Shown piece after piece: positions 1 to 64,000 of a stretch of DNA of 64,000 nucleotides. Each line of letters opens with the position of its first letter. Positions within the stretch are counted from its first letter, which is position 1. The stretch spans positions 1 through 64,000 of the forward strand of contig CAVWLW010000034.1 in assembly GCA_963755715.1 (NCBI GenBank), written 5' to 3'. The position numbers and the translations under genes are program-made. The notes beneath the pieces are model-generated. The model was not told where the DNA came from. It saw only the letters and a program-made list of their open reading frames with translations, and did no database searches. Source of the DNA: an uncultured delta proteobacterium (lineage in GTDB: Bacteria > Desulfobacterota > Binatia > UBA9968).

Positions 1-594
1 GCCGATCCCAATATGGACCCGCCACCCAGCCTCATCGCCCTCGGTGCGACTGTAAAGGCGACCTCGCCGAACGGCAGTCGAACGATTCCGCTCGATGAGT
101 TTTTCAAAGATTATTACGAAACCGTGCTCAATCCCGACGAGATCATCACCGAAGTGATGGTGCCGAAGGTGTTGCCCAACACGGGCGCTGCCTACATTAA
201 GTTCTTGCCGAGGACCGCCGATGATTACGCCACGGTGTCCGCTGCCGCCGTGTTGACCCTCGACAAGACTCTCAAGACGATCGCCGAAGTGCGCATTGCG
301 CTCGGCAGCGTCGGCGTTACGCCGATCCGGGCCACTGCGGCCGAAGCTGTACTACGCGGTCAGCCCTTGAAAACGGAAGCGTTTGCCGAAGCCGGCGAAA
401 AAGCCAAAGAAGCGGTCGATCCGGTAAGCGATTTTCGCGGCTCGGCGGCTTACAAAAAGGACATGGCAGCGGTGTTTGTCCGGCGCGCGCTCGAGAAAGC
501 GCTTGCTGATATTCGCCAACAATCAAAAGCCAAGGCGGCGGCCAAGGCCAAACCGGCAAAAAAGAAAGTCGCAAAGAAAGGCAAAAGACGGTGA
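1..594 (+). CDS. FAD-binding (medium) subunit of xanthine/CO dehydrogenase family (CoxM/CutM-like), 5'-truncated by window edge, Lys/Ala-rich C-terminal tail
   Basis: Frame open from base 1 (ADPNMDPPPSL); motifs IPLDEFF, EIITEV, RIALGSV, DFRGSAAYK typical of the CoxM C-terminal domain; followed by coxG-like gene. Confidence 0.85.
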   Translation, partial: ADPNMDPPPSLIALGATVKATSPNGSRTIPLDEFFKDYYETVLNPDEIITEVMVPKVLPNTGAAYIKFLPRTADDYATVSAAAVLTLDKTLKTIAEVRIALGSVGVTPIRATAAEAVLRGQPLKTEAFAEAGEKAKEAVDPVSDFRGSAAYKKDMAAVFVRRALEKALADIRQQSKAKAAAKAKPAKKKVAKKGKRR

Positions 595-1043
595 AATTCA
601 GCCAAACTGCGGAGATTCCCGTGGCGCGCGAGCCGCTCTGGGATTTTTTAATGGATGTACCCAAAGTGGCGAAGTCATTGCCTGGGGTCGAATCGGTCAG
701 TAAAATTGACGACACGACTTACGAGGGCGCATTGACGGTCCGCGTCGGACCGATCAAGTTGAACCTGCAAGGTAAAATCATCCTCGAAGAGCAAAACAAA
801 AACGACTGGCGCGCCGCCTTGCGCGCCGAGGCGAAGGATCGCATGGCTGCGGGGGCGGTCAACGGGAAAACCACCATGACGCTCAAAGACTTGGGAGCGA
901 ATCAAACCGCGTTGGTGGTTGAAACGGACGTGAATATTTTGGGCAAGATCGGTGAGTTTGGCCAGCCAATCATCCGCAAAAAGGCCGATGCCATGTTGAA
1001 AGAATTCGTCGAAAACATCAAAAAGCAGTTAACTGGAAAGTAA
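591..1043 (+). CDS. coxG: CoxG/SRPBCC family protein
   Basis: LWDFLMD..VAKSLPG, VRVGPIK, GKIGEFGQ motifs; 4-nt overlap with upstream gene. Confidence 0.8.
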   Translation: MKFSQTAEIPVAREPLWDFLMDVPKVAKSLPGVESVSKIDDTTYEGALTVRVGPIKLNLQGKIILEEQNKNDWRAALRAEAKDRMAAGAVNGKTTMTLKDLGANQTALVVETDVNILGKIGEFGQPIIRKKADAMLKEFVENIKKQLTGK

Positions 1044-1871
1044 CGTCGACGGCTCGTCCGTGCTATCGCCGCCATCGTCAAGAATTAAACCTTTCCCCGT
1101 GACTCGGCCGAGGACGCGATTGTAGCAATCCTCGGCCAGTTTTTTTCGACCCGCCGAATTATCCGCGTAACGGAAACATTCGATCTTCGGCTGGAGGGTC
1201 ACCAGCACTTCGACGCCGCGCCGGCCGAGAAGATCCCAAAAATGGGTGACGAAATCCATATCGCCGTACCAATAAACAAAATCGCGATTCACTGCGGTGA
1301 CCGGCTGCTCGTCGATCGTTGTGTACGCGAGAGTCACCGGCACGATGATCGATCGGCTGCGCAGCGGCGCCGCCAAAGGCACGGTTTGAAAGGGCAGCAT
1401 TTTTTCACCGTTGGTCGACGTGCCTTCGGGGAATAAAAGTATATTGGCTTCTTGCCTGAGCTTGCGCGTCATCTCGCGAACCAGCGCACCCACTTCTTTT
1501 TTTCTTTGCCGGTTGATAAAAATCGTCCCGCAGAGCACATTCCACTGACCGACAATCGGCCATTTTTTGACCTCGCGTTTCGACACGAAAACAATTGGAA
1601 AGATGCTGCCGAGCACGATGCCGTCGACGTAGCTGACGTGGTTGGCAATAATGACGTAACCGCCGCGTTCCAACTGGCCCTCATCACCCGCGATCGTCAC
1701 TTTGATGTTGAGGATCAAGCGCAGCAAAAGGGTATAGTTGCGGTTGAGGCGGCTGAGGATTTTCCAACGATTGGGCAGCCCAAGAATCGAAATCCATAAA
1801 TGTACGATTGCCACCAGGACGAAAAAGACCACCCACAGGGATAGAAAAGCGGCTAATTTAAGCAGGCGCAT
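1029..1871 (-). CDS. Lysophospholipid acyltransferase (PlsC/OlsA-like)
   Basis: NHVSYVD (HxxxxD) and FPEGT motifs; overlaps upstream GNAT acyltransferase. Confidence 0.88.
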   Translation of the reverse strand: MRLLKLAAFLSLWVVFFVLVAIVHLWISILGLPNRWKILSRLNRNYTLLLRLILNIKVTIAGDEGQLERGGYVIIANHVSYVDGIVLGSIFPIVFVSKREVKKWPIVGQWNVLCGTIFINRQRKKEVGALVREMTRKLRQEANILLFPEGTSTNGEKMLPFQTVPLAAPLRSRSIIVPVTLAYTTIDEQPVTAVNRDFVYWYGDMDFVTHFWDLLGRRGVEVLVTLQPKIECFRYADNSAGRKKLAEDCYNRVLGRVTGKGLILDDGGDSTDEPSTLLSS

Positions 1872-2625
1872 CGCTCACCTTGAAATCGCCGAGGCCGAGC
1901 CGTTTGAGATACTCTCCTTTGAGGCTAGCGAAATCCAACAGCAAAAAAAAATCCGACGTGCCGAATTCCTTGTCCAACGCCGGCGGCCCGCACACCAAGG
2001 CGCCGATGCGGAGATAGCCTTTGATCAAGCTCGGCAACTTTTGAAACAGCGCCTGCTCGTCGGCGACGGCAACATCATCCGCCACGGCGGCGAACTGACA
2101 CTTTTTTACCGGTAGAACGCGATAGATCTCGGGCGCATAATATTTATTTTTAAGCAGCGAAAACATCGCACTGACTTCAGCGATATCCGTCGTGTACAGG
2201 CTGCCGCAACCAAAAAGATAGCGCACATGATGCGTGCGAATCTGTTCGACGATCGCCTCCCACATGAGCGGAATCAGCGCTCGGTCGCGAAAGTCTTTAC
2301 GCGCGCACGAGCGGCCGAGCTCCATCAATTCGCCGTCCAGTGTTTTAATCCGCGTCAGATCGAATTCTTTCTCGGAGTAAAAGCCGATGTGACGACGCGA
2401 TTGCGCTCCGCGAAGCAGGCGGTAAGTACCGACAATATCGCCGCTGCGCAATTCCCGGACAATCAAATGATCGCAATAGGGGTCGAATTCGTCGATATCC
2501 AAGCCGTGCTCGTACGACGACGCCAAGCCTTTATGAAGTTCTAGGTTAAAGACGTTGAATCGGAGCCGCTGAGCTTGCTCGATTTCGCGCGCATCGGTGG
2601 CAATCTTGACTTCAAAATCGGCCAT
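1858..2625 (-). CDS. GNAT N-acyl amino acid synthase (OlsB-like, ornithine lipid synthesis)
   Basis: AQRLRF.VF, DEFD..CDHL, VGTYRLL, ELGRSC, LIKGYLRIGA..CGPPA.D..F motifs. Confidence 0.85.
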   Translation of the reverse strand: MADFEVKIATDAREIEQAQRLRFNVFNLELHKGLASSYEHGLDIDEFDPYCDHLIVRELRSGDIVGTYRLLRGAQSRRHIGFYSEKEFDLTRIKTLDGELMELGRSCARKDFRDRALIPLMWEAIVEQIRTHHVRYLFGCGSLYTTDIAEVSAMFSLLKNKYYAPEIYRVLPVKKCQFAAVADDVAVADEQALFQKLPSLIKGYLRIGALVCGPPALDKEFGTSDFFLLLDFASLKGEYLKRLGLGDFKVSDAPA

Positions 2626-2696
2626 TCAGTCAAAAGTAACATATGCCCCGGGCTTTGATAATCTCGGGCGAAGGGGAGCCGAATTGGCGAACACGG

Positions 2697-3458
2697 CTAG
2701 CGGTGGCGCCATATTGGCGCGCGTTTTTCTAAAAACGCGCGCACTCCTTCTTCGACATCTGCGGTCTGCAGGAGCTCGCGACCATATATTTCTTCGGAAC
2801 GTTTGAGAGCTTGATCGAAGCCGCCGAGCGACATCTCGCGCAAGCCTTTCAAGGTCAGACGTAAAACTCGTCCGCTCTTGCTCGATAGCTCGTCCAAGAG
2901 CGCGCTCAAGCCGGCGGCAAATTGCTCCGCGTCAATGACGCGATTGATCAGTCCGAACGTCTGCGCTTCGCGTGCGGAGAAACGCCGGCCGGTGAGAATC
3001 ATCTCGGCCGCGCGATGATAGCCGATCAATTGCGAGAAGCGCGCCAGCGCCACCGGCGGGTAACAACCGACGAGAATCTCCGGGGTGGCAAACGAACTTT
3101 CCTCGCTGGCAATGATTAAATCGCACGAGCTCGCGACTTCGCAACCGCCGCCCAAACAAAGGCCGCGGACCGCGGCCACCGTGACCTGCGGCAACGCCAG
3201 CAGTTTGCGAATGACTCCATGAACAGCGTCGAGCATCTCGGGAACTTTTTCTCGGCTGTGATCGCGAATGTCGACGCCCGCCGAAAAGGCGCGCGCGCCG
3301 GCGCCCTGAAATACGATCACGTCCGCTTCACCATCCTGCGCGCAGATCGTCAGCGCCTGGTCCAGCTCGCGCAAGAGCTTGAGATCAAAGACATTTAGCG
3401 GCGGTCGCTCCCAGGTGATCGAGATTGACCGGCCGTTCTTTGTGCTCGTAACACCCAT
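2697..3458 (-). CDS. Enoyl-CoA hydratase/isomerase family (dienoyl-CoA hydratase-like)
   Basis: FSAGVDI, GLCLGGGCE, PEILVG, EGVRAFLEKR crotonase motifs. Confidence 0.88.
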   Translation of the reverse strand: MGVTSTKNGRSISITWERPPLNVFDLKLLRELDQALTICAQDGEADVIVFQGAGARAFSAGVDIRDHSREKVPEMLDAVHGVIRKLLALPQVTVAAVRGLCLGGGCEVASSCDLIIASEESSFATPEILVGCYPPVALARFSQLIGYHRAAEMILTGRRFSAREAQTFGLINRVIDAEQFAAGLSALLDELSSKSGRVLRLTLKGLREMSLGGFDQALKRSEEIYGRELLQTADVEEGVRAFLEKRAPIWRHR

Positions 3459-3641
3459 CGCTTCGTCACCTCCATCGTCGCGCCCAATAGTCGAACCATT
3501 TACTTACTAGCGCCAACGGCGATGTTTTTTCTTAAACTATGGCGGCGGCGCTTACAAGCAAGCGAAGCCGGCATGAGCGCGAAGTAAATTTGACAAAAAG
3601 CCCTGCAGGGCCTAAACTTGGTCTCCTTAAGGAGGATGCTC

Positions 3642-4406
3642 ATGAAGATGCAGCGGTCGTTCATTATAGCGCTATTTTTCGTTGTCACTCTGCTGACCAA
3701 CTCAGCGCAAGCCGCGCCTGACGAGTATGACGACAGCCAGTCCAACCCGTTACGCGTTACCGCGTATCTATTCTACCCTGTCGGTTGGCTCGCGGAATGG
3801 ACGATCTTTCGCCCGTTCCACTTCCTTGTGAGCGCAACCCCGCCGCTGGAAGCCTTTTTTGGTCATAATCCGCACCCGCCGGTTTTGGCAGAGCCACAAC
3901 CGCTGCAAGATTATGGAATGCCTAAAAAAGTTCCGCTCAAACCCGCCGCTCAGCCGGAGCCGCAAGCCGCCGCACCCGCCGCCGCGCCGGAAACTGTAAA
4001 AATCATCCAGGTACCCGTAGAAAAAATCGTCGTCAAAGAAGTCCCGAAAATCATCGAAGTCGAAAAGATCGTCTTTCCGGCTGTCGCCTTTCGTTTTGAT
4101 TCCGCCGAACTTACCGACCTTGGTAAGGGGCAGGTGTACGTAGCGGCGCAGCGGCTCAAGGAAAAAGCTGATCTGACCGTTGTGATCGAAGGCCACACCG
4201 ACGCAGCCGGGACTGAGGAGTACAATCAGAAGTTAGGTCAGCGGCGCGCCCAGGTCGTGATGAGGGAGCTTTCGGCCCAGGGGATCGACCCCAATCGTAT
4301 GTCGGCTGCTAGCGTTGGCGAGAGCAAACCTTTGATCGATCAAGACGCCCAGTGGGCAAGAGCGGTTAATCGTCGGGTGGAATTTCAGGTCCAGGGAGCA
4401 CGCTGA
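3642..4406 (+). CDS. Secreted OmpA C-terminal (peptidoglycan-binding) domain protein with unrecognised N-terminal domain
   Basis: AAGGAGG RBS before ATG 3642; signal peptide (AQA); FDSA, IEGHTD, YNQKLGQRRA, NRRVEF OmpA_C motifs; Pro/Ala linker. Confidence 0.88.
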   Translation: MKMQRSFIIALFFVVTLLTNSAQAAPDEYDDSQSNPLRVTAYLFYPVGWLAEWTIFRPFHFLVSATPPLEAFFGHNPHPPVLAEPQPLQDYGMPKKVPLKPAAQPEPQAAAPAAAPETVKIIQVPVEKIVVKEVPKIIEVEKIVFPAVAFRFDSAELTDLGKGQVYVAAQRLKEKADLTVVIEGHTDAAGTEEYNQKLGQRRAQVVMRELSAQGIDPNRMSAASVGESKPLIDQDAQWARAVNRRVEFQVQGAR

Positions 4407-4430
4407 CACGGGTAAAAAATTTCTGTTTTC

Positions 4431-4465
4431 AAGCCCAGCCTGATTTTTAGGCTGGGCTTTTTTTT
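4431..4465 (+). terminator. Rho-independent terminator
   Basis: AAGCCCAGCCT-loop-AGGCTGGGCTT followed by T-run. Confidence 0.85.
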
Positions 4466-4514
4466 CGCCGCTGAACTGGCACAATGTCCAAAAGCCCGAT
4501 TCAAGCCAACCGCG

Positions 4515-5126
4515 ATGGCCTACAATCCCCGCGATAGTTACTACAAAAAAGCCAAGCAGGAAGGTTACCGCTCGCGCGCCGCCTACAAGCTGCTTGAACT
4601 GCAACAGCGCTATCGTCTGCTCAAGCCTGGCGATGCGGTCGTCGATCTCGGCGCCGCGCCCGGCGGTTGGCTCCAGGTCGCCGCTAAGATAGTCGGCCAA
4701 AACGGCAAAATCATCGGCGTCGATTTGCAAACGATCGAACCTTTTCGTGAACGCAATATTATTTTGCTTCAGGGCGATATGGCGAGGAACGAGATTCAAG
4801 AGCAAATTAAAGCGCTCTTGAACGGACCGGCAGACTGTGTGTTATCCGATCTAGCGCCCAAACTCAGCGGCATTCGCGATGCCGACATGGCGCGCTGCCT
4901 GGAGCTCAATCAGGCGGCTCTCGATGTCGCTATCCAATTACTGCGGCCCAGCGGTTCATTGCTTATCAAGAGTTTCATCAGCAACGATCTGCATGGCTTT
5001 ACGGCTGAGCTAAAAAAATCCTTTTCCGCCGTGCAACGCACCAAACCGGACGCGACACGCCAGGGATCTTCGGAATTTTACTTTTACGCCCAGGGATTTC
5101 TACCAGTCGTTGACCGCAGTCGCTGA
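4515..5126 (+). CDS. rlmE: 23S rRNA Um2552 methyltransferase
   Basis: GYRSRAAYKL, DLGAAPGGW, SDLAP, KP..TR..SSE motifs. Confidence 0.93.
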   Translation: MAYNPRDSYYKKAKQEGYRSRAAYKLLELQQRYRLLKPGDAVVDLGAAPGGWLQVAAKIVGQNGKIIGVDLQTIEPFRERNIILLQGDMARNEIQEQIKALLNGPADCVLSDLAPKLSGIRDADMARCLELNQAALDVAIQLLRPSGSLLIKSFISNDLHGFTAELKKSFSAVQRTKPDATRQGSSEFYFYAQGFLPVVDRSR

Positions 5127-5154
5127 ATGCACACGTGCGACCATTATAAAACAT

Positions 5155-6154
5155 ATGCCGGAATTCAGATGGGATCCGATCACCGGCCGCTCGGTCATTA
5201 TCGCCGCAGCGCGGTCGAAGCGGCCACGACAGCACGGCGCTGGTAACCAGCCGGCGCACGGCGAGCTATGTCCTTTTTGCCCCGGCAACGAAGCGCTGAC
5301 GCCGCCCGAGGTCTGGGCTCTGCGGAAAAAGGATTCTCATGCCGATAAACCGGGTTGGACCGTGCGCGTGGTTCCCAACAAGTATCCGGCGCTGGAAGAC
5401 CACGGCGCTTTGACGGTAAAAAAAGACTCCTTTTATGAATCGCTCAATGGGCTCGGGATTCACGAGGTGATCATCGAAAGTCCCGACCACGAAATCAACA
5501 TGGGCGCGCTCAATATCGATCAATGCGCGGACATTTTACGCGCCTATCGCGCGCGCATGCGCGCGGTAGGCGATGATCCACGCTGGCGTTATTTGCTCCT
5601 CTACAAAAACCAAGGCGAGCGCGCCGGCGCGACTCTGGAGCATGTGCATTCGCAGTTGATCGCCTTGCCCATTGTGCCACAGTCGGCGGCCGACGAACTC
5701 ACTCGGGCAAAAAAACACTACGACTCAACGGGCCACTGTATTTTTTGCGAAATTGTTCAGCGTGAAGTCGAGCGCGGCGAGCGTCTGGTGTCGCAATCAG
5801 ACAAATTCATTGCGTTCTGCCCTTTCGCGCCGCGTTTTAGCTACGAAGCTTGGATATTGCCAAAAAATCATGTGGCAGCTTTCGAACAGAGCACGGATGA
5901 AGATATTGCGGCGCTTGCTCAATTCCTCAGGGATTTCATTTCGCGACTGAACCGAGCCCTCGACCGGCCGCCCTTCAATTACGTTATCTACTCAAAGCCG
6001 CCGCATCAAAGCACGAGCTCGCTACTACCACTGGCGCATCGAGATCCTGCCGCAGATCGCACGCGCCGCGGGTTTCGAGTGGGGTTCGGGCATGTATATG
6101 AATTCGGTCGCGCCGGAAGAGGCGGCGCGCTTACTGCGCGACGCGGCGCTTTAA
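5155..6154 (+). CDS. galT: Galactose-1-phosphate uridylyltransferase (one +1 frameshift near 6010-6022)
   Basis: [24 protein letters not shown]; canonical C-terminus [23 protein letters not shown]...EAARLLR lies in the shifted frame ending TAA 6154. Confidence 0.88.
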
Positions 6155-7402
6155 GCTTTCGATGGGTTGCCTTTCGCGCGCCTGACGTTGCTGGTAGAGC
6201 AGCAAGGATGCGGCAAGAGCGCAACACAGACCTGAAATGGCGATTGCCTTCGGCGTGCCGACCAGATGGGCGACGCTGCCGATAAACAGTGTGCCGAACG
6301 ACCACATGCCTTTGTCCATGAAAAACAAGCTGAGCATGCGACCCAACAAATGCGGCGGCGTCTCCATTTGCACGACGGAATTGGCCACCGAGCGAAACGC
6401 GATATTGCTCGCGCCGACGAGAATAAGAAAGAGCATCGACAGCGGTAGAGAACGGCAGAAAGAAAACAAAATCAGCCATAGAGAGAATGAATAGACGCTC
6501 ATCGCGACGAAGTGCGTGCGCCGTCTCAGCCGGCTGAACGACGCGATTCCCAAACCGGCAATCACCGCGCCAATACCCGGCGCGGCCAATAACAAACCGA
6601 ACGTGGACGGGCCGGCGTGAAGCACGTCCGTGGCGAACACCGGCAAGAAACGCGAATAGGGCGTGCCCACTAGCGCAACGCCATAAGTCAGCAAAATGAT
6701 CGCAAAGAGGCGACGCTGACCGCGCAAAAAAAGGTAGCCCTCGCGAACCTCTTCCCAGAAAGGCGCTTCATCGTTGCTTCTTAACTTAACCGAGGGAAAA
6801 ACCATCACGAGCAACGTCACGATGATAGCGAGAAAACTCACGGCGTTGACAAACAAACAGCCGGCCACGCCGATCAGGCTGATCAGCACGCCGCCGAGGG
6901 ATGGCCCGGCGATTTTCGCCAAATTGGCCATCGAGGAATTGAGCGCGATGGCGTTCATGAGATCCTCGCGCGGTACCAGACTATTGATCAACGAGTGGCG
7001 TGCGGTCTGATTGATGGTGTTCACCGTGCCCAGGAAGAGAACCAGGATAATCACATGCCAGAACTGGATGCCCTCGAAATAGACCAACGCCCAGAAAACA
7101 AACGCCTGAAGCATCGCGAGAATCTGCGTCGACATGAGCAGCCGGCGGCGCTCGATGCGGTCGACGATCGCGCCGCCGACCACGCCCAACAGCAGGCGCG
7201 GCAGCGCTTGGGAAAACCCGACCAGGCCGAGCAGAAACGGCGAGCCGGTCATCGTCCAGACCAGCCAGCTTTGCGCCATGGCCTGGATGAAATCGCCGAC
7301 GTGCGAGAGGCTGGTGCCGAAAAAAAGCAGTCGAAAATTACGGTGATGAAGCGACTGGAGCGGATGCGCCAAGTGGATCGACCCTCGTGCGAAGAGGGCC
7401 AT
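6131..7402 (-). CDS. MFS transporter (DUF894/MFS_3-like)
   Basis: About 12 hydrophobic segments, [11 protein letters not shown] motif A; TAATG coupling to glmS. Confidence 0.88.
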
Positions 7403-9231
7403 TATTCGACCGTCACGCTCTTAGCGAGATTGCGCGGCTGATCCACGTCCGTGCCGCGATGCACGGCGATGTAATAGGCCAACAGTTGCAGCGGGATCGT
7501 CATCACAATGGGCGTAAGATAGTGCGAAGCTTTGGGCAACGTCAACACCCGATGCCCGGTGATCTCGCTCACGCTCTTAACATCGTCAGTCAACACCACC
7601 ACTTTGCCGCCGCGTGACTCTACTTCTTTTAGATTGCTCACGGTTTTGTGAAAGTAACGATCGCGCGGCGCTAAAACCAGCACCGGCATTTTCTCGTCGA
7701 TCAAGGCAATCGGGCCGTGTTTCATCTCGCCCGCCGGATAACCTTCGGCGTGAATATAGGAAATCTCTTTTAGCTTGAGCGCGCCTTCCAGGGCGATCGG
7801 ATAATTGATGCCACGCCCGAGATAGAGGAAATCCTGGCTGTGCATGAGATCGCGTGCTAACTCTTTGACTTGATCTTCCAGCTCTAAAGCTTTGTCCACC
7901 CAGCTCGGCAGAAACATCAAATCGCGTAGCAATTTTCGCGCATCCGCCGGCTTGAGCTTGCCGTTAAGCCGGCCCAATGCGACAGCCAAAAGATACAACG
8001 CCGTCAATTGAGTGGTGAAAGCTTTGGTGCTGGCCACGCTGATCTCCGGTCCGGCATGCGTGTATAACACGCCGTGGGATTTTCGCGTGATCGATGAATC
8101 GATCACGTTGCAGATCGAAAGGATCTTGGCCTTCTTGGCGCGCGCTATTTCGGTCGCCGCCAAAGTGTCGGCGGTCTCGCCGGATTGGCTAACCATCAAC
8201 AAAACCGATTTCGGATCCATGAGCGGCGAGCGGTAGCGGAACTCAGAGCCATAGTCGACTTCGGCGGGAATGCCAGCGATCTCTTCGAGCATGAATTTGC
8301 CGACCAAGCAGGCATGCCAGGCGGTGCCGCAGGCGACGAGATGAAATCGTTTGATTTGCTTGGCCATGGTCGCGGTCAGTTTCATATCTTCGAGCGATAC
8401 CTGCCCATCCTTGAGCGAGATGCGGCCGCGAAACGTGTCTGCCAGAGCGCGCGGCTGATCGTGAATCTCTTTGAGCATGAAATGCGCAAAGCCGCCCTTT
8501 TGTGCCGCTACGGCGTCCCAGGTAATTTCTTTTACCGGGCGCTTGATGGTTTTGCCCTTCCCGTCGAGCAAGCGATAAGAGCCGAGCGTGACTTCGCCGA
8601 TTTCGCCGTCTTCGAGAAACGTCACCTTGCGGGTATAGTCGAGTAACGCGGGAATGTCGGAGGCGATAAAAGTCTCGCCCTCGCCCCAGCCAATCACAAT
8701 CGGCGTCGAATTTTTTGCCACGATAAGACGCCGCGGATCGCGCCGGTTAAGAAATAACAAGGCATAGGAGCCGCGAATTTCGCGCAGTGTGCGGCGCACG
8801 GCTTCGAGGAAATCGACGCCGCGCTGGATTTTCTCGGCGACGAGATGAGCGACGATCTCGGTATCGGTCTCGGAGCTGAAATGGGTGCCGCGCTTGGCCA
8901 GTTGCTCTTTGAGCTCGAGATAGTTTTCGATGATGCCGTTGTGCACAACCACGACGTCGCCGGCGCTGTGCGGATGGGCGTTGGTTTCTGACGGTCGGCC
9001 ATGGGTCGCCCAGCGCGTGTGGCCGATGCCAACCGTTCCACTCATCGGCTGGCGGTGCAGCATCGATTCCAGATTGCTCAACTTGCCCTCGCAGCGGCGT
9101 ATCGACACTTGGCCGTCGTGCAATACGGCGATCCCGGCGGAGTCGTAACCGCGGTATTCGAGTTTTCTTAAACTTTCCAGTATCAGCGGCGCTGCTTCTC
9201 GATGCCCGATGTATCCGACGATTCCGCACAT
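7402..9231 (-). CDS. glmS: Glutamine-fructose-6-phosphate transaminase
   Basis: MCGIVG N-terminus, GHTRWATHG, SQSGETAD, PRNLAKSVTVE C-terminus. Confidence 0.98.
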   Translation of the reverse strand: MCGIVGYIGHREAAPLILESLRKLEYRGYDSAGIAVLHDGQVSIRRCEGKLSNLESMLHRQPMSGTVGIGHTRWATHGRPSETNAHPHSAGDVVVVHNGIIENYLELKEQLAKRGTHFSSETDTEIVAHLVAEKIQRGVDFLEAVRRTLREIRGSYALLFLNRRDPRRLIVAKNSTPIVIGWGEGETFIASDIPALLDYTRKVTFLEDGEIGEVTLGSYRLLDGKGKTIKRPVKEITWDAVAAQKGGFAHFMLKEIHDQPRALADTFRGRISLKDGQVSLEDMKLTATMAKQIKRFHLVACGTAWHACLVGKFMLEEIAGIPAEVDYGSEFRYRSPLMDPKSVLLMVSQSGETADTLAATEIARAKKAKILSICNVIDSSITRKSHGVLYTHAGPEISVASTKAFTTQLTALYLLAVALGRLNGKLKPADARKLLRDLMFLPSWVDKALELEDQVKELARDLMHSQDFLYLGRGINYPIALEGALKLKEISYIHAEGYPAGEMKHGPIALIDEKMPVLVLAPRDRYFHKTVSNLKEVESRGGKVVVLTDDVKSVSEITGHRVLTLPKASHYLTPIVMTIPLQLLAYYIAVHRGTDVDQPRNLAKSVTVE

Positions 9232-10625
9232 TATTTTTTGTTTCCTTTCATCTTACGGCGCTTTTCTTCGGTCCAGCCTTCGCGCACGCGCTCTTCACGA
9301 TCATTGAATACCAAAGCTCCCGCCGGAATGTCGTGGCGCACTGTGCTTGCCGTGGCGACGTAAACATCGTCGCCTAAGGAAATCGGCGCCACCAACGTCG
9401 TGTCACTGCCCACCTGCACGCGATCGCCGATCGTGGTTTTATATTTTTGGAAGCCGTCGTAGTTGCACGTGATCGTGCCGGCGCCGATGTTAGTATCGCG
9501 GCCGATGGTCACATCACCAAGATACGTGAGATGGTTGGCCTTGGTGCCATCACCAACCTGCGCGGCCTTAGCCTCGACGAAATTGCCGATGTGAACGTTA
9601 CGGCCCAGATGGGTTCCTGGCCGCAGATGGGCAAATGGTCCAATAATAGCGCCTCGATCGATGCGGCTCCCGGTTAGCACGACGGAGAATTTTAAAAGAA
9701 CTTCATCGCCGATCTCCATATCGGTAATAAAAGCGCTGCCATCGATCTGACAGCGTTCGCCAATAGTCGTTTTTCCCTGGAGATGGGTATTGGGGCCGAT
9801 CACCGTGTCTTTCCCGATCGTCACACTCTCTTCGATGTAAGTAGTATCCGGGTCTTTGAAGGTGACTCCCGCCGCCATCCATTTCTTATTGATGCTCTGG
9901 CGCAAGTTTTTTTCCATGAAAGCGAGCTCCTCTCGGCTATTTATTCCCATCACTTCGCGGCCATCGCTCGCCGGCACGGTCTCGACCTTCTTGCCCTGGC
10001 CGAGAGCGATGGCGACGATATCCGGCAAATAGTATTCGCCTTGTTGATTGTCGTTGTTAATGCGGTCCAACGCGGCAAAAAGAAACGATGCCGAAGCCAC
10101 GTAAACCCCGGCGTTGATCTCGTGGACTTTGCGCTGCGCCTCGCTGGCGTCCTTCTCTTCTACGATGGCGGTAATCGCACCCTTCCCATCGCGCAGGATG
10201 CGGCCATAACCTTTCGGTTCGTCTAACACGGTCGTAAGTAGCGTGACCGCGGCACGCCGATTACGATGATGCCCAACCATCTCGCGCAGAGTCTCTTCTC
10301 GAATCAGCGGCACGTCACCGCTCAAAATGACGATGTCGCCGTCAAAGTCCTTGAACGTCGCCGCGGCGCACAAGACGGCATGGCCCGTGCCAAGCTGTTT
10401 TTCCTGAATTACCCAGCTTACGTCCGTCCCACCGTAGGCCTCTCGAACCGCATTGGCGCCGTGGCCGACTACGATCGCGACGAGCTCCGGAGCGAGCCGG
10501 CGCGCGCTTGCTAAGCCATGAAGAAATAGGGCTTTTCCCGCCAAAGGATGGAGCACCTTGGGGAGTGCCGATTTCATCCGCGTGCCCTGGCCGGCGGCTA
10601 AAAGAATAATTCCAAGTTGTTCCAT
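9231..10625 (-). CDS. glmU: Bifunctional UDP-GlcNAc pyrophosphorylase/glucosamine-1-P acetyltransferase
   Basis: LAAGQGTRMKS, QLGTGHA, EYYLPD, hexapeptide repeats, NYDG. Confidence 0.97.
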   Translation of the reverse strand: MEQLGIILLAAGQGTRMKSALPKVLHPLAGKALFLHGLASARRLAPELVAIVVGHGANAVREAYGGTDVSWVIQEKQLGTGHAVLCAAATFKDFDGDIVILSGDVPLIREETLREMVGHHRNRRAAVTLLTTVLDEPKGYGRILRDGKGAITAIVEEKDASEAQRKVHEINAGVYVASASFLFAALDRINNDNQQGEYYLPDIVAIALGQGKKVETVPASDGREVMGINSREELAFMEKNLRQSINKKWMAAGVTFKDPDTTYIEESVTIGKDTVIGPNTHLQGKTTIGERCQIDGSAFITDMEIGDEVLLKFSVVLTGSRIDRGAIIGPFAHLRPGTHLGRNVHIGNFVEAKAAQVGDGTKANHLTYLGDVTIGRDTNIGAGTITCNYDGFQKYKTTIGDRVQVGSDTTLVAPISLGDDVYVATASTVRHDIPAGALVFNDREERVREGWTEEKRRKMKGNKK

Positions 10626-10653
10626 TTCTTTTCCATTCAAGGCGAAAATTAGG

Positions 10654-10681
10654 ATTATAATGTAACCACAAAATCAATCAA
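10654..10681 (-). promoter_or_regulatory. Putative sigma70 promoter for glmU-glmS-MFS
   Basis: Minus strand TTGATT-N16-TATAAT about 30 nt upstream of glmU. Confidence 0.55.
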
Positions 10682-10951
10682 CGAGAAGAATTTTAACCGA
10701 GGCGGTGGATATTCGCGGATCGTTTGAAGATCTCATCGTTCAGCACATCGAAATAACCGGGCGGCGCCGGCGTGAGGATAGGGACGATTATAATCGGAGC
10801 CTTGGAATAAAGCGGGCCTTAAACAGGTCGCAAAAGCAATCGGCTATCAAGTTAGACGGACGGAATTTCCAGCCGGCGCATGCCACGGATTTTGCACAAA
10901 ACTATTTAAACTTAGAGCCAGGTAAGTTATTCTTCGAACAGCGGAGTTTTT

Positions 10952-11128
10952 ATGCAAGAAAAACATCCCAGCCAGACGGCGCTGGTGCCATTGGAAGAAG
11001 ATACCGAGGAAAACTGGTGGGACTACTGTCCCATTTGCAATTCAAAATTGTTAAATCAGAAATGCAAGTATGTTTGTTCCAACGCGAGCTGTAATTTTTT
11101 TATGAGCTGCAGCGAGTTCGATCTTTGA
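10952..11128 (+). CDS. Small Cys-rich zinc-finger-like protein, 58 aa (absent from ORF track)
   Basis: Manual translation MQEKHPSQTALVPLEEDTEENWWDYCPICNSKLLNQKCKYVCSNASCNFFMSCSEFDL; GGAG RBS; 6 Cys incl. CPxC. Confidence 0.72.
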   Translation: MQEKHPSQTALVPLEEDTEENWWDYCPICNSKLLNQKCKYVCSNASCNFFMSCSEFDL

Positions 11129-11180
11129 TCCTTACGAGCGGCTAGAACCGCTCGGCGCGACTGCACGAAGAGCAAAAAGC

Positions 11181-11909
11181 ATGTCAAAAACCGCCGGCAT
11201 CGTCATCATCGGCAACGAGGTGTTATCGGGCAAGACCCAAGACACCAACTCCTATTTCTTCTGCACGGAGCTCCGCCAGTTGGGCGTCGAAGTGAAAAAG
11301 ATCTCGACGATTCAAGATGAGATCGAGCTGATCGGCCGTGAAGTCGCAGACTTTTCCAAACGCTTTGATTATGTTTTTACCAGCGGCGGTGTCGGGCCAA
11401 CCCACGACGACGTCACCATCGAAGGCATTGCCCATGGTTTTGGCCTGAAGGTCGTGCGCCACCCGGACATCGAACGGCGCATGCGCCAGCGGCTGGGCGA
11501 CCAGGTAAACGACGTTCGTTTACGCATGGCCAACGTGCCTGAAGGCGCGACGCTATTGGCGACCGAAGCGCTCTTTGCCGCGATAGTGAAAATTCACAAC
11601 GTTTACATTTTTCCCGGCATTCCGAAAATCCTCCAAGAGCGCTTTCACACGATCAAAGAAGCCTTTCGTGAGAAACCCTACTTTCTCAAAAATGTTTTTG
11701 TCCGATACGGCGAAGGCGTGATCGCCGCGATGCTCAACGATCTTCTGGTAAAATTTCCCGAGCTTATGCTGGGATCGTATCCGGTCCTCGACCTGCCCGA
11801 TTATAAAGTCAAGGTCACCTTGGAATCGAAGGATTCGCAATACCTCGATCAAGCGCTTCAAACTTTCGTCGCCTCGCTTCCCGCAGATGCGGTTCAGCGC
11901 ATCGACTGA
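11181..11909 (+). CDS. Molybdopterin-binding-domain protein (CinA N-terminal/FAD hydrolase-like)
   Basis: IIGNEVLSGKTQDTN, SGGVGPTHDDVT, FPGIP motifs. Confidence 0.88.
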   Translation: MSKTAGIVIIGNEVLSGKTQDTNSYFFCTELRQLGVEVKKISTIQDEIELIGREVADFSKRFDYVFTSGGVGPTHDDVTIEGIAHGFGLKVVRHPDIERRMRQRLGDQVNDVRLRMANVPEGATLLATEALFAAIVKIHNVYIFPGIPKILQERFHTIKEAFREKPYFLKNVFVRYGEGVIAAMLNDLLVKFPELMLGSYPVLDLPDYKVKVTLESKDSQYLDQALQTFVASLPADAVQRID

Positions 11910-11918
11910 ATAAAAGTA

Positions 11919-13361
11919 ATGGCCGATCAGTCGTCTTGGGGAGTGTTGGCGCCCTATAAAAAGGCGCCCCTACCACCTCTGCCGAACATGCTGAAGGCCT
12001 TGGGGCCGGGCGTGATTTTCATGGCGCTGGCTCAAGGCAGCGGCGAGCTTATCTGGTGGCCGTACATCATCGCCAAGTACGGTCTGAGTTTTTTGTTCCT
12101 TTTGCTGCCGGCTTGCTTGCTGCAGTTTCCCGTTACTTACGAGATCGGCCGCTATACCGTGCTCACCGGCGAAAGCATCTTTCAGGGCTTTATTCGTTTG
12201 CAGCGCCACTTCGCGTTTTTTCTCTGGATCTTGATGACGCTTTCCTTTCTTTGGTTCGGCGCCTTCGCTGCCGCCGGCGGCACTTCGTTGGCGGCGCTGA
12301 CGAATTTTCCGGCAGGTTGGTCGGCGCGCGGCCAAACGCTTTTCTGGGGTTATACTTCGATGTTGGTGTTTCTCGTCGCTATTCTACTGAGCAAAGTCAT
12401 CTATCAGCTCGTGGAAGCATTCATGTGGGGCGTGGCGCTCCTCACGTTGGTGGGGCTGCTGTGGGCAAGTGCCAATGCCGAAGCCCTGCATGCGCTGCCG
12501 GCTTTCGTGAAGGCTCTGTTCGTGCCGGATTTATCCATGCCGAGACCGTGGGATTCTGCAGACGCGACGAAATTATTGACTGCGATCACGTTCGCCGGCC
12601 TCGGCGGCTTCTGGACGCTTTTTTACTCTTACTGGGTGCGCGACAAGGGCGGCGGTATGGCGCACTACATGGGTCGGCTCACCGGACCGATTACCGGCAA
12701 AGCCGAGGCGATCCCTACTTCAGGTTTCACTCCAGGCAACGACGAAGGGCTCGCGCATGTGCGTCGCTGGCGGCATTATTTATTCTGGGATATCAGCATC
12801 GGCATCGGCGGTAATCTGCTCACGACGCTGATGACTTGTTTGCTCGCCTACGCCCTGCTCTTTCCCAAAGGACTTCTGCCCCAAGGATACGAGCTCGCGG
12901 TGGTGCAAAGCCGATTCTTCGAAGTGAGTTGGGGCGTGCTCGGTCGATTTTTATTTCTTATCGTCGCCGCGGCGTTTCTCTCCGATACCTGGCTCGCTAC
13001 TGTGGATGCCGTGAGCCGGATTCATACGGATTGCATGTTTGCTTTTTTTCCCAAATCCCAATCGATCTCCGTGCGCACGTGGTATTTGATTTTTCTGTTT
13101 TTGCTCACCGCCATCACTTCGGCGACCATGGGCGCCGCCGAACCAGGGCCGTTGATTTTGCTCTCCGCGGTAATAGGCTTTGTCGGCACCGTGCTGTTTT
13201 CCGTGGCGCTGATTTTTCTCAACCATGTCTATCTGCCTCGCCATCTGCCGGTTCCGGCGCGGCCCGGACGGCTGAATCTGATTTTTCTCTGTGTCTCCTG
13301 TCTAGCTTATCTGTTGCTCGCTATCGCCTATTTGTTAACTGTCACGGGAATCGTGCAATAG
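11919..13361 (+). CDS. Nramp-like divalent metal transporter family
   Basis: LGPGVIFMALAQGSGELIWWP, EIGRYT..TGE; about 11 TM segments. Confidence 0.8.
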   Translation: MADQSSWGVLAPYKKAPLPPLPNMLKALGPGVIFMALAQGSGELIWWPYIIAKYGLSFLFLLLPACLLQFPVTYEIGRYTVLTGESIFQGFIRLQRHFAFFLWILMTLSFLWFGAFAAAGGTSLAALTNFPAGWSARGQTLFWGYTSMLVFLVAILLSKVIYQLVEAFMWGVALLTLVGLLWASANAEALHALPAFVKALFVPDLSMPRPWDSADATKLLTAITFAGLGGFWTLFYSYWVRDKGGGMAHYMGRLTGPITGKAEAIPTSGFTPGNDEGLAHVRRWRHYLFWDISIGIGGNLLTTLMTCLLAYALLFPKGLLPQGYELAVVQSRFFEVSWGVLGRFLFLIVAAAFLSDTWLATVDAVSRIHTDCMFAFFPKSQSISVRTWYLIFLFLLTAITSATMGAAEPGPLILLSAVIGFVGTVLFSVALIFLNHVYLPRHLPVPARPGRLNLIFLCVSCLAYLLLAIAYLLTVTGIVQ

Positions 13362-13483
13362 GAAGTTACCGCCCGCTAAATACCGGCGCGCACTGAACCT
13401 TAGCGATAACATCGCTGCTAGTTTCGCGTGTGGGGGCGTTTAGAGGAGCTTGAAGATTTGCTCCGAGGGTTCAATCCGACTGA

Positions 13484-13918
13484 TTACTTCAGAGCGCTGA
13501 GCGGTTGGCCGCTCTGCGTGCCGATCCAAACTTCGCCGCCCTCGAAGACTTCTTTTTTCCAAATCGGCACGGTTTTTTTAATTTCTTCGATGGCGAAGCG
13601 GCTCGCGGCAAACGCGGCGTCGCGGTGCGCCGCTGAAACAACGATGATCACGCTCGCCTCGCCGATCTGCACCGGACCGATGCGATGCACGATGGCCATT
13701 TTGCAGAGCGGCCATTTTTTCTTGGCGTCGTCGCCGATGCGCGCCAGCTCTTTTTCGGCCATTTCGGGATAAGCTTCATAATCGAGAGCAATCACCTTGC
13801 GCCCTTCGTTGTTATTGCGCGTCGTGCCGATGAAGGGAACGACCGCGCCGGCCTCTGGATCGGCGACATAATGAACCAACTCGTTTAAATCGATCGGCTG
13901 ATGCGTGACGCGAAACAT
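13484..13918 (-). CDS. moaE: Molybdopterin synthase catalytic subunit
   Basis: LDYEAY, HRIG, SAAHR, VPIWKKE. Confidence 0.95.
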   Translation of the reverse strand: MFRVTHQPIDLNELVHYVADPEAGAVVPFIGTTRNNNEGRKVIALDYEAYPEMAEKELARIGDDAKKKWPLCKMAIVHRIGPVQIGEASVIIVVSAAHRDAAFAASRFAIEEIKKTVPIWKKEVFEGGEVWIGTQSGQPLSALK

Positions 13919-13924
13919 TGCCGC

Positions 13925-14170
13925 CTACCCTCCACTCACCGGCGGAATAAACACGACCTCGTCTTGCTCGCGCAATACATAATCCAGACCGACATAATTC
14001 TGATTGACGGCGTATAAAAGACGAATGCCGGGCACATCCAGCTTGGGATAATCTTTTTGCAATTGCCGCCAGAGATCGGCGATGGTGCAGCCGTCGGAGA
14101 TTTCTTTCAACACCTCCGCCGCGCCGGCGCGCTCGCGCAAAATGGCGAAGAATTTCACCTTGACTTTCAT
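13925..14170 (-). CDS. moaD: Molybdopterin synthase sulfur carrier
   Basis: 81 aa ubiquitin-like, C-terminal PPVSGG. Confidence 0.95.
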   Translation of the reverse strand: MKVKVKFFAILRERAGAAEVLKEISDGCTIADLWRQLQKDYPKLDVPGIRLLYAVNQNYVGLDYVLREQDEVVFIPPVSGG

Positions 14171-14673
14171 TTGCCCTGGAGCTGCGAAACCATGTGGCGG
14201 ATCTCCGGCAAAATGAGCTTCTCCATCGCCAGCTTCACTGCGCCGCTCGAGCCCGGCACGGAAATGAGCACTTTACCACGCGCCGTTCCCGCCGCCGCCC
14301 GGCTCATGATCGCCGCCGAGCCGATGTCGAGGTAACTCAAGTAACGAAAGATCTCGCCGAAGCCATCGAGTTTCTTTTCCAAAAAACGGCTGACCACTTC
14401 ATAGGTCCCGTCCCGCGGCGCTATTCCGGTACCGCCGTTGACGATCACAGCATCGACATCGCTCCGGCCCAAAGTCTCGTTGAGTAGCTTTTCGATTTCT
14501 GCGGGTTCATCTTTAACGATGCGATAGCCTGTCGCTTCGTGCGCTTCGTCCGCGAGGAATTTCTTGATCGTTTGGCCGCTGGTATCCGTGCTTTCGTCGC
14601 GGGTATCGCTGACGGTAATGACGAAGCAGCGAATGCTTTTCTTGCCCTTCTCTTTATGCTCGTGAACCGACAT
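14167..14673 (-). CDS. moaB: Molybdenum cofactor biosynthesis protein MoaB/MogA
   Basis: TVSDTR, GGTGIAPRD, GFGEIFR, SRA, PGS. Confidence 0.92.
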   Translation of the reverse strand: MSVHEHKEKGKKSIRCFVITVSDTRDESTDTSGQTIKKFLADEAHEATGYRIVKDEPAEIEKLLNETLGRSDVDAVIVNGGTGIAPRDGTYEVVSRFLEKKLDGFGEIFRYLSYLDIGSAAIMSRAAAGTARGKVLISVPGSSGAVKLAMEKLILPEIRHMVSQLQGK

Positions 14674-14787
14674 CGCACCTCTCCCGAAAAATCTCAGCTC
14701 GAATCATACCAACACCGAGCATGAATTCAAAGGTCGGTCAAACCGCTCGAATCGACCGACGAGCCGTTTCGCCGCCGTGCCGGTGAG

Positions 14788-14816
14788 TTGCCCGCGCAGT
14801 TTTGGCCGACTATGAT
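14788..14816 (+). promoter_or_regulatory. Putative sigma70 promoter of hemW (likely leaderless transcript)
   Basis: TTGCCC-N17-TATGAT ending 8 nt before ATG 14825; no SD. Confidence 0.5.
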
Positions 14817-14824
14817 ACCTAGCA

Positions 14825-15982
14825 ATGCTATCGCCCTTCTCGCTATACATCCATATTCCCTACTGCGTCAGCAAATGTCCCTACTGCGACTTCAACTCGC
14901 ACGTCGTGGCGCAGATCCCAGAGCAGAGCTATACTGATGCTTTGCTGCGCGAGCTCGAATTCTTCGGCAGTCGAGACGAATGGCGCGGCCGAACCGTGCA
15001 GAGCATTTTTTTCGGCGGCGGCACGCCATCCACCTTCGAACCACAGAGCATCCGTAAGCTTCTCACGTCGGTCGCCGCAACGTTTCCCCGTCAGGCCGAT
15101 TGCGAAATCACTTTGGAAGCGAATCCGGGCACCGTTGATAGCGAGAAATTTTTTGGCTACCGTGACGCCGGCGTCAATCGCATCAGCGTCGGCGTGCAGT
15201 CGTTTCAGCCCAGGTTGCTCAAGTTTCTCGGCCGCATTCATTCCGCCGACGAAGCGAAGAGAGCGCTCATTACGGTGAAGCAGGCCAATTTCGACAGCTT
15301 TAGCTTCGATTTGATCTACGCCAATCCCGGGCAAACTCTTGCAGAACTGGAAGCAGATCTTGACGCGGCGCTGGAGTTTCAGCCGCCGCATCTATCCGCC
15401 TACAATCTGACCTTCGAAGAGGGCACGCCGTTTCACCACGAGTATCGCTCAGGAAAAATGGGCAATTTAAGCGAAGATGAAGAGATCGCCATGGCGGAGT
15501 CCATCGAAGTGAAGCTCAGCGACGCGGGACTGAAGCGCTACGAGATTTCCAACTACGCCCGGCCCGGGTGGCATTCGCGCCATAATGTGAATTACTGGCG
15601 CGGCGGCGACTATCTTGGCCTCGGCGCCGGCGCGCATAGTTACCGAAGAAATTCCGACGGCGTCTCTGGTCAACGCTGGAGTAATGAAAAGAATCCCGCC
15701 AAGTACATGACGCAAGTGAGCGAAACTCATCTGGCGATCGTCGATCGTGAAGCGATCGAGCGTGAAAAAGCCGCTGCGGAGTTCATGTTCCTCGGCCTAA
15801 GAATGACGGAGGGAATATCAATTGAAAACTTCCACCGAAGGTTTGGCCAACCTCCGATGGAATTCTACCCACAGATCAAGTTATGGATAAACGAAGAATT
15901 ATTGGAGGAGCAAGCGGGATTCCTGCGTTTCACGCCCAAAGGGCTTCTGCTTGCCAATTCGATCTTTGTGCATTTCATGTAG
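14825..15982 (+). CDS. hemW: Radical SAM heme chaperone HemW (HemN-like)
   Basis: YIHIPYCVSKCPYCDF, GGGTPS, YEISN, HNVNYW. Confidence 0.92.
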   Translation: MLSPFSLYIHIPYCVSKCPYCDFNSHVVAQIPEQSYTDALLRELEFFGSRDEWRGRTVQSIFFGGGTPSTFEPQSIRKLLTSVAATFPRQADCEITLEANPGTVDSEKFFGYRDAGVNRISVGVQSFQPRLLKFLGRIHSADEAKRALITVKQANFDSFSFDLIYANPGQTLAELEADLDAALEFQPPHLSAYNLTFEEGTPFHHEYRSGKMGNLSEDEEIAMAESIEVKLSDAGLKRYEISNYARPGWHSRHNVNYWRGGDYLGLGAGAHSYRRNSDGVSGQRWSNEKNPAKYMTQVSETHLAIVDREAIEREKAAAEFMFLGLRMTEGISIENFHRRFGQPPMEFYPQIKLWINEELLEEQAGFLRFTPKGLLLANSIFVHFM

Positions 15983-16052
15983 GTTTAATGGTAAATCAAA
16001 TCGACGGACCTCGGCGTACTCGCAGTTTAGCCGAGAAATCCTGGAGGACCCT

Positions 16053-17228
16053 ATGGCAGACAATAGCCTCGACAAAATTCGCATCGATCATATCGGCAGC
16101 CTGGTTCGTCCGGCAAAATTAAAAGAGGTTTTCGCGCGTTACGACCGCGGGCAAGCGACGCACGAAGAATTGGCAAAAGCGCAAGACGCCGCAATCCGCG
16201 AGGTAATCCAAAAACAAGAAGCCCACGGCTTTCCCGTCGTCACCGATGGCGAGTTTCGCCGCCACAATTTCCAGGAAAGTTTCTCTCAGTGTGTCACCGG
16301 TTTCGACGTGCCAAAGAATATTTCGCTCTACTACGAAAAACGCGATCTCAACGAAACTCCACTCGAACGTGCCGAGCAGAATTTCGACGAAGCCGGCCCG
16401 GCGATCGTCACTCGCCGCGGCACGATCGAACGGCTAAAGCTCATACGCAATTTGCCGTTGACGGAATACCGCTACGCCCAAGGTGTCGCCAAAGTTCCGG
16501 CAAAAGTCACCGTGCTTGGTCCTGATCGAATCGCCCAACGTTTCAAATGGGAAGCGTCGCTGAACGTTTACAAAGGCCTAGATGATTTTGTCGAGCATGT
16601 GGTTCAAATCGAACGCCAGATCATTGGCGAATTAGTAAACGCCGGATGCAAGTACATTCAAATCGACGCGCCGGGTTATACAGCGTATGTCGACAAGATT
16701 TCCTTGGACAGAATGCGCTCCCGTGGTGAGGACCCGGAAAGAAACTTTCAACGTTCCATCGACGCCGACAATGCGCTCATCGAAGGATTCGCCGGCGTCA
16801 CGTTCGGCATCCACATCTGCCGCGGCAACGCCCGCACCATCGACCCGAAAACCGGCAAGCTCGTACCACAGTGGCACCGCGAAGGCTCGTATGATGCCAT
16901 CGCCGAAAAACTTTTTAACACTCTCAACCACCAGCGCATCCTGCTCGAATACGACAGCGACCGCGCCGGCGGCTTCGAGCCCTTACGTCTCGTGCCGAAA
17001 GACAAAATTGTTGTCTTAGGTCTGGTCTCAACAAAGAACTCCGATATGGAAACGGTCGACGATTTGAAACGCCGCATCGATCAGGCGAGCAAGTTTCTAC
17101 CCGCCGATCAACTCAGCCTCAGCCCTCAATGCGGCTTTGGCGGCTTAGATTCTAAGGTTCTCAGCGAAGACGAGATGTGGAAAAAGCTGGATACGATCGT
17201 GGAAACGGCAAAAAAGATTTGGGGTTGA
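16053..17228 (+). CDS. Cobalamin-independent methionine synthase II family (MetE C-terminal-like)
   Basis: GGAGG RBS; DHIGSL, TDGEFRR, HICRGN, LEYD, SPQCGF Zn ligands. Confidence 0.88.
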   Translation: MADNSLDKIRIDHIGSLVRPAKLKEVFARYDRGQATHEELAKAQDAAIREVIQKQEAHGFPVVTDGEFRRHNFQESFSQCVTGFDVPKNISLYYEKRDLNETPLERAEQNFDEAGPAIVTRRGTIERLKLIRNLPLTEYRYAQGVAKVPAKVTVLGPDRIAQRFKWEASLNVYKGLDDFVEHVVQIERQIIGELVNAGCKYIQIDAPGYTAYVDKISLDRMRSRGEDPERNFQRSIDADNALIEGFAGVTFGIHICRGNARTIDPKTGKLVPQWHREGSYDAIAEKLFNTLNHQRILLEYDSDRAGGFEPLRLVPKDKIVVLGLVSTKNSDMETVDDLKRRIDQASKFLPADQLSLSPQCGFGGLDSKVLSEDEMWKKLDTIVETAKKIWG

Positions 17229-17252
17229 TTGCGCTGAACATATTAGCACGCA

Positions 17253-17534
17253 TCAGCTATCCCGCCGCATCTCACTCAGCCACTCTTCATGCACATCCAC
17301 CCAGATCGAATCTTGATCGTGGCAGGTCGAGACTTCGCTCAGATCGAACTTGACCGTGTAGAGCGGCTTATGGATGCCGCGGTGGTCTCGGATGTTTTCC
17401 AGAATACCATGGACTGAGCCGATGACGCCGCGTTTGCCTCTGATATATTTCGGTGTGCGTGGATTGCCGGTGGGATTTTCGACCGCGACGATGACGGCGT
17501 CGCCGATTTTGAATTTGCTGCCGGCGGATTCCAT
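17253..17534 (-). CDS. Stand-alone SH3-like domain of nitrile hydratase beta subunit (thiocyanate hydrolase alpha-like)
   Basis: FKIGDAV, GNPRTPKYIRGKRGVI, PLYTVKF, VDVHEEWL match NHase beta C-terminal domain. Confidence 0.82.
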   Translation of the reverse strand: MESAGSKFKIGDAVIVAVENPTGNPRTPKYIRGKRGVIGSVHGILENIRDHRGIHKPLYTVKFDLSEVSTCHDQDSIWVDVHEEWLSEMRRDS

Positions 17535-17542
17535 CATTCCTC

Positions 17543-18622
17543 TCAATCCGGCCGGACTCTGGGCGCTTCCGCCGTGAATCCGTCTCTCTCGATTTCTCGC
17601 AACTGATTGGGTTCCAGCGCGTAACCTGCGCCGATCAAGCTATCGACGGTGACCAGCTTTGCTAACTCTTCTTCCGCCATCCCTTCCGTGCCGGCAGGGC
17701 GTTGCGGCAGAACAAAATAACGGACGTCGGACGTGCTGTCGTAAACCTGGACTTCCTTACCGGCGGGAATGTTTAACTCAAACATTTCCTTGATGCAGGC
17801 GCGCGGATTCTGCACGATTGTGGTCCGGTAGCTCTCATGCTTGTACCACCATGGCGTGTCACCCAGAATGTCGTAGGGATAGCAGGAGCACAAGGTGCAA
17901 ACGATCACGTTGTGAACTTTGTCGGTGTTCTCAACGACAACCAATTTGCCGACTTTGCCCTGATGCACGCCCATTTCTCTGAGCGCTTCTCTGCCGGTAG
18001 ATAATAGTGCTCGTTTGAATTCCGGATCGGTCCACGCCTTAGCGACAATCACACCGCCTGCCCACGGACGCTTTTCATGAAGCTGTTTCCATCGCTGCTC
18101 CAACTCCGCGCGGGTCGACCAACCCCGCTTGATCAGCGCTTGGACAAAAACCTCGAGCAACTCCTGGTAATCTTTTAAATCCTGCTCCAGATTCACCATG
18201 CGTTCTTCGAGCGTGCCATGATGTTCTTTCTTTTTGATTTTGAAAAAGTCGTCATAGTCGCCGCGCTCTTTGCGATTGTCCTCGGTGACCATGTCCATCG
18301 CCTCGACGGCGCGCGCTGAAACCAGCGCGATGCCTTTCACGTATTCGTCGAGCCACTCTTCCAGATAACGCACGCGGGCTTCGATGTTTTTTCCCTCGGG
18401 CTTTCTTGGCTTGAAGAATTGATTTTTGCGTTTGAGCTCGGCACGGGCCTTAAGCAAATCGGGAAACGTCACGACGTTACGCCGCAGTAAATAAAAAATG
18501 CGCGGCTCGAAACGTTTGGCGCGGTAATACTCCAGATCTTCTTCGACGGCTTTAATGTGCGCTTCGAAATCATGCATGTGCCCTTCGAAAGGCTTGTGCG
18601 AATGTCCATGGTTACCCGACAT
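17543..18622 (-). CDS. Nitrile hydratase alpha/thiocyanate hydrolase gamma-like subunit (Co-type motif) with about 140-aa N-terminal extension
   Basis: GGAGG RBS before ATG 18622; VAKAWTDPEFK, VIVCTLCSCYP, PWWYK..YR, DSTSDVRYFVLPQRPAGTEG. Confidence 0.88.
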   Translation of the reverse strand: MSGNHGHSHKPFEGHMHDFEAHIKAVEEDLEYYRAKRFEPRIFYLLRRNVVTFPDLLKARAELKRKNQFFKPRKPEGKNIEARVRYLEEWLDEYVKGIALVSARAVEAMDMVTEDNRKERGDYDDFFKIKKKEHHGTLEERMVNLEQDLKDYQELLEVFVQALIKRGWSTRAELEQRWKQLHEKRPWAGGVIVAKAWTDPEFKRALLSTGREALREMGVHQGKVGKLVVVENTDKVHNVIVCTLCSCYPYDILGDTPWWYKHESYRTTIVQNPRACIKEMFELNIPAGKEVQVYDSTSDVRYFVLPQRPAGTEGMAEEELAKLVTVDSLIGAGYALEPNQLREIERDGFTAEAPRVRPD

Positions 18623-18654
18623 GAGATCCTCCGATAGTTCGTCCAATGCGCGGA

Positions 18655-20370
18655 TCAATGCGTATCAAATATCTCTTGATACTCTTTCAGCTTAGCTTTG
18701 GTTGCTTCGGTTTCCGCTGCGGTCGGCTTTGCAGCATCGGCAGCCGGCGGCAAGCAACCAAACTTCATCAAGCAAGCCATCAACAATAGCCGCGCTTTCG
18801 TCGCGGTGAGGTTGCTGCCGGCGATCGCCAGTGGATCGCGGGTCGGATCCACGAAGCCGCCGGCATTGCCGCGGCCGACTTTCACCACCGGCATGCCACT
18901 GAACGTGGCGCGCTTGAGCGCCGCGTCGACGGAATTGCTCATGGCGCCAAACGGCGCCGATCCTTCGGCGATGAATCCGGCCAGCGGCGCATCGCGCAGA
19001 TTCTTCTCGATCCGCGCCAGAATATCGACTTCGCTGCTCGCATCACCCGAGGTATCGTCCGACAAGTAGCGGGCATGCTTGACGATCGTGACTTTGGGAA
19101 TTGCCGTCGCCACCAATTCTCCAACATTATTTTTGATCGCAACCGCAATGGTTCCGACCTTTGAATCTTGAACCTTGGAACCGTGAACCTCTCTCGGTAA
19201 CCGGCTGAGATTTACCTGTGAATTATGTGTATGGCGTTTGACCGGCTTGAACGAAAACTGCGGTGCGCCCGGATGACCCAAGCGACCGATGATGCCGCCA
19301 TGACCACCGGTGGCGACGTAGCCGCCAGGCCGCGCGTCGGATTTTTGCACATCCCGGGAAGTAAAAATCTGCTCGTCGAGAATCGCCACAGCGCCGACAC
19401 AATCCCGGCCATTTTCATCCGCCCAGATGCGCGAGGTGATGTAGTTCACCGAGTCGACAATATTACGATCACCGTCGTTAGCGATCGCCCCGTGCGGCCG
19501 CTGCGATGAATTACCGGCGATCGGCACAGCCGTATCGATCAGCAAGTTGAGCCAATAGGTAGTCTCTTCGACGAACGGACTGCCTTCCAGCCAAATCGCG
19601 CCCAAATATTTGCCGCTCGCCAGCGCCTGCTGCACGACATTGGTCACGCGCGCCAGCGCCGCCATCGGCGGCTCCTTGCGCAAATAGCCGGGACGGTAGG
19701 GAAAGAAATCTACGCCGCGAGTTTCCGGCGCGATGTCGCCGCCGCCGATATCGGTGCGCTCGTCAGAGCGCCGGCCCGTTGTATAACCGCCGGACGGCAG
19801 CGCGCGATAAAAGTCGAAATTGGCTTTGCCAGTTAGCAGACATCCCACGCCTTCATCGGAGATCCCCAAGCGATCGATTTCTTCGAAAAGCCGGGAACCA
19901 TCGGGAAAAAACGGCACGCGGCATAGTTCACCCGGTGCATTCTTTTCCGTACCGTCCATTTCCCAAGCCTGCCCGCTAGCCTGCCGAGCCATGTACGGAA
20001 GTGGGTACAATCCGTCTTCCGGTCGCAGCATGATTTCGTAAACAGGTTTATCCGTCAGACTGGTCCGCTCTTTGTGAAAAACCCCGCGGGCGTCGAGATA
20101 GCCGTCGGGCGGTGCGTAAAGCTCGGCGGCATCGCGCTCGAGCGGATGCGCGGAAAACTGTTCAACGTAGACTGTGATCGGCGCTGCCAAGCGCTGCAGG
20201 CGAAGGACATCGAAACGCAACGGCGTGCCGTCCTCATGCGTGCGTGATGGCAAGCCGTATTTTTCGCGCGCCTTGTTGCTCGTAACCAACGGTTCGGTGT
20301 TTTGGATCGTCGCCGTCGGTCCGGAAAATACCGCGATGCGCGGTTTCTCGTTACCTGCTGAAGTCGCCAC
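18655..20370 (-). CDS. Asparaginase/glutaminase-fold protein with divergent active site
   Basis: RIAVFSGPTATIQN, EETTYWLNLL, SQRP..DGDRN, RDVQK, NLTATKARLLLMACL align with type I/II asparaginase motifs. Confidence 0.72.
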   Translation of the reverse strand: MATSAGNEKPRIAVFSGPTATIQNTEPLVTSNKAREKYGLPSRTHEDGTPLRFDVLRLQRLAAPITVYVEQFSAHPLERDAAELYAPPDGYLDARGVFHKERTSLTDKPVYEIMLRPEDGLYPLPYMARQASGQAWEMDGTEKNAPGELCRVPFFPDGSRLFEEIDRLGISDEGVGCLLTGKANFDFYRALPSGGYTTGRRSDERTDIGGGDIAPETRGVDFFPYRPGYLRKEPPMAALARVTNVVQQALASGKYLGAIWLEGSPFVEETTYWLNLLIDTAVPIAGNSSQRPHGAIANDGDRNIVDSVNYITSRIWADENGRDCVGAVAILDEQIFTSRDVQKSDARPGGYVATGGHGGIIGRLGHPGAPQFSFKPVKRHTHNSQVNLSRLPREVHGSKVQDSKVGTIAVAIKNNVGELVATAIPKVTIVKHARYLSDDTSGDASSEVDILARIEKNLRDAPLAGFIAEGSAPFGAMSNSVDAALKRATFSGMPVVKVGRGNAGGFVDPTRDPLAIAGSNLTATKARLLLMACLMKFGCLPPAADAAKPTAAETEATKAKLKEYQEIFDTH

Positions 20371-20405
20371 GAAAATCTCCTTGAGTTTCGGTAAACAGAC
20401 GCAGT

Positions 20406-20428
20406 GCCGGTTTGAGACCCGCCCGTAC
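20406..20428 (-). repeat. Degenerate GTAG-type REP-like element
   Basis: Minus strand GTACGGGCGGGTCTCAAACCGGC; related copy at 52649. Confidence 0.45.
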
Positions 20429-20452
20429 CACCGTTTGCTGAATCGTGAAAAA

Positions 20453-21038
20453 CTATTTCAAGTCAAAAGGAAGCTGCTTTGGACCGTAACCTTGCCAGTA
20501 TTTATTGGTCACCGGATCATAGCGGCCCTGAAGGAAACCGCCGGCTTTTTCCGCGCGGACGATGATCGCCACCGTGCGTTCATCGCCGCTCTCCTCAGCG
20601 TGGATTTCATAGGGCGGCACCAGATCGATCTTCCCTGCGCCGACTTTCACATTGACCGTTTTACGAATTTCCGCACAATCCGGTTTTGATCGGTCATCGA
20701 CACGCTCGTAGCGTTCGATCGATTCGGTCCCGTCGAGCACGCCGTAGAGCGTCCAGTTGTGCGCGTGGTCGTGAATCTGGGTGCGCGTGTGCGGGCGCTT
20801 TGATCAGGCCATTGATAACGAACTTGTAATCGGGGTCTTCATAGAAAAGTAAGTTTTCCGCTCGTTCGCTGCCTTGGGAGCAATCTGGCCAGCTCTTCGA
20901 TTGCGCCCTTATCGATGCATCGGCCAGCAATTCCTGGAGTAGTGGCGACATCCTTTCCCAGCGCTTTGCCGGGTCCGATTCGACTGCAAAAAGCGCTCGT
21001 GCGTCGGCGATAAATTTCTGCACAGCGGACTGAGACAT
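20453..21038 (-). CDS. Cysteine/thiol dioxygenase-like cupin (one +1 frameshift near 20793)
   Basis: Joined frames give ...LFYEDPDYKFVINGLIKAPHTRTQIHDHAHNWTLYGVLDGTE...PPYEIHAE; HDH + H metal triad; GGAGG RBS. Confidence 0.75.
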
Positions 21039-21112
21039 AGAACCCTCCTTGAGGCGAGTGATCGAGCTACCAGATCATTATTATTCCCCCGCAAAGCACG
21101 CCGTCAAGCCGC

Positions 21113-21153
21113 AAAACAAAAAAGGCTTCGGGAGTGTGAGCCCCGAAGCCTTT
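21113..21153 (-). terminator. Rho-independent terminator after ahcY
   Basis: AAAGGCTTCGGG-loop-CCCGAAGCCTTT with A-run on + strand side. Confidence 0.8.
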
Positions 21154-21176
21154 AAGAAGAAAGGAAACTTCTTACC

Positions 21177-22463
<1,287 letters not shown>

Positions 22464-22482
22464 TTAAATTTAAATATTTGTA

Positions 22483-23661
22483 TTAGACCCGACCCGCGGC
22501 CTTTTTGAGATCGGCCGCTCGATCCGTTTTTTCCCAGGTGAACAGGCCCTCTTCCGGGGCACGCCCGAAGTGGCCGTAAGCGGCGGTCGGACGATAGATT
22601 GGACGTTTGAGATCGAGAACTTGAATAATGCCCTTGGGACTGAGATCAAAATGGTCCTGCACGATCTTGGCGATTTTCCCCTCGGAAACAACACCGGTAC
22701 CGAAGGTGTCGACCAACACGGAAACCGGCTGCGCCACGCCGATCACGTATGCGAGTTGCACTTCGCAGCGCTGCGCCAATTCCGCCGCGACGATATTTTT
22801 GGCCACGTAGCGTGCCATGTAGGCCGCGCTGCGATCGACTTTGGAGGGGTCTTTGCCGGAAAATGCGCCGCCGCCGTGGCGTCCCATGCCGCCGTACGTG
22901 TCGACGATGATTTTCCGGCCGGTGAGACCGCAATCGCCCTGCGGCCCACCGACGACGAAGCGGCCCGTCGGATTGACGTGAAACACCGTGTCTTTGTCGA
23001 GATATTCGGCGGGAATCACCGCTTTGATGACGCCGTCGATAATCGTCTCTCTGAGTTTGCTGTATTCGACTTCAGGACTATGTTGTGTGGAGATCACGAC
23101 GTTTTTGACTTTCACCGGCTTGCCGTCGCGATATTCTACGGTCACCTGGGATTTGCTGTCGGGCCGGAGAAAATAAGCTTCGCCGCCCTTGCGAACTTTC
23201 GCGAGGTAGTGCACCAAGCTATGGGCCATTTGAATTGGAAAAGGCATCAGCTCCGGCGTTTCATCGCACGCGTAGCCGAACATCATACCTTGATCGCCGG
23301 CGCCCTGCTCTTTGTGCAAACCTTCGCCTTCAGTCACGCCCTGCGAGATATCGGGCGATTGCTGCTCGATCGCGGTCAAGATGGCGCAAGTATGCCCGTC
23401 GAATCCCATGGCGGAATCGGTGTAACCGATCTCACGCACCACTTCGCGCACGATATCGACGTAACTCACTTTTGCGCTGCTAGTAATCTCGCCGGCAACG
23501 ACTACCATGCCGGTCTTGGCGAGACTTTCGCAGGCTACTCGGCTGTTCGGATCTCCGGCCAAATGGGCGTCCAAGATCGCATCCGAAACCTGGTCGCAGA
23601 GTTTATCAGGATGACCTTCGGAAACCGATTCAGACGTAAATAGAAAATCTTTACCAGCCAT
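22483..23661 (-). CDS. metK: S-adenosylmethionine synthetase
   Basis: [28 protein letters not shown]. Confidence 0.98.
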
Positions 23662-23737
23662 GAGACGACCTCCAGCAGCCCGACAAATTTGAAGTTTAAT
23701 TTATTTGGTATAACGAATACGAGGGGGCGATTCAACC

Positions 23738-24013
23738 TCACTCGTTTTCGTTAAAGCGGTTCTCGATCAGCCTTTCGATCGCCTTGACGGCGCGCTCCGC
23801 GTCGTCTCCGTTGGCCTCTACCTGGATCTTACTGCCCTGGGTCGCAGCCAGCGTGAGCACCCCCATGATACTGCGTCCGTCGGTCGTTTGGCCGTCCTTG
23901 GAAAAATTCACCTGAGCCGAGAACTTGTTGACCGTTTGCACGAGCAATGCAGCCGCGCGCGCGTGCAACCCCAGCTTGTTTCGTATTTCGATCTTCTTGA
24001 CGATTCTGCTCAT
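23738..24013 (-). CDS. ptsH: HPr phosphocarrier protein
   Basis: GLHARAA (His15), GRSIMG (Ser46). Confidence 0.93.
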   Translation of the reverse strand: MSRIVKKIEIRNKLGLHARAAALLVQTVNKFSAQVNFSKDGQTTDGRSIMGVLTLAATQGSKIQVEANGDDAERAVKAIERLIENRFNENE

Positions 24014-24018
24014 GGATA

Positions 24019-24885
24019 TCACTTGTCGATATCACGGTGCTTGACATGAATGCGCAAGTGGCCGCCACCAAATCTCTGCTGTAATTCTTGAACCAGGACA
24101 ACGGAACGATGCCGGCCGCCGGTGCAACCGAGCGCCAGGGTGAGACTACTCTTTCCCTCGCGCTCGTAAAGCGGCAGGGTAAACTCGAGCAAGCCATACA
24201 GACGATCGAGAAAGTCCCGCGTTTCCTGATTGCCCAGAACATAATCTCTGACTTCGAGATCGAGACCGGTCTTGGCGCGTAGCTCGTTGACAAAATACGG
24301 GTTGGGTAAAAAGCGCACGTCGAAGATCATATCGGTGTCGTGGGGAATGCCATACTTGTAACCGAACGACGTGAAGAACAGCGCCATGTGGCGCGCCTGC
24401 GGCGCGTCGCAAAACTGCTGCTCCATCTCCCGTTTGAGCTGATGCACGTTGAAATCACTGGTGTCGATCACTCTATCGGCCAAGGCGCGGATCGGTTCCA
24501 GCGCCTTCCTTTCACGGGAAATGCCGTCTTGGATCGAATCCTGGCCCGCCAGCGGATGGGGCCGACGCGTCTCGCTAAAGCGCCGCAAGAGCACTTCATC
24601 GGACGCGTCAAAAAACAAAATCTGCGCGTAATGGCCCGCGGCCCGAACGTCGCTCAGCACCTGCGGCAAGGCCTGTAAGAATTGGCTGCCGCGCAGATCG
24701 ACGCCGAGCGCGATGCGCCTGATTTCTTCTTGGTAGCCTTGCGCCAAGTCAATGAACTTGGGGATCAACAGCGCGGGAATGTTGTCGACGCAAAAAAAAC
24801 CGTTATCTTCTAGAGCGCGAATGGCAAAGCTTTTCCCAGACCCAGAAAGGCCGGTGATAATGATGATATCCAAGCCGTCGGCCAT
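24019..24885 (-). CDS. rapZ: RNase adapter RapZ (P-loop)
   Basis: GLSGSGKS, SFGYKYG, DVRFLPNP, GCTGGRHRSV. Confidence 0.95.
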   Translation of the reverse strand: MADGLDIIIITGLSGSGKSFAIRALEDNGFFCVDNIPALLIPKFIDLAQGYQEEIRRIALGVDLRGSQFLQALPQVLSDVRAAGHYAQILFFDASDEVLLRRFSETRRPHPLAGQDSIQDGISRERKALEPIRALADRVIDTSDFNVHQLKREMEQQFCDAPQARHMALFFTSFGYKYGIPHDTDMIFDVRFLPNPYFVNELRAKTGLDLEVRDYVLGNQETRDFLDRLYGLLEFTLPLYEREGKSSLTLALGCTGGRHRSVVLVQELQQRFGGGHLRIHVKHRDIDK

Positions 24886-24891
24886 GGCGGA

Positions 24892-25353
24892 TCAAAACTT
24901 ATCGTCCTCTTCGGAAATAATCTTGTAAAGTTCCTGGCTCGATTGTCCGGCCATGAGCCGGCGGCGGAATTCTTCGTCTTTGAGCAATCGCGATATCCGA
25001 GCCAACGCTTTCAGGTGATCGGCCGCGGCGTTTTCGGGCGCGATCAGCACGAAAAACAAGTGCGTCGGCGCGCCATCTAAAGACGCGAAATCGACGCCTT
25101 CGGGACTGCGCGCAAAAACACCCAAGACTCGTTCAACGCCGGGCAGCTTGCCGTGGGGAATAGCGACGCCTTCGCCGATCGCGGTGGTGCTGATCTTTTC
25201 TCGATCGAGGAGCACGTCGAGCACGGATTTCTTTTTCAAAGGCGGATGATGGGCCGCCAACCAATCGGCCATTTCTTCGAGAGCAGCATTCTTTTCCCTG
25301 CTGCCGAGCGCGGGAATGATGGTCTGTACGTTAAGAAAGTCGGTGATCTTCAC
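24892..25353 (-). CDS. ptsN: PTS EIIA-Ntr
   Basis: REKISTTAIGEGVAIPHGK; rpoN operon context. Confidence 0.9.
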   Translation of the reverse strand: MKITDFLNVQTIIPALGSREKNAALEEMADWLAAHHPPLKKKSVLDVLLDREKISTTAIGEGVAIPHGKLPGVERVLGVFARSPEGVDFASLDGAPTHLFFVLIAPENAAADHLKALARISRLLKDEEFRRRLMAGQSSQELYKIISEEDDKF

Positions 25354-25667
25354 GCGTTGGGCCTTCTTCGCTTGAGCTTGGTTTTTGCCTTTTGTTTTTT
25401 TATCTGCCGTTCGATCTTGTCGATCGCCAAATCGATCGCTGCATACATATCTTGATGTTGCTCTTTGCCGAGAATCATCGTGCCGTGCGTGTGCAGCTCG
25501 ACCTCCGCCACTTGGCGTTCTTTGGCGTCCACCGCCAAGATGACGTGGGCATCCAAGGGTTGAGAAAAATATTTGCCGACCCGGCGCACCTTTTGTCCGG
25601 CGTATTGCTTTAACGCCTCGGTGGGTTGGGTATGACGGAAAGTTACCGAAACTTTGATCTCGCTCAT
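25350..25667 (-). CDS. hpf: Ribosome hibernation promoting factor (short form)
   Basis: VTFRH, DMYAAIDLAIDKIERQIKK; downstream of rpoN. Confidence 0.9.
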   Translation of the reverse strand: MSEIKVSVTFRHTQPTEALKQYAGQKVRRVGKYFSQPLDAHVILAVDAKERQVAEVELHTHGTMILGKEQHQDMYAAIDLAIDKIERQIKKQKAKTKLKRRRPNA

Positions 25668-25691
25668 AGCGCCGGGCGATCTCCTGAAAAA

Positions 25692-27171
25692 TTATTTGCG
25701 CAAAAACGGCTGTCGGCGCTTGGAAGAAGGAAGGATACCCATCGCTTCGCGATATTTGGCCACGGTGCGCCGGGCGATTTCAATCGAGTCGTTGGATAAC
25801 GCCGCCGCGATATGCTGATCGCTGTACGGTTTGCGCGGGTCTTCCGCGGCGATGATGCCGCGGATTTTCTCTTTGACGCTTTCGCTCGCCACATCTTCGC
25901 CGTTGCCGCTGTGCAGTCCACTCTGGAAAAAGAACTTGAGCTCGAAAAGGCCTTGCGGCGTGTGCACATATTTGTTGGCCGTCGCGCGGCTCACGGTGGA
26001 TTCATGCATGTCGATATCTTCGGCGACGTCGCGCAGCACCATGGGCTTGAGGTTGCTCACGCCATGGTCGAGAAACTCCTGTTGAAATTTGAAAATGCTC
26101 TGCGTGACCCGAAACAGAGTCTGCTGGCGCTGTTGGATGCTCTTGATCAACCAGTGGGCGGCGCGCACCTTTTCTTGCAGATACTGGCGCGCTTGTTCTT
26201 CCGCCGCGCCCTCTTGTCCGGCGAGGCGGCGATAGAGTGAATTGACGCGCAGGCGCGGCACGCCGTCGTCGTTCAAAAAAATCACATATTCGTCGCCGAC
26301 TTTCTCGACGAAAACATCCGGCAAGACCGTCCTGACCTCGTCTTGCTCGAAACCGCGCGATGGCTTGGGTTCGAGAGTCGCGATGAGATGGGCCGCTTCG
26401 GCAATCTCATCGATGGTCACGCCCAAGTCCTTGGCAAGCTTTTCGTAGCGTTTGGATTCGAGAAAGTTCAAATAACTGGCGATAATTTTTGCCGCCAGGC
26501 TGTCGCTCAGCTGCAGGTTCTCGAGCTGAATCAACAGACACTCACGCAGATCCTGCGCGGCGACACCGACCGGATCGAAAAAGTGAATGCGCCGGAGCAC
26601 CGCTTCGACTTCCTCCGCGCTGCTTCCCGTGGCGGTACAAATCTCCTCGCGGCTGAGAACCAGATAGCCATTCTGGTCTAGATTTTGAATCACGTACGAG
26701 CCGATGGTCGGTCTCGCGCTCAGTGATCTTCGAAAGCCGAAGCTGCCAAATCAAATGGTCTTCCAAGGTTGTCTTTTTCGTCAGGCTGTTTTCCCAGGAG
26801 GGCGGTGAGTCGCCGTCGTCCGAGGTTGCTTCAGCGGTAAGGGAGCCATGGATCGAATTCGAGTGGGTATCGAGGTATTCCTGCCAATCCAATGTGCCGA
26901 TCTTGTCGACGGCGGACAGCTCCCGATTGAGTACCAGCTCCGAGCCGTTCTCGGGAACGCTCGCCTGGGTTTCGGATCGCGGCTGTTCACCGCTGGCCTC
27001 AGCCTCCTCGGTAGGGCCTTCTTCGAGAGCGGGATTTTCCTGGAGCTCCTTGGTCACCATCTCTTCCAGTTCTACCCGCGATAGTTGCAGTAATTTGATC
27101 GCCTGCTGCAACTGCGGCGTCATCACCAGTTGCTGAGTGAGCTTTTGAACCTGTCGAATCTCAAGAGCCAT
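25692..27171 (-). CDS. rpoN: RNA polymerase sigma-54 factor (one +1 frameshift near 26710)
   Basis: N-term LVMTPQLQQAIKLLQL in one frame; HESTVSRA and RpoN box ARRTVAKYRE in the other. Confidence 0.95.
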
Positions 27172-27173
27172 AT

Positions 27174-27896
27174 TTAAAACTTAAAGCCTTCTCCCAGATA
27201 AAATTTGCGCGCCTTGGGGCTCGCAGCGATGGTCTCCGGCGTGCCTTCTTCGAGTATCGTTCCTTCATTTACTATATAAGCTCGATCACAGATTCCCAAC
27301 GTCTCCCGCACATTATGGTCCGTGATCAAAATACCGATGCCGCTGCTGATCAAACGGCGGACAATTTTTTGGATTTCCGCGACGGCGATCGGGTCGATTC
27401 CCGTAAACGGCTCGTCGAGCAGCAAAAAAAACGGCGAAAGCACCAGCGCCCGGGCAATCTCCACTCGGCGGCGTTCACCGCCCGAAAGCGTGATTGCCCT
27501 GTGCGTCGCCAGATGGTCGATGCCAAGCATCTTCATCAGCGAGCCGGCCCGTTCATCTTGCTCCGTAGAACTCAGATCTAGGGTCTGAAGAATGGCCCGT
27601 AAATTATCTTCCACCGAGAGCTGGCGAAAAATCGATGACTCTTGGGGAAGGTAACTGATTCCCGCTCTGGCCCTTTGATAGATAGGCGCCCCGGTCAGAT
27701 CTTCATCATTCATAAAAACCCGACCCTCGTCAGGCTGAACCAGCCCCACCATCATATGAAACGTCGTGGTCTTGCCGGCGCCATTGGGACCAAGCAAACC
27801 AACGACTTCCGCGCCTTTCACTTCCAGATGAATCCCGTTTACGACCCGACGTCCGTTGTACGATTTTGCTACGGACACGGCTTTCAGAACACTCAT
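27174..27896 (-). CDS. lptB: LPS export ABC ATPase
   Basis: GPNGAGKT, LSGGERRR, LLDEPF, TDHNVRETL. Confidence 0.96.
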   Translation of the reverse strand: MSVLKAVSVAKSYNGRRVVNGIHLEVKGAEVVGLLGPNGAGKTTTFHMMVGLVQPDEGRVFMNDEDLTGAPIYQRARAGISYLPQESSIFRQLSVEDNLRAILQTLDLSSTEQDERAGSLMKMLGIDHLATHRAITLSGGERRRVEIARALVLSPFFLLLDEPFTGIDPIAVAEIQKIVRRLISSGIGILITDHNVRETLGICDRAYIVNEGTILEEGTPETIAASPKARKFYLGEGFKF

Positions 27897-28453
27897 TTCT
27901 GCGTGGCATCCTCTGGCTCCCGATTCTTCAACTCCTCTGGAAATATGGTTGCCTGCACTCGTACCTTGCCATCGCCTTCCGTGACGGCTTTATCCGTTTC
28001 GGTGTAATAAATAATCTTGACACCGCTCACCTGGCTGTTGCCCTGGCGCATAACCGGGCTTCCGGTCAGAGTCACGGTCTTCGCCGTGTCGTCAAAAACA
28101 GCTTTTTCGCCCGTCGCCACCCGATTGCCCTGCGTGGCGTTCACCTTTCCCTCGGCGATAATTTGCTTCATCTTTTTCGTTTCGGGATCAATATAAGCGG
28201 TCAAGATTTCACTGCGCATGGTCATATCGGTCTGGACCGTGACCACCCGCCCCTTGTAAACAATGGTGTTTTTGGTCTGATCGACTTCCATCCAATCCGC
28301 GGTAATGTAGATGGGGTCCTTTTTGTTTAATTCGAATCCCGATGAGCCCTTTTTGCCCTCCTCCTTTGTCGACGCTGCGGCGGCGCCCGCCGCGTTGTTG
28401 GGCGCGCTCAAAATTAGCACGAGCAGAAGTAGCCGCAGCAAAATCATCTGCAT
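27893..28453 (-). CDS. lptA: LPS transport periplasmic protein
   Basis: Signal peptide; PIYITAD, LTGSP beta-jellyroll pattern; position between lptC and lptB. Confidence 0.88.
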   Translation of the reverse strand: MQMILLRLLLLVLILSAPNNAAGAAAASTKEEGKKGSSGFELNKKDPIYITADWMEVDQTKNTIVYKGRVVTVQTDMTMRSEILTAYIDPETKKMKQIIAEGKVNATQGNRVATGEKAVFDDTAKTVTLTGSPVMRQGNSQVSGVKIIYYTETDKAVTEGDGKVRVQATIFPEELKNREPEDATQK

Positions 28454-28459
28454 CGTTCA

Positions 28460-29086
28460 TTATCCCCCGATCTGTGGCTTCGAGCTAGTATTATTCTTTT
28501 TCTTAGCCAGCTTTTCGGGCTCGATTTTAGTTTTCACCGCTTGCAGCAGACGCATCTTTTTAGCCTCCATTTCTACCTCCATCCGCGCACCTTCCAATGC
28601 AAGTCCGTCCCCGACAATGGTGGTGTGGCCTGGAAGCACAATCTGGTCCTGCGCCGGTAGATAGTTCGCTTCTTCGGAGTTGAGCACGTAACCTTGAAAA
28701 GTTACCTGCACGGCGCCCCGGAGCTCCATCCGTTCCAGCTCCTTCTCGTTTAAGTACAGCCGTGCCGTATCACCCTTGGTCTCGGCCACCTCGCCCTTCT
28801 TGTCGTAATAGTAGAATCGCGGCTTTTTGATCAGCGCCTCTTTTTGCTCCTTGAAATAATTCGCCTCTTCACCGAACAGCTCCCAAACTTTTCTTCCGTT
28901 CTCGATTTTCGCGCGGTGAAAGTCCTTTAGCTGTAGGGCTGATTCCGGTAAATAATCCAGAGCCTTAATCGGATTGGACTTGACTTCTTTCTGCATGCGC
29001 CGAACGATTTCCGTGACTTTGAATGCCACCCCACCCAGGGAAAGTAGTATGGCGAATAATAGAATGGATCGTCTGACTTTACGCAT
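28460..29086 (-). CDS. lptC: LPS export protein LptC
   Basis: Single N-terminal TM then beta-rich domain; kdsC-lptC-lptA-lptB synteny. Confidence 0.82.
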   Translation of the reverse strand: MRKVRRSILLFAILLSLGGVAFKVTEIVRRMQKEVKSNPIKALDYLPESALQLKDFHRAKIENGRKVWELFGEEANYFKEQKEALIKKPRFYYYDKKGEVAETKGDTARLYLNEKELERMELRGAVQVTFQGYVLNSEEANYLPAQDQIVLPGHTTIVGDGLALEGARMEVEMEAKKMRLLQAVKTKIEPEKLAKKKNNTSSKPQIGG

Positions 29087-29110
29087 AACGATGGACTTAC
29101 TTTAACTGCA

Positions 29111-29139
29111 AAAGTATCACTCTTGAGTAGCCCTGTAAA
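29111..29139 (-). promoter_or_regulatory. Putative sigma70 promoter for lptCAB-rpoN
   Basis: Minus strand TTTACA-N17-TACTTT with TGn extended -10. Confidence 0.5.
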
Positions 29140-29143
29140 GGAA

Positions 29144-29160
29144 TCGGCACGAAAATTGCT
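29144..29160 (+). promoter_or_regulatory. Sigma54 -24/-12 consensus site
   Basis: TCGGCACGAAAATTGCT: GG-N10-GC, near-perfect match to YTGGCACGNNNNTTGCW. Confidence 0.55.
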
Positions 29161-29206
29161 TTTAAATGCCTTTTAGGCGTGAAGTTTCCGGCGGAAGAGC
29201 TTGCAG

Positions 29207-29740
29207 TTACGTAAATAGCTTTGTTACGCTAGACCACTTATCTTGAGCTTTCAGTAAAAAGTCCGCCACTTCTCGAACAGCTCCTCGGCCGCCTAGTGCC
29301 GCAGTCACCATATCGATGCGAGATATAAGCTCCGGCCAACTGTCCGCGACGCAAATCGACAACCCCGCCTGGCGTAAAACCGGCAAATCAACAAGATCAT
29401 CCCCCATATATGCGATTTGTGCATCCTCGAAACGGCGAGCTCGCTTAATTTCATTATAGGTCTGCAGCTTGTTCTTAACGCCTTGGCGGACTAGGCGAAC
29501 CCCCAATTCCTTGGCCCGGCGGCGCACGCTAGCGGAAGAACGTGCAGTGATGAAACCAACGTCGATTCCCGCCCGCAACAACAAGGAGATTCCTTGGCCG
29601 TCACGGACATGAAATTGCTTTGTCTCCACGCCGCGGTCATCGATAATGATCCGCCCATCGGTTAGCACACCGTCGACATCGAGCAACAGCAATTGGATCT
29701 TTTTCGCCTTGGCGCGAACCCTGAGAGAAATCGGCTTCAC
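29207..29740 (-). CDS. kdsC: KDO 8-phosphate phosphatase
   Basis: LDVDGVLTDG, YMGDDLVD, GGRGAVRE; start placed at GTG after kdsD stop. Confidence 0.93.
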   Translation of the reverse strand: MKPISLRVRAKAKKIQLLLLDVDGVLTDGRIIIDDRGVETKQFHVRDGQGISLLLRAGIDVGFITARSSASVRRRAKELGVRLVRQGVKNKLQTYNEIKRARRFEDAQIAYMGDDLVDLPVLRQAGLSICVADSWPELISRIDMVTAALGGRGAVREVADFLLKAQDKWSSVTKLFT

Positions 29741-29747
29741 AGGCAAA

Positions 29748-30731
29748 CTAGATCCCGGCCTTGAGGATGTCGTGCAGGTGGATGATGCCGATGGGTTTGG
29801 CGCTGCCCTGTTCAAGGACAAACAAAGAGGTGATCGGCCGCGGCAAGTTTCCTTCCATCGTCGCCAGCGCTTGGGCGGCCAAGATATCTTTTTCGATCGT
29901 GCGTGGCTTCGCGGTCATGATTTCGTCGGCTCTCTTGTGGAATATTCCGTCGCCGTGGGTTTGCAAGCCGCGGCGTAAATCGCCATCAGTAATAATGCCG
30001 ACTAAGTCGCCCTTCCCGTCCGTCACGCCGGTCACTCCCAGGCGTTTCGAAGTAATCTCAAAAAGAGCTTCCTGCATCGGCGTGTCGTGGCAAACCAGTG
30101 GCAATTGGTCGCCGTGATGCATCAAATCTTCGACCCGCAATAAAAGCTTTCGACCCAAAATACCGCCCGGATGCCTGAGTGCGAAATCCTCTGCCTTAAA
30201 TCCCTTTTCTTCGAGCAAGACCACCGCCAAGGCGTCGCCCATGGCCAACGCGGCCGTCGTGCTCGCGGTCGGCGCCAATCCAAGCGGGCAAGCTTCCTCT
30301 TTCACCGCGACGTTGAGCACCACATCGGCCGCCTTGGCCAGGGTGGAATCGACGTTGCCCGTGATTACGATCAAGCGCAGATTGTTTAATTTAAAATGCG
30401 GCAGCAGCTTTAAAATCTCGTCGGTTTCACCGCTGTTGGAGACCGCCAGGATCGCATCGCCTTTCATAACCATGCCGAGATCGCCGTGCATGCCGTCGCC
30501 GGAATGAAGAAAAAAAGACGGCGTGCCGGTGCTGGCCAAGGTTGCGGCGATTTTGCGGCAGATCAGGCCGGACTTACCCATGCCCGTGACCACCACCTTG
30601 CCGCGACATTCGCGCAGCAATTGCACCGCTTGAATGAAATTGTCATCGAGCCGATCGACTATGGAAATAATACCATCGGCTTCGATGCGCAGCACATCGG
30701 CGGCGCGCTTGAGAATATCCCGGTCTTTCAT
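29748..30731 (-). CDS. kdsD: Arabinose-5-phosphate isomerase (KpsF/GutQ)
   Basis: GMGKSG, HGDLG, APTASTT, HPGG, CBS pair. Confidence 0.95.
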   Translation of the reverse strand: MKDRDILKRAADVLRIEADGIISIVDRLDDNFIQAVQLLRECRGKVVVTGMGKSGLICRKIAATLASTGTPSFFLHSGDGMHGDLGMVMKGDAILAVSNSGETDEILKLLPHFKLNNLRLIVITGNVDSTLAKAADVVLNVAVKEEACPLGLAPTASTTAALAMGDALAVVLLEEKGFKAEDFALRHPGGILGRKLLLRVEDLMHHGDQLPLVCHDTPMQEALFEITSKRLGVTGVTDGKGDLVGIITDGDLRRGLQTHGDGIFHKRADEIMTAKPRTIEKDILAAQALATMEGNLPRPITSLFVLEQGSAKPIGIIHLHDILKAGI

Positions 30732-31564
30732 TGCCGCAAGTTTTCTTTCACCAGGGCGTCGATCTCTTTGACAACCCGCAGCAGGCCCTCGAAATCTTTT
30801 AAGTCAAGCGAGTTCGGTCCGTCGCTCTTCGCGTGATCCGGATCTTCGTGCACTTCCATGAAAAGCGCATCGACGCCCGCTGCGACGCCGGCGCGCGCCA
30901 AGGCCGGAATGTATTTACGCTCGCCGCCGGAAGCGTGACCGAGGCCGCCGGGGAGTTGCAGGCTGTGGGTCGCATCGAAGACCACCGGATAGCCCAACTC
31001 ACGCAGCACCACCAGCGAGCGCATATCCGAAACTAAATTGTTGTAACCAAACGACGCGCCCCGCTCGGTGAGCAGAATCTTGTCATTGCCGGTGGAAGAG
31101 ATTTTCTCGACGATATTGCGCATGTCCCAGGGCGCGAGAAACTGTCCTTTTTTTATGTTGACGACTCTACCGGATTTAGCCACCGCCAGCACAAAATCAG
31201 TCTGGCGACAGAGAAAGGCGGGGATTTGCAACACATCGGCAACTTCCTTGACGGCGCCGACTTGATCGATCTCGTGCACGTCCGTCAGGATCGGCACACC
31301 GATTTTATCCTTGACGGCGGCAAGAATCTCCAGACCTTTTCCCAAGCCGGGACCGCGAAAAGAACCGAGGGACGAGCGGTTCGCTTTGTCATAGGAAGAT
31401 TTAAAAATATAGGCAACGCCAACCCGGTCCGCTTTTTCCTTAAGCGCCGCGGCGTGACGCAGCGCCGACTCCTTGCTTTCGATGACACAGGGGCCGGCGA
31501 TGACGCCGAGCGGCGCTCCGCCGCCGATGCGGAGATTTCCCAACGTGATGATCTTGGCGGTCAT
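30728..31564 (-). CDS. kdsA: KDO 8-phosphate synthase
   Basis: AGPCVIE, KANRSS, PAFLCRQT, KKGQF, DATHS. Confidence 0.97.
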   Translation of the reverse strand: MTAKIITLGNLRIGGGAPLGVIAGPCVIESKESALRHAAALKEKADRVGVAYIFKSSYDKANRSSLGSFRGPGLGKGLEILAAVKDKIGVPILTDVHEIDQVGAVKEVADVLQIPAFLCRQTDFVLAVAKSGRVVNIKKGQFLAPWDMRNIVEKISSTGNDKILLTERGASFGYNNLVSDMRSLVVLRELGYPVVFDATHSLQLPGGLGHASGGERKYIPALARAGVAAGVDALFMEVHEDPDHAKSDGPNSLDLKDFEGLLRVVKEIDALVKENLRQ

Positions 31565-31584
31565 TGACGATGGTTCGTTTCCTA

Positions 31585-34013
<2,429 letters not shown>

Positions 34014-34357
34014 CGGTTGTTTCAATCGGAAGTGCGACGTCGATAATGCGGCTGTTCAGACTCGCGGTGCCGCCAAAAAATAAAAAACCGCAACGGCCTT
34101 TGGGGAAAGCGCATCACGGGATTTCAATATACGTGGAGGTGTAATTTGTGTCAATGAGATTTTGCCGCCGAGCCAAGATAGCTCATCGACACCTGCGTTT
34201 TTTTCAAGTGAATGCAAAGGATTCTGCGTCAAGCAGTGTGAATTGGCCGCATCAGAATCCGGCGCTGGTCGGTCGATGCTTCTGATAGTTTACTGACCGC
34301 CGTGATGAATGCGAGGCGATGCCTCGTTAATCCCTCTAGCGGCTCCGTCAGAGCGAT

Positions 34358-37300
34358 TTAAGAAGGCCGGAGCGACCAATCCGATACACCTTCGTCGCGC
34401 GTCTCTTCAGCCGCCATAACCACGCAGTTGCGACCCAATTCTTTGGCTTGATAGAGCGCCCGGTCCGCCGTGTGCAACAAATCATGATTGGTCCTGCCAT
34501 GGACCGGAAAGTAAGCGATTCCGATCGATACCGTGACGTGACCGATCGCTTGGCCGTCCTCATGCACGTCTATGCGCTCAAGATCGTCTTTTAGTTGAAT
34601 CAAGCGTTGATGCGCGGTGTCAAGGGCGATCTCAGGTAAAATGATGACAAATTCTTCGCCGCCATAGCGGCAAACGATGTCGCTGCCGCGAAATTTTGAC
34701 TTCAAAAGATTGCTCCATTCTCGCAGCACCGCATCGCCGGCGGAATGACCAAAGCGGTCGTTGAGATTTTTGAAATGGTCAAGATCCAACATCGCCACTA
34801 CCAGGGGTTTGCCCGAGCGTTCGGCCCGATTCAATTCACGATCGAGCGAATCTTCCATGTAACGCCGGTTAAACAAGCCGGTCTGTGGGTCGCGGATGCT
34901 TTGATTTCTGAGAGTTTCTCTTAACCGCAAATTGGCCAGAATCAAAGATAGTTGTTCCGTCACCGCCTTCGCTGAGCTGGCAATAATATTCCTGACGCCT
35001 TCGTTCTCATTGTCGTGACGGACGTGGAGTAAAGCCATGATTTCGCCATGAGCGACCATCGGCAAGCACAAACAAGCTTTCATCGGACCTGTGCTTTCCT
35101 CGACATGTTTGCAAATTAACCCACCCGCGTCCGATTCCATGCCGTGCGGCTTATTGCGGCGCAAGGCCCAGCAGTCTTCCGGATCGACGGTCTTTTCGAA
35201 ATCGTAAATCGGGTCGCCCCAGCGTCCGACGGACTCAAGAAAATTGCGCGACGCGGTCATCATATAAAGAGTCCCGCTGGTGTTTTGCAAAAGCAGCGGA
35301 AGGCGTCGACTGATAATTTCGTAGGCCTCTTCCAAACTGCGGCACGACTCCAGCAGCTCGACCATTTCGCTGACCAGTCTCATCTCTTGATTGCGCCGTT
35401 CCAACTCGAGCACCGAACGCTGCAGTTCGTCGTGGGCGTTTTGCAATTCGCTCTCGACCAACCGGCGATGGGAGTTTTCCGTCTGGAGCTCTTTGGTTCG
35501 TTCGGCGACGCGCTGCTCCAAAGTGGCGTTCAACGCCTGGATTTGCTCGGTGCGCTGCTTCACGCGGCGTTCGAGCGTAACGTTGAGCGCGCGGATTTCT
35601 TCTTCGACCAATTTGCGCTCGGTGATATCCACAACCGAAGCCAACACCTGAATGCCGTCCGATGAACCGATCGGATTCAAGCCGATTTCAACTGGAAATT
35701 CGCTGCCGTCCTGCTTCAACGCGAATAGGTCCTGGCCGCGGCCCACGGTGCACGCCTTGGGATTTTTGAAAAACTCGGCGCGAAACTGCTGTTGGGAACC
35801 GCGAAACCGGTGCGGGAGCAACATTTCAACCGAGCGGCCAAGCACATCCTCGCGACGATAACCGAAGAGTTGCTCGATCTGAGTGTTGACGAGGGTGATC
35901 ACGCCCTCTGGATCGACCATCAGCATGCCGTTTGGCGCCGACTCGACGACCAAACGCATTTGCTCCTCGGCCGCCTTCTGTTCGCTGATATCGACATACA
36001 TTGCCCGGGTGCCGATCACCTTGCCTTCGTCGTTCGTGATTGGATAACCTCGCACCAAGGCTGGGATGAAACGTCCATCCTGGGTAACCAGTTCTCGTCC
36101 ACCCGAAATGATTTTTCCAGCCATCACGTCGCGGTACCCGTTGGCGCCCAACAAGCGTAGTCGCGACTCGGGAGAGTGAAACTCGGCAAGCGAATGACCG
36201 ATGACGTTTTTGCGCTCAAACTTGAGCGTGACCAGGAACAACTCGTTACAGTCGGTGATTATCGGCGTGCCTTTTTCATCGCGGGTGGTAACATACATCG
36301 CGGGCGCGGAATCAAAAAGCTCCCGATAATGTCTTTCGGCATTTTGCATGAGCGCCAAGGCGCGATCGCGCATTCTCAAATAAACGATTAGCGCGGCCGT
36401 GATCAAGCCACCGATCAACATGATCCCGACGACGTTCCACAGGCTCTCCGTAGAGGAAACCGTGGAACTGGGCCGCACGACAAACAGCAATTGGCGCCCG
36501 CCGAGCTCGGTTTGCGACGCTTGATTGGAGGACGTTTGCAACTGCGCCAGTTTGTCGGCGCTTACCGCCGGTAAAGATTCGTTCGCCGGGACCGGCCAAG
36601 CCACCGAAGACGCCAGGAACAACGGCTCATCTTCATCCGTCACATCAAAGAGATAGACTTCTCGTTGTCCCTGCGAGCCACCGTCTACAGAGCTTGCGAG
36701 AAAAGCAGCGAGCGGAATTTCGCTACGAATATAACCGAGGAGATGCTCGCGGCGCGCTGCCAAAGAGCTGCTCTCCATCTGATTTTGATAGACCGGGTTG
36801 TAAAGAAAAAGTTGCGGCGCCTGATTTTTTTTGGGCGGCCATGGGCCGGAGAGCGTGGCGGTGAGGCGACCGCTGTCGCGGATGGAATTCAGCACCGCCA
36901 AAACGTCCGGAATCGAACCGAGATCGAATCCCGAATCACCTTCGGCTTCGCCCCGAGGCTCGGTGTAGAGAATAGGATAATACTCCGGCCGCTTTTCCGC
37001 CGTGAGCCGCTGGCCGAGCGCGGTCCGCTCAAAAATCGCAAATTCCGGCATGCCATCGCGCCGCGCCACCTCTTCGAAGGACTTGCGCTCGTCGAGCTTG
37101 ATTCGCGGTATCCATTGAAGCGCCAGCCGCAACTTGTCGTCCTCACCGATGCGCAGGACAAATTTGCGAAAATCGTTATGGCGGACATTTTCCGCGGCGA
37201 CTAAAAGTCCTTCGACCGCCTGCATTTGCATGGCCGCCCGCTCGATGCTGCGCTCGAATTGACGCGCTACCTGTTGTGTGTCCTGGCGCAACCGCTCCGC

Positions 37301-37984
37301 CGTCGCGAGAGTTTTGTTTTGCCAGACGATATAAGAAACGACCAGCGACAGACCCAGCCAAACGGTGGTCAGCGGAAAAACAATCGGCTCGAAGACGTTG
37401 CGCTGACGCCATGTCAAGATAATCACCATCAGAAGCGGCGTGAGCGTCAGGATGCCGGCGTAGTCGCTCACCCACCATATCGCCCAAATCGGCACCGAGT
37501 CTTTCCAGCTGATAAAGCCGCCATACTTGAGGCTCACCACGGCAACCGACGGCGAGAGAATAGAGGCGAGCGCCGTGAGCGCGATGAAAAAAATAATATC
37601 ACGACCCGTGCTCGGGGTTCGGCGCCCACCATCGGCTTGATGGTGAACGGAAAGATACGGCACGTATTTCCGAATCAGCAGCGTCGCCGCTAACATTTCC
37701 AGAGTACAACCGCTCGCCAGCGCCGCCGCCGTAAGCGGCGCAGCCGGACCGAACAATAGAGTATAATTGACGATCAACGAGCCCAGCCACACACCCACGC
37801 CGGCGCGGTAGCCAATGACTAAACCCGCTGCAAGAGCGATCGCCGCAGGCGACCATAATGGCGTACCGCCGCCCTCGGGAAGCGAGATATGCGGCGTAAT
37901 CTGGCCGCTAAGAGCGTAGAGGCCGGCGATTACGAACGCCTCCGCGATGACTCTTAAGGGCAGTCTATTAAAAAAGTTTTTCAT
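34358..37984 (-). CDS. Membrane-bound diguanylate cyclase (MASE1-CHASE-PAS-PAS-GAF-GGDEF)
   Basis: N-terminal TM bundle, CHASE-like YYPILYTEP..GFDL, two PAS (DISEQK, DITERK), DCWALRR GAF, RYGGEEF with RGSD I-site. Confidence 0.9.
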   Translation of the reverse strand: MKNFFNRLPLRVIAEAFVIAGLYALSGQITPHISLPEGGGTPLWSPAAIALAAGLVIGYRAGVGVWLGSLIVNYTLLFGPAAPLTAAALASGCTLEMLAATLLIRKYVPYLSVHHQADGGRRTPSTGRDIIFFIALTALASILSPSVAVVSLKYGGFISWKDSVPIWAIWWVSDYAGILTLTPLLMVIILTWRQRNVFEPIVFPLTTVWLGLSLVVSYIVWQNKTLATAERLRQDTQQVARQFERSIERAAMQMQAVEGLLVAAENVRHNDFRKFVLRIGEDDKLRLALQWIPRIKLDERKSFEEVARRDGMPEFAIFERTALGQRLTAEKRPEYYPILYTEPRGEAEGDSGFDLGSIPDVLAVLNSIRDSGRLTATLSGPWPPKKNQAPQLFLYNPVYQNQMESSSLAARREHLLGYIRSEIPLAAFLASSVDGGSQGQREVYLFDVTDEDEPLFLASSVAWPVPANESLPAVSADKLAQLQTSSNQASQTELGGRQLLFVVRPSSTVSSTESLWNVVGIMLIGGLITAALIVYLRMRDRALALMQNAERHYRELFDSAPAMYVTTRDEKGTPIITDCNELFLVTLKFERKNVIGHSLAEFHSPESRLRLLGANGYRDVMAGKIISGGRELVTQDGRFIPALVRGYPITNDEGKVIGTRAMYVDISEQKAAEEQMRLVVESAPNGMLMVDPEGVITLVNTQIEQLFGYRREDVLGRSVEMLLPHRFRGSQQQFRAEFFKNPKACTVGRGQDLFALKQDGSEFPVEIGLNPIGSSDGIQVLASVVDITERKLVEEEIRALNVTLERRVKQRTEQIQALNATLEQRVAERTKELQTENSHRRLVESELQNAHDELQRSVLELERRNQEMRLVSEMVELLESCRSLEEAYEIISRRLPLLLQNTSGTLYMMTASRNFLESVGRWGDPIYDFEKTVDPEDCWALRRNKPHGMESDAGGLICKHVEESTGPMKACLCLPMVAHGEIMALLHVRHDNENEGVRNIIASSAKAVTEQLSLILANLRLRETLRNQSIRDPQTGLFNRRYMEDSLDRELNRAERSGKPLVVAMLDLDHFKNLNDRFGHSAGDAVLREWSNLLKSKFRGSDIVCRYGGEEFVIILPEIALDTAHQRLIQLKDDLERIDVHEDGQAIGHVTVSIGIAYFPVHGRTNHDLLHTADRALYQAKELGRNCVVMAAEETRDEGVSDWSLRPS

Positions 37985-38649
37985 TCCGTTCAAAAATTGG
38001 CGAACTTGTCCTATCTTTTACCCGAAGCGTCCACAGATACAGGTTTTTGTCGAGATCGAAAATTGGCAGCGACAATTGAAAATGTGGAGAAAGATATTGA
38101 GCGCGCTTACAACCATATCTTAGCGCCCTTTGGGGGTTGGTGTACTCAGAAAAATCTTAGCGCCACGCGAGAATTATGATCAATTATCTGCTCAATTTGA
38201 AACTTGTCAACGGAGGCGGAAAGTTCTCAGTTAATCTACAGGTCGCTGGGCGCCCAATAACGGAGAAAAGTGTGTCAATACGTCAACAATTCGCAAATTC
38301 GGTGCACAAAATTTTCGTCTTCGCGAGCGCAGCCAAAGCAGCGTCACATTGTCGGGTGGGAGCGCCAGCAAAAAGCCGATTTTCACCGTGATGCAGTAAA
38401 GTCAGGCAACTTGTAGCCGTCTTGATGACCGGGCTAGTGATGACATCGAAGTCTTTATCATGGCGCGTTAAGCGCACCGTTGTGGGATTTCATTTGGGAG
38501 CTGGGATGACTCTTGATGTCTCTTTGGAATAGTCTGTCGAAACTCTTGACTCCTGACCGCCGTCACGTGTTAGGAGGTACTCTAGATGATCGACGGACAG
38601 TCGGCAGCGCAACAACTAAACTCGATAGAGATTGTTTTGGAGAATCACG

Positions 38650-39576
38650 ATGACAGCAACAACACCGCTCGCCGCCGGCTTTGCCACCATTGGGCAAGGA
38701 GCGGGGCCGATGATGGTGACTTGGAAAGCCGGGCTCTTTGCCAAGCACGGTTTGGACATCACGCGTCCGCGCCTCATGGGCAGCGCCAAGGGCGTCGTGC
38801 GCGGGCTGATGGCGGGCGAGATCCAGTTCGGCAATCTGGCCGCACCGGCGCCGCTCAGGGCAGATCTCAAGGGCGAGGCGGATGTCGTGTTTTTGACCGG
38901 TGGAATCAACCAGCAATTCGTCATCGGTCGTCCCGGTTTAAATAGCCGTATGGAACTAGCGGGAAAAAAAATCGGCACGGTTGCCGACGGCGGCATCGGC
39001 GATGCACTGGTGAAGTTCGTCATCGCAAAATTGTCCGCAGCTGGAATTAAGGGACTACGCGAAGAACCGATACCACATGGCGCTGCAGCCGAACTCGAAG
39101 CCCTGCTCAACGGCACAGTCGACGCCGTCGTCGGCACGCCGCCGGAGTGCATCGACGCGATCCGGCATGGCTGCAAATATCTGATCGATTTCGCCGAGTA
39201 CGGCCTCAACTACGCGCTCGGCGGCATCGCCGCGCGGCGCGATTATATCGAAAACAATCCCGAGATCACGCGCAAATTCGTGACAGCCTACGTAGAGGGC
39301 ATGCACCGCTACCGCACCGACCGTGAGTTCACCATCGACGTCCAGGCCGATTATAGCGGCATTGCCGACCGAACGATCGCGGCGGAAACCTATGATCTCA
39401 CCCAACCGGGCATGCCGCGCGCGCCTTATCCCGTGGTCGCTTCACTGCAAACTCTGCTCGATTTCATGGCCAACGAGTTGCCGGAGGCGAAGGGTGTCGA
39501 CGCGCAAAGATTTGTCGACGATCGCTTTATCCGCGAGCTCGAAGACAATGGCTTTATCGATTCGTTGACAAGATAG
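38650..39576 (+). CDS. ABC substrate-binding protein (NMT1/SsuA-like), no obvious signal peptide
   Basis: GLFAKHGLD, LAGKKIG, AL.NGTVDA, FVDDRFIREL pattern. Confidence 0.78.
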   Translation: MTATTPLAAGFATIGQGAGPMMVTWKAGLFAKHGLDITRPRLMGSAKGVVRGLMAGEIQFGNLAAPAPLRADLKGEADVVFLTGGINQQFVIGRPGLNSRMELAGKKIGTVADGGIGDALVKFVIAKLSAAGIKGLREEPIPHGAAAELEALLNGTVDAVVGTPPECIDAIRHGCKYLIDFAEYGLNYALGGIAARRDYIENNPEITRKFVTAYVEGMHRYRTDREFTIDVQADYSGIADRTIAAETYDLTQPGMPRAPYPVVASLQTLLDFMANELPEAKGVDAQRFVDDRFIRELEDNGFIDSLTR

Positions 39577-39590
39577 AGGCGCTTTAGCGC

Positions 39591-40607
39591 ATGACTGGAC
39601 GAAAGACTCGACTGCATTTTTGGCTTGCCGTTGTGTTCTTTGCTGCCGCTCCACCGGCTCCCATTATGGCCGCCAGCCAGGACGGCCTGCTCGAAGCCGC
39701 CAGACGCGAAGGCGAGCTGGTTTATTATGCGTCGATGAATGTCGCCGAAGCCAACGCCGTGATCGGCGCCTTTGAAAAGCGCTATCCGTTTATCAAAGTT
39801 AAGCTCAACCGCATCGGCAGTGAGAAACTTTTGACGCGTGTTTTGACAGAGGCGCGCGCCAAGAAAATTTTCGCGGACGTCATTCAGACCGTGGAATTCA
39901 GCATGCACATTTTCAGTCGCAGCGGGATACTGGCTCGCTACACGCCGCAAGCCAATTCGATTTATCCCAAGGAATTTAAAGAGGAGGGATTTTGGACGAC
40001 GGTTTACTACAACGCCTACGTGACCGCCTACAACACCCGACTCGTGACGGCGCGCGCCCTGCCGAAATCTTACGACGACCTGCTCGATCCCAAGTGGAAA
40101 GGCGCATTAATGATGGAGGGAACCAAGGCGGATTGGTTCGCCGGCATGCTGCAGATCATGGGCCAGGAGCGCGGCCTAAAATACATGCGCGCGCTTGCCA
40201 AGCAGCAACCGAGCCCGCGCGAGGGTCATGAATTGTTGGCGCAGCTGATTGTCGCCGGGGAAGGCCTTTTCGATATCAATATTCCCGCGGCGTCGGTGGA
40301 GCGAATGAAAGAGCGCGGCGCGCCCATCGAGTGGACGGCTTTAGGCGAAGTGCCGGCGATCATGGTCGGCATCGGTTTGTCGGCCCAGGCGCCTCATGCG
40401 AACGCGGCGAAAGTGTTTTTGGATTTCGTGCTTTCGCGCGAAGGTCAAAAGCTGATGCAAACTCCCGGACGCCTCATCGCCCGCGGCGATCTGGCCAATG
40501 AGCAAGCCGCCATGCTCAAAGGACTGAAGATTGTTCCGGTCGACCCCGCGCTGGCGGAAAAGTTAGACGAATATGCCAAACAGCTGCGCTCGATCTTTGG
40601 TGGATAA
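39591..40607 (+). CDS. Extracellular solute-binding protein (Fe/thiamine-type family)
   Basis: Signal peptide; AARREGELVYY, AYNT, YDDLLDPKWKG, APHANAAKVFLDF.LSREGQ. Confidence 0.85.
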   Translation: MTGRKTRLHFWLAVVFFAAAPPAPIMAASQDGLLEAARREGELVYYASMNVAEANAVIGAFEKRYPFIKVKLNRIGSEKLLTRVLTEARAKKIFADVIQTVEFSMHIFSRSGILARYTPQANSIYPKEFKEEGFWTTVYYNAYVTAYNTRLVTARALPKSYDDLLDPKWKGALMMEGTKADWFAGMLQIMGQERGLKYMRALAKQQPSPREGHELLAQLIVAGEGLFDINIPAASVERMKERGAPIEWTALGEVPAIMVGIGLSAQAPHANAAKVFLDFVLSREGQKLMQTPGRLIARGDLANEQAAMLKGLKIVPVDPALAEKLDEYAKQLRSIFGG

Positions 40608-40663
40608 CAGTGAAATCTTAGCATAGGTCCCATTTATTCTACTCTCAGTTAAGGAGCTAAACC

Positions 40664-41437
40664 ATGCGCTTTATGTTCTTGAATCACTCCTATAAACGCC
40701 ATTCGCCGGAGCTCGAGAGTCATATTGCCCAACTGCTCAAGAGCTACGCTTCGCCGGACACCTCTTTCGAGCTAGCTTATCCGGAAGATCTCGGCGGCGG
40801 CGAAGTCTTAAGCCTGCTCGAAGAGCGCAAAGCGCTCTCCGGATTGCATCACATTCTCGAAACCCCGGCGCTGGTCAAAAAAGCGATCGAAGCGGAGCAG
40901 CGCGGTTTCGATGCGGTGATTCAGAGCAACACCTTCGACCCCGGCGTGGAAGCGAGCCGCTTGGCCGTGCGCATGCCGGTAATCGGCCTTTTGCGCGCTT
41001 CGCTGCACTTTACCGCGAGTATTTGTGACCGTTTCGGCCTGATCGTACCGCTGGAAACCCATATGCCGCACACCATGAGACTCGTGCAAAGCTATGGTAT
41101 GAAGTCCTTCGTCAGCGGCATTCGCACCGTCGCTCTGTACGACACCGGTGATCTTTCCGGCTATCATGATGTCGTCGTCGAGCGTACGCTCGCGGTCGGC
41201 AAAGAACTGGTCGAGCAGGGCGCCGAGGCGATTATTCCGCTGGGCGGAAAAATTTATCCTTATGTCGTCACTCCCGAAGAGCTGGAGCCCCAGCTGGGCG
41301 TGCCGGTAATCAACACCAAAGCGGTCGGCGTGAGTTATGCCGAGCTCATGGCGCGCAATAAAATCAAGCACAGCCTAAAGGCTTATCCTTGTCCTACGGG
41401 ACTGAACCCCGAAGCAGTGTCGCAGCGCGCGAAATGA
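40664..41437 (+). CDS. Asp/Glu/hydantoin racemase-family protein lacking catalytic cysteines
   Basis: AEQRGFDAVI..DPGVEASR..MPVIG, GAEAII, LGVPVIN fold motifs. Confidence 0.75.
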   Translation: MRFMFLNHSYKRHSPELESHIAQLLKSYASPDTSFELAYPEDLGGGEVLSLLEERKALSGLHHILETPALVKKAIEAEQRGFDAVIQSNTFDPGVEASRLAVRMPVIGLLRASLHFTASICDRFGLIVPLETHMPHTMRLVQSYGMKSFVSGIRTVALYDTGDLSGYHDVVVERTLAVGKELVEQGAEAIIPLGGKIYPYVVTPEELEPQLGVPVINTKAVGVSYAELMARNKIKHSLKAYPCPTGLNPEAVSQRAK

Positions 41438-41550
41438 ATTGTGCACCGGCGCCTACGGTTGAAAATCGCGACAAAAATGGAAAAGGTAGAGACTGATTGA
41501 ATCCGGCATTGACTGTTAGCGAATGATGATTTTGCAGAAAGGTTTGAGCT

Positions 41551-42644
41551 ATGATTATCGACGGTGACGGTCATTTTTTTGAGACCGAAGAAATATTCGA
41601 GAAATACATGGAGCCAGGTCTGCGCAACTATCGGCCCCGACTCCTCGGCGATGAACAAGGACATAATTTTTGGGTCATCGACGGTCAGACTTCCTATAAA
41701 AGACCGACGATCAAGGGTGCCGGCGCGCCGGGAACCGCCGCCCCTCCGGGGAAAGCGTTGCAGTCGGCGCGGCGCGCTTCTCCAGGCAGTCAGACGCTGA
41801 CCAATCTCAAAGAGCGTTTGGACGACCTCGACCGGAAGCCATCGACGTGCAGTTTATCTATCCGAGCTTTCTTCTGCACGCCAACGCCTGGCCTGACGGC
41901 GTATTAGCCAACGCCGTTTGCCGCGCCTACAACACCTGGCTGAACGAAACTTGCAATCAAGCTTCGAACCGACTTAAGGGCGTCGGCGTCGTATCATTGC
42001 TGGATCCTGAAGGTGCAGCCAAAGAAATCACCCGCCTACACGACATGGGCGTGAGGGCAGTAATGATCAACGGCACGGCGGGCGCCCGGCGCCTCGATCA
42101 TCCCGCGCACGAGGCGTTCTTCGCCGAAGCGGATCGGGTAAAGATGCCGATCGCCGTGCACTTCAGTCTGCAGTTCCCCTTTGTCGATACCTTGTTCGAA
42201 CACCACTTTCCCAATCGCGTCCTGGCGGGCATCTTTCCGATCATGGCTGGGCTCACGAGCGTGCTTTGCTCAGGCCTTTTGGATCGATATAAGAATTTGA
42301 AATTTGCCTTTCTCGAGGGCGGTATCAGTTGGGTTCCCGCGCATGTCGAGCGCATGGACGACCACTTTGACAATCCGCGCTATGGCGCCAGGGATCTGAT
42401 CAGCCATCCGCCCAGTGACTATCTTAAAACCGGCCGGGTATTTTTCGGCTGCGAAGGCAACGAACCGCCCCTCGGCAAGATCGTCGAAGAAGTCGGCGAA
42501 GACCTTTTCATGTTTTCGTCCGACTACCCGCACGCCGACCGCACGGAAGGAACCGCAAGAGTTTTGCGCGATCGCGATGACATCCCCGCTCACGTCCGAA
42601 AAAAACTGCTGGACGAGAACGCGCGTCGATTTTACGGGCTCTAG
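41551..42644 (+). CDS. Amidohydrolase_2 family metalloenzyme (one -1 frameshift near 41833)
   Basis: IIDGDGH, AYNTWL, LEGGISW, FSSDYPH; frames join at DLDR(E)AIDVQFIYPS. Confidence 0.85.
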
Positions 42645-42671
42645 TCGACCGCTTCAACGAGATGGGAATCA

Positions 42672-42706
42672 TTGAGCTATGCCGCAGCCGTGACGGCATA
42701 GCTCAA
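42672..42706. repeat. 13-bp perfect inverted repeat (hairpin) after amidohydrolase
   Basis: TTGAGCTATGCCG-N9-CGGCATAGCTCAA, no T-tail. Confidence 0.6.
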
Positions 42707-42799
42707 ACCGAATTTCATTGCCTTGTGTTTCGGGAATTTCCGTGGTCATTTGAATTAAATTTCGATCTCAACGTCTAAACTGCGAAAGGAGGTGATACG

Positions 42800-43072
42800 A
42801 TGAACGCAATCAAAGTACTCGTTGTCGCGTTGACTATTCTTGGGTTCAGCACCGTCAGCTTTGCCCAGGCGACGCCCGCCACACCCGCAAAGCCAGCGAC
42901 TCCCCCCGCCACGGAAAAGAAGAGCGAGAAGGCGATGGAGAAATCGGCCGAGAAGCCAGACGACACCAAAGCAAAGGCTAAGGCCAAGGGCAAGACCAAG
43001 AAATCAACCAAAAAGGCAACCGACAACACGGACGAGAAAAAAAGCGATTCCATGGATAAAAAGACCAAGTAA
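42800..43072 (+). CDS. Small secreted low-complexity Lys/Ala/Thr-rich protein
   Basis: AAGGAGGTGA RBS, signal peptide ending SFA, PAT/PAK repeats, own terminator. Confidence 0.8.
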   Translation: MNAIKVLVVALTILGFSTVSFAQATPATPAKPATPPATEKKSEKAMEKSAEKPDDTKAKAKAKGKTKKSTKKATDNTDEKKSDSMDKKTK

Positions 43073-43092
43073 TCTTCCCTGAAGCGCCGCGT

Positions 43093-43134
43093 AAAAAAGG
43101 GGTAATCGATAAAATCGATTACCCCTTTTTGTTT
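43093..43134 (+). terminator. Bidirectional-looking Rho-independent terminator
   Basis: AAAAAGGGGTAATCGAT-AAA-ATCGATTACCCCTTTTT. Confidence 0.88.
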
Positions 43135-43243
43135 ATTGGTGGATAAGAGCGTTCCGGTGCGGAACACTTGCTTGATTTAGCCTACTCGCTCGATTACACT
43201 TTTTTTAATCGGCGCAAGTTCTTGGTGATAAGGAGGAGTGGAG

Positions 43244-43426
43244 ATGGACCTGCCGAAATGCCAGAAATGCAACAACGGACTGTTGATTCCTCTCTCGGAC
43301 TACGGTCAAGAAGGCGCTTCAGTGATGTATAAAGCCTGGGCGTGCACCAATCCGGACTGCGGGTTCTCGATCCGAATCGACAAAGGCGAGGTAACTTACG
43401 GGAAAAGAATCGAGCCGAAGCACTGA
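43244..43426 (+). CDS. Small zinc-ribbon protein
   Basis: AAGGAGG RBS; CQKC ... CTNPDC. Confidence 0.75.
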   Translation: MDLPKCQKCNNGLLIPLSDYGQEGASVMYKAWACTNPDCGFSIRIDKGEVTYGKRIEPKH

Positions 43427-43500
43427 CACGCCGATCGTAAAGTCTAAAATACTCTCAAATCGGGACATTTTCACTCCAAAGACTCCAAAACCTTCCAACC

Positions 43501-44157
43501 TCAGGCCGGCATGCTCCGATTGAAGCTCTGAATCGCCTTGCCGAATAGCTCGCAACCTTTCTGCAACGCCTCCAGGCACTTCCGTTGGGTTGCGCCGTCA
43601 CTTGCGTAGCGCCTGAGTATTTCCGGCGCGATCCATTCGTGGCCCTCCTCATCGGCGAGCAGCGTGTCGCGATAAATCGCCGCGGTCTTCGAATCGATGG
43701 GCGCGACCCGCTCGATGAACGATTTCGAAGTCCTGGGGAAGAATTCTTCATGGCCAAACTGAACACTCGCGATCAATTCGCAGAGCGAGCCCAAAGAAGC
43801 GTGAAAATCCCACAGTTCTTTCAGCTCCTTCAACGGCTGATTCCAGAGCGCGTCGGGATCGCCGTTCAGCTCGGTAATCCTTTGACGCAATATCGATGCG
43901 TGCTTCAACTCGTTGACGACGTATTCCGACATCGGCTGTTGCAGATCGATATCAGGGATCTTGCCGACCCACGGAGCGGTGACTTCGGCGGCCTTGCGTT
44001 CCATCACGACGCCAAACTGCAGCCGGCGCAAAACCACTGCGGGGCTCAAAGGCTTTTCCGCGCCGTAGCTCTTGCGCTCGGCGTTCATCTGTTCCCAGAA
44101 AGCCTCGCGGGTTGCGATCAATTGCTTTAAAAACTCATCCGGCGTCAGAGTATCCAT
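43501..44157 (-). CDS. Ferritin-like diiron four-helix-bundle protein
   Basis: E (VMER), ELKH, E (GHEE), DEEGH: E/ExxH/E/ExxH pattern; GGAGG RBS. Confidence 0.7.
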   Translation of the reverse strand: MDTLTPDEFLKQLIATREAFWEQMNAERKSYGAEKPLSPAVVLRRLQFGVVMERKAAEVTAPWVGKIPDIDLQQPMSEYVVNELKHASILRQRITELNGDPDALWNQPLKELKELWDFHASLGSLCELIASVQFGHEEFFPRTSKSFIERVAPIDSKTAAIYRDTLLADEEGHEWIAPEILRRYASDGATQRKCLEALQKGCELFGKAIQSFNRSMPA

Positions 44158-44181
44158 GGTCCCTCCGCCACGGCGCGGCGA

Positions 44182-44225
44182 TTGACACGTAAATTATTTT
44201 AGGTATTAACAATACAGTAAATCAA
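44182..44225. promoter_or_regulatory. Overlapping divergent promoters with palindromic operator
   Basis: + TTGACA-N16-TATTAA; - TTGATT-N18-TAAAAT; GTATT-AAC-AATAC palindrome at 44203-44215. Confidence 0.5.
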
Positions 44226-44256
44226 CTCAGTGTAAAAGCTGCAAGACGATCCGGCC

Positions 44257-45030
44257 ATGAGTCAAGCCACGCAAATGAAATCTCCAACGGCATCAGCCGG
44301 CGCCAAGGCATTCGTCGATCATCTCTATCAGGATGTTTACGCTCACTGGGATGAGAGAATCAATCACGGCGCGTTCATGACCCGATTGCGCGAGGGCACG
44401 TTGCCGCTGCCGTGCTTGCGCCGTTTCTTTAAGGATTGGGGTCTTTTTTCCATTGAAGTCGTGGCGCTCAATGCCGTTTCGTACTACGTTCACCTGCCTT
44501 TTTTTGTCGAAAATTACGATTTATTACCGGCGTTTTCCGACAAGATCGCCGAAGAGCTGATCGCACCGAAACCGCCGGGTCATATCTTGATCTTGCTCGA
44601 AACCGCCAACGCTCTCGGCCTTTCCAAAGAGGAGTTGTTCGAGCAACCCGCTTCCGCTCCGGGACGCGCAATCAGCGATTATTGCCGGCGAGTTTTTCAA
44701 GATGGCTCGCTCATCGAGCTTTGGGGCGCCCATGTTTACGAGGAAACTCTTGGGCATTGGGCCGAGCAATGGGGCGAAGCGCTCGTTCGGCATTATGGCA
44801 TGAGCACGCAAAAAGCGATTTACTTCACCGCCCACGCCGAAGCCGATCTTGTGCAACACGAGGACCGCATGGGCCACGGTCCGCTCAACCGCATGATCCT
44901 GCAGCGCATCATCGAACAAGGCAAGACCGCGAAAAAACTCGGCTACGATCCCAAATATTGCGCCTACACGATGGTCGACCTGCATGCGCTCATGGAACAA
45001 CACGCACTCGAAAATCCTTACCCGTCTTAA
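44257..45030 (+). CDS. Heme-oxygenase-like (TenA/PqqC/CADD) protein, putative diiron oxidase
   Basis: H..FMTRLREG, EEL......GH, YEE, YFTAHAEAD......GHG metal ligand pattern. Confidence 0.7.
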   Translation: MSQATQMKSPTASAGAKAFVDHLYQDVYAHWDERINHGAFMTRLREGTLPLPCLRRFFKDWGLFSIEVVALNAVSYYVHLPFFVENYDLLPAFSDKIAEELIAPKPPGHILILLETANALGLSKEELFEQPASAPGRAISDYCRRVFQDGSLIELWGAHVYEETLGHWAEQWGEALVRHYGMSTQKAIYFTAHAEADLVQHEDRMGHGPLNRMILQRIIEQGKTAKKLGYDPKYCAYTMVDLHALMEQHALENPYPS

Positions 45031-45083
45031 GCGAGAGAAATTCGATATTCAACGAAATCTGCGACGCTCGCTGATCGCAAAGC

Positions 45084-46041
45084 GTGAATCGAGGCATGCC
45101 GTGGGCCGCCAAGCGCGATTGCAATCCTAAGCCTTTACGTTTTTTTTCTCTTCTCACAGCGCGAAGCGCGCGCGCAGCTGCCAGGGGTCTGGCAACAGCG
45201 CGCGCCCATGCCGTCGGCGCGCACCGAAGTTGCTGCCGTCCAGTTAGACGGAAAAATTTATGTCATGGGTGGTTACGAAAAAGGCGGCGACCTCGTCGAA
45301 GAGTACGACCCGAAAAAAGATTCTTGGCGCAGGCGCGCCGCGCTGCCGAAGGCGCTACACCACATCGGCGCCGCCGCCATAAACGGGAAAATTTACGTCA
45401 TCGGCGGTTACATCTCCGGTATCGGATCCGTCGATACCGTCTACGAATATGATTCGGCCGCCGATCGGTGGAGCGTAAAAACCGCGATGCCAACGGCGCG
45501 CGGCGCGCTAGCCGTTGGCGTGATCGCGGGAAAGATTTTTGCGATCGGCGGGGTCGGTGCCAATGGAAAGAATACCAATGTCAACGAGGAATATGATCCG
45601 GCACAAGATCGTTGGACCAAGCGAGCGCCGCTGCCGACGCCGCGCGACCACCATGCAATCGGCGTCGTAAACGGCAAGCTCTACGCCATCGGCGGGCGCA
45701 TCAACGGCCGGCACGATCGCAGCATTGCCGACAACGAGGAATACGATCCGGCAACCAATCGCTGGAGAGCTCTTGCGCCGCTGCCAACCGTGCGCAGCGG
45801 CATCTCCGCCGCTGCTCTTGACGGCAAGATTTTCGTTTTCGGGGGCGAAACGACTCGAGGAACACACAAGGAAGTCGAATCCTACGATCCGGCACAAAAC
45901 CGCTGGCAGCGTTGGGCGCCTATGCCGACGGCACGACACGGCCTCGGCGTCGCCGTGCTCGGCCAGTCGATCTACGTCATTGCCGGCGGCCCCAAACCCG
46001 GAGCGACGTTTTCATCGGTGAATGAAATGTTTACACCGTAA
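45084..46041 (+). CDS. Secreted Kelch-repeat beta-propeller protein (probable +1 frameshift near 45109 in signal peptide)
   Basis: Six GKIYVxGG...EEYDP...W repeats; in-frame hydrophobic leader AILSLYVFFLFSQREARA upstream of 45208 whose start lies in adjacent frame. Confidence 0.85.
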
Positions 46042-46047
46042 GCGGCC

Positions 46048-47076
46048 TCAGCAAAAGAACTCCAAAATCCGTCTGGGCAGCCAATCAAGGTTGCCGGGAA
46101 AGCTCCCGGAAACGAATCCTGCGTGACCGCCGCTTTTGGGGAAATCTAGTGCGACCGCATCGGAAACTTCTGCTGGGCTGGGCAATACTGCGCTGGGTAA
46201 AAACGGATCGTTCTGCGCGTTGACCAGCAGCGTGGGGACGCGGATGTGCTTTAGCCAGGGTTTGCTGCTCGAGCGCGACCAGTAGTCAGCGGCGTCTTTG
46301 AAACCGTGCAGCGGCGCGGTGAAGAGATCGTCGAATTGACGAAACGTCAGACTGGCGCGAATCGCTCGCGCATCGATGGCTAAGTCGTGGGCCGCGATTT
46401 TTGCCAGCGCCATCGGTTTGAGCAAGTTGAGAAAATGGCTGGTGTAAACCATTCTATTGAAACCAGAGTCGAGCACTCGCGCCGCGGCCGCGAGGTCCAT
46501 CGGCGCCGATACCGCAACCGCGCGCTCAACGATCAATGACGCCGCCACCCCTTCCTCGCCGAGCCATTTCAAAAGCATATTACCGCCCAGCGATACTCCG
46601 ACCACATAAATCTTGGCGTGTCGATTAGCATCTTTCAACCGGCGCAGGATCCAATCGATCTCACGGGAATCGCCCGAATGGTACGAGCGCACAAGCCGAT
46701 TGGCCTCGCCGCTGCAGCCACGAAAGTGCGGCACCACGCCGCGCCAGCCGCTCCGAGTCGCCGCCTTCATTAGGCTGATCGCGTAATGACTTTGCGAGCA
46801 ACCTTCCAAGCCGTGAAACAGCACGATGAGTCTGGAGTCGTCCGCTTCTTGGCCGAGCCAGTCGAGATCGATGAAATCCTGATCAGGGGTCTCCCAGCGT
46901 TCGCGACGAAAAGCGACGCGGCAATTTTTCGCCAGCGAGCGCGCATAGATGGTTTGCAGGTGCCCGCCCGGCAGCCACCACGGAGCACGATAAGCCGAAG
47001 CGAATCCAGACCTGACGGGTCTTTCACGCGGGTTGGGCTTTTCGTCTTGAACGTTTTGAACGACTTGAACGCTCAT
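46048..47076 (-). CDS. YheT/ABHD-family alpha/beta hydrolase
   Basis: PWWLPGGHLQT, HGLEG, GVSLGG nucleophile, NDPF, GGHAGF; ATG overlaps putA stop. Confidence 0.88.
   Translation of the reverse strand: MSVQVVQNVQDEKPNPRERPVRSGFASAYRAPWWLPGGHLQTIYARSLAKNCRVAFRRERWETPDQDFIDLDWLGQEADDSRLIVLFHGLEGCSQSHYAISLMKAATRSGWRGVVPHFRGCSGEANRLVRSYHSGDSREIDWILRRLKDANRHAKIYVVGVSLGGNMLLKWLGEEGVAASLIVERAVAVSAPMDLAAAARVLDSGFNRMVYTSHFLNLLKPMALAKIAAHDLAIDARAIRASLTFRQFDDLFTAPLHGFKDAADYWSRSSSKPWLKHIRVPTLLVNAQNDPFLPSAVLPSPAEVSDAVALDFPKSGGHAGFVSGSFPGNLDWLPRRILEFFC
47047..47071. repeat. 9-nt-period TTGAAC tandem repeat
   Basis: TTGAACG at 47047, 47056, 47065; similar at 53563. Confidence 0.6.
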
Positions 47077-50049
47077 TTTCCGGTTATCTTCAGTCGCTCC
47101 GGCGGCACGAACCCATGGCGCAGCGTGTTTTCGGAGACTGTGCGCGGTTCGAGAAACTGTAAAAGATAGTCCGGTCCGCCGGCCTTGGAGCCGATGCCGG
47201 AGAGCTTCAACCCACCGAAAGGCTGGCGCTCGACGATCGCGCCGGTGACCCCGCGGTTGATGTAAAGGTTGCCGACGCGAAATTCCTCGCGCGCTTTCTC
47301 GATGTGCGCCGGCGAGCGCGAAAAAATACCGCCGGTCAACGCGAACGCGGAGTCGTTGGCAATCTCCAGAGCATGATCGAAATCGCGCGCGCGAATCACC
47401 GACAACACCGGTCCGAAAATTTCTTCCTGCGCGATCCGACTCGACGGCTCGACGTCGCCAAAAATTACCGGCCCGACAAAAAATCCGTCTCGCGGCGCCG
47501 CCATTTCCAGGACGCACTCCGCCGACTTCTTGCCCAGGCGAATATACTCGGCAATCCGCTCTTTGGCTTCGCCATCGATCACCGGCCCAAGGACATTGCG
47601 CGGGTCTTCGGGCGCACCGATCTTGAGACTGCGCGCCGCACCGATAAGCCGCGCGAGCAGGCGATCGTAAATTTCGTCTAACAAAATCACCCGCGACGCC
47701 GCCGAACATTTTTGCCCCTGATAGCCGAACGCCGAATCGATGATATGAACCACCGCTTCGTCGAGATCGGCATCGGCGTCGATGATCAGCGCATTCTTGC
47801 CGCCCATTTCGCAAACCACGCGCTTGACGTGGTTTTGCCCGGGACGGTGCGTGTGGGCTTCGCGCAAAATTTCCAAACCAACCTCGCGTGAGCCGGTAAA
47901 CGCGATGAGATGAACCTGCGCTGATCGAACTAAGTGCGCGCCGATCTCGCCGCCGCCTTGAAGCAGTTGGCAGGCATCCTGGGGAAATCCGGCTTCGCGT
48001 AAAATAGCGAGCAGATGCTCGGCCAGGATCGGCGACTGCTCCGCTGGTTTCATCAGCGCGCAGTTGCCGGTCACCAGAGCCGCCGCGGTCATACCGGTAA
48101 GAATCGCCAGCGGAAAATTCCACGGCGCGATGATCGCCGCGACGCCGCGCGGCTGGTAAAAATAAATGTTGGTTTCACCCGGCAACTGTTGGGTCTGGCG
48201 CGGCGCGCTCAGGCGTAACATCTCGCGCGCGTAATACTCCAGATAATCGATCGCCTCGGTAACATCGCCGTCCGCTTCGCGCCATCCCTTGCCGACTTCA
48301 AAAACTTCCCACGCCGCGAGTTCCCAGCGTTTCTTGCGCATGATCGCGGCTGCCTTAGCAAGAAGCTTGGCCCGTTCCGTCGCCGGCGTGGCGCGCCACT
48401 TGGGGAAAAATCGCGCCGCGCTTTCGATCGCCGTTTCGGCTTGATCGATGCTGGCCGCGCGGACCTGCCCGACGACTTCCTTGGGATCGGCGGGGTTCAC
48501 CGACTCCAACCATGAGCCACTGCTGCGCTTGCGTACCCGGCTTTTTTTGAATTGCTCGCGAACTTCTTCGAGCGCTTTGGCAAAACCGCTGGCGATTTTG
48601 CCGCTGCGAAAAATCGATCGGCGGCTCGTTGCGAAACGGCTCGGATAGATCGGCGGGCGCCGCAGACAACTCCGGCGTACCATCGTAGCCCTTCAACGGC
48701 CGTGCCGGCGCCTTGATCAAAGCGCCGATGTCTTTTCGATCGGCATAGGTCTGGCGCAGAAACGAAGTATTGGAGGTGTTCTCCATCAGCCGGCGAATTA
48801 GATAGGAAATACCGGGCAGCAATTCGCCCACCGGCAGATAGACCCGCACTCTCTGGCCGTTTTGAATGATCGCCTGGCGCACCGGCTCGGCCATGCCGTA
48901 AAGCATTTGGATCTCGTAACCGTTGGGCGCAATCCCGAGTTCCTTCGCTACGACGATGGCGTGGGCCAAGCTGCGCAAGTTGTGGCTGCCGAAAGCGGCG
49001 TCGATGACGTCGTGATTTTCCAGCAGGAGCCGGCTGATCCGCTCATAGCTCGCATCGGTTTCCGCTTTGTCCAGGAAAACCGGTATCGGCCAACCCTTCT
49101 GTTTCGCCCAGGCGATCTCGCTGTCCCAGTAGGCGCCCTTGACCAGGCGCACGCCGATCCGCCGTTTTTGCCGATGCGCCCAGCGAATCAACTCGCGAAC
49201 GTCGCTCTCCGCTTCTCTGAGATACGCTTGCAGTGCAATCGCTGCCCGCGGCGCGGCGGAAAATTCTTCTTCCGCCAACACGCCGCGAAAAATTTCCAGG
49301 GTCAGATCTTTGAAAGCGTATTGTTCCATGTCGACGGTAATCGCCGCGCCGAGCTTGGCCGCTTCGCGAAACAGCAAGCGCAGCCGCTCGCGCACGATCG
49401 ACTCCGTGCTCGGATCCAACGGGTCGAAGCGCGCGCACAAGGAGGAAAGCTTGACGGATAAATTAACGCGCGGCAGCTTGCCGTTCGGCGCATCGTCGAT
49501 CTGCGCGCAGGCCGGCCAAGTCTCGCTCAACTTCGACAGCCGGCGTAATAGTTCGAGATAGCGCTGCTGCATCGCCGCCGCTTCCACCTCGCTCACGGTC
49601 GCCTCGCCGACGACGTCGAGAGTGAAGGCCGCGGGCTCTTTGCGCAGGCCGCTCAAAACCTTGTTCAAATGGTCGCCGCTTTCTTCGGCGATGAAGCGGC
49701 GCGCCAGCTTGATGACGTTGCGCCGCACGACCGGCGCCACCAGCGTTCCGGCATGGAGCGCCTGCGCGAGAAAAGCCAGACCGCCAAGGGCGTGATCGAC
49801 GCGTGCGAAGTATTCTTCCAGATGGCGGCCGATTTCCGTCGAAGACTCCAGGCTCGGCAGCACGTCGACAAAACGGAACAAGGCGACGCGCAGAGACTCG
49901 TCTTCGAGCGACCAGTCGATCATGCGGCCCAACAAATCCTTGGCTTCGAAGAGCGACGGCTTGTGCTCGGCCGCTTTTTGATAAAGCGCGCGCGCCAACC
50001 GTTGGACTTCCGGTTCAATTGTGTCGACGGAGAGAGTTTTGCTTGCCAT
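47073..50049 (-). CDS. putA: Bifunctional proline dehydrogenase/P5C dehydrogenase (one +1 frameshift in A-run near 48583)
   Basis: FRFVDVLP, RLVKGAYW, YLIRRLMEN (PRODH); PWNFP, FTGS, EMGGKN, GQKCSA, EEIFGP (ALDH). Confidence 0.94.
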
Positions 50050-50191
50050 GATTTGTAAGAATTAAAAAATGCGGAGGAGGTAAGCTGTTTGTAATCCTCT
50101 ATCTCATCATAATACGATCGTCCGAGAGAAAAAAAGGTCATGCTATTTTTGGTAGTGGTTCATTTTCAATCTGCCATGAGTCTTGATATCG

Positions 50192-50265
50192 GAGAGATTC
50201 CTCGCTTCCGCTCGGAATGACAACCAATAAGCATTTGTCATCTCGAACGAAGTGAGAGATCTTTC
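50192..50265. repeat. REP-like imperfect inverted repeat pair (GTCAT...GAGATC family)
   Basis: GAGATTCCTCGCTTCCGCTCGGAATGACAA and TTGTCATCTCGAACGAAGTGAGAGATCT are near reverse complements. Confidence 0.6.
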
Positions 50266-50336
50266 GCAAACCGAACCACCACCTATTTTCTGCGGACAAT
50301 TTGAATCAGGCGGGAGAATTCTGGAGCAGTGATACT

Positions 50337-52040
50337 ATGGCAATTGCAAGCGAACGGGCGACCGACACTCTGACCGGCGCCGAAGCCGCCGTGGAGATGC
50401 TGAAAGCACACGGCGTCGAGATCCTTTTCGGTCTGTGCGGCGACACCAGCCTACCGTTTTATGACGCGCTGGCGCGCTTACCGCATGGCATGCGTCATAT
50501 CCTCGCGCGGGATGAGCGCTCGGCCGCTTACATGGCAGACGGCTACGCGCGTGTTTCCGGCAAGGTCGGCGTCTGCGAAGGGCCGAGCGGCGGCGGCGTT
50601 ACCTATATTTTGCCGGGACTCGCCGAAGCCAACGAATCATCCGTGCCGCTGCTGTGCATCAATAGCGATATATCGGTCAGCGCGCGCGGCCGTTACACTC
50701 TGACCGAGCTGGACCAAGGTGCGCTCATGCGTCCGGTGACGAAATGGAACATGGTGGTTAACCGTGCAGAAGACGTGCCGCTCGCGTTCCGCGCCGCTTT
50801 CAAACAAATCACCACAGGCCGGCCCGGCGCGGCGCACATCGCGCTCCCCTTCGACGTGCAAAACGGCACGGTCAAGCGAGCGGAAATTTGGGGCGAGCCA
50901 AGCTTTGGCCGCTACCCAGCCGAGCGGCTCGCGCCTGACGCCGCATGCATCGAGCGCGCAAGTTACCTGCTGCAAGATGCAGCGCATCCGGTTTTTATCT
51001 GCGGCGGCGGCGTAATGATGTCGGAGGCCGAGCCGGAGCTGCTCGAGCTCGCCGAGCGCTTGTCCGCGCCGGTCGCCACCACGATCAGCGGCAAAGGTTC
51101 GATCAACGAAGACCATCCGCTGGCCGTCGGCGTCGTCGGCTCCAACGGCGGCACGCCCGAGACGCGCGCGATCGTCGATCAAGCGGATCTGATTATGTTC
51201 ATCGGCTGCCGCGCCGGCTCGGTGACCACCGAACGCCGACGCCATCCCGCACCGGGACAAAGTAAAATCATTCACCTCGACGTCGACCCCGCAGTGCCGG
51301 GCGTCAATTATCCAGCGGATGCGGCGCTGATCGGCGACGCCAAGCTCGGCCTGAGAATGTTGAATCAAGCGCTCGCGAACACAAAACGGCCACTCGACGC
51401 TACTCAGATCGAAGCCGCGAAAGAACAAAAATTTGCAAAATTCCAAGCGCTCGCCGAGTCTGCCGACAGACCGATCAAACCGGAGCGTGTGGTGGCGGAG
51501 CTCAGACGCGTCCTCGATCCGGATGCGATCGTGGTCGTCGACGCCGGCACACCCTGCCCCTATTTTTCAGCTTACTATCAAGTGCACGGCACGGGCCGGC
51601 GGGTTTTCTCCAACCGCGCCCACGGCGCGCTTGGTTATTCGATGGCGGCAGCGATGGGCGCGCATTTCGCGCGGCCCGAAGTCAAATGCGTTTCGGTGAT
51701 GGGCGACGGCAGCTTCGGTTTTACCTGCGGCGAGCTCGAAACCGCGGCGCGTTATCATTTGCCGATTACTTTTATCGTGATCGCAAACGCGAGCTACGGT
51801 TGGATCAAAGCCGGACAAAAGTCGGGTTACGGGCAGCGCTACTTTGCCGTGGATTTCGCGGCCACCGATCATGCCGCGGTCGCCGCCGCTTTCGGCGTCA
51901 AGAGCTGGCGCGTCACCGAACCCAACGATCTCGGCAAAGTGTTAAAAGAAGCGCTCGGCGCGGCGGAACCAACCCTGGTAGATATCGTCTGCCAGCCGCT
52001 TCACGAAGCAAAAGCGCCGGTGTCGGAATGGATTGCGTGA
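50337..52040 (+). CDS. Thiamine-diphosphate-dependent enzyme, acetolactate synthase large subunit-like
   Basis: RDERSAAYMADGYAR, GPSGGG, GDGSFG...N TPP motif. Confidence 0.9.
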   Translation: MAIASERATDTLTGAEAAVEMLKAHGVEILFGLCGDTSLPFYDALARLPHGMRHILARDERSAAYMADGYARVSGKVGVCEGPSGGGVTYILPGLAEANESSVPLLCINSDISVSARGRYTLTELDQGALMRPVTKWNMVVNRAEDVPLAFRAAFKQITTGRPGAAHIALPFDVQNGTVKRAEIWGEPSFGRYPAERLAPDAACIERASYLLQDAAHPVFICGGGVMMSEAEPELLELAERLSAPVATTISGKGSINEDHPLAVGVVGSNGGTPETRAIVDQADLIMFIGCRAGSVTTERRRHPAPGQSKIIHLDVDPAVPGVNYPADAALIGDAKLGLRMLNQALANTKRPLDATQIEAAKEQKFAKFQALAESADRPIKPERVVAELRRVLDPDAIVVVDAGTPCPYFSAYYQVHGTGRRVFSNRAHGALGYSMAAAMGAHFARPEVKCVSVMGDGSFGFTCGELETAARYHLPITFIVIANASYGWIKAGQKSGYGQRYFAVDFAATDHAAVAAAFGVKSWRVTEPNDLGKVLKEALGAAEPTLVDIVCQPLHEAKAPVSEWIA

Positions 52041-52044
52041 AAGC

Positions 52045-52117
52045 AGGCAATAGGCATTAGGCAACAGTACGGCAGAATCATTCCCTCTTCTTTGCTATTG
52101 CCTGTTGCCTATTGCCT
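52045..52117. repeat. Heptamer AGGCAAT tandem repeats in inverted arrangement between convergent genes
   Basis: AGGCAAT AGGCATT AGGCAAC ... CTATTGC CTGTTGC CTATTGC. Confidence 0.65.
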
Positions 52118-52123
52118 TCTTCT

Positions 52124-52585
52124 TCAATTTTCCAACCGCACCTTCGTCCCGAGATTGGCGCAGTCTTCGTCGGTCTTGAGGCCGGCGGCGCGGATGCCGT
52201 GGGCGGCGAGCTCCTCGTCACGCTCCTGCGTATCGCCGGTGACGCCCACGGCGCCAAGCAACTCGCCTTTCTCGCCGCGGATCAGCATGCCACCGCCTTC
52301 GGGAAAAATCTGATCATCCGAGGCGCGCATCAGGTACTGCATGAACAGCGGCCGCTCCTCCGTGCGCATGCGCACCAGCGACGACGATCGACCCAAGGCC
52401 AACGCCGCATACGCTTTACCGTACGCCATTTCGAAACGCATCATCGCCGAGTCGTCTTCTTTTTGAAACGCTTTGACCTTGGCGCCGGGCTCGACCACGA
52501 TGACGCTGAGCGGACGACATGCCAATTCGCGGCCGCGCGCGAAAATGGCCGTGATGATGCGATTCGCTTGTTCTAGTGTAATCAT
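52124..52585 (-). CDS. GlcG/HbpS-family heme-binding protein
   Basis: ITLEQA, KAYAALALG, GGMLI, GAVGVTG. Confidence 0.85.
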   Translation of the reverse strand: MITLEQANRIITAIFARGRELACRPLSVIVVEPGAKVKAFQKEDDSAMMRFEMAYGKAYAALALGRSSSLVRMRTEERPLFMQYLMRASDDQIFPEGGGMLIRGEKGELLGAVGVTGDTQERDEELAAHGIRAAGLKTDEDCANLGTKVRLEN

Positions 52586-52648
52586 GCTCCTGCAGCCCCC
52601 AAAATACGCGATAAAGAAATCGCGGCTTCTGTTGTTAGCGCGGTGTCT

Positions 52649-52672
52649 GTAGCCGCGAGGTTTCAAACCCGC
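52649..52672 (+). repeat. Degenerate GTAG-type REP-like element
   Basis: GTAGCCGCGAGGTTTCAAACCCGC. Confidence 0.45.
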
Positions 52673-52687
52673 TAGGACTTCTCTTTA

Positions 52688-53542
52688 CTATCGGAACAAA
52701 ACCTTGGCCAACTCCGAGCGGTATTTGTCGGTCAACGGGTCGTCGGGGCCGAGCACTTCGAAGATCTGGATCATCGCTTTGCGCGCGCCGTCGTCTTGAA
52801 ATTCGCGATCTGCTTTCACGATAGTTAGAAATTCGTTGAGTGCCTCTTCATACTTCTCGGCCCCGGCGAGCGCCTGGGCGAGCTCGAAGCGAGCCGCGAT
52901 ATTGTTCGGCTCGACTTTGACTTTTTCGCGCAACGCCGCTTCATTCGCCGTCCCGCCGGCCTGAAGATTCAAACGGGCGATCAGCCGATCCGCTTCTTTG
53001 CGCTCGTCGGCGACCATAGGTACTTTATCGAGATGCTCCAGCGCGGTGGCGCTATCGCCTTCGTTCATGGCCAACCGCCCCAGCCCAAGCAGCGCCTTGG
53101 CATGGTTCGGATCGGATTCGAGAATTGTTTGGTAGAGTGCTTTCGCCTCGGCGGTTTTACCCTCTTCTTCGAGAGCTTGAGCCTCGAGCGCCTGCTTATC
53201 TGCCGCTGTCGGCAGAAACTTTGACAGGAACTCACGCAGCATCGGCTCCGGCAGCGCGCCGGTAAACTCCGACGCGAGATCGCCGTCTTTAAACAGCTTC
53301 ACCGCCGGGATGCCTTGGATGCCGAAGGCGCCCGCTAACCCCTGGTTTTCATCGACGTTGACTTTGGCCAGGATGAATTCACCGGCATACTCGTCGGCAA
53401 GTTTTTCGAGCACGGGACCCAGGACTTTGCACGGACCGCACCATTCCGCCCAGAAGTCCACCATGACGGGAACTTCCGTCGAGCGCTCTAAGACTTCCGC
53501 CTCAAAATTTTCTTCGTTAACGTCGATCGTCCACTGATTCAT
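52688..53542 (-). CDS. cnoX: Thioredoxin-TPR chaperedoxin (CnoX/YbbN)
   Basis: DFWAEWCGPC thioredoxin then TPR helices, ARKAMIQIFEVLG..DPL..YR. Confidence 0.9.
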   Translation of the reverse strand: MNQWTIDVNEENFEAEVLERSTEVPVMVDFWAEWCGPCKVLGPVLEKLADEYAGEFILAKVNVDENQGLAGAFGIQGIPAVKLFKDGDLASEFTGALPEPMLREFLSKFLPTAADKQALEAQALEEEGKTAEAKALYQTILESDPNHAKALLGLGRLAMNEGDSATALEHLDKVPMVADERKEADRLIARLNLQAGGTANEAALREKVKVEPNNIAARFELAQALAGAEKYEEALNEFLTIVKADREFQDDGARKAMIQIFEVLGPDDPLTDKYRSELAKVLFR

Positions 53543-53562
53543 ATCGGCTCTACTCTCTTACC

Positions 53563-53594
53563 TTGAACGTTTTGAAGGCTTGAACGATTTGAAC
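53563..53594. repeat. TTGAAC tandem repeat (period 8-9 nt)
   Basis: TTGAAC, TTGAAG, TTGAAC, TTGAAC. Confidence 0.6.
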
Positions 53595-53598
53595 AAAA

Positions 53599-53844
53599 TC
53601 ACTTGGCGATGATCGCCTTGGCGAAGTTGCGCACGTTGGCAGCCACCGGACGCATGGCGTAAACCACCGTCTCCCAAATCTCGTCCTCGCTGGCGCCGAG
53701 CTCGCGCGCCCGACCGAGATGGAGCTTGGCGCCGTGCTCATGGCCGATCGCCAAATTCACTGCGAACAAGATCAGTTGCGCCGCTTTCGGATCGAGCGAT
53801 CCTTCTTTATATTTTACATTGAAAAATTCAGCGTCCGTCGCCAT
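53599..53844 (-). CDS. Carboxymuconolactone decarboxylase/AhpD-like protein (no Cys)
   Basis: GGAGGT RBS; LDPK..QLI.FAV, H..RARELGASEDEI.E. Confidence 0.8.
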   Translation of the reverse strand: MATDAEFFNVKYKEGSLDPKAAQLILFAVNLAIGHEHGAKLHLGRARELGASEDEIWETVVYAMRPVAANVRNFAKAIIAK

Positions 53845-53866
53845 TTTATCACCTCCGTGTCGCGAA

Positions 53867-54358
53867 TTATTTTTTGAATGAATCCGGATCAAACGCCGCG
53901 CCGTTGAGCGTGTACTCGCTTTTCACCTCCGTCGGCTTGCGGATGGTCTGAATCACATAACAGCCCGCCTCGGCATTGCGTACGACTTTGGCGATTTTTT
54001 CCGGTGATTCATCGGAGGTTATTTCGCAGCGGGTTTCCACGCCCAATCCTTCCGCCTGTACGGTCTCGCGTAATACTGAGCCCTCGTTCTTGAAGCGCGC
54101 CATGACAAAAACCTTCGCTTTATCGATGTGCGTCTTGAGCATTTCCCCGTACCGGGAAATTTGCGTCAGCAGTCAAAACCCCACCGAAAGGGCGAAATAC
54201 GCGAGCGGCGGCGGCGCGGTATTGGCGCCGCCGATACGTTCACCCTCGTCGCAAAAAACCGTGAAGCCGCGCGCGTGCCCTTCTTTGCGCATCCGCTCCA
54301 AGGTTTCGGCGTCGGCTTCCAAGACAATCTCCCGCTTGATTTGCAGATCCTCGCCCAC
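53867..54358 (-). CDS. OsmC/Ohr-family peroxidase, putative selenoprotein (in-frame TGA at 54173-54175 read as Sec), 163 aa
   Basis: Two track ORFs share one frame separated only by TGA: DEG...GGANTAPPPLAYFALSVGF-U-LLTQISRYGEMLK...AEAGCYV. Confidence 0.8.
54139..54164 (-). promoter_or_regulatory. Bacterial SECIS-like hairpin
   Basis: GCA(AA)UUUCCC-GGUACG-GGGAAAUGC; apical GGU at +23..+25 counting U of UGA as +1. Confidence 0.62.
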
Positions 54359-54446
54359 GATCCCTCCGGGTAGTCGACCCTCCCACTGCGCGCTTCAATC
54401 AATATATTCACAATCGCCGGTTGTTTCCAGCCGCGAAAAGTTTCCC

Positions 54447-55514
54447 TCACGGGCGCTCGATGTTCGAGTATTCTTCCGAATAGAGATCGAGCAACGCTCG
54501 CAGCAGCGCTAACAGCGCCGGGCCGAGCACGATCCCCACCGCACCGAAAAGCGAGAGACCGCCAAGGATGCCGAAAAAGAGAAATAGGACCGGCAGGCCG
54601 AGACGATTGCCGATGAGAAGCGGCTTGAGAATATTGTCCACCGTGCCGACAAATCCCAAGCACCAGACCAACAGCACGACGCCGCGCACCGTTTCGCCCT
54701 GGAGAAACAAGTAAATCGCGGCCGGTATCGAAACGATCGCCGACCCACCCACCGGCAACAGCGAGACAAAGGCCGTGACCACGCCCCACAATACCGCGTA
54801 CGGGACACCTAAAAACCAATAAGCCCAGCCGGCGAGCAGCCCCTGCACCATCGCGACGACCAGGGAACCGTGCACCACGGCCAAAACGGAGTCGACGATG
54901 TTTTTGAACAGCCGCTGTTGATGCTCTTGGTCCATCGGCAGCAGCCGCTGAATCCGATTGACCAGCTCGGCACCGTCGCGCAGGAAGAAAAATAGCGTAA
55001 ACAAAGCAACGATAAAATTAACCGTGAAAAGCAGCACGTTCTGAGCGATCCCTTTGACTTGTGTAACGATAAACGTCGACGAAGATTGTGCCCCTTGAAT
55101 CAACAAATTCTTCCAGTCGATCTTGAAATCCACCAGTCGGAACGTCGCCATATCCCACCAACCGATCAAGTGCTGCACCCACGGCTGCGCCAGCCATTGC
55201 TGCTTGCCATCTTCGTCCAGGAGCAAACGCACCGACTGAAGCAACGAGACCGCCTCGTCCGCTAAAAACCGCGCCAGCTCGACGCCGGGCGCGATCACGA
55301 TAATCGTGATCACGACGATGACCGTCATCGCTGCGAGCGTCGCGCGCCCGCGCATAAGTTCGAGCAGCCCGGCGTACACCGGGTAGAAGAGAATGGCGAG
55401 AATCGCCGCCCAAGTGATCGCCGTCAAAAACGGCGTCAAGATCAAGAACGCGCCGTACAGAATGAGCAGAAGAAGCGCGAAGAAAAAAGCGGTCACGAGC
55501 CAAGTTCGATTCAC
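54447..55514 (-). CDS. AI-2E family transporter
   Basis: PFLTAITWA, FFFLRDG, DNILKP, GIVLGP; GAGG RBS before GTG 55514. Confidence 0.88.
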   Translation of the reverse strand: MNRTWLVTAFFFALLLLILYGAFLILTPFLTAITWAAILAILFYPVYAGLLELMRGRATLAAMTVIVVITIIVIAPGVELARFLADEAVSLLQSVRLLLDEDGKQQWLAQPWVQHLIGWWDMATFRLVDFKIDWKNLLIQGAQSSSTFIVTQVKGIAQNVLLFTVNFIVALFTLFFFLRDGAELVNRIQRLLPMDQEHQQRLFKNIVDSVLAVVHGSLVVAMVQGLLAGWAYWFLGVPYAVLWGVVTAFVSLLPVGGSAIVSIPAAIYLFLQGETVRGVVLLVWCLGFVGTVDNILKPLLIGNRLGLPVLFLFFGILGGLSLFGAVGIVLGPALLALLRALLDLYSEEYSNIERP

Positions 55515-55763
55515 CGAGTGGCTTCCTCTCCAATCCGTCAACTGTACGTAGAAGAACTGTCGGTGGCAAGGCGCCACAAACCGCGATAGCCCGTGCGGCG
55601 AAAGCTTAAGCGCAAGCATCGCTGCAATTGCAAAGGGCAAGATTTGAATTGATGGTCAATGTGCCAATCGTAGACAGATCCATCTGATGCCGCGGATTAC
55701 TGCCGCTGATGAAAACGGTCAGGCGAGAAAGTAAAAACTGCGCGGCCCGGATTTCCGGAGCGC

Positions 55764-57036
55764 TCACAGACTGCCGACGAAGCGACCGGGATTGAGCAAT
55801 CCCGCGGGGTCGAATTGGTGCTTGATCCGGCGCATGAGCGCTAGGGTCGGTGGCGATAGCCCCCATACTTCAAGGCCGTGCTTAAGGTCGCTTGGCGCGG
55901 CGAAGATGATAACGTGACCGCCGCGGCTATTCGCCATTTCCGTCAGTTCGGCAAAGCGCGAGGCGTTTGCTTTATTTGCTTGACAAGTCAACCAGACGGT
56001 ACCGATCGCGGCATCGGCGCTGATTGCCGCGCCGTGCCAATTTTTGATCCTCGGGATGAAGTTAAAGACTTCGGCGCGCGGCAGCGTGATGCGAAAGACC
56101 AGACGTTCGCTCTGCAAAGGGACGTTCTGACGCGCTTGCCAAAATTCATTCTGGCCTTCGTCACCGAAAAATTCGGCGGACATCCCTAATCGATCGGCGA
56201 GCGCCCTTACATCACGACGGCATCGGCTTATCGTCTCGACAAATCCTTCAAACCTCGCTGCGATCTGCCAGCGCTCCGACTCCTGGTTTTGTAAAAGCAC
56301 GACCGCCGCCGGCAACAGAGGCGAATGAAGCAACTCTTCGGCGAATTTCTGCGCTTGCGCCAAAGTGCCCGATACGAGCGCGGTCTCGCTGCTTTCGGGA
56401 AGCGGCGTCAAGCGCAAAGTCACTTCGGTGATGACGCCGAGAGTGCCGAGGGAGCCGACAAAAAGTTTGCACATGTCATAGCCCGCGACGTTCTTGACGA
56501 CTTTGCCACCCGCTTTGATCTGTTCGCCGCTGATGAGAACCACTTTCATGCCGATCACCAAATCGCGCACGCTGCCGTAATAACTGCGCCGCGGTCCGTT
56601 GAGATTCCCGGCAACGATGCCGCCGACGGTGGAGCGTTCGGGAAACGGCGGGTCGACGGGCACGAACTGGCGTTGGCCTGCGAGCAGTTGTTGCAGCGCG
56701 GCCAGACTGATCCCGCTTTCTGCCGTCACCGTGAGATTGGCGGGGTCGTGGTCGATCACGCGATCGAGTCTGCCAGTATTGAGCACGACCTCAACTTGGC
56801 GCGGCGGATTGCCCAGCGCCATGGCGGTGCCGCCGCCCCAGGGAGTTACAGTCGCATCCGCTTCCGCGCAGAGACGGAGTGCCGCGCTCACTTGCTCTCG
56901 ATCTGGCGTGCAGACCAATGCCGGTTGCTTGCCGTCCACGCGAGTGAGAAGTGAGCAAGTCGGCATTTAAACTAACCGCGTCGGCGCCTAGCTCGGCGGC
57001 CAATCGCTGCGTCAATTGATCGGGAGTCGATTTCAT
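55764..57036 (-). CDS. glcE: Glycolate oxidase FAD-binding subunit GlcE-like (one +1 frameshift near 56945)
   Basis: GGKVVKNVAGYD, GSLGTLG, FDP..LLNPGRF; ATG overlaps glcF stop. Confidence 0.85.
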
Positions 57037-58344
57037 TTCGGCGTCGCGGCGCCGCTTTCGCCACAGGCGCGGTCGAGCAGATCCATCAGATGATAAACTT
57101 TCACCGCGGGTCCGTAGCGCTGGGCGCCGTAGCGAAGCTGCAGCATGCAACCGGGGTTGGGCGCGACGACGGCCTCGGCTTTCGTCGCCGCCACCGACTG
57201 CATTTTTTCCTTGAGCAGCTGTTGTGACATGTCTGGGTGGGTCAAGTTGTAAATGCCGGCGCTGCCGCAGCAGCGATCCGAGCCTTCCATCTCGACTAGC
57301 TTCAGGCCGGGGATCGACTGTAATAATTTTCGCGGTTGGCTGCGGATGCGTTGGCCGTGCGCGAGATGGCACGGATCTTGGTAGGTCACGGTGAGATCGA
57401 CGGGACGAAGCTCGCTTTTAAGGCCGAGATCCCCAAGAAATTCACCGGCGTCCTTGACCAGCGCGCTGAAACGCTCCGCCTTGTCGCGATAGGCGGGATC
57501 GTCGCGCAACAAGTAGCCGTATTCTTTCATCGCCGCGCCGCAGCCGGCGGAGTTGACGACGATCGCGTCGACGTTGGTTTCGAGAAAAACATCGATGTTG
57601 TGCCGCGCCATCTGTTTGGCCGCGACGCTCTCGCCGTTATGAATATTCAGCGCGCCGCAGCAGATCTGGTTTTTCGGCAATACGACATCGCAGCCGTTGC
57701 GTCTGAGCACGCGCACGGTGGCTTCATTGACGTCACCGAATAAGAGCGGCATGACGCATCCATTGAGCATGGCGACTTTAGCGCGGCGCGCGCCGACGGC
57801 TGGCAGGACGTCCGCTTCGGCATGAAAAAATTTGGACGGGATGGCAGGCAGCATCGAATCCATTTCGCGCAATTTAGCCGGCAAGAGCGTTCGCGCGAGC
57901 CGCTGCAGTCCGCTCCGTTGGTAGAAACGTAGCAGACCGAAGACAAAACGCAGCCGCCGCGGAAAGGGTAGCAAACGGGTGAAAACAAAATTCAGTACCG
58001 CGCGCGCGAAAGGCGAGCCTGGCGGGCCAAGCTGCTCGCGCGCGGTTTCGGCGATCCGACCATATTGCACGCCGGACGGACACGCTGTCTCGCAGGCGCG
58101 GCAGAGCAGGCAGAGATAGATGTGTTCTTTGAAACGATCGTTAAGCTCGATGCGTCCTTCAGCGGCGGCTTTGACCAGATGAATTCGCCCGCGCGGCGAC
58201 TCGGGTTCGAGGTGCAGCAGCGCGATAGGTCGGACATTGATTCAAACACAGGCCGCAATGCACGCATTGGTAGAGCTCGGGGAGATCTAATGCGGGCACC
58301 TTCGCAGTGGCGGCGTCCTCGGGTTTGTTGTGCGGCAGTTCCAA
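57033..58344 (-). CDS. glcF: Glycolate oxidase Fe-S subunit GlcF-like (one +1 frameshift near 58220)
   Basis: CVHCGLCLNQCP, CLLCRACETACPSGV, CCG domains, DPCHL. Confidence 0.88.
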
Positions 58345-58358
58345 TCGCGACCTTTCGT

Positions 58359-58436
58359 GAGTCTAGAGTCTCGGGGCTAGAGTTGATGAGCGAAGAAATC
58401 TGCTAGACCCGAGACACGGAACTCGAAACTCTAGAC
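58359..58436. repeat. Degenerate heptamer repeats in inverted arrangement between glcD and glcF
   Basis: GAGTCTA GAGTCTC GGGGCTA GAGT ... CTAGACC CGAGACA CGGAACT CGAAACT CTAGAC. Confidence 0.5.
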
Positions 58437-58440
58437 AGTT

Positions 58441-59881
58441 TCATATCCACAACCCCGCCGGGATTTGTGCCGGCTGCAGACGTACTTCGCCGCAGCTCGC
58501 TGGTGTCGGAAAGAGTTTCGCCGGATTGAACCTGTTGTCTGGGTCGAAAACGCGCCGCACTCGCGCCATCGCTTCCAAATCGGCTTCGTTGAAAAGCAAG
58601 CCGATATAAGCCTTCTTCTCCAAGCCGACGCCGTGCTCGCCGGTGATGCTGCCGCCGAGCTCGATACAGGCGCGCAGCGTGGCGGCGCCGGCTTCGATCA
58701 CGCGATCGAGCTCACCGGGCGCGCGCATGTCGAACAAAATGTTCGGATGCAGATTGCCATCGCCGGCGTGAAACACATTGGCGATGCGGAGATTAAATTC
58801 TTTGCTGATCGCGGCGATGCGGCGCATCATCTCCGGCAGCTTGCTGCGCGGCACGACACCGTCTTGGACGTAATAATTCGGCGCCAGCGTGCCCATGGCG
58901 CCAAAAGCGCCTTTGCGGCCTTTCCATAATCGTTGCCGCTCGCTTTCATCGGCGGCGAGCTTCACTTCGCGCGCGCCGTTGCGTTGGCAGATCTCGCGCG
59001 CGAGTCGACGCCGAGCGGTCGGTGTGCTCCGTGAGGCCTTCAATTTCGACGATCAGCACCGCTTCCGCGTCGCGCGGAAAGCCCACCGGCGCGCCGCGCT
59101 CGATGGCCTCGATCGTTGTGCGATCCATCATTTCCAACGCTGCCGGAATGATTCCGGCCGCGGTAATGTCGACAACGGTCTGAGTCGCGTTATCCATCTC
59201 GTCAAAAATGGCTAGTAACGTGCGCACCGACTCGCGCGTCTGCATCAGCCTCACCGCTACTTTGGTGACGATTCCCATGGTGCCTTCCGAGCCGACGAAC
59301 AGGCCGCAGAGATCATAGCCCGGCATGTCCGGAACTTCGCCGCCAAGCCATACGACTGCGCCGTCGTCCAATACGACTTCGACGCCAAGCACGTGGTTGG
59401 TCGTGACGCCGTAGGCGAGCGTATGCGGGCCGCCGGAATTGTTCGCCACGTTGCCGCCGATCGAGCAAGCGGCTTGACTGCTCGGGTCGGGCGCATAGAA
59501 AAGGCCGTCTTTGGCCACCGCCTTGGTGACATCGAGCGTTGATCACGCCCGGGCTCGACGATGGCGATGCGATTTTCGAGATCGATTTTCAAGATGCGAT
59601 TCAACCGCGCTAGTGAGAGAACGATTCCGCCCTCCGCCGGCACCGCGCCGCCGGCTAGGCCGGTCCCCGAACCCCGCGGCACAATCGGTACGCCGGCCTG
59701 TTTCGCTGCTTTCACCACGGCGGCGACTTCTTCAACGTTGCTGGGCAGCACAACGATCTCCGGCATGACTTGAAAGATCGAGCCGTCCTGTTCGTAAACG
59801 ACAACGTCTTCTTTCTCGATCAGAACATAGCGCTCGCCGACGATAGCTGCGCAGATCGCGAATGAGAGTTTCTCGATTCAT
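58441..59881 (-). CDS. glcD: Glycolate oxidase FAD-linked subunit GlcD (about four +1 frameshifts near 59848, 59549, 59537, 59005)
   Basis: PRGSGTGLAGG, PDPSS, GGNVANNSGG, HAGDGNLH, GEHGVG spread over successive frames. Confidence 0.88.
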
Positions 59882-60015
59882 TGCTGGGGAGCCTAGCGGA
59901 GAGTGGATCGGGGTGTCAAATGGGACTCACGGAGGAACGACGTTGACGAAAATCTTCGAAGTGTAATATAAGCGGAAGACCAAAGTTCATGATTTGTCGA
60001 AACAGGAGGCAAACT

Positions 60016-61185
60016 ATGTCTGACCAGGCAAAGATCCAGGAGCCAGAGACAAAAAAAGTCTCACGAAGAAATGTTCTCAAAGCCGCCGTTGCCGCCGGCG
60101 GCGCGGCAGTTTTGGGTTTCCCCAATATCGTCAAGGCGCAAGGGGTCACCACGATGCGCTGGCAGAGCACCTGGCCGCAGAAGGATATCTTCCACGAGTT
60201 CGCTCTGGACTTCGCCAAGAAGGTCGTCGACATGACCGGCGGCGATTTGAAAATCGAAGTGCTACCCGCGGGCGCGGTGGTGCCAGCCTTCGGCGTGCTC
60301 GACGCCGTGTCGAAGGGAACCCTCGACGGCGCTCATGGCGTGCTCTCCTACCATTACGGCAAGAGCAACGCGCTCGCGCTCTGGGGATCGAGTCCCGCTT
60401 ACGGCATGGACGCCAACATGATTCTGGCTTGGCACAAGTACGGTGGCGGCAAGGAGATGCTCAACAAGATCTACAACTCGCTCGGCGCCAATGTGGTCTC
60501 TTTCCCGTATGGGCCGATGCCAACGCAGCCGCTCGGCTGGTACAAGAAGCCGGTCACGAAACCAGACGACTTCAAAGGCATGAAGTTCCGCACCGTGGGC
60601 ATCTCGATCGACCTGTTCCAGGGTATGGGCGCGGCGGTGAATGCTCTGCCGGGCGCCGAGATCGTTCCGGCGATGGACCGGGGGCTTCTCGATGCCGCTG
60701 AGTTCAATAACGCGTCCTCCGATCGCGCTCTCGGCTTTGCCGACGTCTCTAAGGTCTGCATGCTGCAGAGCTACCATCAGAACGCCGAGCAGTTCGAGAT
60801 CCTATTCAACAAGACCAAGTTCGACGGCGCTGCCGGAAAAGATGAGAGCGATCATCGCATATGCCGTTGACGCGGCGTCGGCGGACATGTCCTGGAAGGC
60901 CATCGACCGCTACTCGAAAGACTACATCGAGTTGCAGACCAAAGATAAGGTAAGGTTCTACCGGACGCCAGATTCGGTCCTGCAAAAGCAGCTGGAGATT
61001 TTCGACCAGGTGGAGGCGAAGAAGTCGGCCGAGCTTCCCGCTTTTCAAAGAGGTCGCCGAATCGCAGCGCGCTTTTGCCGAGCGGGCGGTAAAGTGGGAC
61101 CTCGACACGAACGTACCCCGCCGCATGGCCTACAACCACTATTTCGCCAAGCCAGCCGCCAAGCCGGCTGGCCAAGAAGGGCTAA
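60016..61185 (+). CDS. dctP: TRAP transporter substrate-binding protein (TakP-like), Tat signal (frameshifts near 60826, 61038, probably 61170)
   Basis: AGGAGG RBS, SRRNVLK, WQSTWP, FRTVG, LDAAEF. Confidence 0.85.
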
Positions 61186-61210
61186 ATCGCGGAAGCGATT
61201 GCGGCAATTC

Positions 61211-61249
61211 GCCAGTCATTCGGCAGTGACCGGATGACTGGCTTTTTTT
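61211..61249 (+). terminator. Hairpin plus T-run between dctP and dctQ
   Basis: GCCAGTCATTCGG-loop-CCGGATGACTGGC-TTTTTTT. Confidence 0.75.
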
Positions 61250-61260
61250 CGAGAAAAATC

Positions 61261-61969
61261 ATGAACGCTCAAACGCTGCTCCGCATCATTGACCAGATCA
61301 GTTACTGGATCGGCAAAGCGTTTGCCTGGCTGATCTTGGGATTGACCATGGTGGTTTCCATCGAGGTGTTCAAGCGCTACATCTTGAACGCGCCGACGTC
61401 CTGGATCTTCGATCTGAACAATATGCTCTACGGCACGCTATTCATGATGTGCGGCGCCTACACCTTGGCGCTCGCCGGCCACGTGCGCGCTGACTTTGTC
61501 TATATCTATCTCAAACCGCGCGCCCAGGCCGGCACTCGATCTCGCCTTGTATTTTCTGTTTTTTATCCCAGGCATCCTCGGGCTTATCTATGCGGGCTAC
61601 GGCTACGCCGCCGATTCCTGGCGCATCGCGGAGCATTCGAATGTGACGGCAGAGGGTCCGCCCATCTACTACTTCAAAACAGTCATTCCGATCGCAGGAA
61701 CATTTGTCATGCTTCAGGGCCTCGCTGAAATCGTCCGCTGTATTGTTTGCATTCGCACTGGCGCCTGGCCGGCGCGCTTGGACGATGTGGAAGAAATTGA
61801 CGTTATCGAGACCCAACTCTCCCACAGCGAGTACGTGGACGAAGAGTCGCGCCTTGCTGCGATGGAGACGGCGCATGCCATCGACGACGCCGCGCGCCAC
61901 CGCAGCGTAATGGAAGAAGGCGTGGTGCACGAGAGAGCAATCAAAGAAGACGAGCGGAACAAGCCATGA
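61261..61969 (+). CDS. dctQ: TRAP small permease DctQ (one +1 frameshift near 61530)
   Basis: EVFKRY..NAPT.W, GHVRAD, KTVIP. Confidence 0.85.
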
Positions 61970-64000
61970 GCGATCCAGTACTCGGCCTGACCATGCTGGG
62001 GCTCATTGTGGTTGCGATCATGATGGGTTTTCCCACGGCATTTACACTCATGGGCCTCGGCATGATCTTTGGTTACATCGCTTTCTGGGATCCGGCGCAT
62101 CACTGGTGGCAGAGTCGGATCTTCGATCTTATGGTGCAACGGACGTACGGGGTGATGACGAATGACACCCTGCTATCGGTTCCGCTGTTTGTCTTCATGG
62201 GCTACATCATGGAGCGCGCGGCGCTCGTCGACCGCATGTTTCATAGCGTCCAGCTTGCCTTCCGGGGCGTACCCGCCTCGCTCGCTGTGACCACCATGCT
62301 CGTGTCCGCGTTTTGGGGGATCGCCTCCGGCATCGTCGGCGCAGTGGTCGTGCTCATGGGCGTTATCGCGTTCCGACCAATGCTGAATGCCGGCTACGAC
62401 GTCAAGCTCGCTTCGGGAGTCATTACCGCCGGCGGGACGCTGGGCATCCTTATCCCACCCTCGGTGATGATTATCGTCTATGCCGCGGTGTCTGGGCAGT
62501 CGATCGTGAAGCTCTATGCCGCCGCCATGCTGCCGGGCTTCTTTCTCACCTTCCTCTATCTCGTGTACATCCTCGGCTGGGCGATCATCAATCCGAAGAT
62601 CGCGCCCAAGCTGTCGGCCGACCAGTACAGGGTCACGGTCCCGGATTGGATCAAGCGGCTCGAGAGCAAACGCTCACGCAGCATCGTCCCCCGCCTCATC
62701 GCTGCCGCGTTTCGACCAAGCCTGGTGCGTGACACAACGACGCCAGACGGCCAACCGGTAGGCTATGGCCTCATCCTGAACAACGTGCTCGCGCTCCTGG
62801 TGCCGGTGGCGCTCACAGTCGGTACTTATGGTGCAACCTGGTGGTATGTGGTCATCTACAACGCCCCGGCGGCGCAAATTACATCCGTCGCTGCGCCTCT
62901 GGCCGGGCCCGCCGCGCCCACTCAGGCCGCTACGGAGCCGCCGGTCGCGGTGACCGCGCCCACCGCGGAAAAGCCACAGGAACTCGGAGAGGCGGAATCT
63001 GAGGTCCGAGGGACTGAGGCTCCGCGCGCGGCGGATGCGCCGCCCGAGGAAATGACGACGCTCGGGGAGTCGACGACCCAATCAATAGCGGGCAAGGTTC
63101 CGGCGCATTTTTACCAATGGTTTTGGGGGTTGGCGGCGGTCTCCGCGCTCCTGCTTGCCATCTATCTCTGGCGCATGGACGGCGAACAGTTCGAGATCTT
63201 GAAGGAGCTATCGGCATCGGTGGTCCCCCTCGGCGTCCTCACGTTCGTGGTGCTCGCGGTGATCTTGTTCGGCATCTGCACCGCAACCGAGTCGGCGGCT
63301 ATCGGCGCCCTCGGCGCGATGTATCTCGCGGTGATGACGAAATACCTGCGCGAGGTCCTATGGTGGAGTCTCGTGGGCGCGCTTATTGGCGTCGCGCTCG
63401 GCTGGTACGAGGGCGAGGACTTCGCGTCGCTGCTCGTAGCCGCCTCGATCGGAGGGACGCTCGTGGGCACCGTCGTGCCCGGGCTCTGGAATCTCAGAGC
63501 CTCGCCGGAGCTTCGGCAGAACATGAAGGAAGCGACGTTTCTCACGGCCAAAACGACTGCGATGGTGTGCTGGCTGTTCATCGGCTCGGCGCTGTTCTCC
63601 GCCGTGTTCGCGCTGCACGGCGGCCAAGGATTAATCGAACGCTGGGTGCTTGGCATGAACTTGTCGCCGTTGGGATTCTTGTTTATCTCTCAAATGATCA
63701 TTTTCTTGCTTGGTTGGCCGCTCGAATGGACTGAGATCATCGTTATCTTTTGTCCTATTTTCATTCCGCTGCTGAGTCATTTCAAGGTCGATCCGATCCT
63801 GTTCGGCACCATGGTGGCGGTGAATCTCCAGGCAGCGTTTCTGTCGCCGCCAGTGGCGATGTCGGCCTTCTATCTTAAGGGTGTGGCGCCGAAACATGTT
63901 ACGCTGAATCAAATCTTCGCCGGCATGATGCCCTACATGATCATCGTCTGCATCTGCCTCGTGTTCATGTACATCTGGCCGGGCATGACGCTTTGGTTGC
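61966..64000 (+). CDS. dctM: TRAP large permease DctM with long internal insertion, 3'-truncated by window edge (absent from ORF track)
   Basis: Manual translation open to window end: GFPTAFTL, SVPLFVFMG, GTLGILIPPS, TATESAAIG, LSPPVAMSAFYLKG. Confidence 0.9.
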   Translation, partial: MSDPVLGLTMLGLIVVAIMMGFPTAFTLMGLGMIFGYIAFWDPAHHWWQSRIFDLMVQRTYGVMTNDTLLSVPLFVFMGYIMERAALVDRMFHSVQLAFRGVPASLAVTTMLVSAFWGIASGIVGAVVVLMGVIAFRPMLNAGYDVKLASGVITAGGTLGILIPPSVMIIVYAAVSGQSIVKLYAAAMLPGFFLTFLYLVYILGWAIINPKIAPKLSADQYRVTVPDWIKRLESKRSRSIVPRLIAAAFRPSLVRDTTTPDGQPVGYGLILNNVLALLVPVALTVGTYGATWWYVVIYNAPAAQITSVAAPLAGPAAPTQAATEPPVAVTAPTAEKPQELGEAESEVRGTEAPRAADAPPEEMTTLGESTTQSIAGKVPAHFYQWFWGLAAVSALLLAIYLWRMDGEQFEILKELSASVVPLGVLTFVVLAVILFGICTATESAAIGALGAMYLAVMTKYLREVLWWSLVGALIGVALGWYEGEDFASLLVAASIGGTLVGTVVPGLWNLRASPELRQNMKEATFLTAKTTAMVCWLFIGSALFSAVFALHGGQGLIERWVLGMNLSPLGFLFISQMIIFLLGWPLEWTEIIVIFCPIFIPLLSHFKVDPILFGTMVAVNLQAAFLSPPVAMSAFYLKGVAPKHVTLNQIFAGMMPYMIIVCICLVFMYIWPGMTLWL

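Follow-up and report, generated by a model that had tools for sequence, protein, structure and literature searches.

The window analysed here, a stretch of 64,000 nucleotides, contains at positions 17253-21038 of the minus strand four co-oriented genes, which according to the open reading frame listing encode a cupin, an asparaginase-fold protein (asnl in the following), a protein resembling the alpha subunit of nitrile hydratases (NHases), and a stand-alone SH3-like protein. The genes are separated by 82 nt, then 32 nt and finally 5 nt (alternatively, the last two overlap by 4 nt), in agreement with the values of about 80, 30 and 10 nt given in a preliminary description, and the arrangement of four such genes behind the ahcY terminator is real. 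The flanking ahcY gene (21177-22445, minus strand) forms its own transcription unit and ends in an intrinsic terminator (21121-21153, minus strand; a 13-pair stem and a T run), a hairpin that is kept in most aligned relatives. A sigma-70-type promoter of the four-gene unit follows at 21080-21107 of the minus strand (TTGACG, 16 nt, AATAAT; 10 of 12 matches), and its element CTTGACG...TAATA is invariant in all nine aligned loci. The other flank is formed by a convergent gene for a MetE-like short methionine synthase (15951-17228, plus strand). Contigs from soil RNA libraries gave matches on all four genes, and one of them (20235-20508) spans the cupin/asnl junction. Together with the conserved promoter and the persistence of the group in the genus of the window, this contig supports the earlier view that the four genes are one unit. 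With a dN/dS of 0.035-0.11 across the four genes, both halves of the cupin gene included, the operon is more than a chance neighborhood, and the accessory genes for the cupin and asnl are under constraint as strong as that on alpha. The reported lack of a full beta subunit, an activator and a signature amidase was borne out by a scan of 69 greedily chosen window ORFs of at least 90 aa, none of which encodes NHase_beta_N, an activator or a signature amidase. Genes for sulfur oxidation or COS were likewise not found within the window. The DNA originates from soil and rhizosphere.

The alpha ORF extends over 17543-18658 (371 aa), and its likeliest start is an ATG at 18622 behind GGAGG, resulting in a long NHase alpha of 359 aa (17543-18622, minus strand) in which a helical N-terminal extension precedes a complete alpha domain with the motif VCTLCSC. 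Pfam NHase_alpha (PF02979) matches residues 167-344 of the 371-aa ORF with 1e-63 and is covered from position 6 to 183 of its 184 positions. The metal claw of NHases has the motif C-(T/S)-L-C-S-C, and a Thr in it denotes the cobalt type. NHases of this type turn nitriles into amides at a Co(III) centre with Cys-sulfinate and Cys-sulfenate ligands. In 31 sequences, down to 40% identity, C242, C245, S246 and C247 show no variation, and T243 and L244 hardly any. An AF2 model with a pLDDT of 79.4 shows four long helices ahead of the alpha domain, which in Foldseek resembles the alpha chains of Co- and Fe-NHases; there were 39 structural matches with E<=0.001, and among the matches listed, all 38 are NHase alpha or thiocyanate hydrolase (SCNase) gamma chains. 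The protein remains below the NCBIfam equivalog cut-off of TIGR01323 (211.7 vs 249.85 bits) and also below that of TIGR03887 for SCNase gamma (148.7 vs 291.45 bits). Its extension of about 130-165 aa contains an HMHDxEAH motif and an invariant RxExGxYDxxF loop and is without detectable homology to the N-terminal domain of the beta subunit. PF21006, the profile of this beta N-domain, has no match on the extension or elsewhere in the operon at E<=0.1, whereas the split beta-N of a Burkholderiales locus (L075) scores 1.3e-18, and an hhalign comparison of the family with canonical beta gave a probability of 0.4%. The long-alpha form is strongly conserved, with 76-92% identity between species within one genus and a dN/dS of about 0.05. 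The same genome possesses two canonical NHases besides the long-alpha enzyme, and a P14K-type activator is present at a canonical NHase locus (contig C24) but not in the four-gene operon.

The last gene (17253-17546, minus strand) encodes a stand-alone counterpart of the C-terminal, SH3-like part of NHase beta, with 97 aa if translated from a TTG and 94 aa if translated from the ATG at 17537. This mini-beta carries the invariant motifs NPRTPxY and DHRG and matches Pfam NHase_beta_C (PF02211) with 6.8e-14. It reaches only 42.2 against the cut-off of 152.2 of TIGR03888 for NHase beta, and the N-terminal helical domain (PF21006) is missing from the 97-aa protein. A model of alpha with the SH3 protein yielded an ipSAE of 0.80 (0.79-0.81 between runs) compared to 0.00 for the best control, with at least 73% of the contacts agreeing between runs and a partner pLDDT of at least 80; 116 of 157 solved complexes reach the pass mark used, as do 2 of 215 mismatched pairs. 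The modelled interface includes alpha residues 243-244 and R27-P29, Y31, H43 and D51 of the SH3 protein, and the conserved Arg of NPRTP is set against the claw of alpha. The pass may echo a likeness to solved NHases. The "rebuilt" Co-type NHase that had been proposed, with a CTLCSC alpha, a stand-alone beta-C/SH3 protein and no beta-N gene, holds up: the pair is conserved and its complex model passes.

Compared with the Co-type NHases NthA/NthB, as represented by Pseudonocardia thermophila (1ire) and Pseudomonas putida (3qxe), the alpha domain is 42-47% identical and matches in Foldseek with E of about 1e-14 and a TM score to the target of 0.78-0.80. The VCTLCSC claw is shared, as is the conserved Arg that the modelled SH3 protein places beside it. 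In contrast to these enzymes, the operon encodes an alpha whose long helical extension bears invariant motifs of its own, it lacks a beta N-domain as gene or detectable homology as well as a P14K-type activator, and its proteins stay under the TIGR01323 and TIGR03888 cut-offs. A separate small beta-C SH3 protein adjoining alpha is also known from thiocyanate hydrolase (2dd4), from ToyJKL-type enzymes and from locus L075, and SCNase gamma is a structural match of the long alpha. However, the split-beta systems still encode the N-half of beta in a third gene (in L075 at 6282-6593, with the PF21006 score given above), which the operon does not have, and these three-subunit relatives have the order SH3 -> alpha whereas the operon has alpha -> SH3. 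Thiocyanate hydrolase ScnABC is further set apart by the low TIGR03887 score of alpha and by its third subunit gene, which is absent here, and the ToyJKL-type three-subunit NHase differs in gene content, with two beta-derived subunits instead of one.

Asnl (18655-20370, minus strand) is a divergent asparaginase-fold protein of 571 aa that starts with a GTG behind AAGGAG and has by inspection no signal peptide. Like type II L-asparaginases (1agx, EcAII) it contains both Pfam domains, namely Asparaginase N with 3.5e-9 (residues 239-346 only, profile positions 62-163) and Asparaginase_C with 1.1e-6, and the SQRP...DG and RDVxK stretches align. Those enzymes measure about 330 aa, whereas asnl has an insertion of about 155 aa after its first 80 residues and further inserts. 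As assigned in E. coli AnsB, the catalytic residues of asparaginases are the Thr of TGGT and, as second triad, the Thr-Asp of HGTDT together with a Lys. Asnl retains the Lys of RDVxK and has, as a candidate counterpart of TGGT, a Thr-containing SGPT at the start of the first strand, within an invariant SGPTAT (residues 16-21) that MAFFT left unaligned to the canonical TGGT. HGTDT is aligned to EGSPF, which is invariant in 18 sequences and replaces the Thr by Ser and the Asp by Pro, and the Ser-Gln of the substrate-binding stretch reads Ser-Ala, albeit in an uncertain N-terminal alignment. With 57.8 bits against the cut-off of 314.3 bits of TIGR00520 (type II L-asparaginase), asnl is by its sequence placed outside the canonical asparaginases, and since a residue of the catalytic triad is missing, it may be no hydrolase. 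The AF2 model is poor (pLDDT 44.6). Ordinary asparaginases are encoded elsewhere on genome-related contigs.

The first gene of the operon (20453-21038, minus strand) encodes a 3-His cupin of about 194 aa when intact, which in the window is split into the frames 20694-21038 and 20453-20740 (114 aa and 95 aa) by one extra base near 20796, a break overlooked in the preliminary description. This frameshift is probably an assembly error, because the base at 20796 is absent in two metagenomic DNA runs from different studies with one covering contig each (depth 37.2/37.2 and 11/11), because the cupin is unbroken at about 194 aa in all 12 relatives translated, and because rpoN and an FAD-oxidase gene in the window are split as well; outside the window, the genome has a further split gene, for a second NHase alpha. 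The cupin has no Pfam family match, CDO_I included, and its nearest solved relative is the mercaptosuccinate dioxygenase (MSDO) 8vni (E 6.2e-9). It shares with the thiol dioxygenases MSDO (8vni), MDO (4wvz) and CDO-type 6xb9 the single-cupin build of about 195 aa, and its His ligands (IHDH...EIH) align to the 3-His iron site of 8vni and 6xb9. According to a preprint, such a site in a cupin is a feature of thiol dioxygenases, and an outer-sphere (Ser/His)-His-Tyr motif (SHY/HHY) is conserved in CDO, MDO and MSDO (bioRxiv 10.64898/2026.05.19.726356). The operon's cupin differs in this second respect, as it has no His or Tyr at the outer-sphere motif positions, where the sequence is TVAIIVRAEKAGG; its stretch TVAIIVR aligns to SISIHVY of 6xb9, and residues 155-170 are free of His and Tyr in all 12 relatives. 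At the position of the substrate-carboxylate Arg (Arg66 in MSDO, Arg60 in CDO) an Asn is aligned, with an Arg three residues upstream, in a part of the alignment that contains a gap. Of the earlier assignment as a thiol-dioxygenase-like cupin, the 3-His site and the closeness to MSDO could be retained, but not the His/Tyr outer-sphere pair, and judged from these residues the protein is outside the canonical thiol dioxygenases.

The SH3 gene follows the long alpha in all 47 genome loci with at least 330 nt downstream, and the same holds for distant contigs with sufficient room (L100, L101, L102, L103, L104, L106, L107, L109, L129 and L132), which include archaeal and other contigs, some of them attributed to ammonia-oxidising archaea. 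Long alpha and SH3 are the universal core. The association of asnl and the cupin with this core is lineage-specific. Of the genome loci, 43 of 47 have asnl upstream, and for the cupin the count is 37 of 41; most of the loci counted come from species of one genus, and they are non-independent. In a sister genus, two genomes whose alpha is 55-57% identical have the order asnl-nhA-sh3-cupin. Both accessory genes are absent in 4 of the 47 loci (L037, L047, L049, L051), one genome (G294) has the pair but no asnl orthologue, and of two metagenome contigs L118 shows cupin-nhA-sh3 without asnl and L112 only an asnl remnant. The flanks of the distant loci contain neither asnl nor the cupin in any case. 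In three genomes of sister genera (G275, G277, G279), asnl orthologues (61-64%) adjoin a dienelactone hydrolase or an iron redox enzyme, and the closest cupins (58-61%) adjoin Amidohydro_2 and MFS genes, far from the alpha and SH3 pair. The co-occurrence of the four families that had been put forward thus stands for the genus of the window and, reordered, for the sister genus, but not for the distant pairs, which are alone, nor for the three genomes with dispersed components.

The reading that we put forward, with belief and doubt about evenly balanced, is that of an atypical Co-type NHase with a lineage-specific accessory set for amide hydrolysis and oxygenation, encoded in one separately transcribed operon. 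The core would be a two-subunit cobalt-type enzyme of the NHase family with an undescribed build, a long alpha and a tiny beta. Alpha would have gained the helical extension, and the SH3 protein, which corresponds to the C-terminal half of an ordinary beta, would be its sole beta-like partner. Since the beta N-terminal domain is absent, the substrate pocket would have to be closed by the extension, perhaps via the invariant RxExGxYDxxF loop. Going by its family membership, the enzyme most likely hydrates the C-N triple bond of a small molecule to the amide. Asnl and the cupin would have been recruited in the lineage. The cytoplasmic asnl, with a candidate Thr nucleophile and the Lys but without the Asp, probably splits the amide product, presumably one other than L-asparagine, into acid and ammonia, and the cupin, a putative 3-His oxygenase and distant kin of thiol dioxygenases, may act on the skeleton of the same substrate, either prior to its hydration or afterwards.

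An unlikely alternative is that long alpha and SH3 work alone and that the cupin and asnl share their promoter but serve one or more other pathways. The pair does stand alone in all distant loci and in four of the 47 close ones, its companions lie scattered beside other partner genes in G275, G277 and G279, and L118 and L112 show loss or decay of asnl. On the other hand, the four genes stay together despite the changed order between two genera, they have a single conserved promoter and short gaps, and the accessory genes are constrained as strongly as alpha. We regard it as improbable that the enzyme is functionally no NHase and that its rebuilt pocket lets it hydrolyse a different linear C-N or C-S compound (thiocyanate-like, cyanamide, cyanate or isonitrile). 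In known NHases, the beta N-domain lines the nitrile pocket; its complete absence here, the alpha score under the NHase equivalog cut-off and the two canonical NHases already in the genome would accord with such a substrate, but alpha scores higher with the NHase alpha model than with that of SCNase gamma (211.7 vs 148.7 bits), and the window has no sulfur-oxidation or COS genes.

Less probable again is the suggested conversion of beta-cyanoalanine (or another amino-nitrile) to Asn and Asp, with the cupin acting on cysteine or some other thiol. An NHase-type gene adjoins an asparaginase-fold gene in DNA from soil and rhizosphere, and the same chemistry, 3-cyanoalanine to Asn and then Asp and NH4+, is established for NIT4 with asparaginase (PMC8567248). 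This route is nevertheless a poor fit, because EGSPF in place of HGTDT leaves asnl without the Asp partner of the catalytic Thr/Lys. The Ser-Ala for Ser-Gln (with the alignment caveat given above), the TIGR00520 score, the ordinary asparaginases elsewhere and the cupin without the SHY/HHY pair also speak against it. Very improbable, finally, is a role of the cupin in maturation, as a thiol dioxygenase that acts on protein and would generate the claw's Cys-sulfinate. The nearest solved relatives of the cupin are thiol dioxygenases, its 3-His site is kept while the pair typical for small-molecule substrates is absent, it stays beside nhA-sh3 where asnl is lost (L118, L112), in the sister genus it has been relocated along with the cluster, and the operon has no activator gene. 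However, the pair lacks a neighboring cupin in four of 47 close and all distant loci, in sister genera, Amidohydro_2 and MFS genes are the partners of the closest cupins, and to our knowledge NHases oxidise their claw Cys unaided, without any helper. We give equally little credence to the wider proposal of a new branch of the NHase superfamily, in which the extension of alpha forms the pocket and the cupin is the dedicated enzyme installing the Cys-sulfinate; if true, this would be the first known enzymatic maturation step for the NHase cofactor.

NHases are industrial catalysts and textbook examples of post-translationally oxidised cysteine ligands, and every characterised form that we know of needs the beta N-domain, be it fused or on a chain of its own. 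A naturally occurring form without this domain would show a second way of closing the active site and may have a novel range of substrates. Further products of the operon are an asparaginase-fold protein whose catalytic triad is altered and a relative of thiol dioxygenases without the usual second-sphere motif. The form with a long alpha and SH3 is common in soil metagenomes.

The four genes lie on the minus strand downstream of metK (22483-23661, -) and ahcY (21177-22445, -), and the ORF listing together with Pfam and NCBIfam bears out the preliminary description of a co-oriented unit behind the ahcY terminator. This strong terminator (21153-21121, -) closes ahcY and is followed by a promoter-like site (21107-21080, -), whose blocks CTTGACG and TAATA are invariant in 9/9 aligned loci. 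The cupin gene (20453-21038, -) comes first, then the gene for a 571-aa asparaginase-fold protein (18655-20370, -), then the NHase-alpha-like gene, with an ORF from 18658 (-) and an ATG at 18622 behind GGAGG that fits the length of the relatives (357-359 aa), and finally the NHase beta C-terminal (SH3-like) gene (17253-17546, -; 94 aa from the ATG at 17537). Successive genes are separated by 82 nt, 32 nt and 5 nt, the last of which may instead be a 4-nt overlap. The described lack of a full beta subunit, an activator and a signature amidase also holds, as neither a beta N-domain nor the other two were found among the window ORFs scanned. A search with Rfam over 14000-25000 (E<=1) gave no riboswitch or other family besides two chance-level matches. 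According to family models, a MetE-like gene is convergent with the unit on its far side. The MetE-like ORF (15951-17228, +) is listed from a TTG overlapping hemW, and its alignments to family models begin only near residue 40, so that its true start is probably located some 30-40 codons later.

The core of the unit is very probably a two-subunit enzyme of the NHase family. In the domain structure observed, residues ~133-359 of the long alpha chain make up a whole canonical alpha. The NHase_alpha domain of Pfam spans 167-344 in the numbering of the 371-aa ORF, and the Foldseek matches are to the alphas of Co-NHase and Fe-NHase and to SCNase gamma at 36-47% identity. Motif conservation is likewise observed: within the metal-binding claw VCTLCSC, C242, C245, S246 and C247 are invariant in 31 sequences, down to 40% identity, and T243 and L244 are nearly so. 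The N-terminal extension is modelled by AF2 as long helices at 19-47, 53-62 and 80-109 and a loop at 106-137 whose model is poor; it contains the motif HMHDxEAH and the invariant loop residues R117-x-E119-x-G121-x-Y123-D124-x-x-F127. No Pfam family matched the extension at E<=0.1, with the positive control, a stand-alone beta-N gene from a Burkholderiales locus (L075), scoring 1.3e-18 on PF21006 (NHase_beta_N). A profile-profile comparison of the alpha family with canonical beta subunits gave a probability of 0.4%, and the ESM Atlas returned no match to residues 1-140. PF27793 is annotated on some relatives in the protein database.

The SH3 protein keeps NPRTPxY, aligned to GHTRxxRY of canonical beta, and possesses an invariant DHRG of its own. 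A model of the alpha+SH3 complex reached an ipSAE of 0.80 (best of three controls 0.00), where the mark applied is reached by 116/157 solved complexes and 2/215 mismatched pairs; the runs share at least 73% of contacts, and the partner pLDDT is at least 80. As NHase complexes have already been solved, this pass indicates likeness and is not a proof. The modelled interface lies at the claw, with SH3 residues 27-29, 31, 43 and 51 contacting alpha residues 224-228, 243-244, 270-275 and 290-300, and the alpha extension is outside the confident interface.

The nearest systems are Co-type NHases and split-beta three-subunit relatives (SCNase, the ToyJKL type and L075), and all of these keep the beta N-half. 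L075 (6282-7549, +, in a Burkholderiales MAG) is such a split-beta form, a three-gene NHase composed of beta-N (104 aa), SH3 (100 aa) and an alpha with a His-rich N-terminus. Full-text literature searches gave no account of the long-alpha/mini-beta architecture or of this combination of genes; papers on AOA MAGs (e.g. PMC12625717) list, in the parts available, only the presence of nthA.

A match is found in 24/24 sampled genomes of the window's genus, a count that includes the unpublished G255 by its table row only. Of the records with long alphas 76-92% identical, most bear the names of Candidatus Binatia or Deltaproteobacteria MAGs; long forms at 48-57% identity occur in a sister family, and another family of the order has canonical alphas only. 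Five full-length distant long forms occur among the 50%-identity representatives, with source names of Verrucomicrobiae and Nitrososphaerales MAG proteins, and of the metagenome contigs with long forms 40-56% identical, one carries an archaeal TFIIB gene. In a phylum-wide sample around the window's assembly the long form occurred in this assembly only (1/251), as the sampling passed over the order to which the assembly belongs; a second search over 401 genomes, centred on G293, sampled that phylum again and yielded nothing further. The ESM Atlas hinted at relatives in Actinomycetota, where 0/351 sampled genomes gave a match (E<=1e-25), a sample without positive control that makes no statement on absence. 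Soil and rhizosphere runs from many studies contain the stretch itself at about 0.7 of sampled words. The window's assembly (7.4 Mb, 76 contigs) encodes two further, canonical NHases, a beta-alpha pair on C51 (L001) and an alpha-beta-activator set on C24 (L003). The C24 activator is a P14K-like protein with an NHase_beta_N match.

The asparaginase-like protein and the cupin each depart from the canonical pattern of their family. The former reaches 57.8 bits on TIGR00520 against a cut-off of 314.3, has an invariant EGSPF in place of HGTDT and an SGPTAT at the presumed place of TGGT, keeps the Lys of RDVxK and contains an insertion of ~155 residues; we take the roles of these residues to be those in E. 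coli asparaginase II. Its AF2 model (18-row alignment) had a pLDDT of 44.6, too poor for a fold search, and the ESM Atlas gave only asparaginase-labelled clusters of 558-571 aa. A 314-aa asparaginase in G293 (L091, 1156-2100, -) has HGTFT for HGTDT and shares SQRxH...NDGDRN and RPGG stretches with the 571-aa protein. It appears to be a shorter protein from the same Asp-less subgroup, so that absence of the Asp is the mark of a wider group. The cupin has no Pfam family, and in one source its family is named [quoted passage not shown] and nothing more specific. Among solved structures it is closest to mercaptosuccinate dioxygenase (E 6.2e-9), MDO and CDO-type proteins. Its three His ligands align to those of thiol dioxygenases, and aliphatic residues and an Arg stand in place of the outer-sphere motif His and Tyr, which a preprint describes as conserved in CDO, MDO and MSDO (bioRxiv 10.64898/2026.05.19.726356).

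In the window the cupin frame is broken into parts of 114 aa and 95 aa, a break that we ascribe to an indel from assembly or sequencing; alternatively, it may be a very recent mutation specific to the strain. All 12/12 translated relatives have a single 194-aa frame reading ...GLIKAP(K/H)TRTQIHDHAHNW..., and purifying selection is observed on both halves against L005 (dN/dS 0.05 and 0.035). The base at 20796 is absent from the contigs of two DNA runs of different studies (one covering contig each, depth 37.2 of 37.2 and 11 of 11), either of which may be the window's own source sample. Split genes occur elsewhere in this assembly: rpoN (25695-26693 and 26545-27171, -, in overlapping frames), a GlcD-like FAD-oxidase gene (58444-59043 and 58949-59518, -, likewise in overlapping frames) and the canonical NHase alpha on C24, frameshifted into the beta frame. 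The rpoN and FAD-oxidase splits are probably assembly indel errors like that of the cupin. In rpoN, the AID part is 26545-27171 and the CBD+DBD part 25695-26693.

Linkage was counted over 51 long-form genome loci, mostly from species of one genus and thus not independent. SH3 is downstream of the long alpha in 47/47 loci with room, and upstream are the asparaginase-like gene in 43/47, the cupin in 37/41 and ahcY in 23/33. Two sister-genus genomes have the order metK-ahcY-asnl-nhA-sh3-cupin (asnl being the asparaginase-like gene, nhA the long alpha), with identities to the window of 55-57% (alpha), 71-72% (asnl) and 70% (cupin); the same set with a relocated cupin argues for selection on the gene set. 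The pair alpha+SH3 stands alone at L037, L047, L049 and L051. Two natural variants of the operon are L118 (6336-8316), with cupin-nhA-sh3 without asnl, and L112 (2-2294), which keeps cupin, alpha and SH3 with asnl reduced to fragments; no asnl orthologue was found in the genome G294. The flanks of the distant loci L100-L107, L109, L126, L129 and L132 contain no asnl or cupin and no common neighbours. In G275, G277 and G279 a paralogous alpha+SH3 pair (46-49%) stands alone, the asnl orthologues (61-64%) are beside a dienelactone hydrolase or Haem_oxygenas_2/TENA protein, and the closest cupins (58-61%) are beside Amidohydro_2 and MFS genes. These exceptions speak against an obligatory link; what is observed is linkage of the genes in one lineage.

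Contigs from two soil or rhizosphere RNA libraries cover parts of all four genes (5 in X15, 10 in X16; window parts without such cover carry no information), and one X16 contig (20235-20508) bridges the cupin/asnl spacer and extends beyond it by more than 31 nt at both ends. These are a hint only, since assembled contigs are no proof of one transcript and DNA may be present in RNA libraries.

In the mechanism that we propose, the enzyme would bind Co(III) through the claw and hydrate a nitrile-type substrate, with the alpha extension taking over from the beta N-domain in closing the pocket. The amide product, probably not L-Asn, would be hydrolysed by the asparaginase-like protein, and the cupin may oxygenate the same skeleton as that of the hydratase substrate. 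For the whole package of Co-type hydratase, extension-closed pocket, amide hydrolase and cupin oxygenase we consider the chances to be evenly balanced.

The closest cupin homologues of sister genera and G294 (L095, L096, L097, L098) recur beside an Amidohydro_2 (PF04909) gene, in two cases also with an MFS transporter, and a canonical asparaginase is 5-7 kb away; this neighbourhood may be a separate small catabolic module. The paralogous long alphas of G279, G277 and G275 (L084, L085, L086) form a subfamily at 46-49% identity without the HMHD motif, with a His-rich insert (…HNHEHDH…) between extension helices 2 and 3. G279 also encodes a 112-aa remnant of the alpha extension on contig C7 (L088, 8153-8488, -), directly followed by an SH3 gene; the arrangement resembles a third, decayed copy of the alpha+SH3 module.

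Follow-up and report, generated by a model that had tools for sequence, protein, structure and literature searches.

The minus-strand frame from position 54358 to 53867 of the window (the whole 64,000-nucleotide stretch of DNA analysed here) is very probably a gene that encodes selenocysteine (Sec) by design, and its predicted product is a selenoprotein of the OsmC superfamily. Judged by comparison with its relatives, the gene truly belongs to a selenoprotein family that has already been described and curated. It is no new kind of system, since its U-L-L-T sequence (U, Sec) is the motif already published. Features of the window and of its genome are collected in Table 1.

The frame comprises 163 codons followed by TAA, and codon 62 is its sole in-frame TGA, as seen in both the sequence and its translation. 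This TGA (54175 to 54173) closes an open reading frame (ORF) of 54358 to 54173, and onward from it the frame stays open until the TAA at 53869 to 53867. The second ORF listed here, 53867 to 54142, opens at an internal ATG, and the gap between the TGA and that ATG consists of ten sense codons (LLTQISRYGE). An earlier note on this DNA had described two ORFs sharing one frame and parted by a single TGA, together with a read-through product of 163 amino acids (aa). Both descriptions held: no second stop was found between the TGA and the internal ATG, and translation of 54358 to 53867 on the minus strand reproduced the product. With the TGA read as U, the 163 residues carry U62 in the context ...APPPLAYFALSVGF-U-LLTQISRYGEMLK...AEAGCYV (also ...PPPLAYFALSVGF-U-LLTQISRYGEM...), and the second Cys lies in ...NAEAGCYV.... 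The same note expected standard annotation to split such a gene, and this is borne out by the databases, where 119 of the best 120 relatives are C-terminal fragments of 90-102 aa and the single full-length one (P0002) carries W at position 62.

Table 1. Features of the window and of its genome (G000). Positions are those of the window unless a contig is named; + numbers count from the U of the UGA.
Feature	Position	Strand	Evidence or remarks
Predicted OsmC-like selenoprotein gene	53867..54358	-	start GTG 54358-54356; GGAGGG 54367-54362; Pfam OsmC, NF041052, AF2
Predicted Sec codon UGA (codon 62), first residue of UxxT (U-L-L-T)	54173..54175	-	invariant column; TGA or Cys in homologues
Cys133 codon (TGT), second conserved redox residue, presumed resolving Cys	53960..53962	-	invariant C133 column; aligns with second Cys of 3cje, 1vla, 1lql, 2onf
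Predicted SECIS-type hairpin, AUUUCCC / loop GGUACG / GGGAAAU	54141..54160	-	+16..+35; fold energy, covariation, absence from Cys forms, synonymous constraint
Promoter-like site TGGAAA-17-TATATT, ahead of the OsmC-like gene in a gap of 88 nt	54401..54429	-	consensus match alone
AI-2E family transporter gene, upstream, ending in TGA (54449-54447)	54447..55640	-	Pfam AI-2E_transport, 184.1 bits
CMD/AhpD-fold protein, 81 aa, without Cys or CxxC	53602..53844	-	Pfam CMD, 36 bits
Thioredoxin (WCGPC) fused to TPR	52688..53542	-	Pfam Thioredoxin, 101.6 bits; TPR_20, 99.3 bits
selD, two frames in the assembly	G000:C3:71086-72013 (loci L010/L011; about L011:1500-1510)	-	short A run longer by one base than in 5/5 relatives
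AhpD-like frames with CxxU motifs C-F-Y-TGA-T and C-S-Y-TGA-T	G000:C68:29761-30111 (L148), G000:C33:43157-43273 (L149)		

The read-through protein matched the NCBIfam model NF041052, "OsmC-related (seleno)protein," at 175.9 bits (E = 4.1e-52; cut-off, 95 bits), its residues 13-153 covering positions 2-144 of the 144 in the profile, and the same model scored 166.9 bits at the OsmC-like gene in a six-frame search of the genome. The Pfam OsmC domain (PF02566) was recognised as well, at 48.1 bits versus a cut-off of 27.5, and U62-L-L-T65 corresponds to the UxxT motif published for OsmC-like selenoproteins. That family, with its UxxT motif and its SECIS element, was described in 2005 from Sargasso Sea data (Zhang, Fomenko and Gladyshev, PMC1088965); that paper gives 3 marine sequences. 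The motif is also tabulated in two later reviews (PMC13188914 and PMC9312934), which file the OsmC-like selenoprotein under PF02566 or COG1765 (YhfA). With a published UxxT family and a curated NCBI model to cover it, the earlier note was right in calling OsmC-like selenoproteins a known class. The window gene resembles the family, as defined by NF041052 and PMC1088965, in its UxxT motif, whose Sec takes the place of the first conserved Cys, in the SECIS-type hairpin just downstream and in having Cys homologues. There is no difference in kind, although the window copy comes from a soil lineage, whereas the 2005 sequences are marine; the named records nearest to the gene are labelled Candidatus Binatia or Deltaproteobacteria metagenome-assembled genomes (MAGs). 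Unlike what was found described for the family, the window lineage has several Sec paralogues per genome and keeps a thioredoxin-TPR gene as neighbour, and for neither of these did a narrow literature search, judged by titles, find a prior description. The expansion of OsmC-like selenoprotein paralogues in a soil lineage is a useful side result, as are the clear difference in the hairpin between Sec and Cys forms and the thioredoxin-TPR neighbour.

Conservation of the TGA was then assessed across relatives. The alignment placed column 62 in 70 loci, from which L047 (of the unpublished genome G035), also a TGA form, was excluded; among the remaining 69, the codon is TGA in 47 and TGC or TGT in 22, and no other codon occurs. 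This agrees with the expectation of the earlier note that homologues would have Cys or TGA at this column, and so do the named MAG records, of whose 45 loci 44 cover the column, all 44 with TGA. Within the same order (G000 plus 60 relatives), 60 of the 61 genomes have family matches. Each of the 101 best-scoring matches listed (176.8 to 120.7 bits) contains one TGA, with 2 of the 101 having a TAG besides, and at least 55 of the 61 genomes searched hold a TGA-containing copy among those best 101 matches; the 61-genome tallies include the unpublished genomes G005 and G035. A family of this breadth has been missed: redox inventories of these abundant soil bacteria lack OsmC-like selenoproteins because gene callers cut them at the UGA.

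When the comparison was extended to 29 rows reaching down to 16% identity (alignment A3), the only invariant columns were C62 (Sec or Cys), C133, and N152. A maximum-likelihood tree of these 29 rows requires at least three Sec/Cys switches, with Cys clades nested beside Sec clades; this is the classic pattern of a selenoprotein family. It adds well-supported Sec/Cys sister pairs in which the Sec forms have the hairpin and the Cys forms have none.

Paralogue content differs among these genomes. G000 has one Sec form along with Cys paralogues on contigs C50 and C9. Other genomes of the order, for example G041, G023, G045, G043, and G036, have three to six TGA paralogues each among the matches listed, and by score the TGA paralogues of the order form roughly three classes (near 165, 140, and 125 bits). 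Two copies, L050 (G032:C189) and G007:C9:17163-17585, bear an extra in-frame TAG besides the TGA, and the hairpin of L050 is weakened by a C-C mismatch at its closing pair; these copies may be decaying.

The hairpin follows the TGA closely. On the minus strand its 5' arm occupies 54160-54154, the loop GGUACG 54153-54148, and the 3' arm 54147-54141; in the register kept family-wide, +17 to +22 pair with +28 to +33 around a GGUAC loop. The stem-loop with GGU at +23 to +25 (U of UGA, +1) that the earlier note had reported was thereby confirmed. For comparison, the E. coli fdhF SECIS element has its GGU loop at +22 to +24. Folded alone, the 24-nucleotide (nt) hairpin reached -9.5 kcal/mol (z = -2.65), and 2 of 200 shuffles folded as well; the 46 nt from the UGA folded at -12.8 kcal/mol, and the 71-nt context folded no better than its shuffles (z = -0.95; 36/200). 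A scan of 53500 to 54700 against Rfam (E <= 10), a library that may hold no model of bacterial coding-region SECIS elements, gave no match. The bacterial SECIS model of Zhang and Gladyshev, in the form quoted in PMC13188914, has an apical loop of 3-9 nt with G in its first two positions and then G or U, a stem of 4-16 bp, a UGA-to-loop distance of 16-37 nt, and a minimum free energy (MFE) of -7.5 kcal/mol or lower. The window hairpin lies within the model on all four counts, with a loop of 5-6 nt that starts with GGU, a stem of 6-7 bp, a spacing of 19 nt and an energy of -9.5 kcal/mol. It is like bacterial SECIS elements (those of the E. coli fdh genes and the model as quoted there) in its place within a coding region, its small GG(U) apical loop, its stem of 6-7 bp, and an energy below -7.5 kcal/mol, while its sequence is unrelated to those of the E. 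coli fdh elements.

The main weight of the case for the hairpin comes from the comparison with relatives and not from single-sequence folding. Between subfamilies the arms differ wholly yet stay complementary (UUUCCC/GGGAAA, CUGACGC/GCGUCAG, UGCGC/GCGCA, and UUGUCC/GGACAA), and the loops are kept at +23 to +27 with the pattern RGUNN (GGUAC, AGUUG, GGUUC, GGUCC, and AGUGU); the hairpin of a divergent group, L066/L067, has the loop GCUU. Covariation was scored on a gap-free alignment of 34 distinct TGA sequences for the helix that pairs +16 to +22 with +28 to +34. In this set 78.2% of helix cells are paired versus 58.7 ± 2.3% in shuffles, and the covariation score is 0.451 versus 0.153, neither value being reached in any of 500 shuffles; the sequences are kin, so such tests overstate significance and the tallies are to be taken as counts, not probabilities. 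Controls in which the helix was slid along the TGA forms gave at most 58.8% pairing and a covariation score of at most 0.227, and 6 of the 7 helix pairs vary on both sides. For the same helix in 22 Cys forms, pairing amounts to 44.8% of cells versus 42.4% in shuffles (71/500), a control in which a two-column MAFFT gap puts 4 of the 22 rows out of register with the structure, and no covariation was found for it in these 22 forms.

Further measures were taken on both forms. The loop of the longest hairpin spans +24/+25 in 33 of the 34 distinct TGA sequences and spans +25 in 2 of the 22 Cys forms. The mean MFE over +10 to +46 is -10.6 kcal/mol for the TGA forms and -8.4 kcal/mol for the Cys forms (Mann-Whitney p = 0.002), a comparison to which we prefer the counts on the position-fixed helix because the rows are kin and G+C is high. 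The RNAalifold consensus energy of the 34 TGA sequences is near zero (-0.28 kcal/mol) because the subfamilies use slightly shifted registers. Codon usage was informative as well: among 35 distinct close orthologues, codons 66-73 are the 8-codon window of lowest synonymous-codon entropy in the gene (0.22 bits, versus 1.12 bits elsewhere), and the only synonymous sites that are frozen are those under the hairpin (codons 67-73), which points to constraint on the RNA and not on the protein. The window hairpin is thus a predicted SECIS-type element, conserved and covarying in TGA forms and absent from Cys forms, and the SECIS-like reading given in the earlier note was upheld by its agreement with the published model and by the covariation among TGA forms. 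At window position 54142 the contigs from DNA runs X1 and X2 have A for T (plus strand). On the minus strand AUG (Met73) thereby becomes UUG (Leu), and the shared-register helix would gain an A16-U34 pair; the difference, which falls within the 3' arm of the hairpin, has the look of strain variation.

The earlier note had suggested searching the genome for selA, selB, selC, and selD, and genes for all four functions were found. The genome that holds the window (G000; 93.6% complete) has adjacent selA (617 bits) and selB (416 bits), both above cut-off, and a tRNA-Sec at 76.7 bits, also above cut-off, which ARAGORN reported as tRNA-SeC with anticodon tca. A selD above cut-off adjoins selB; it has its own Sec-type TGA near the N-terminus and is split by a one-base indel. 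Two AhpD-like frames (L148 and L149) are likely further selenoprotein genes of G000; their scores lie below the NF041238 cut-off because the C-terminal domain alone matches.

Other readings of the TGA have to be weighed against a Sec codon. The gene could be an ordinary pseudogene or an assembly error, in which a Cys codon was mutated or misread as TGA and the two halves are remnants; standard callers do split it, and the fragments that make up 119 of its best 120 relatives would suit such a view. These very fragment calls, however, imply a TGA conserved in hundreds of relatives. Across three families of the order, 47 + 44 loci have the TGA at the same column, even where protein identity drops to about 21-30%; the two halves of the gene keep their common frame, and independent contigs carry the TGA too. 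A check of the TGA in sequencing data, as the earlier note had advised, found agreement in contigs of two other DNA runs: neither the 1336-nt contig of run X1, which covers the whole region, nor that of run X2, which covers 53886-54500, differs at 54173-54175. We consider a pseudogene or an error of this kind to be exceedingly improbable. The contigs of RNA libraries (X15 and X16), libraries that can hold DNA, lie at 54244-54383, 53600-53804, 53821-54056, and 54269-54378, and none of them spans the TGA. Near-cognate read-through of UGA does occur in bacteria, which would favour a third reading, that a changed code or SECIS-independent read-through places Trp, Gly, or Cys at the UGA and yields a protein without selenium; the deposition of P0002 with W at position 62 is in keeping with it. 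Against this, TGA terminates 19 of the 47 long frames in the window, and that it ends the upstream AI-2E gene marks it as an ordinary stop here. In several genes of the family itself (L054, L049, L057, L059, L061, L068, L071, and L073) TGA is both the column-62 Sec codon and the terminal stop, so that its decoding depends on context. The genome has a complete Sec machinery, and a position-fixed, covarying hairpin accompanies the TGA and is absent from Cys forms. Insertion of an ordinary amino acid is accordingly held to be most unlikely.

A further possibility grants the descent of the gene from selenoprotein genes and denies its present use: if the selD frameshift is real, the strain could not make selenophosphate, translation would stop at codon 62, and the gene would be an incipient pseudogene. 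In G000, selD indeed occupies two frames, with one base more than in all five relatives compared, and in the 25 genus relatives that have its N-terminal part, selD is without exception single-frame and carries the TGA. Used as a gauge of assembly indel errors, rpoB and rpoC are intact and free of indels; errors are therefore not everywhere and the assembly is not riddled with them, a result by which the selD frameshift is neither explained nor excused. The extra base, however, belongs to a homopolymer run. Consensus errors are common in such runs, and an error of this type is presumably the cause here, being likelier than a real lesion. Moreover, the OsmC-like gene is intact in both halves, as are the hairpin, selA, selB, tRNA-Sec, and the two AhpD-like CxxU genes, and at least 14 DNA runs contain near-identical copies of the OsmC-like gene. 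Loss of decoding is an unlikely explanation, if less so than the two readings above, and a gene for a selenoprotein that is still decoded is the reading we prefer.

Structural comparison places the protein within the OsmC fold. The AF2 model (pLDDT 94.8) has OsmC topology; U62 falls midway along helix 51-73, and C133 at the break that separates helix 119-132 from helix 134-139. Foldseek returned 64 PDB matches at E <= 0.001, led by OsmC/Ohr entries (2onf, 6mjn, 1vla, and 1lql), 2onf being nearest by fold (TM, 0.75/0.86), and by profile the nearest solved relative is 3cje (82.6 bits). C133 aligns with the second Cys of 3cje, 1vla, 1lql, and 2onf, the second Cys of the OsmC superfamily in helix alpha-2. 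The protein shares with the Ohr/OsmC thiol peroxidases (1n2f, 1usp, and 1vla) its fold and the places of two redox residues, in helix alpha-1 and at the alpha-2 kink; it differs from them in having Sec for the first Cys, and its family has no conserved Arg/Glu. In alignment A3, with its 29 rows, conservation of Arg or Glu falls short of 90% in every column, and the column of the Glu in PLE/PVE of 1vla and 2opl, which we take to be the catalytic Glu, is Ala in the window protein. Canonical Ohr entries matched the family profile at E values of 0.12-0.16, and E. coli OsmC was absent among the structure matches of that profile at E <= 1. As for the role of these residues, catalytic Arg and Glu stand beside the peroxidatic Cys in Ohr/OsmC peroxidases, and YhfA-type proteins keep two Cys, lack the Arg and Glu, and are of unknown activity, according to PMC8945050.

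Given the absence of a conserved Arg/Glu and the E values of the canonical Ohr entries, peroxidase activity is an analogy. The statement of the earlier note that Sec replaces the peroxidatic Cys stands in part: alignment puts Sec at the first conserved Cys position, and the word peroxidatic is carried over by analogy. On that analogy, the chances for and against thiol/selenol peroxidase-type chemistry appear evenly balanced. By both profile and fold, the protein is nearest to the uncharacterised OsmC-like branch of the YhfA/COG1765 type (3cje, 2onf, and 1ml8), which is where the reviews file the selenoprotein. Those proteins have Cys where the window protein has Sec, and they do not settle the chemistry because their own function is unknown.

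A working mechanism can be proposed from the established bacterial pathway. The ribosome would meet UGA at codon 62 of the OsmC-like mRNA, and the hairpin 13 to 32 nt beyond the UGA, with its GGUAC(G) loop, would be bound by SelB together with GTP and Sec-tRNA(Sec). The SelB-bound hairpin would then lead to insertion of Sec, with no termination at the UGA. In the folded protein, Sec62 in the middle of helix alpha-1 would take the first conserved Cys place of OsmC/Ohr and Cys133 at the alpha-2 kink the second. The selenol of Sec62 could be oxidised by peroxide or another oxidant to a selenenic acid, which Cys133 would resolve to a selenenylsulfide, and this bond might be re-reduced by a thiol reductant, for which the downstream WCGPC thioredoxin-TPR protein is a candidate.

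In the window, the AI-2E transporter, the OsmC-like protein, the 81-aa CMD-fold protein, and the thioredoxin (WCGPC)-TPR protein are encoded in a run on the same strand, with a terminator-like site (a consensus match alone) after the last gene. In 24 of 30 species-level loci (the window locus and L047 counted) the OsmC-like gene is followed on its own strand by a thioredoxin-TPR gene. So it is in 30 of 44 named loci, and contig ends cut several of the remainder. The active site is WCGPC in 28 and WCAPC in 1 of the 30 loci with the gene; more divergent Sec paralogues are without this neighbour. Being a conserved downstream neighbour, the thioredoxin-TPR protein is a candidate reductant, amenable to testing, for an OsmC branch whose function is unknown. 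That it does reduce the OsmC-like selenoprotein is a tentative suggestion and on balance doubtful. Ohr and OsmC are reported in PMC8945050 to be reduced by lipoyl proteins, not thioredoxin, and their lipoyl dependence means that the analogy does not favour such a reductant; by contrast with those lipoyl proteins, the conserved neighbour of the window family is a thioredoxin. It is possible, though we think it rather unlikely, that the OsmC-like Sec protein works with the WCGPC thioredoxin-TPR protein as a dedicated pair, a selenoperoxidase or selenol-disulfide reductase coupled to thioredoxin; such a pair would be mechanistically distinct from lipoyl-dependent Ohr/OsmC and would have expanded to several Sec paralogues per genome in the soil lineage. 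Of the 44 named loci, 22 have the CMD gene interposed between the OsmC-like gene and the thioredoxin-TPR gene, as have 2 of the 30 species-level loci. Its protein has GHEHG where AhpD-like proteins have CxxC, a motif largely conserved among the named loci.
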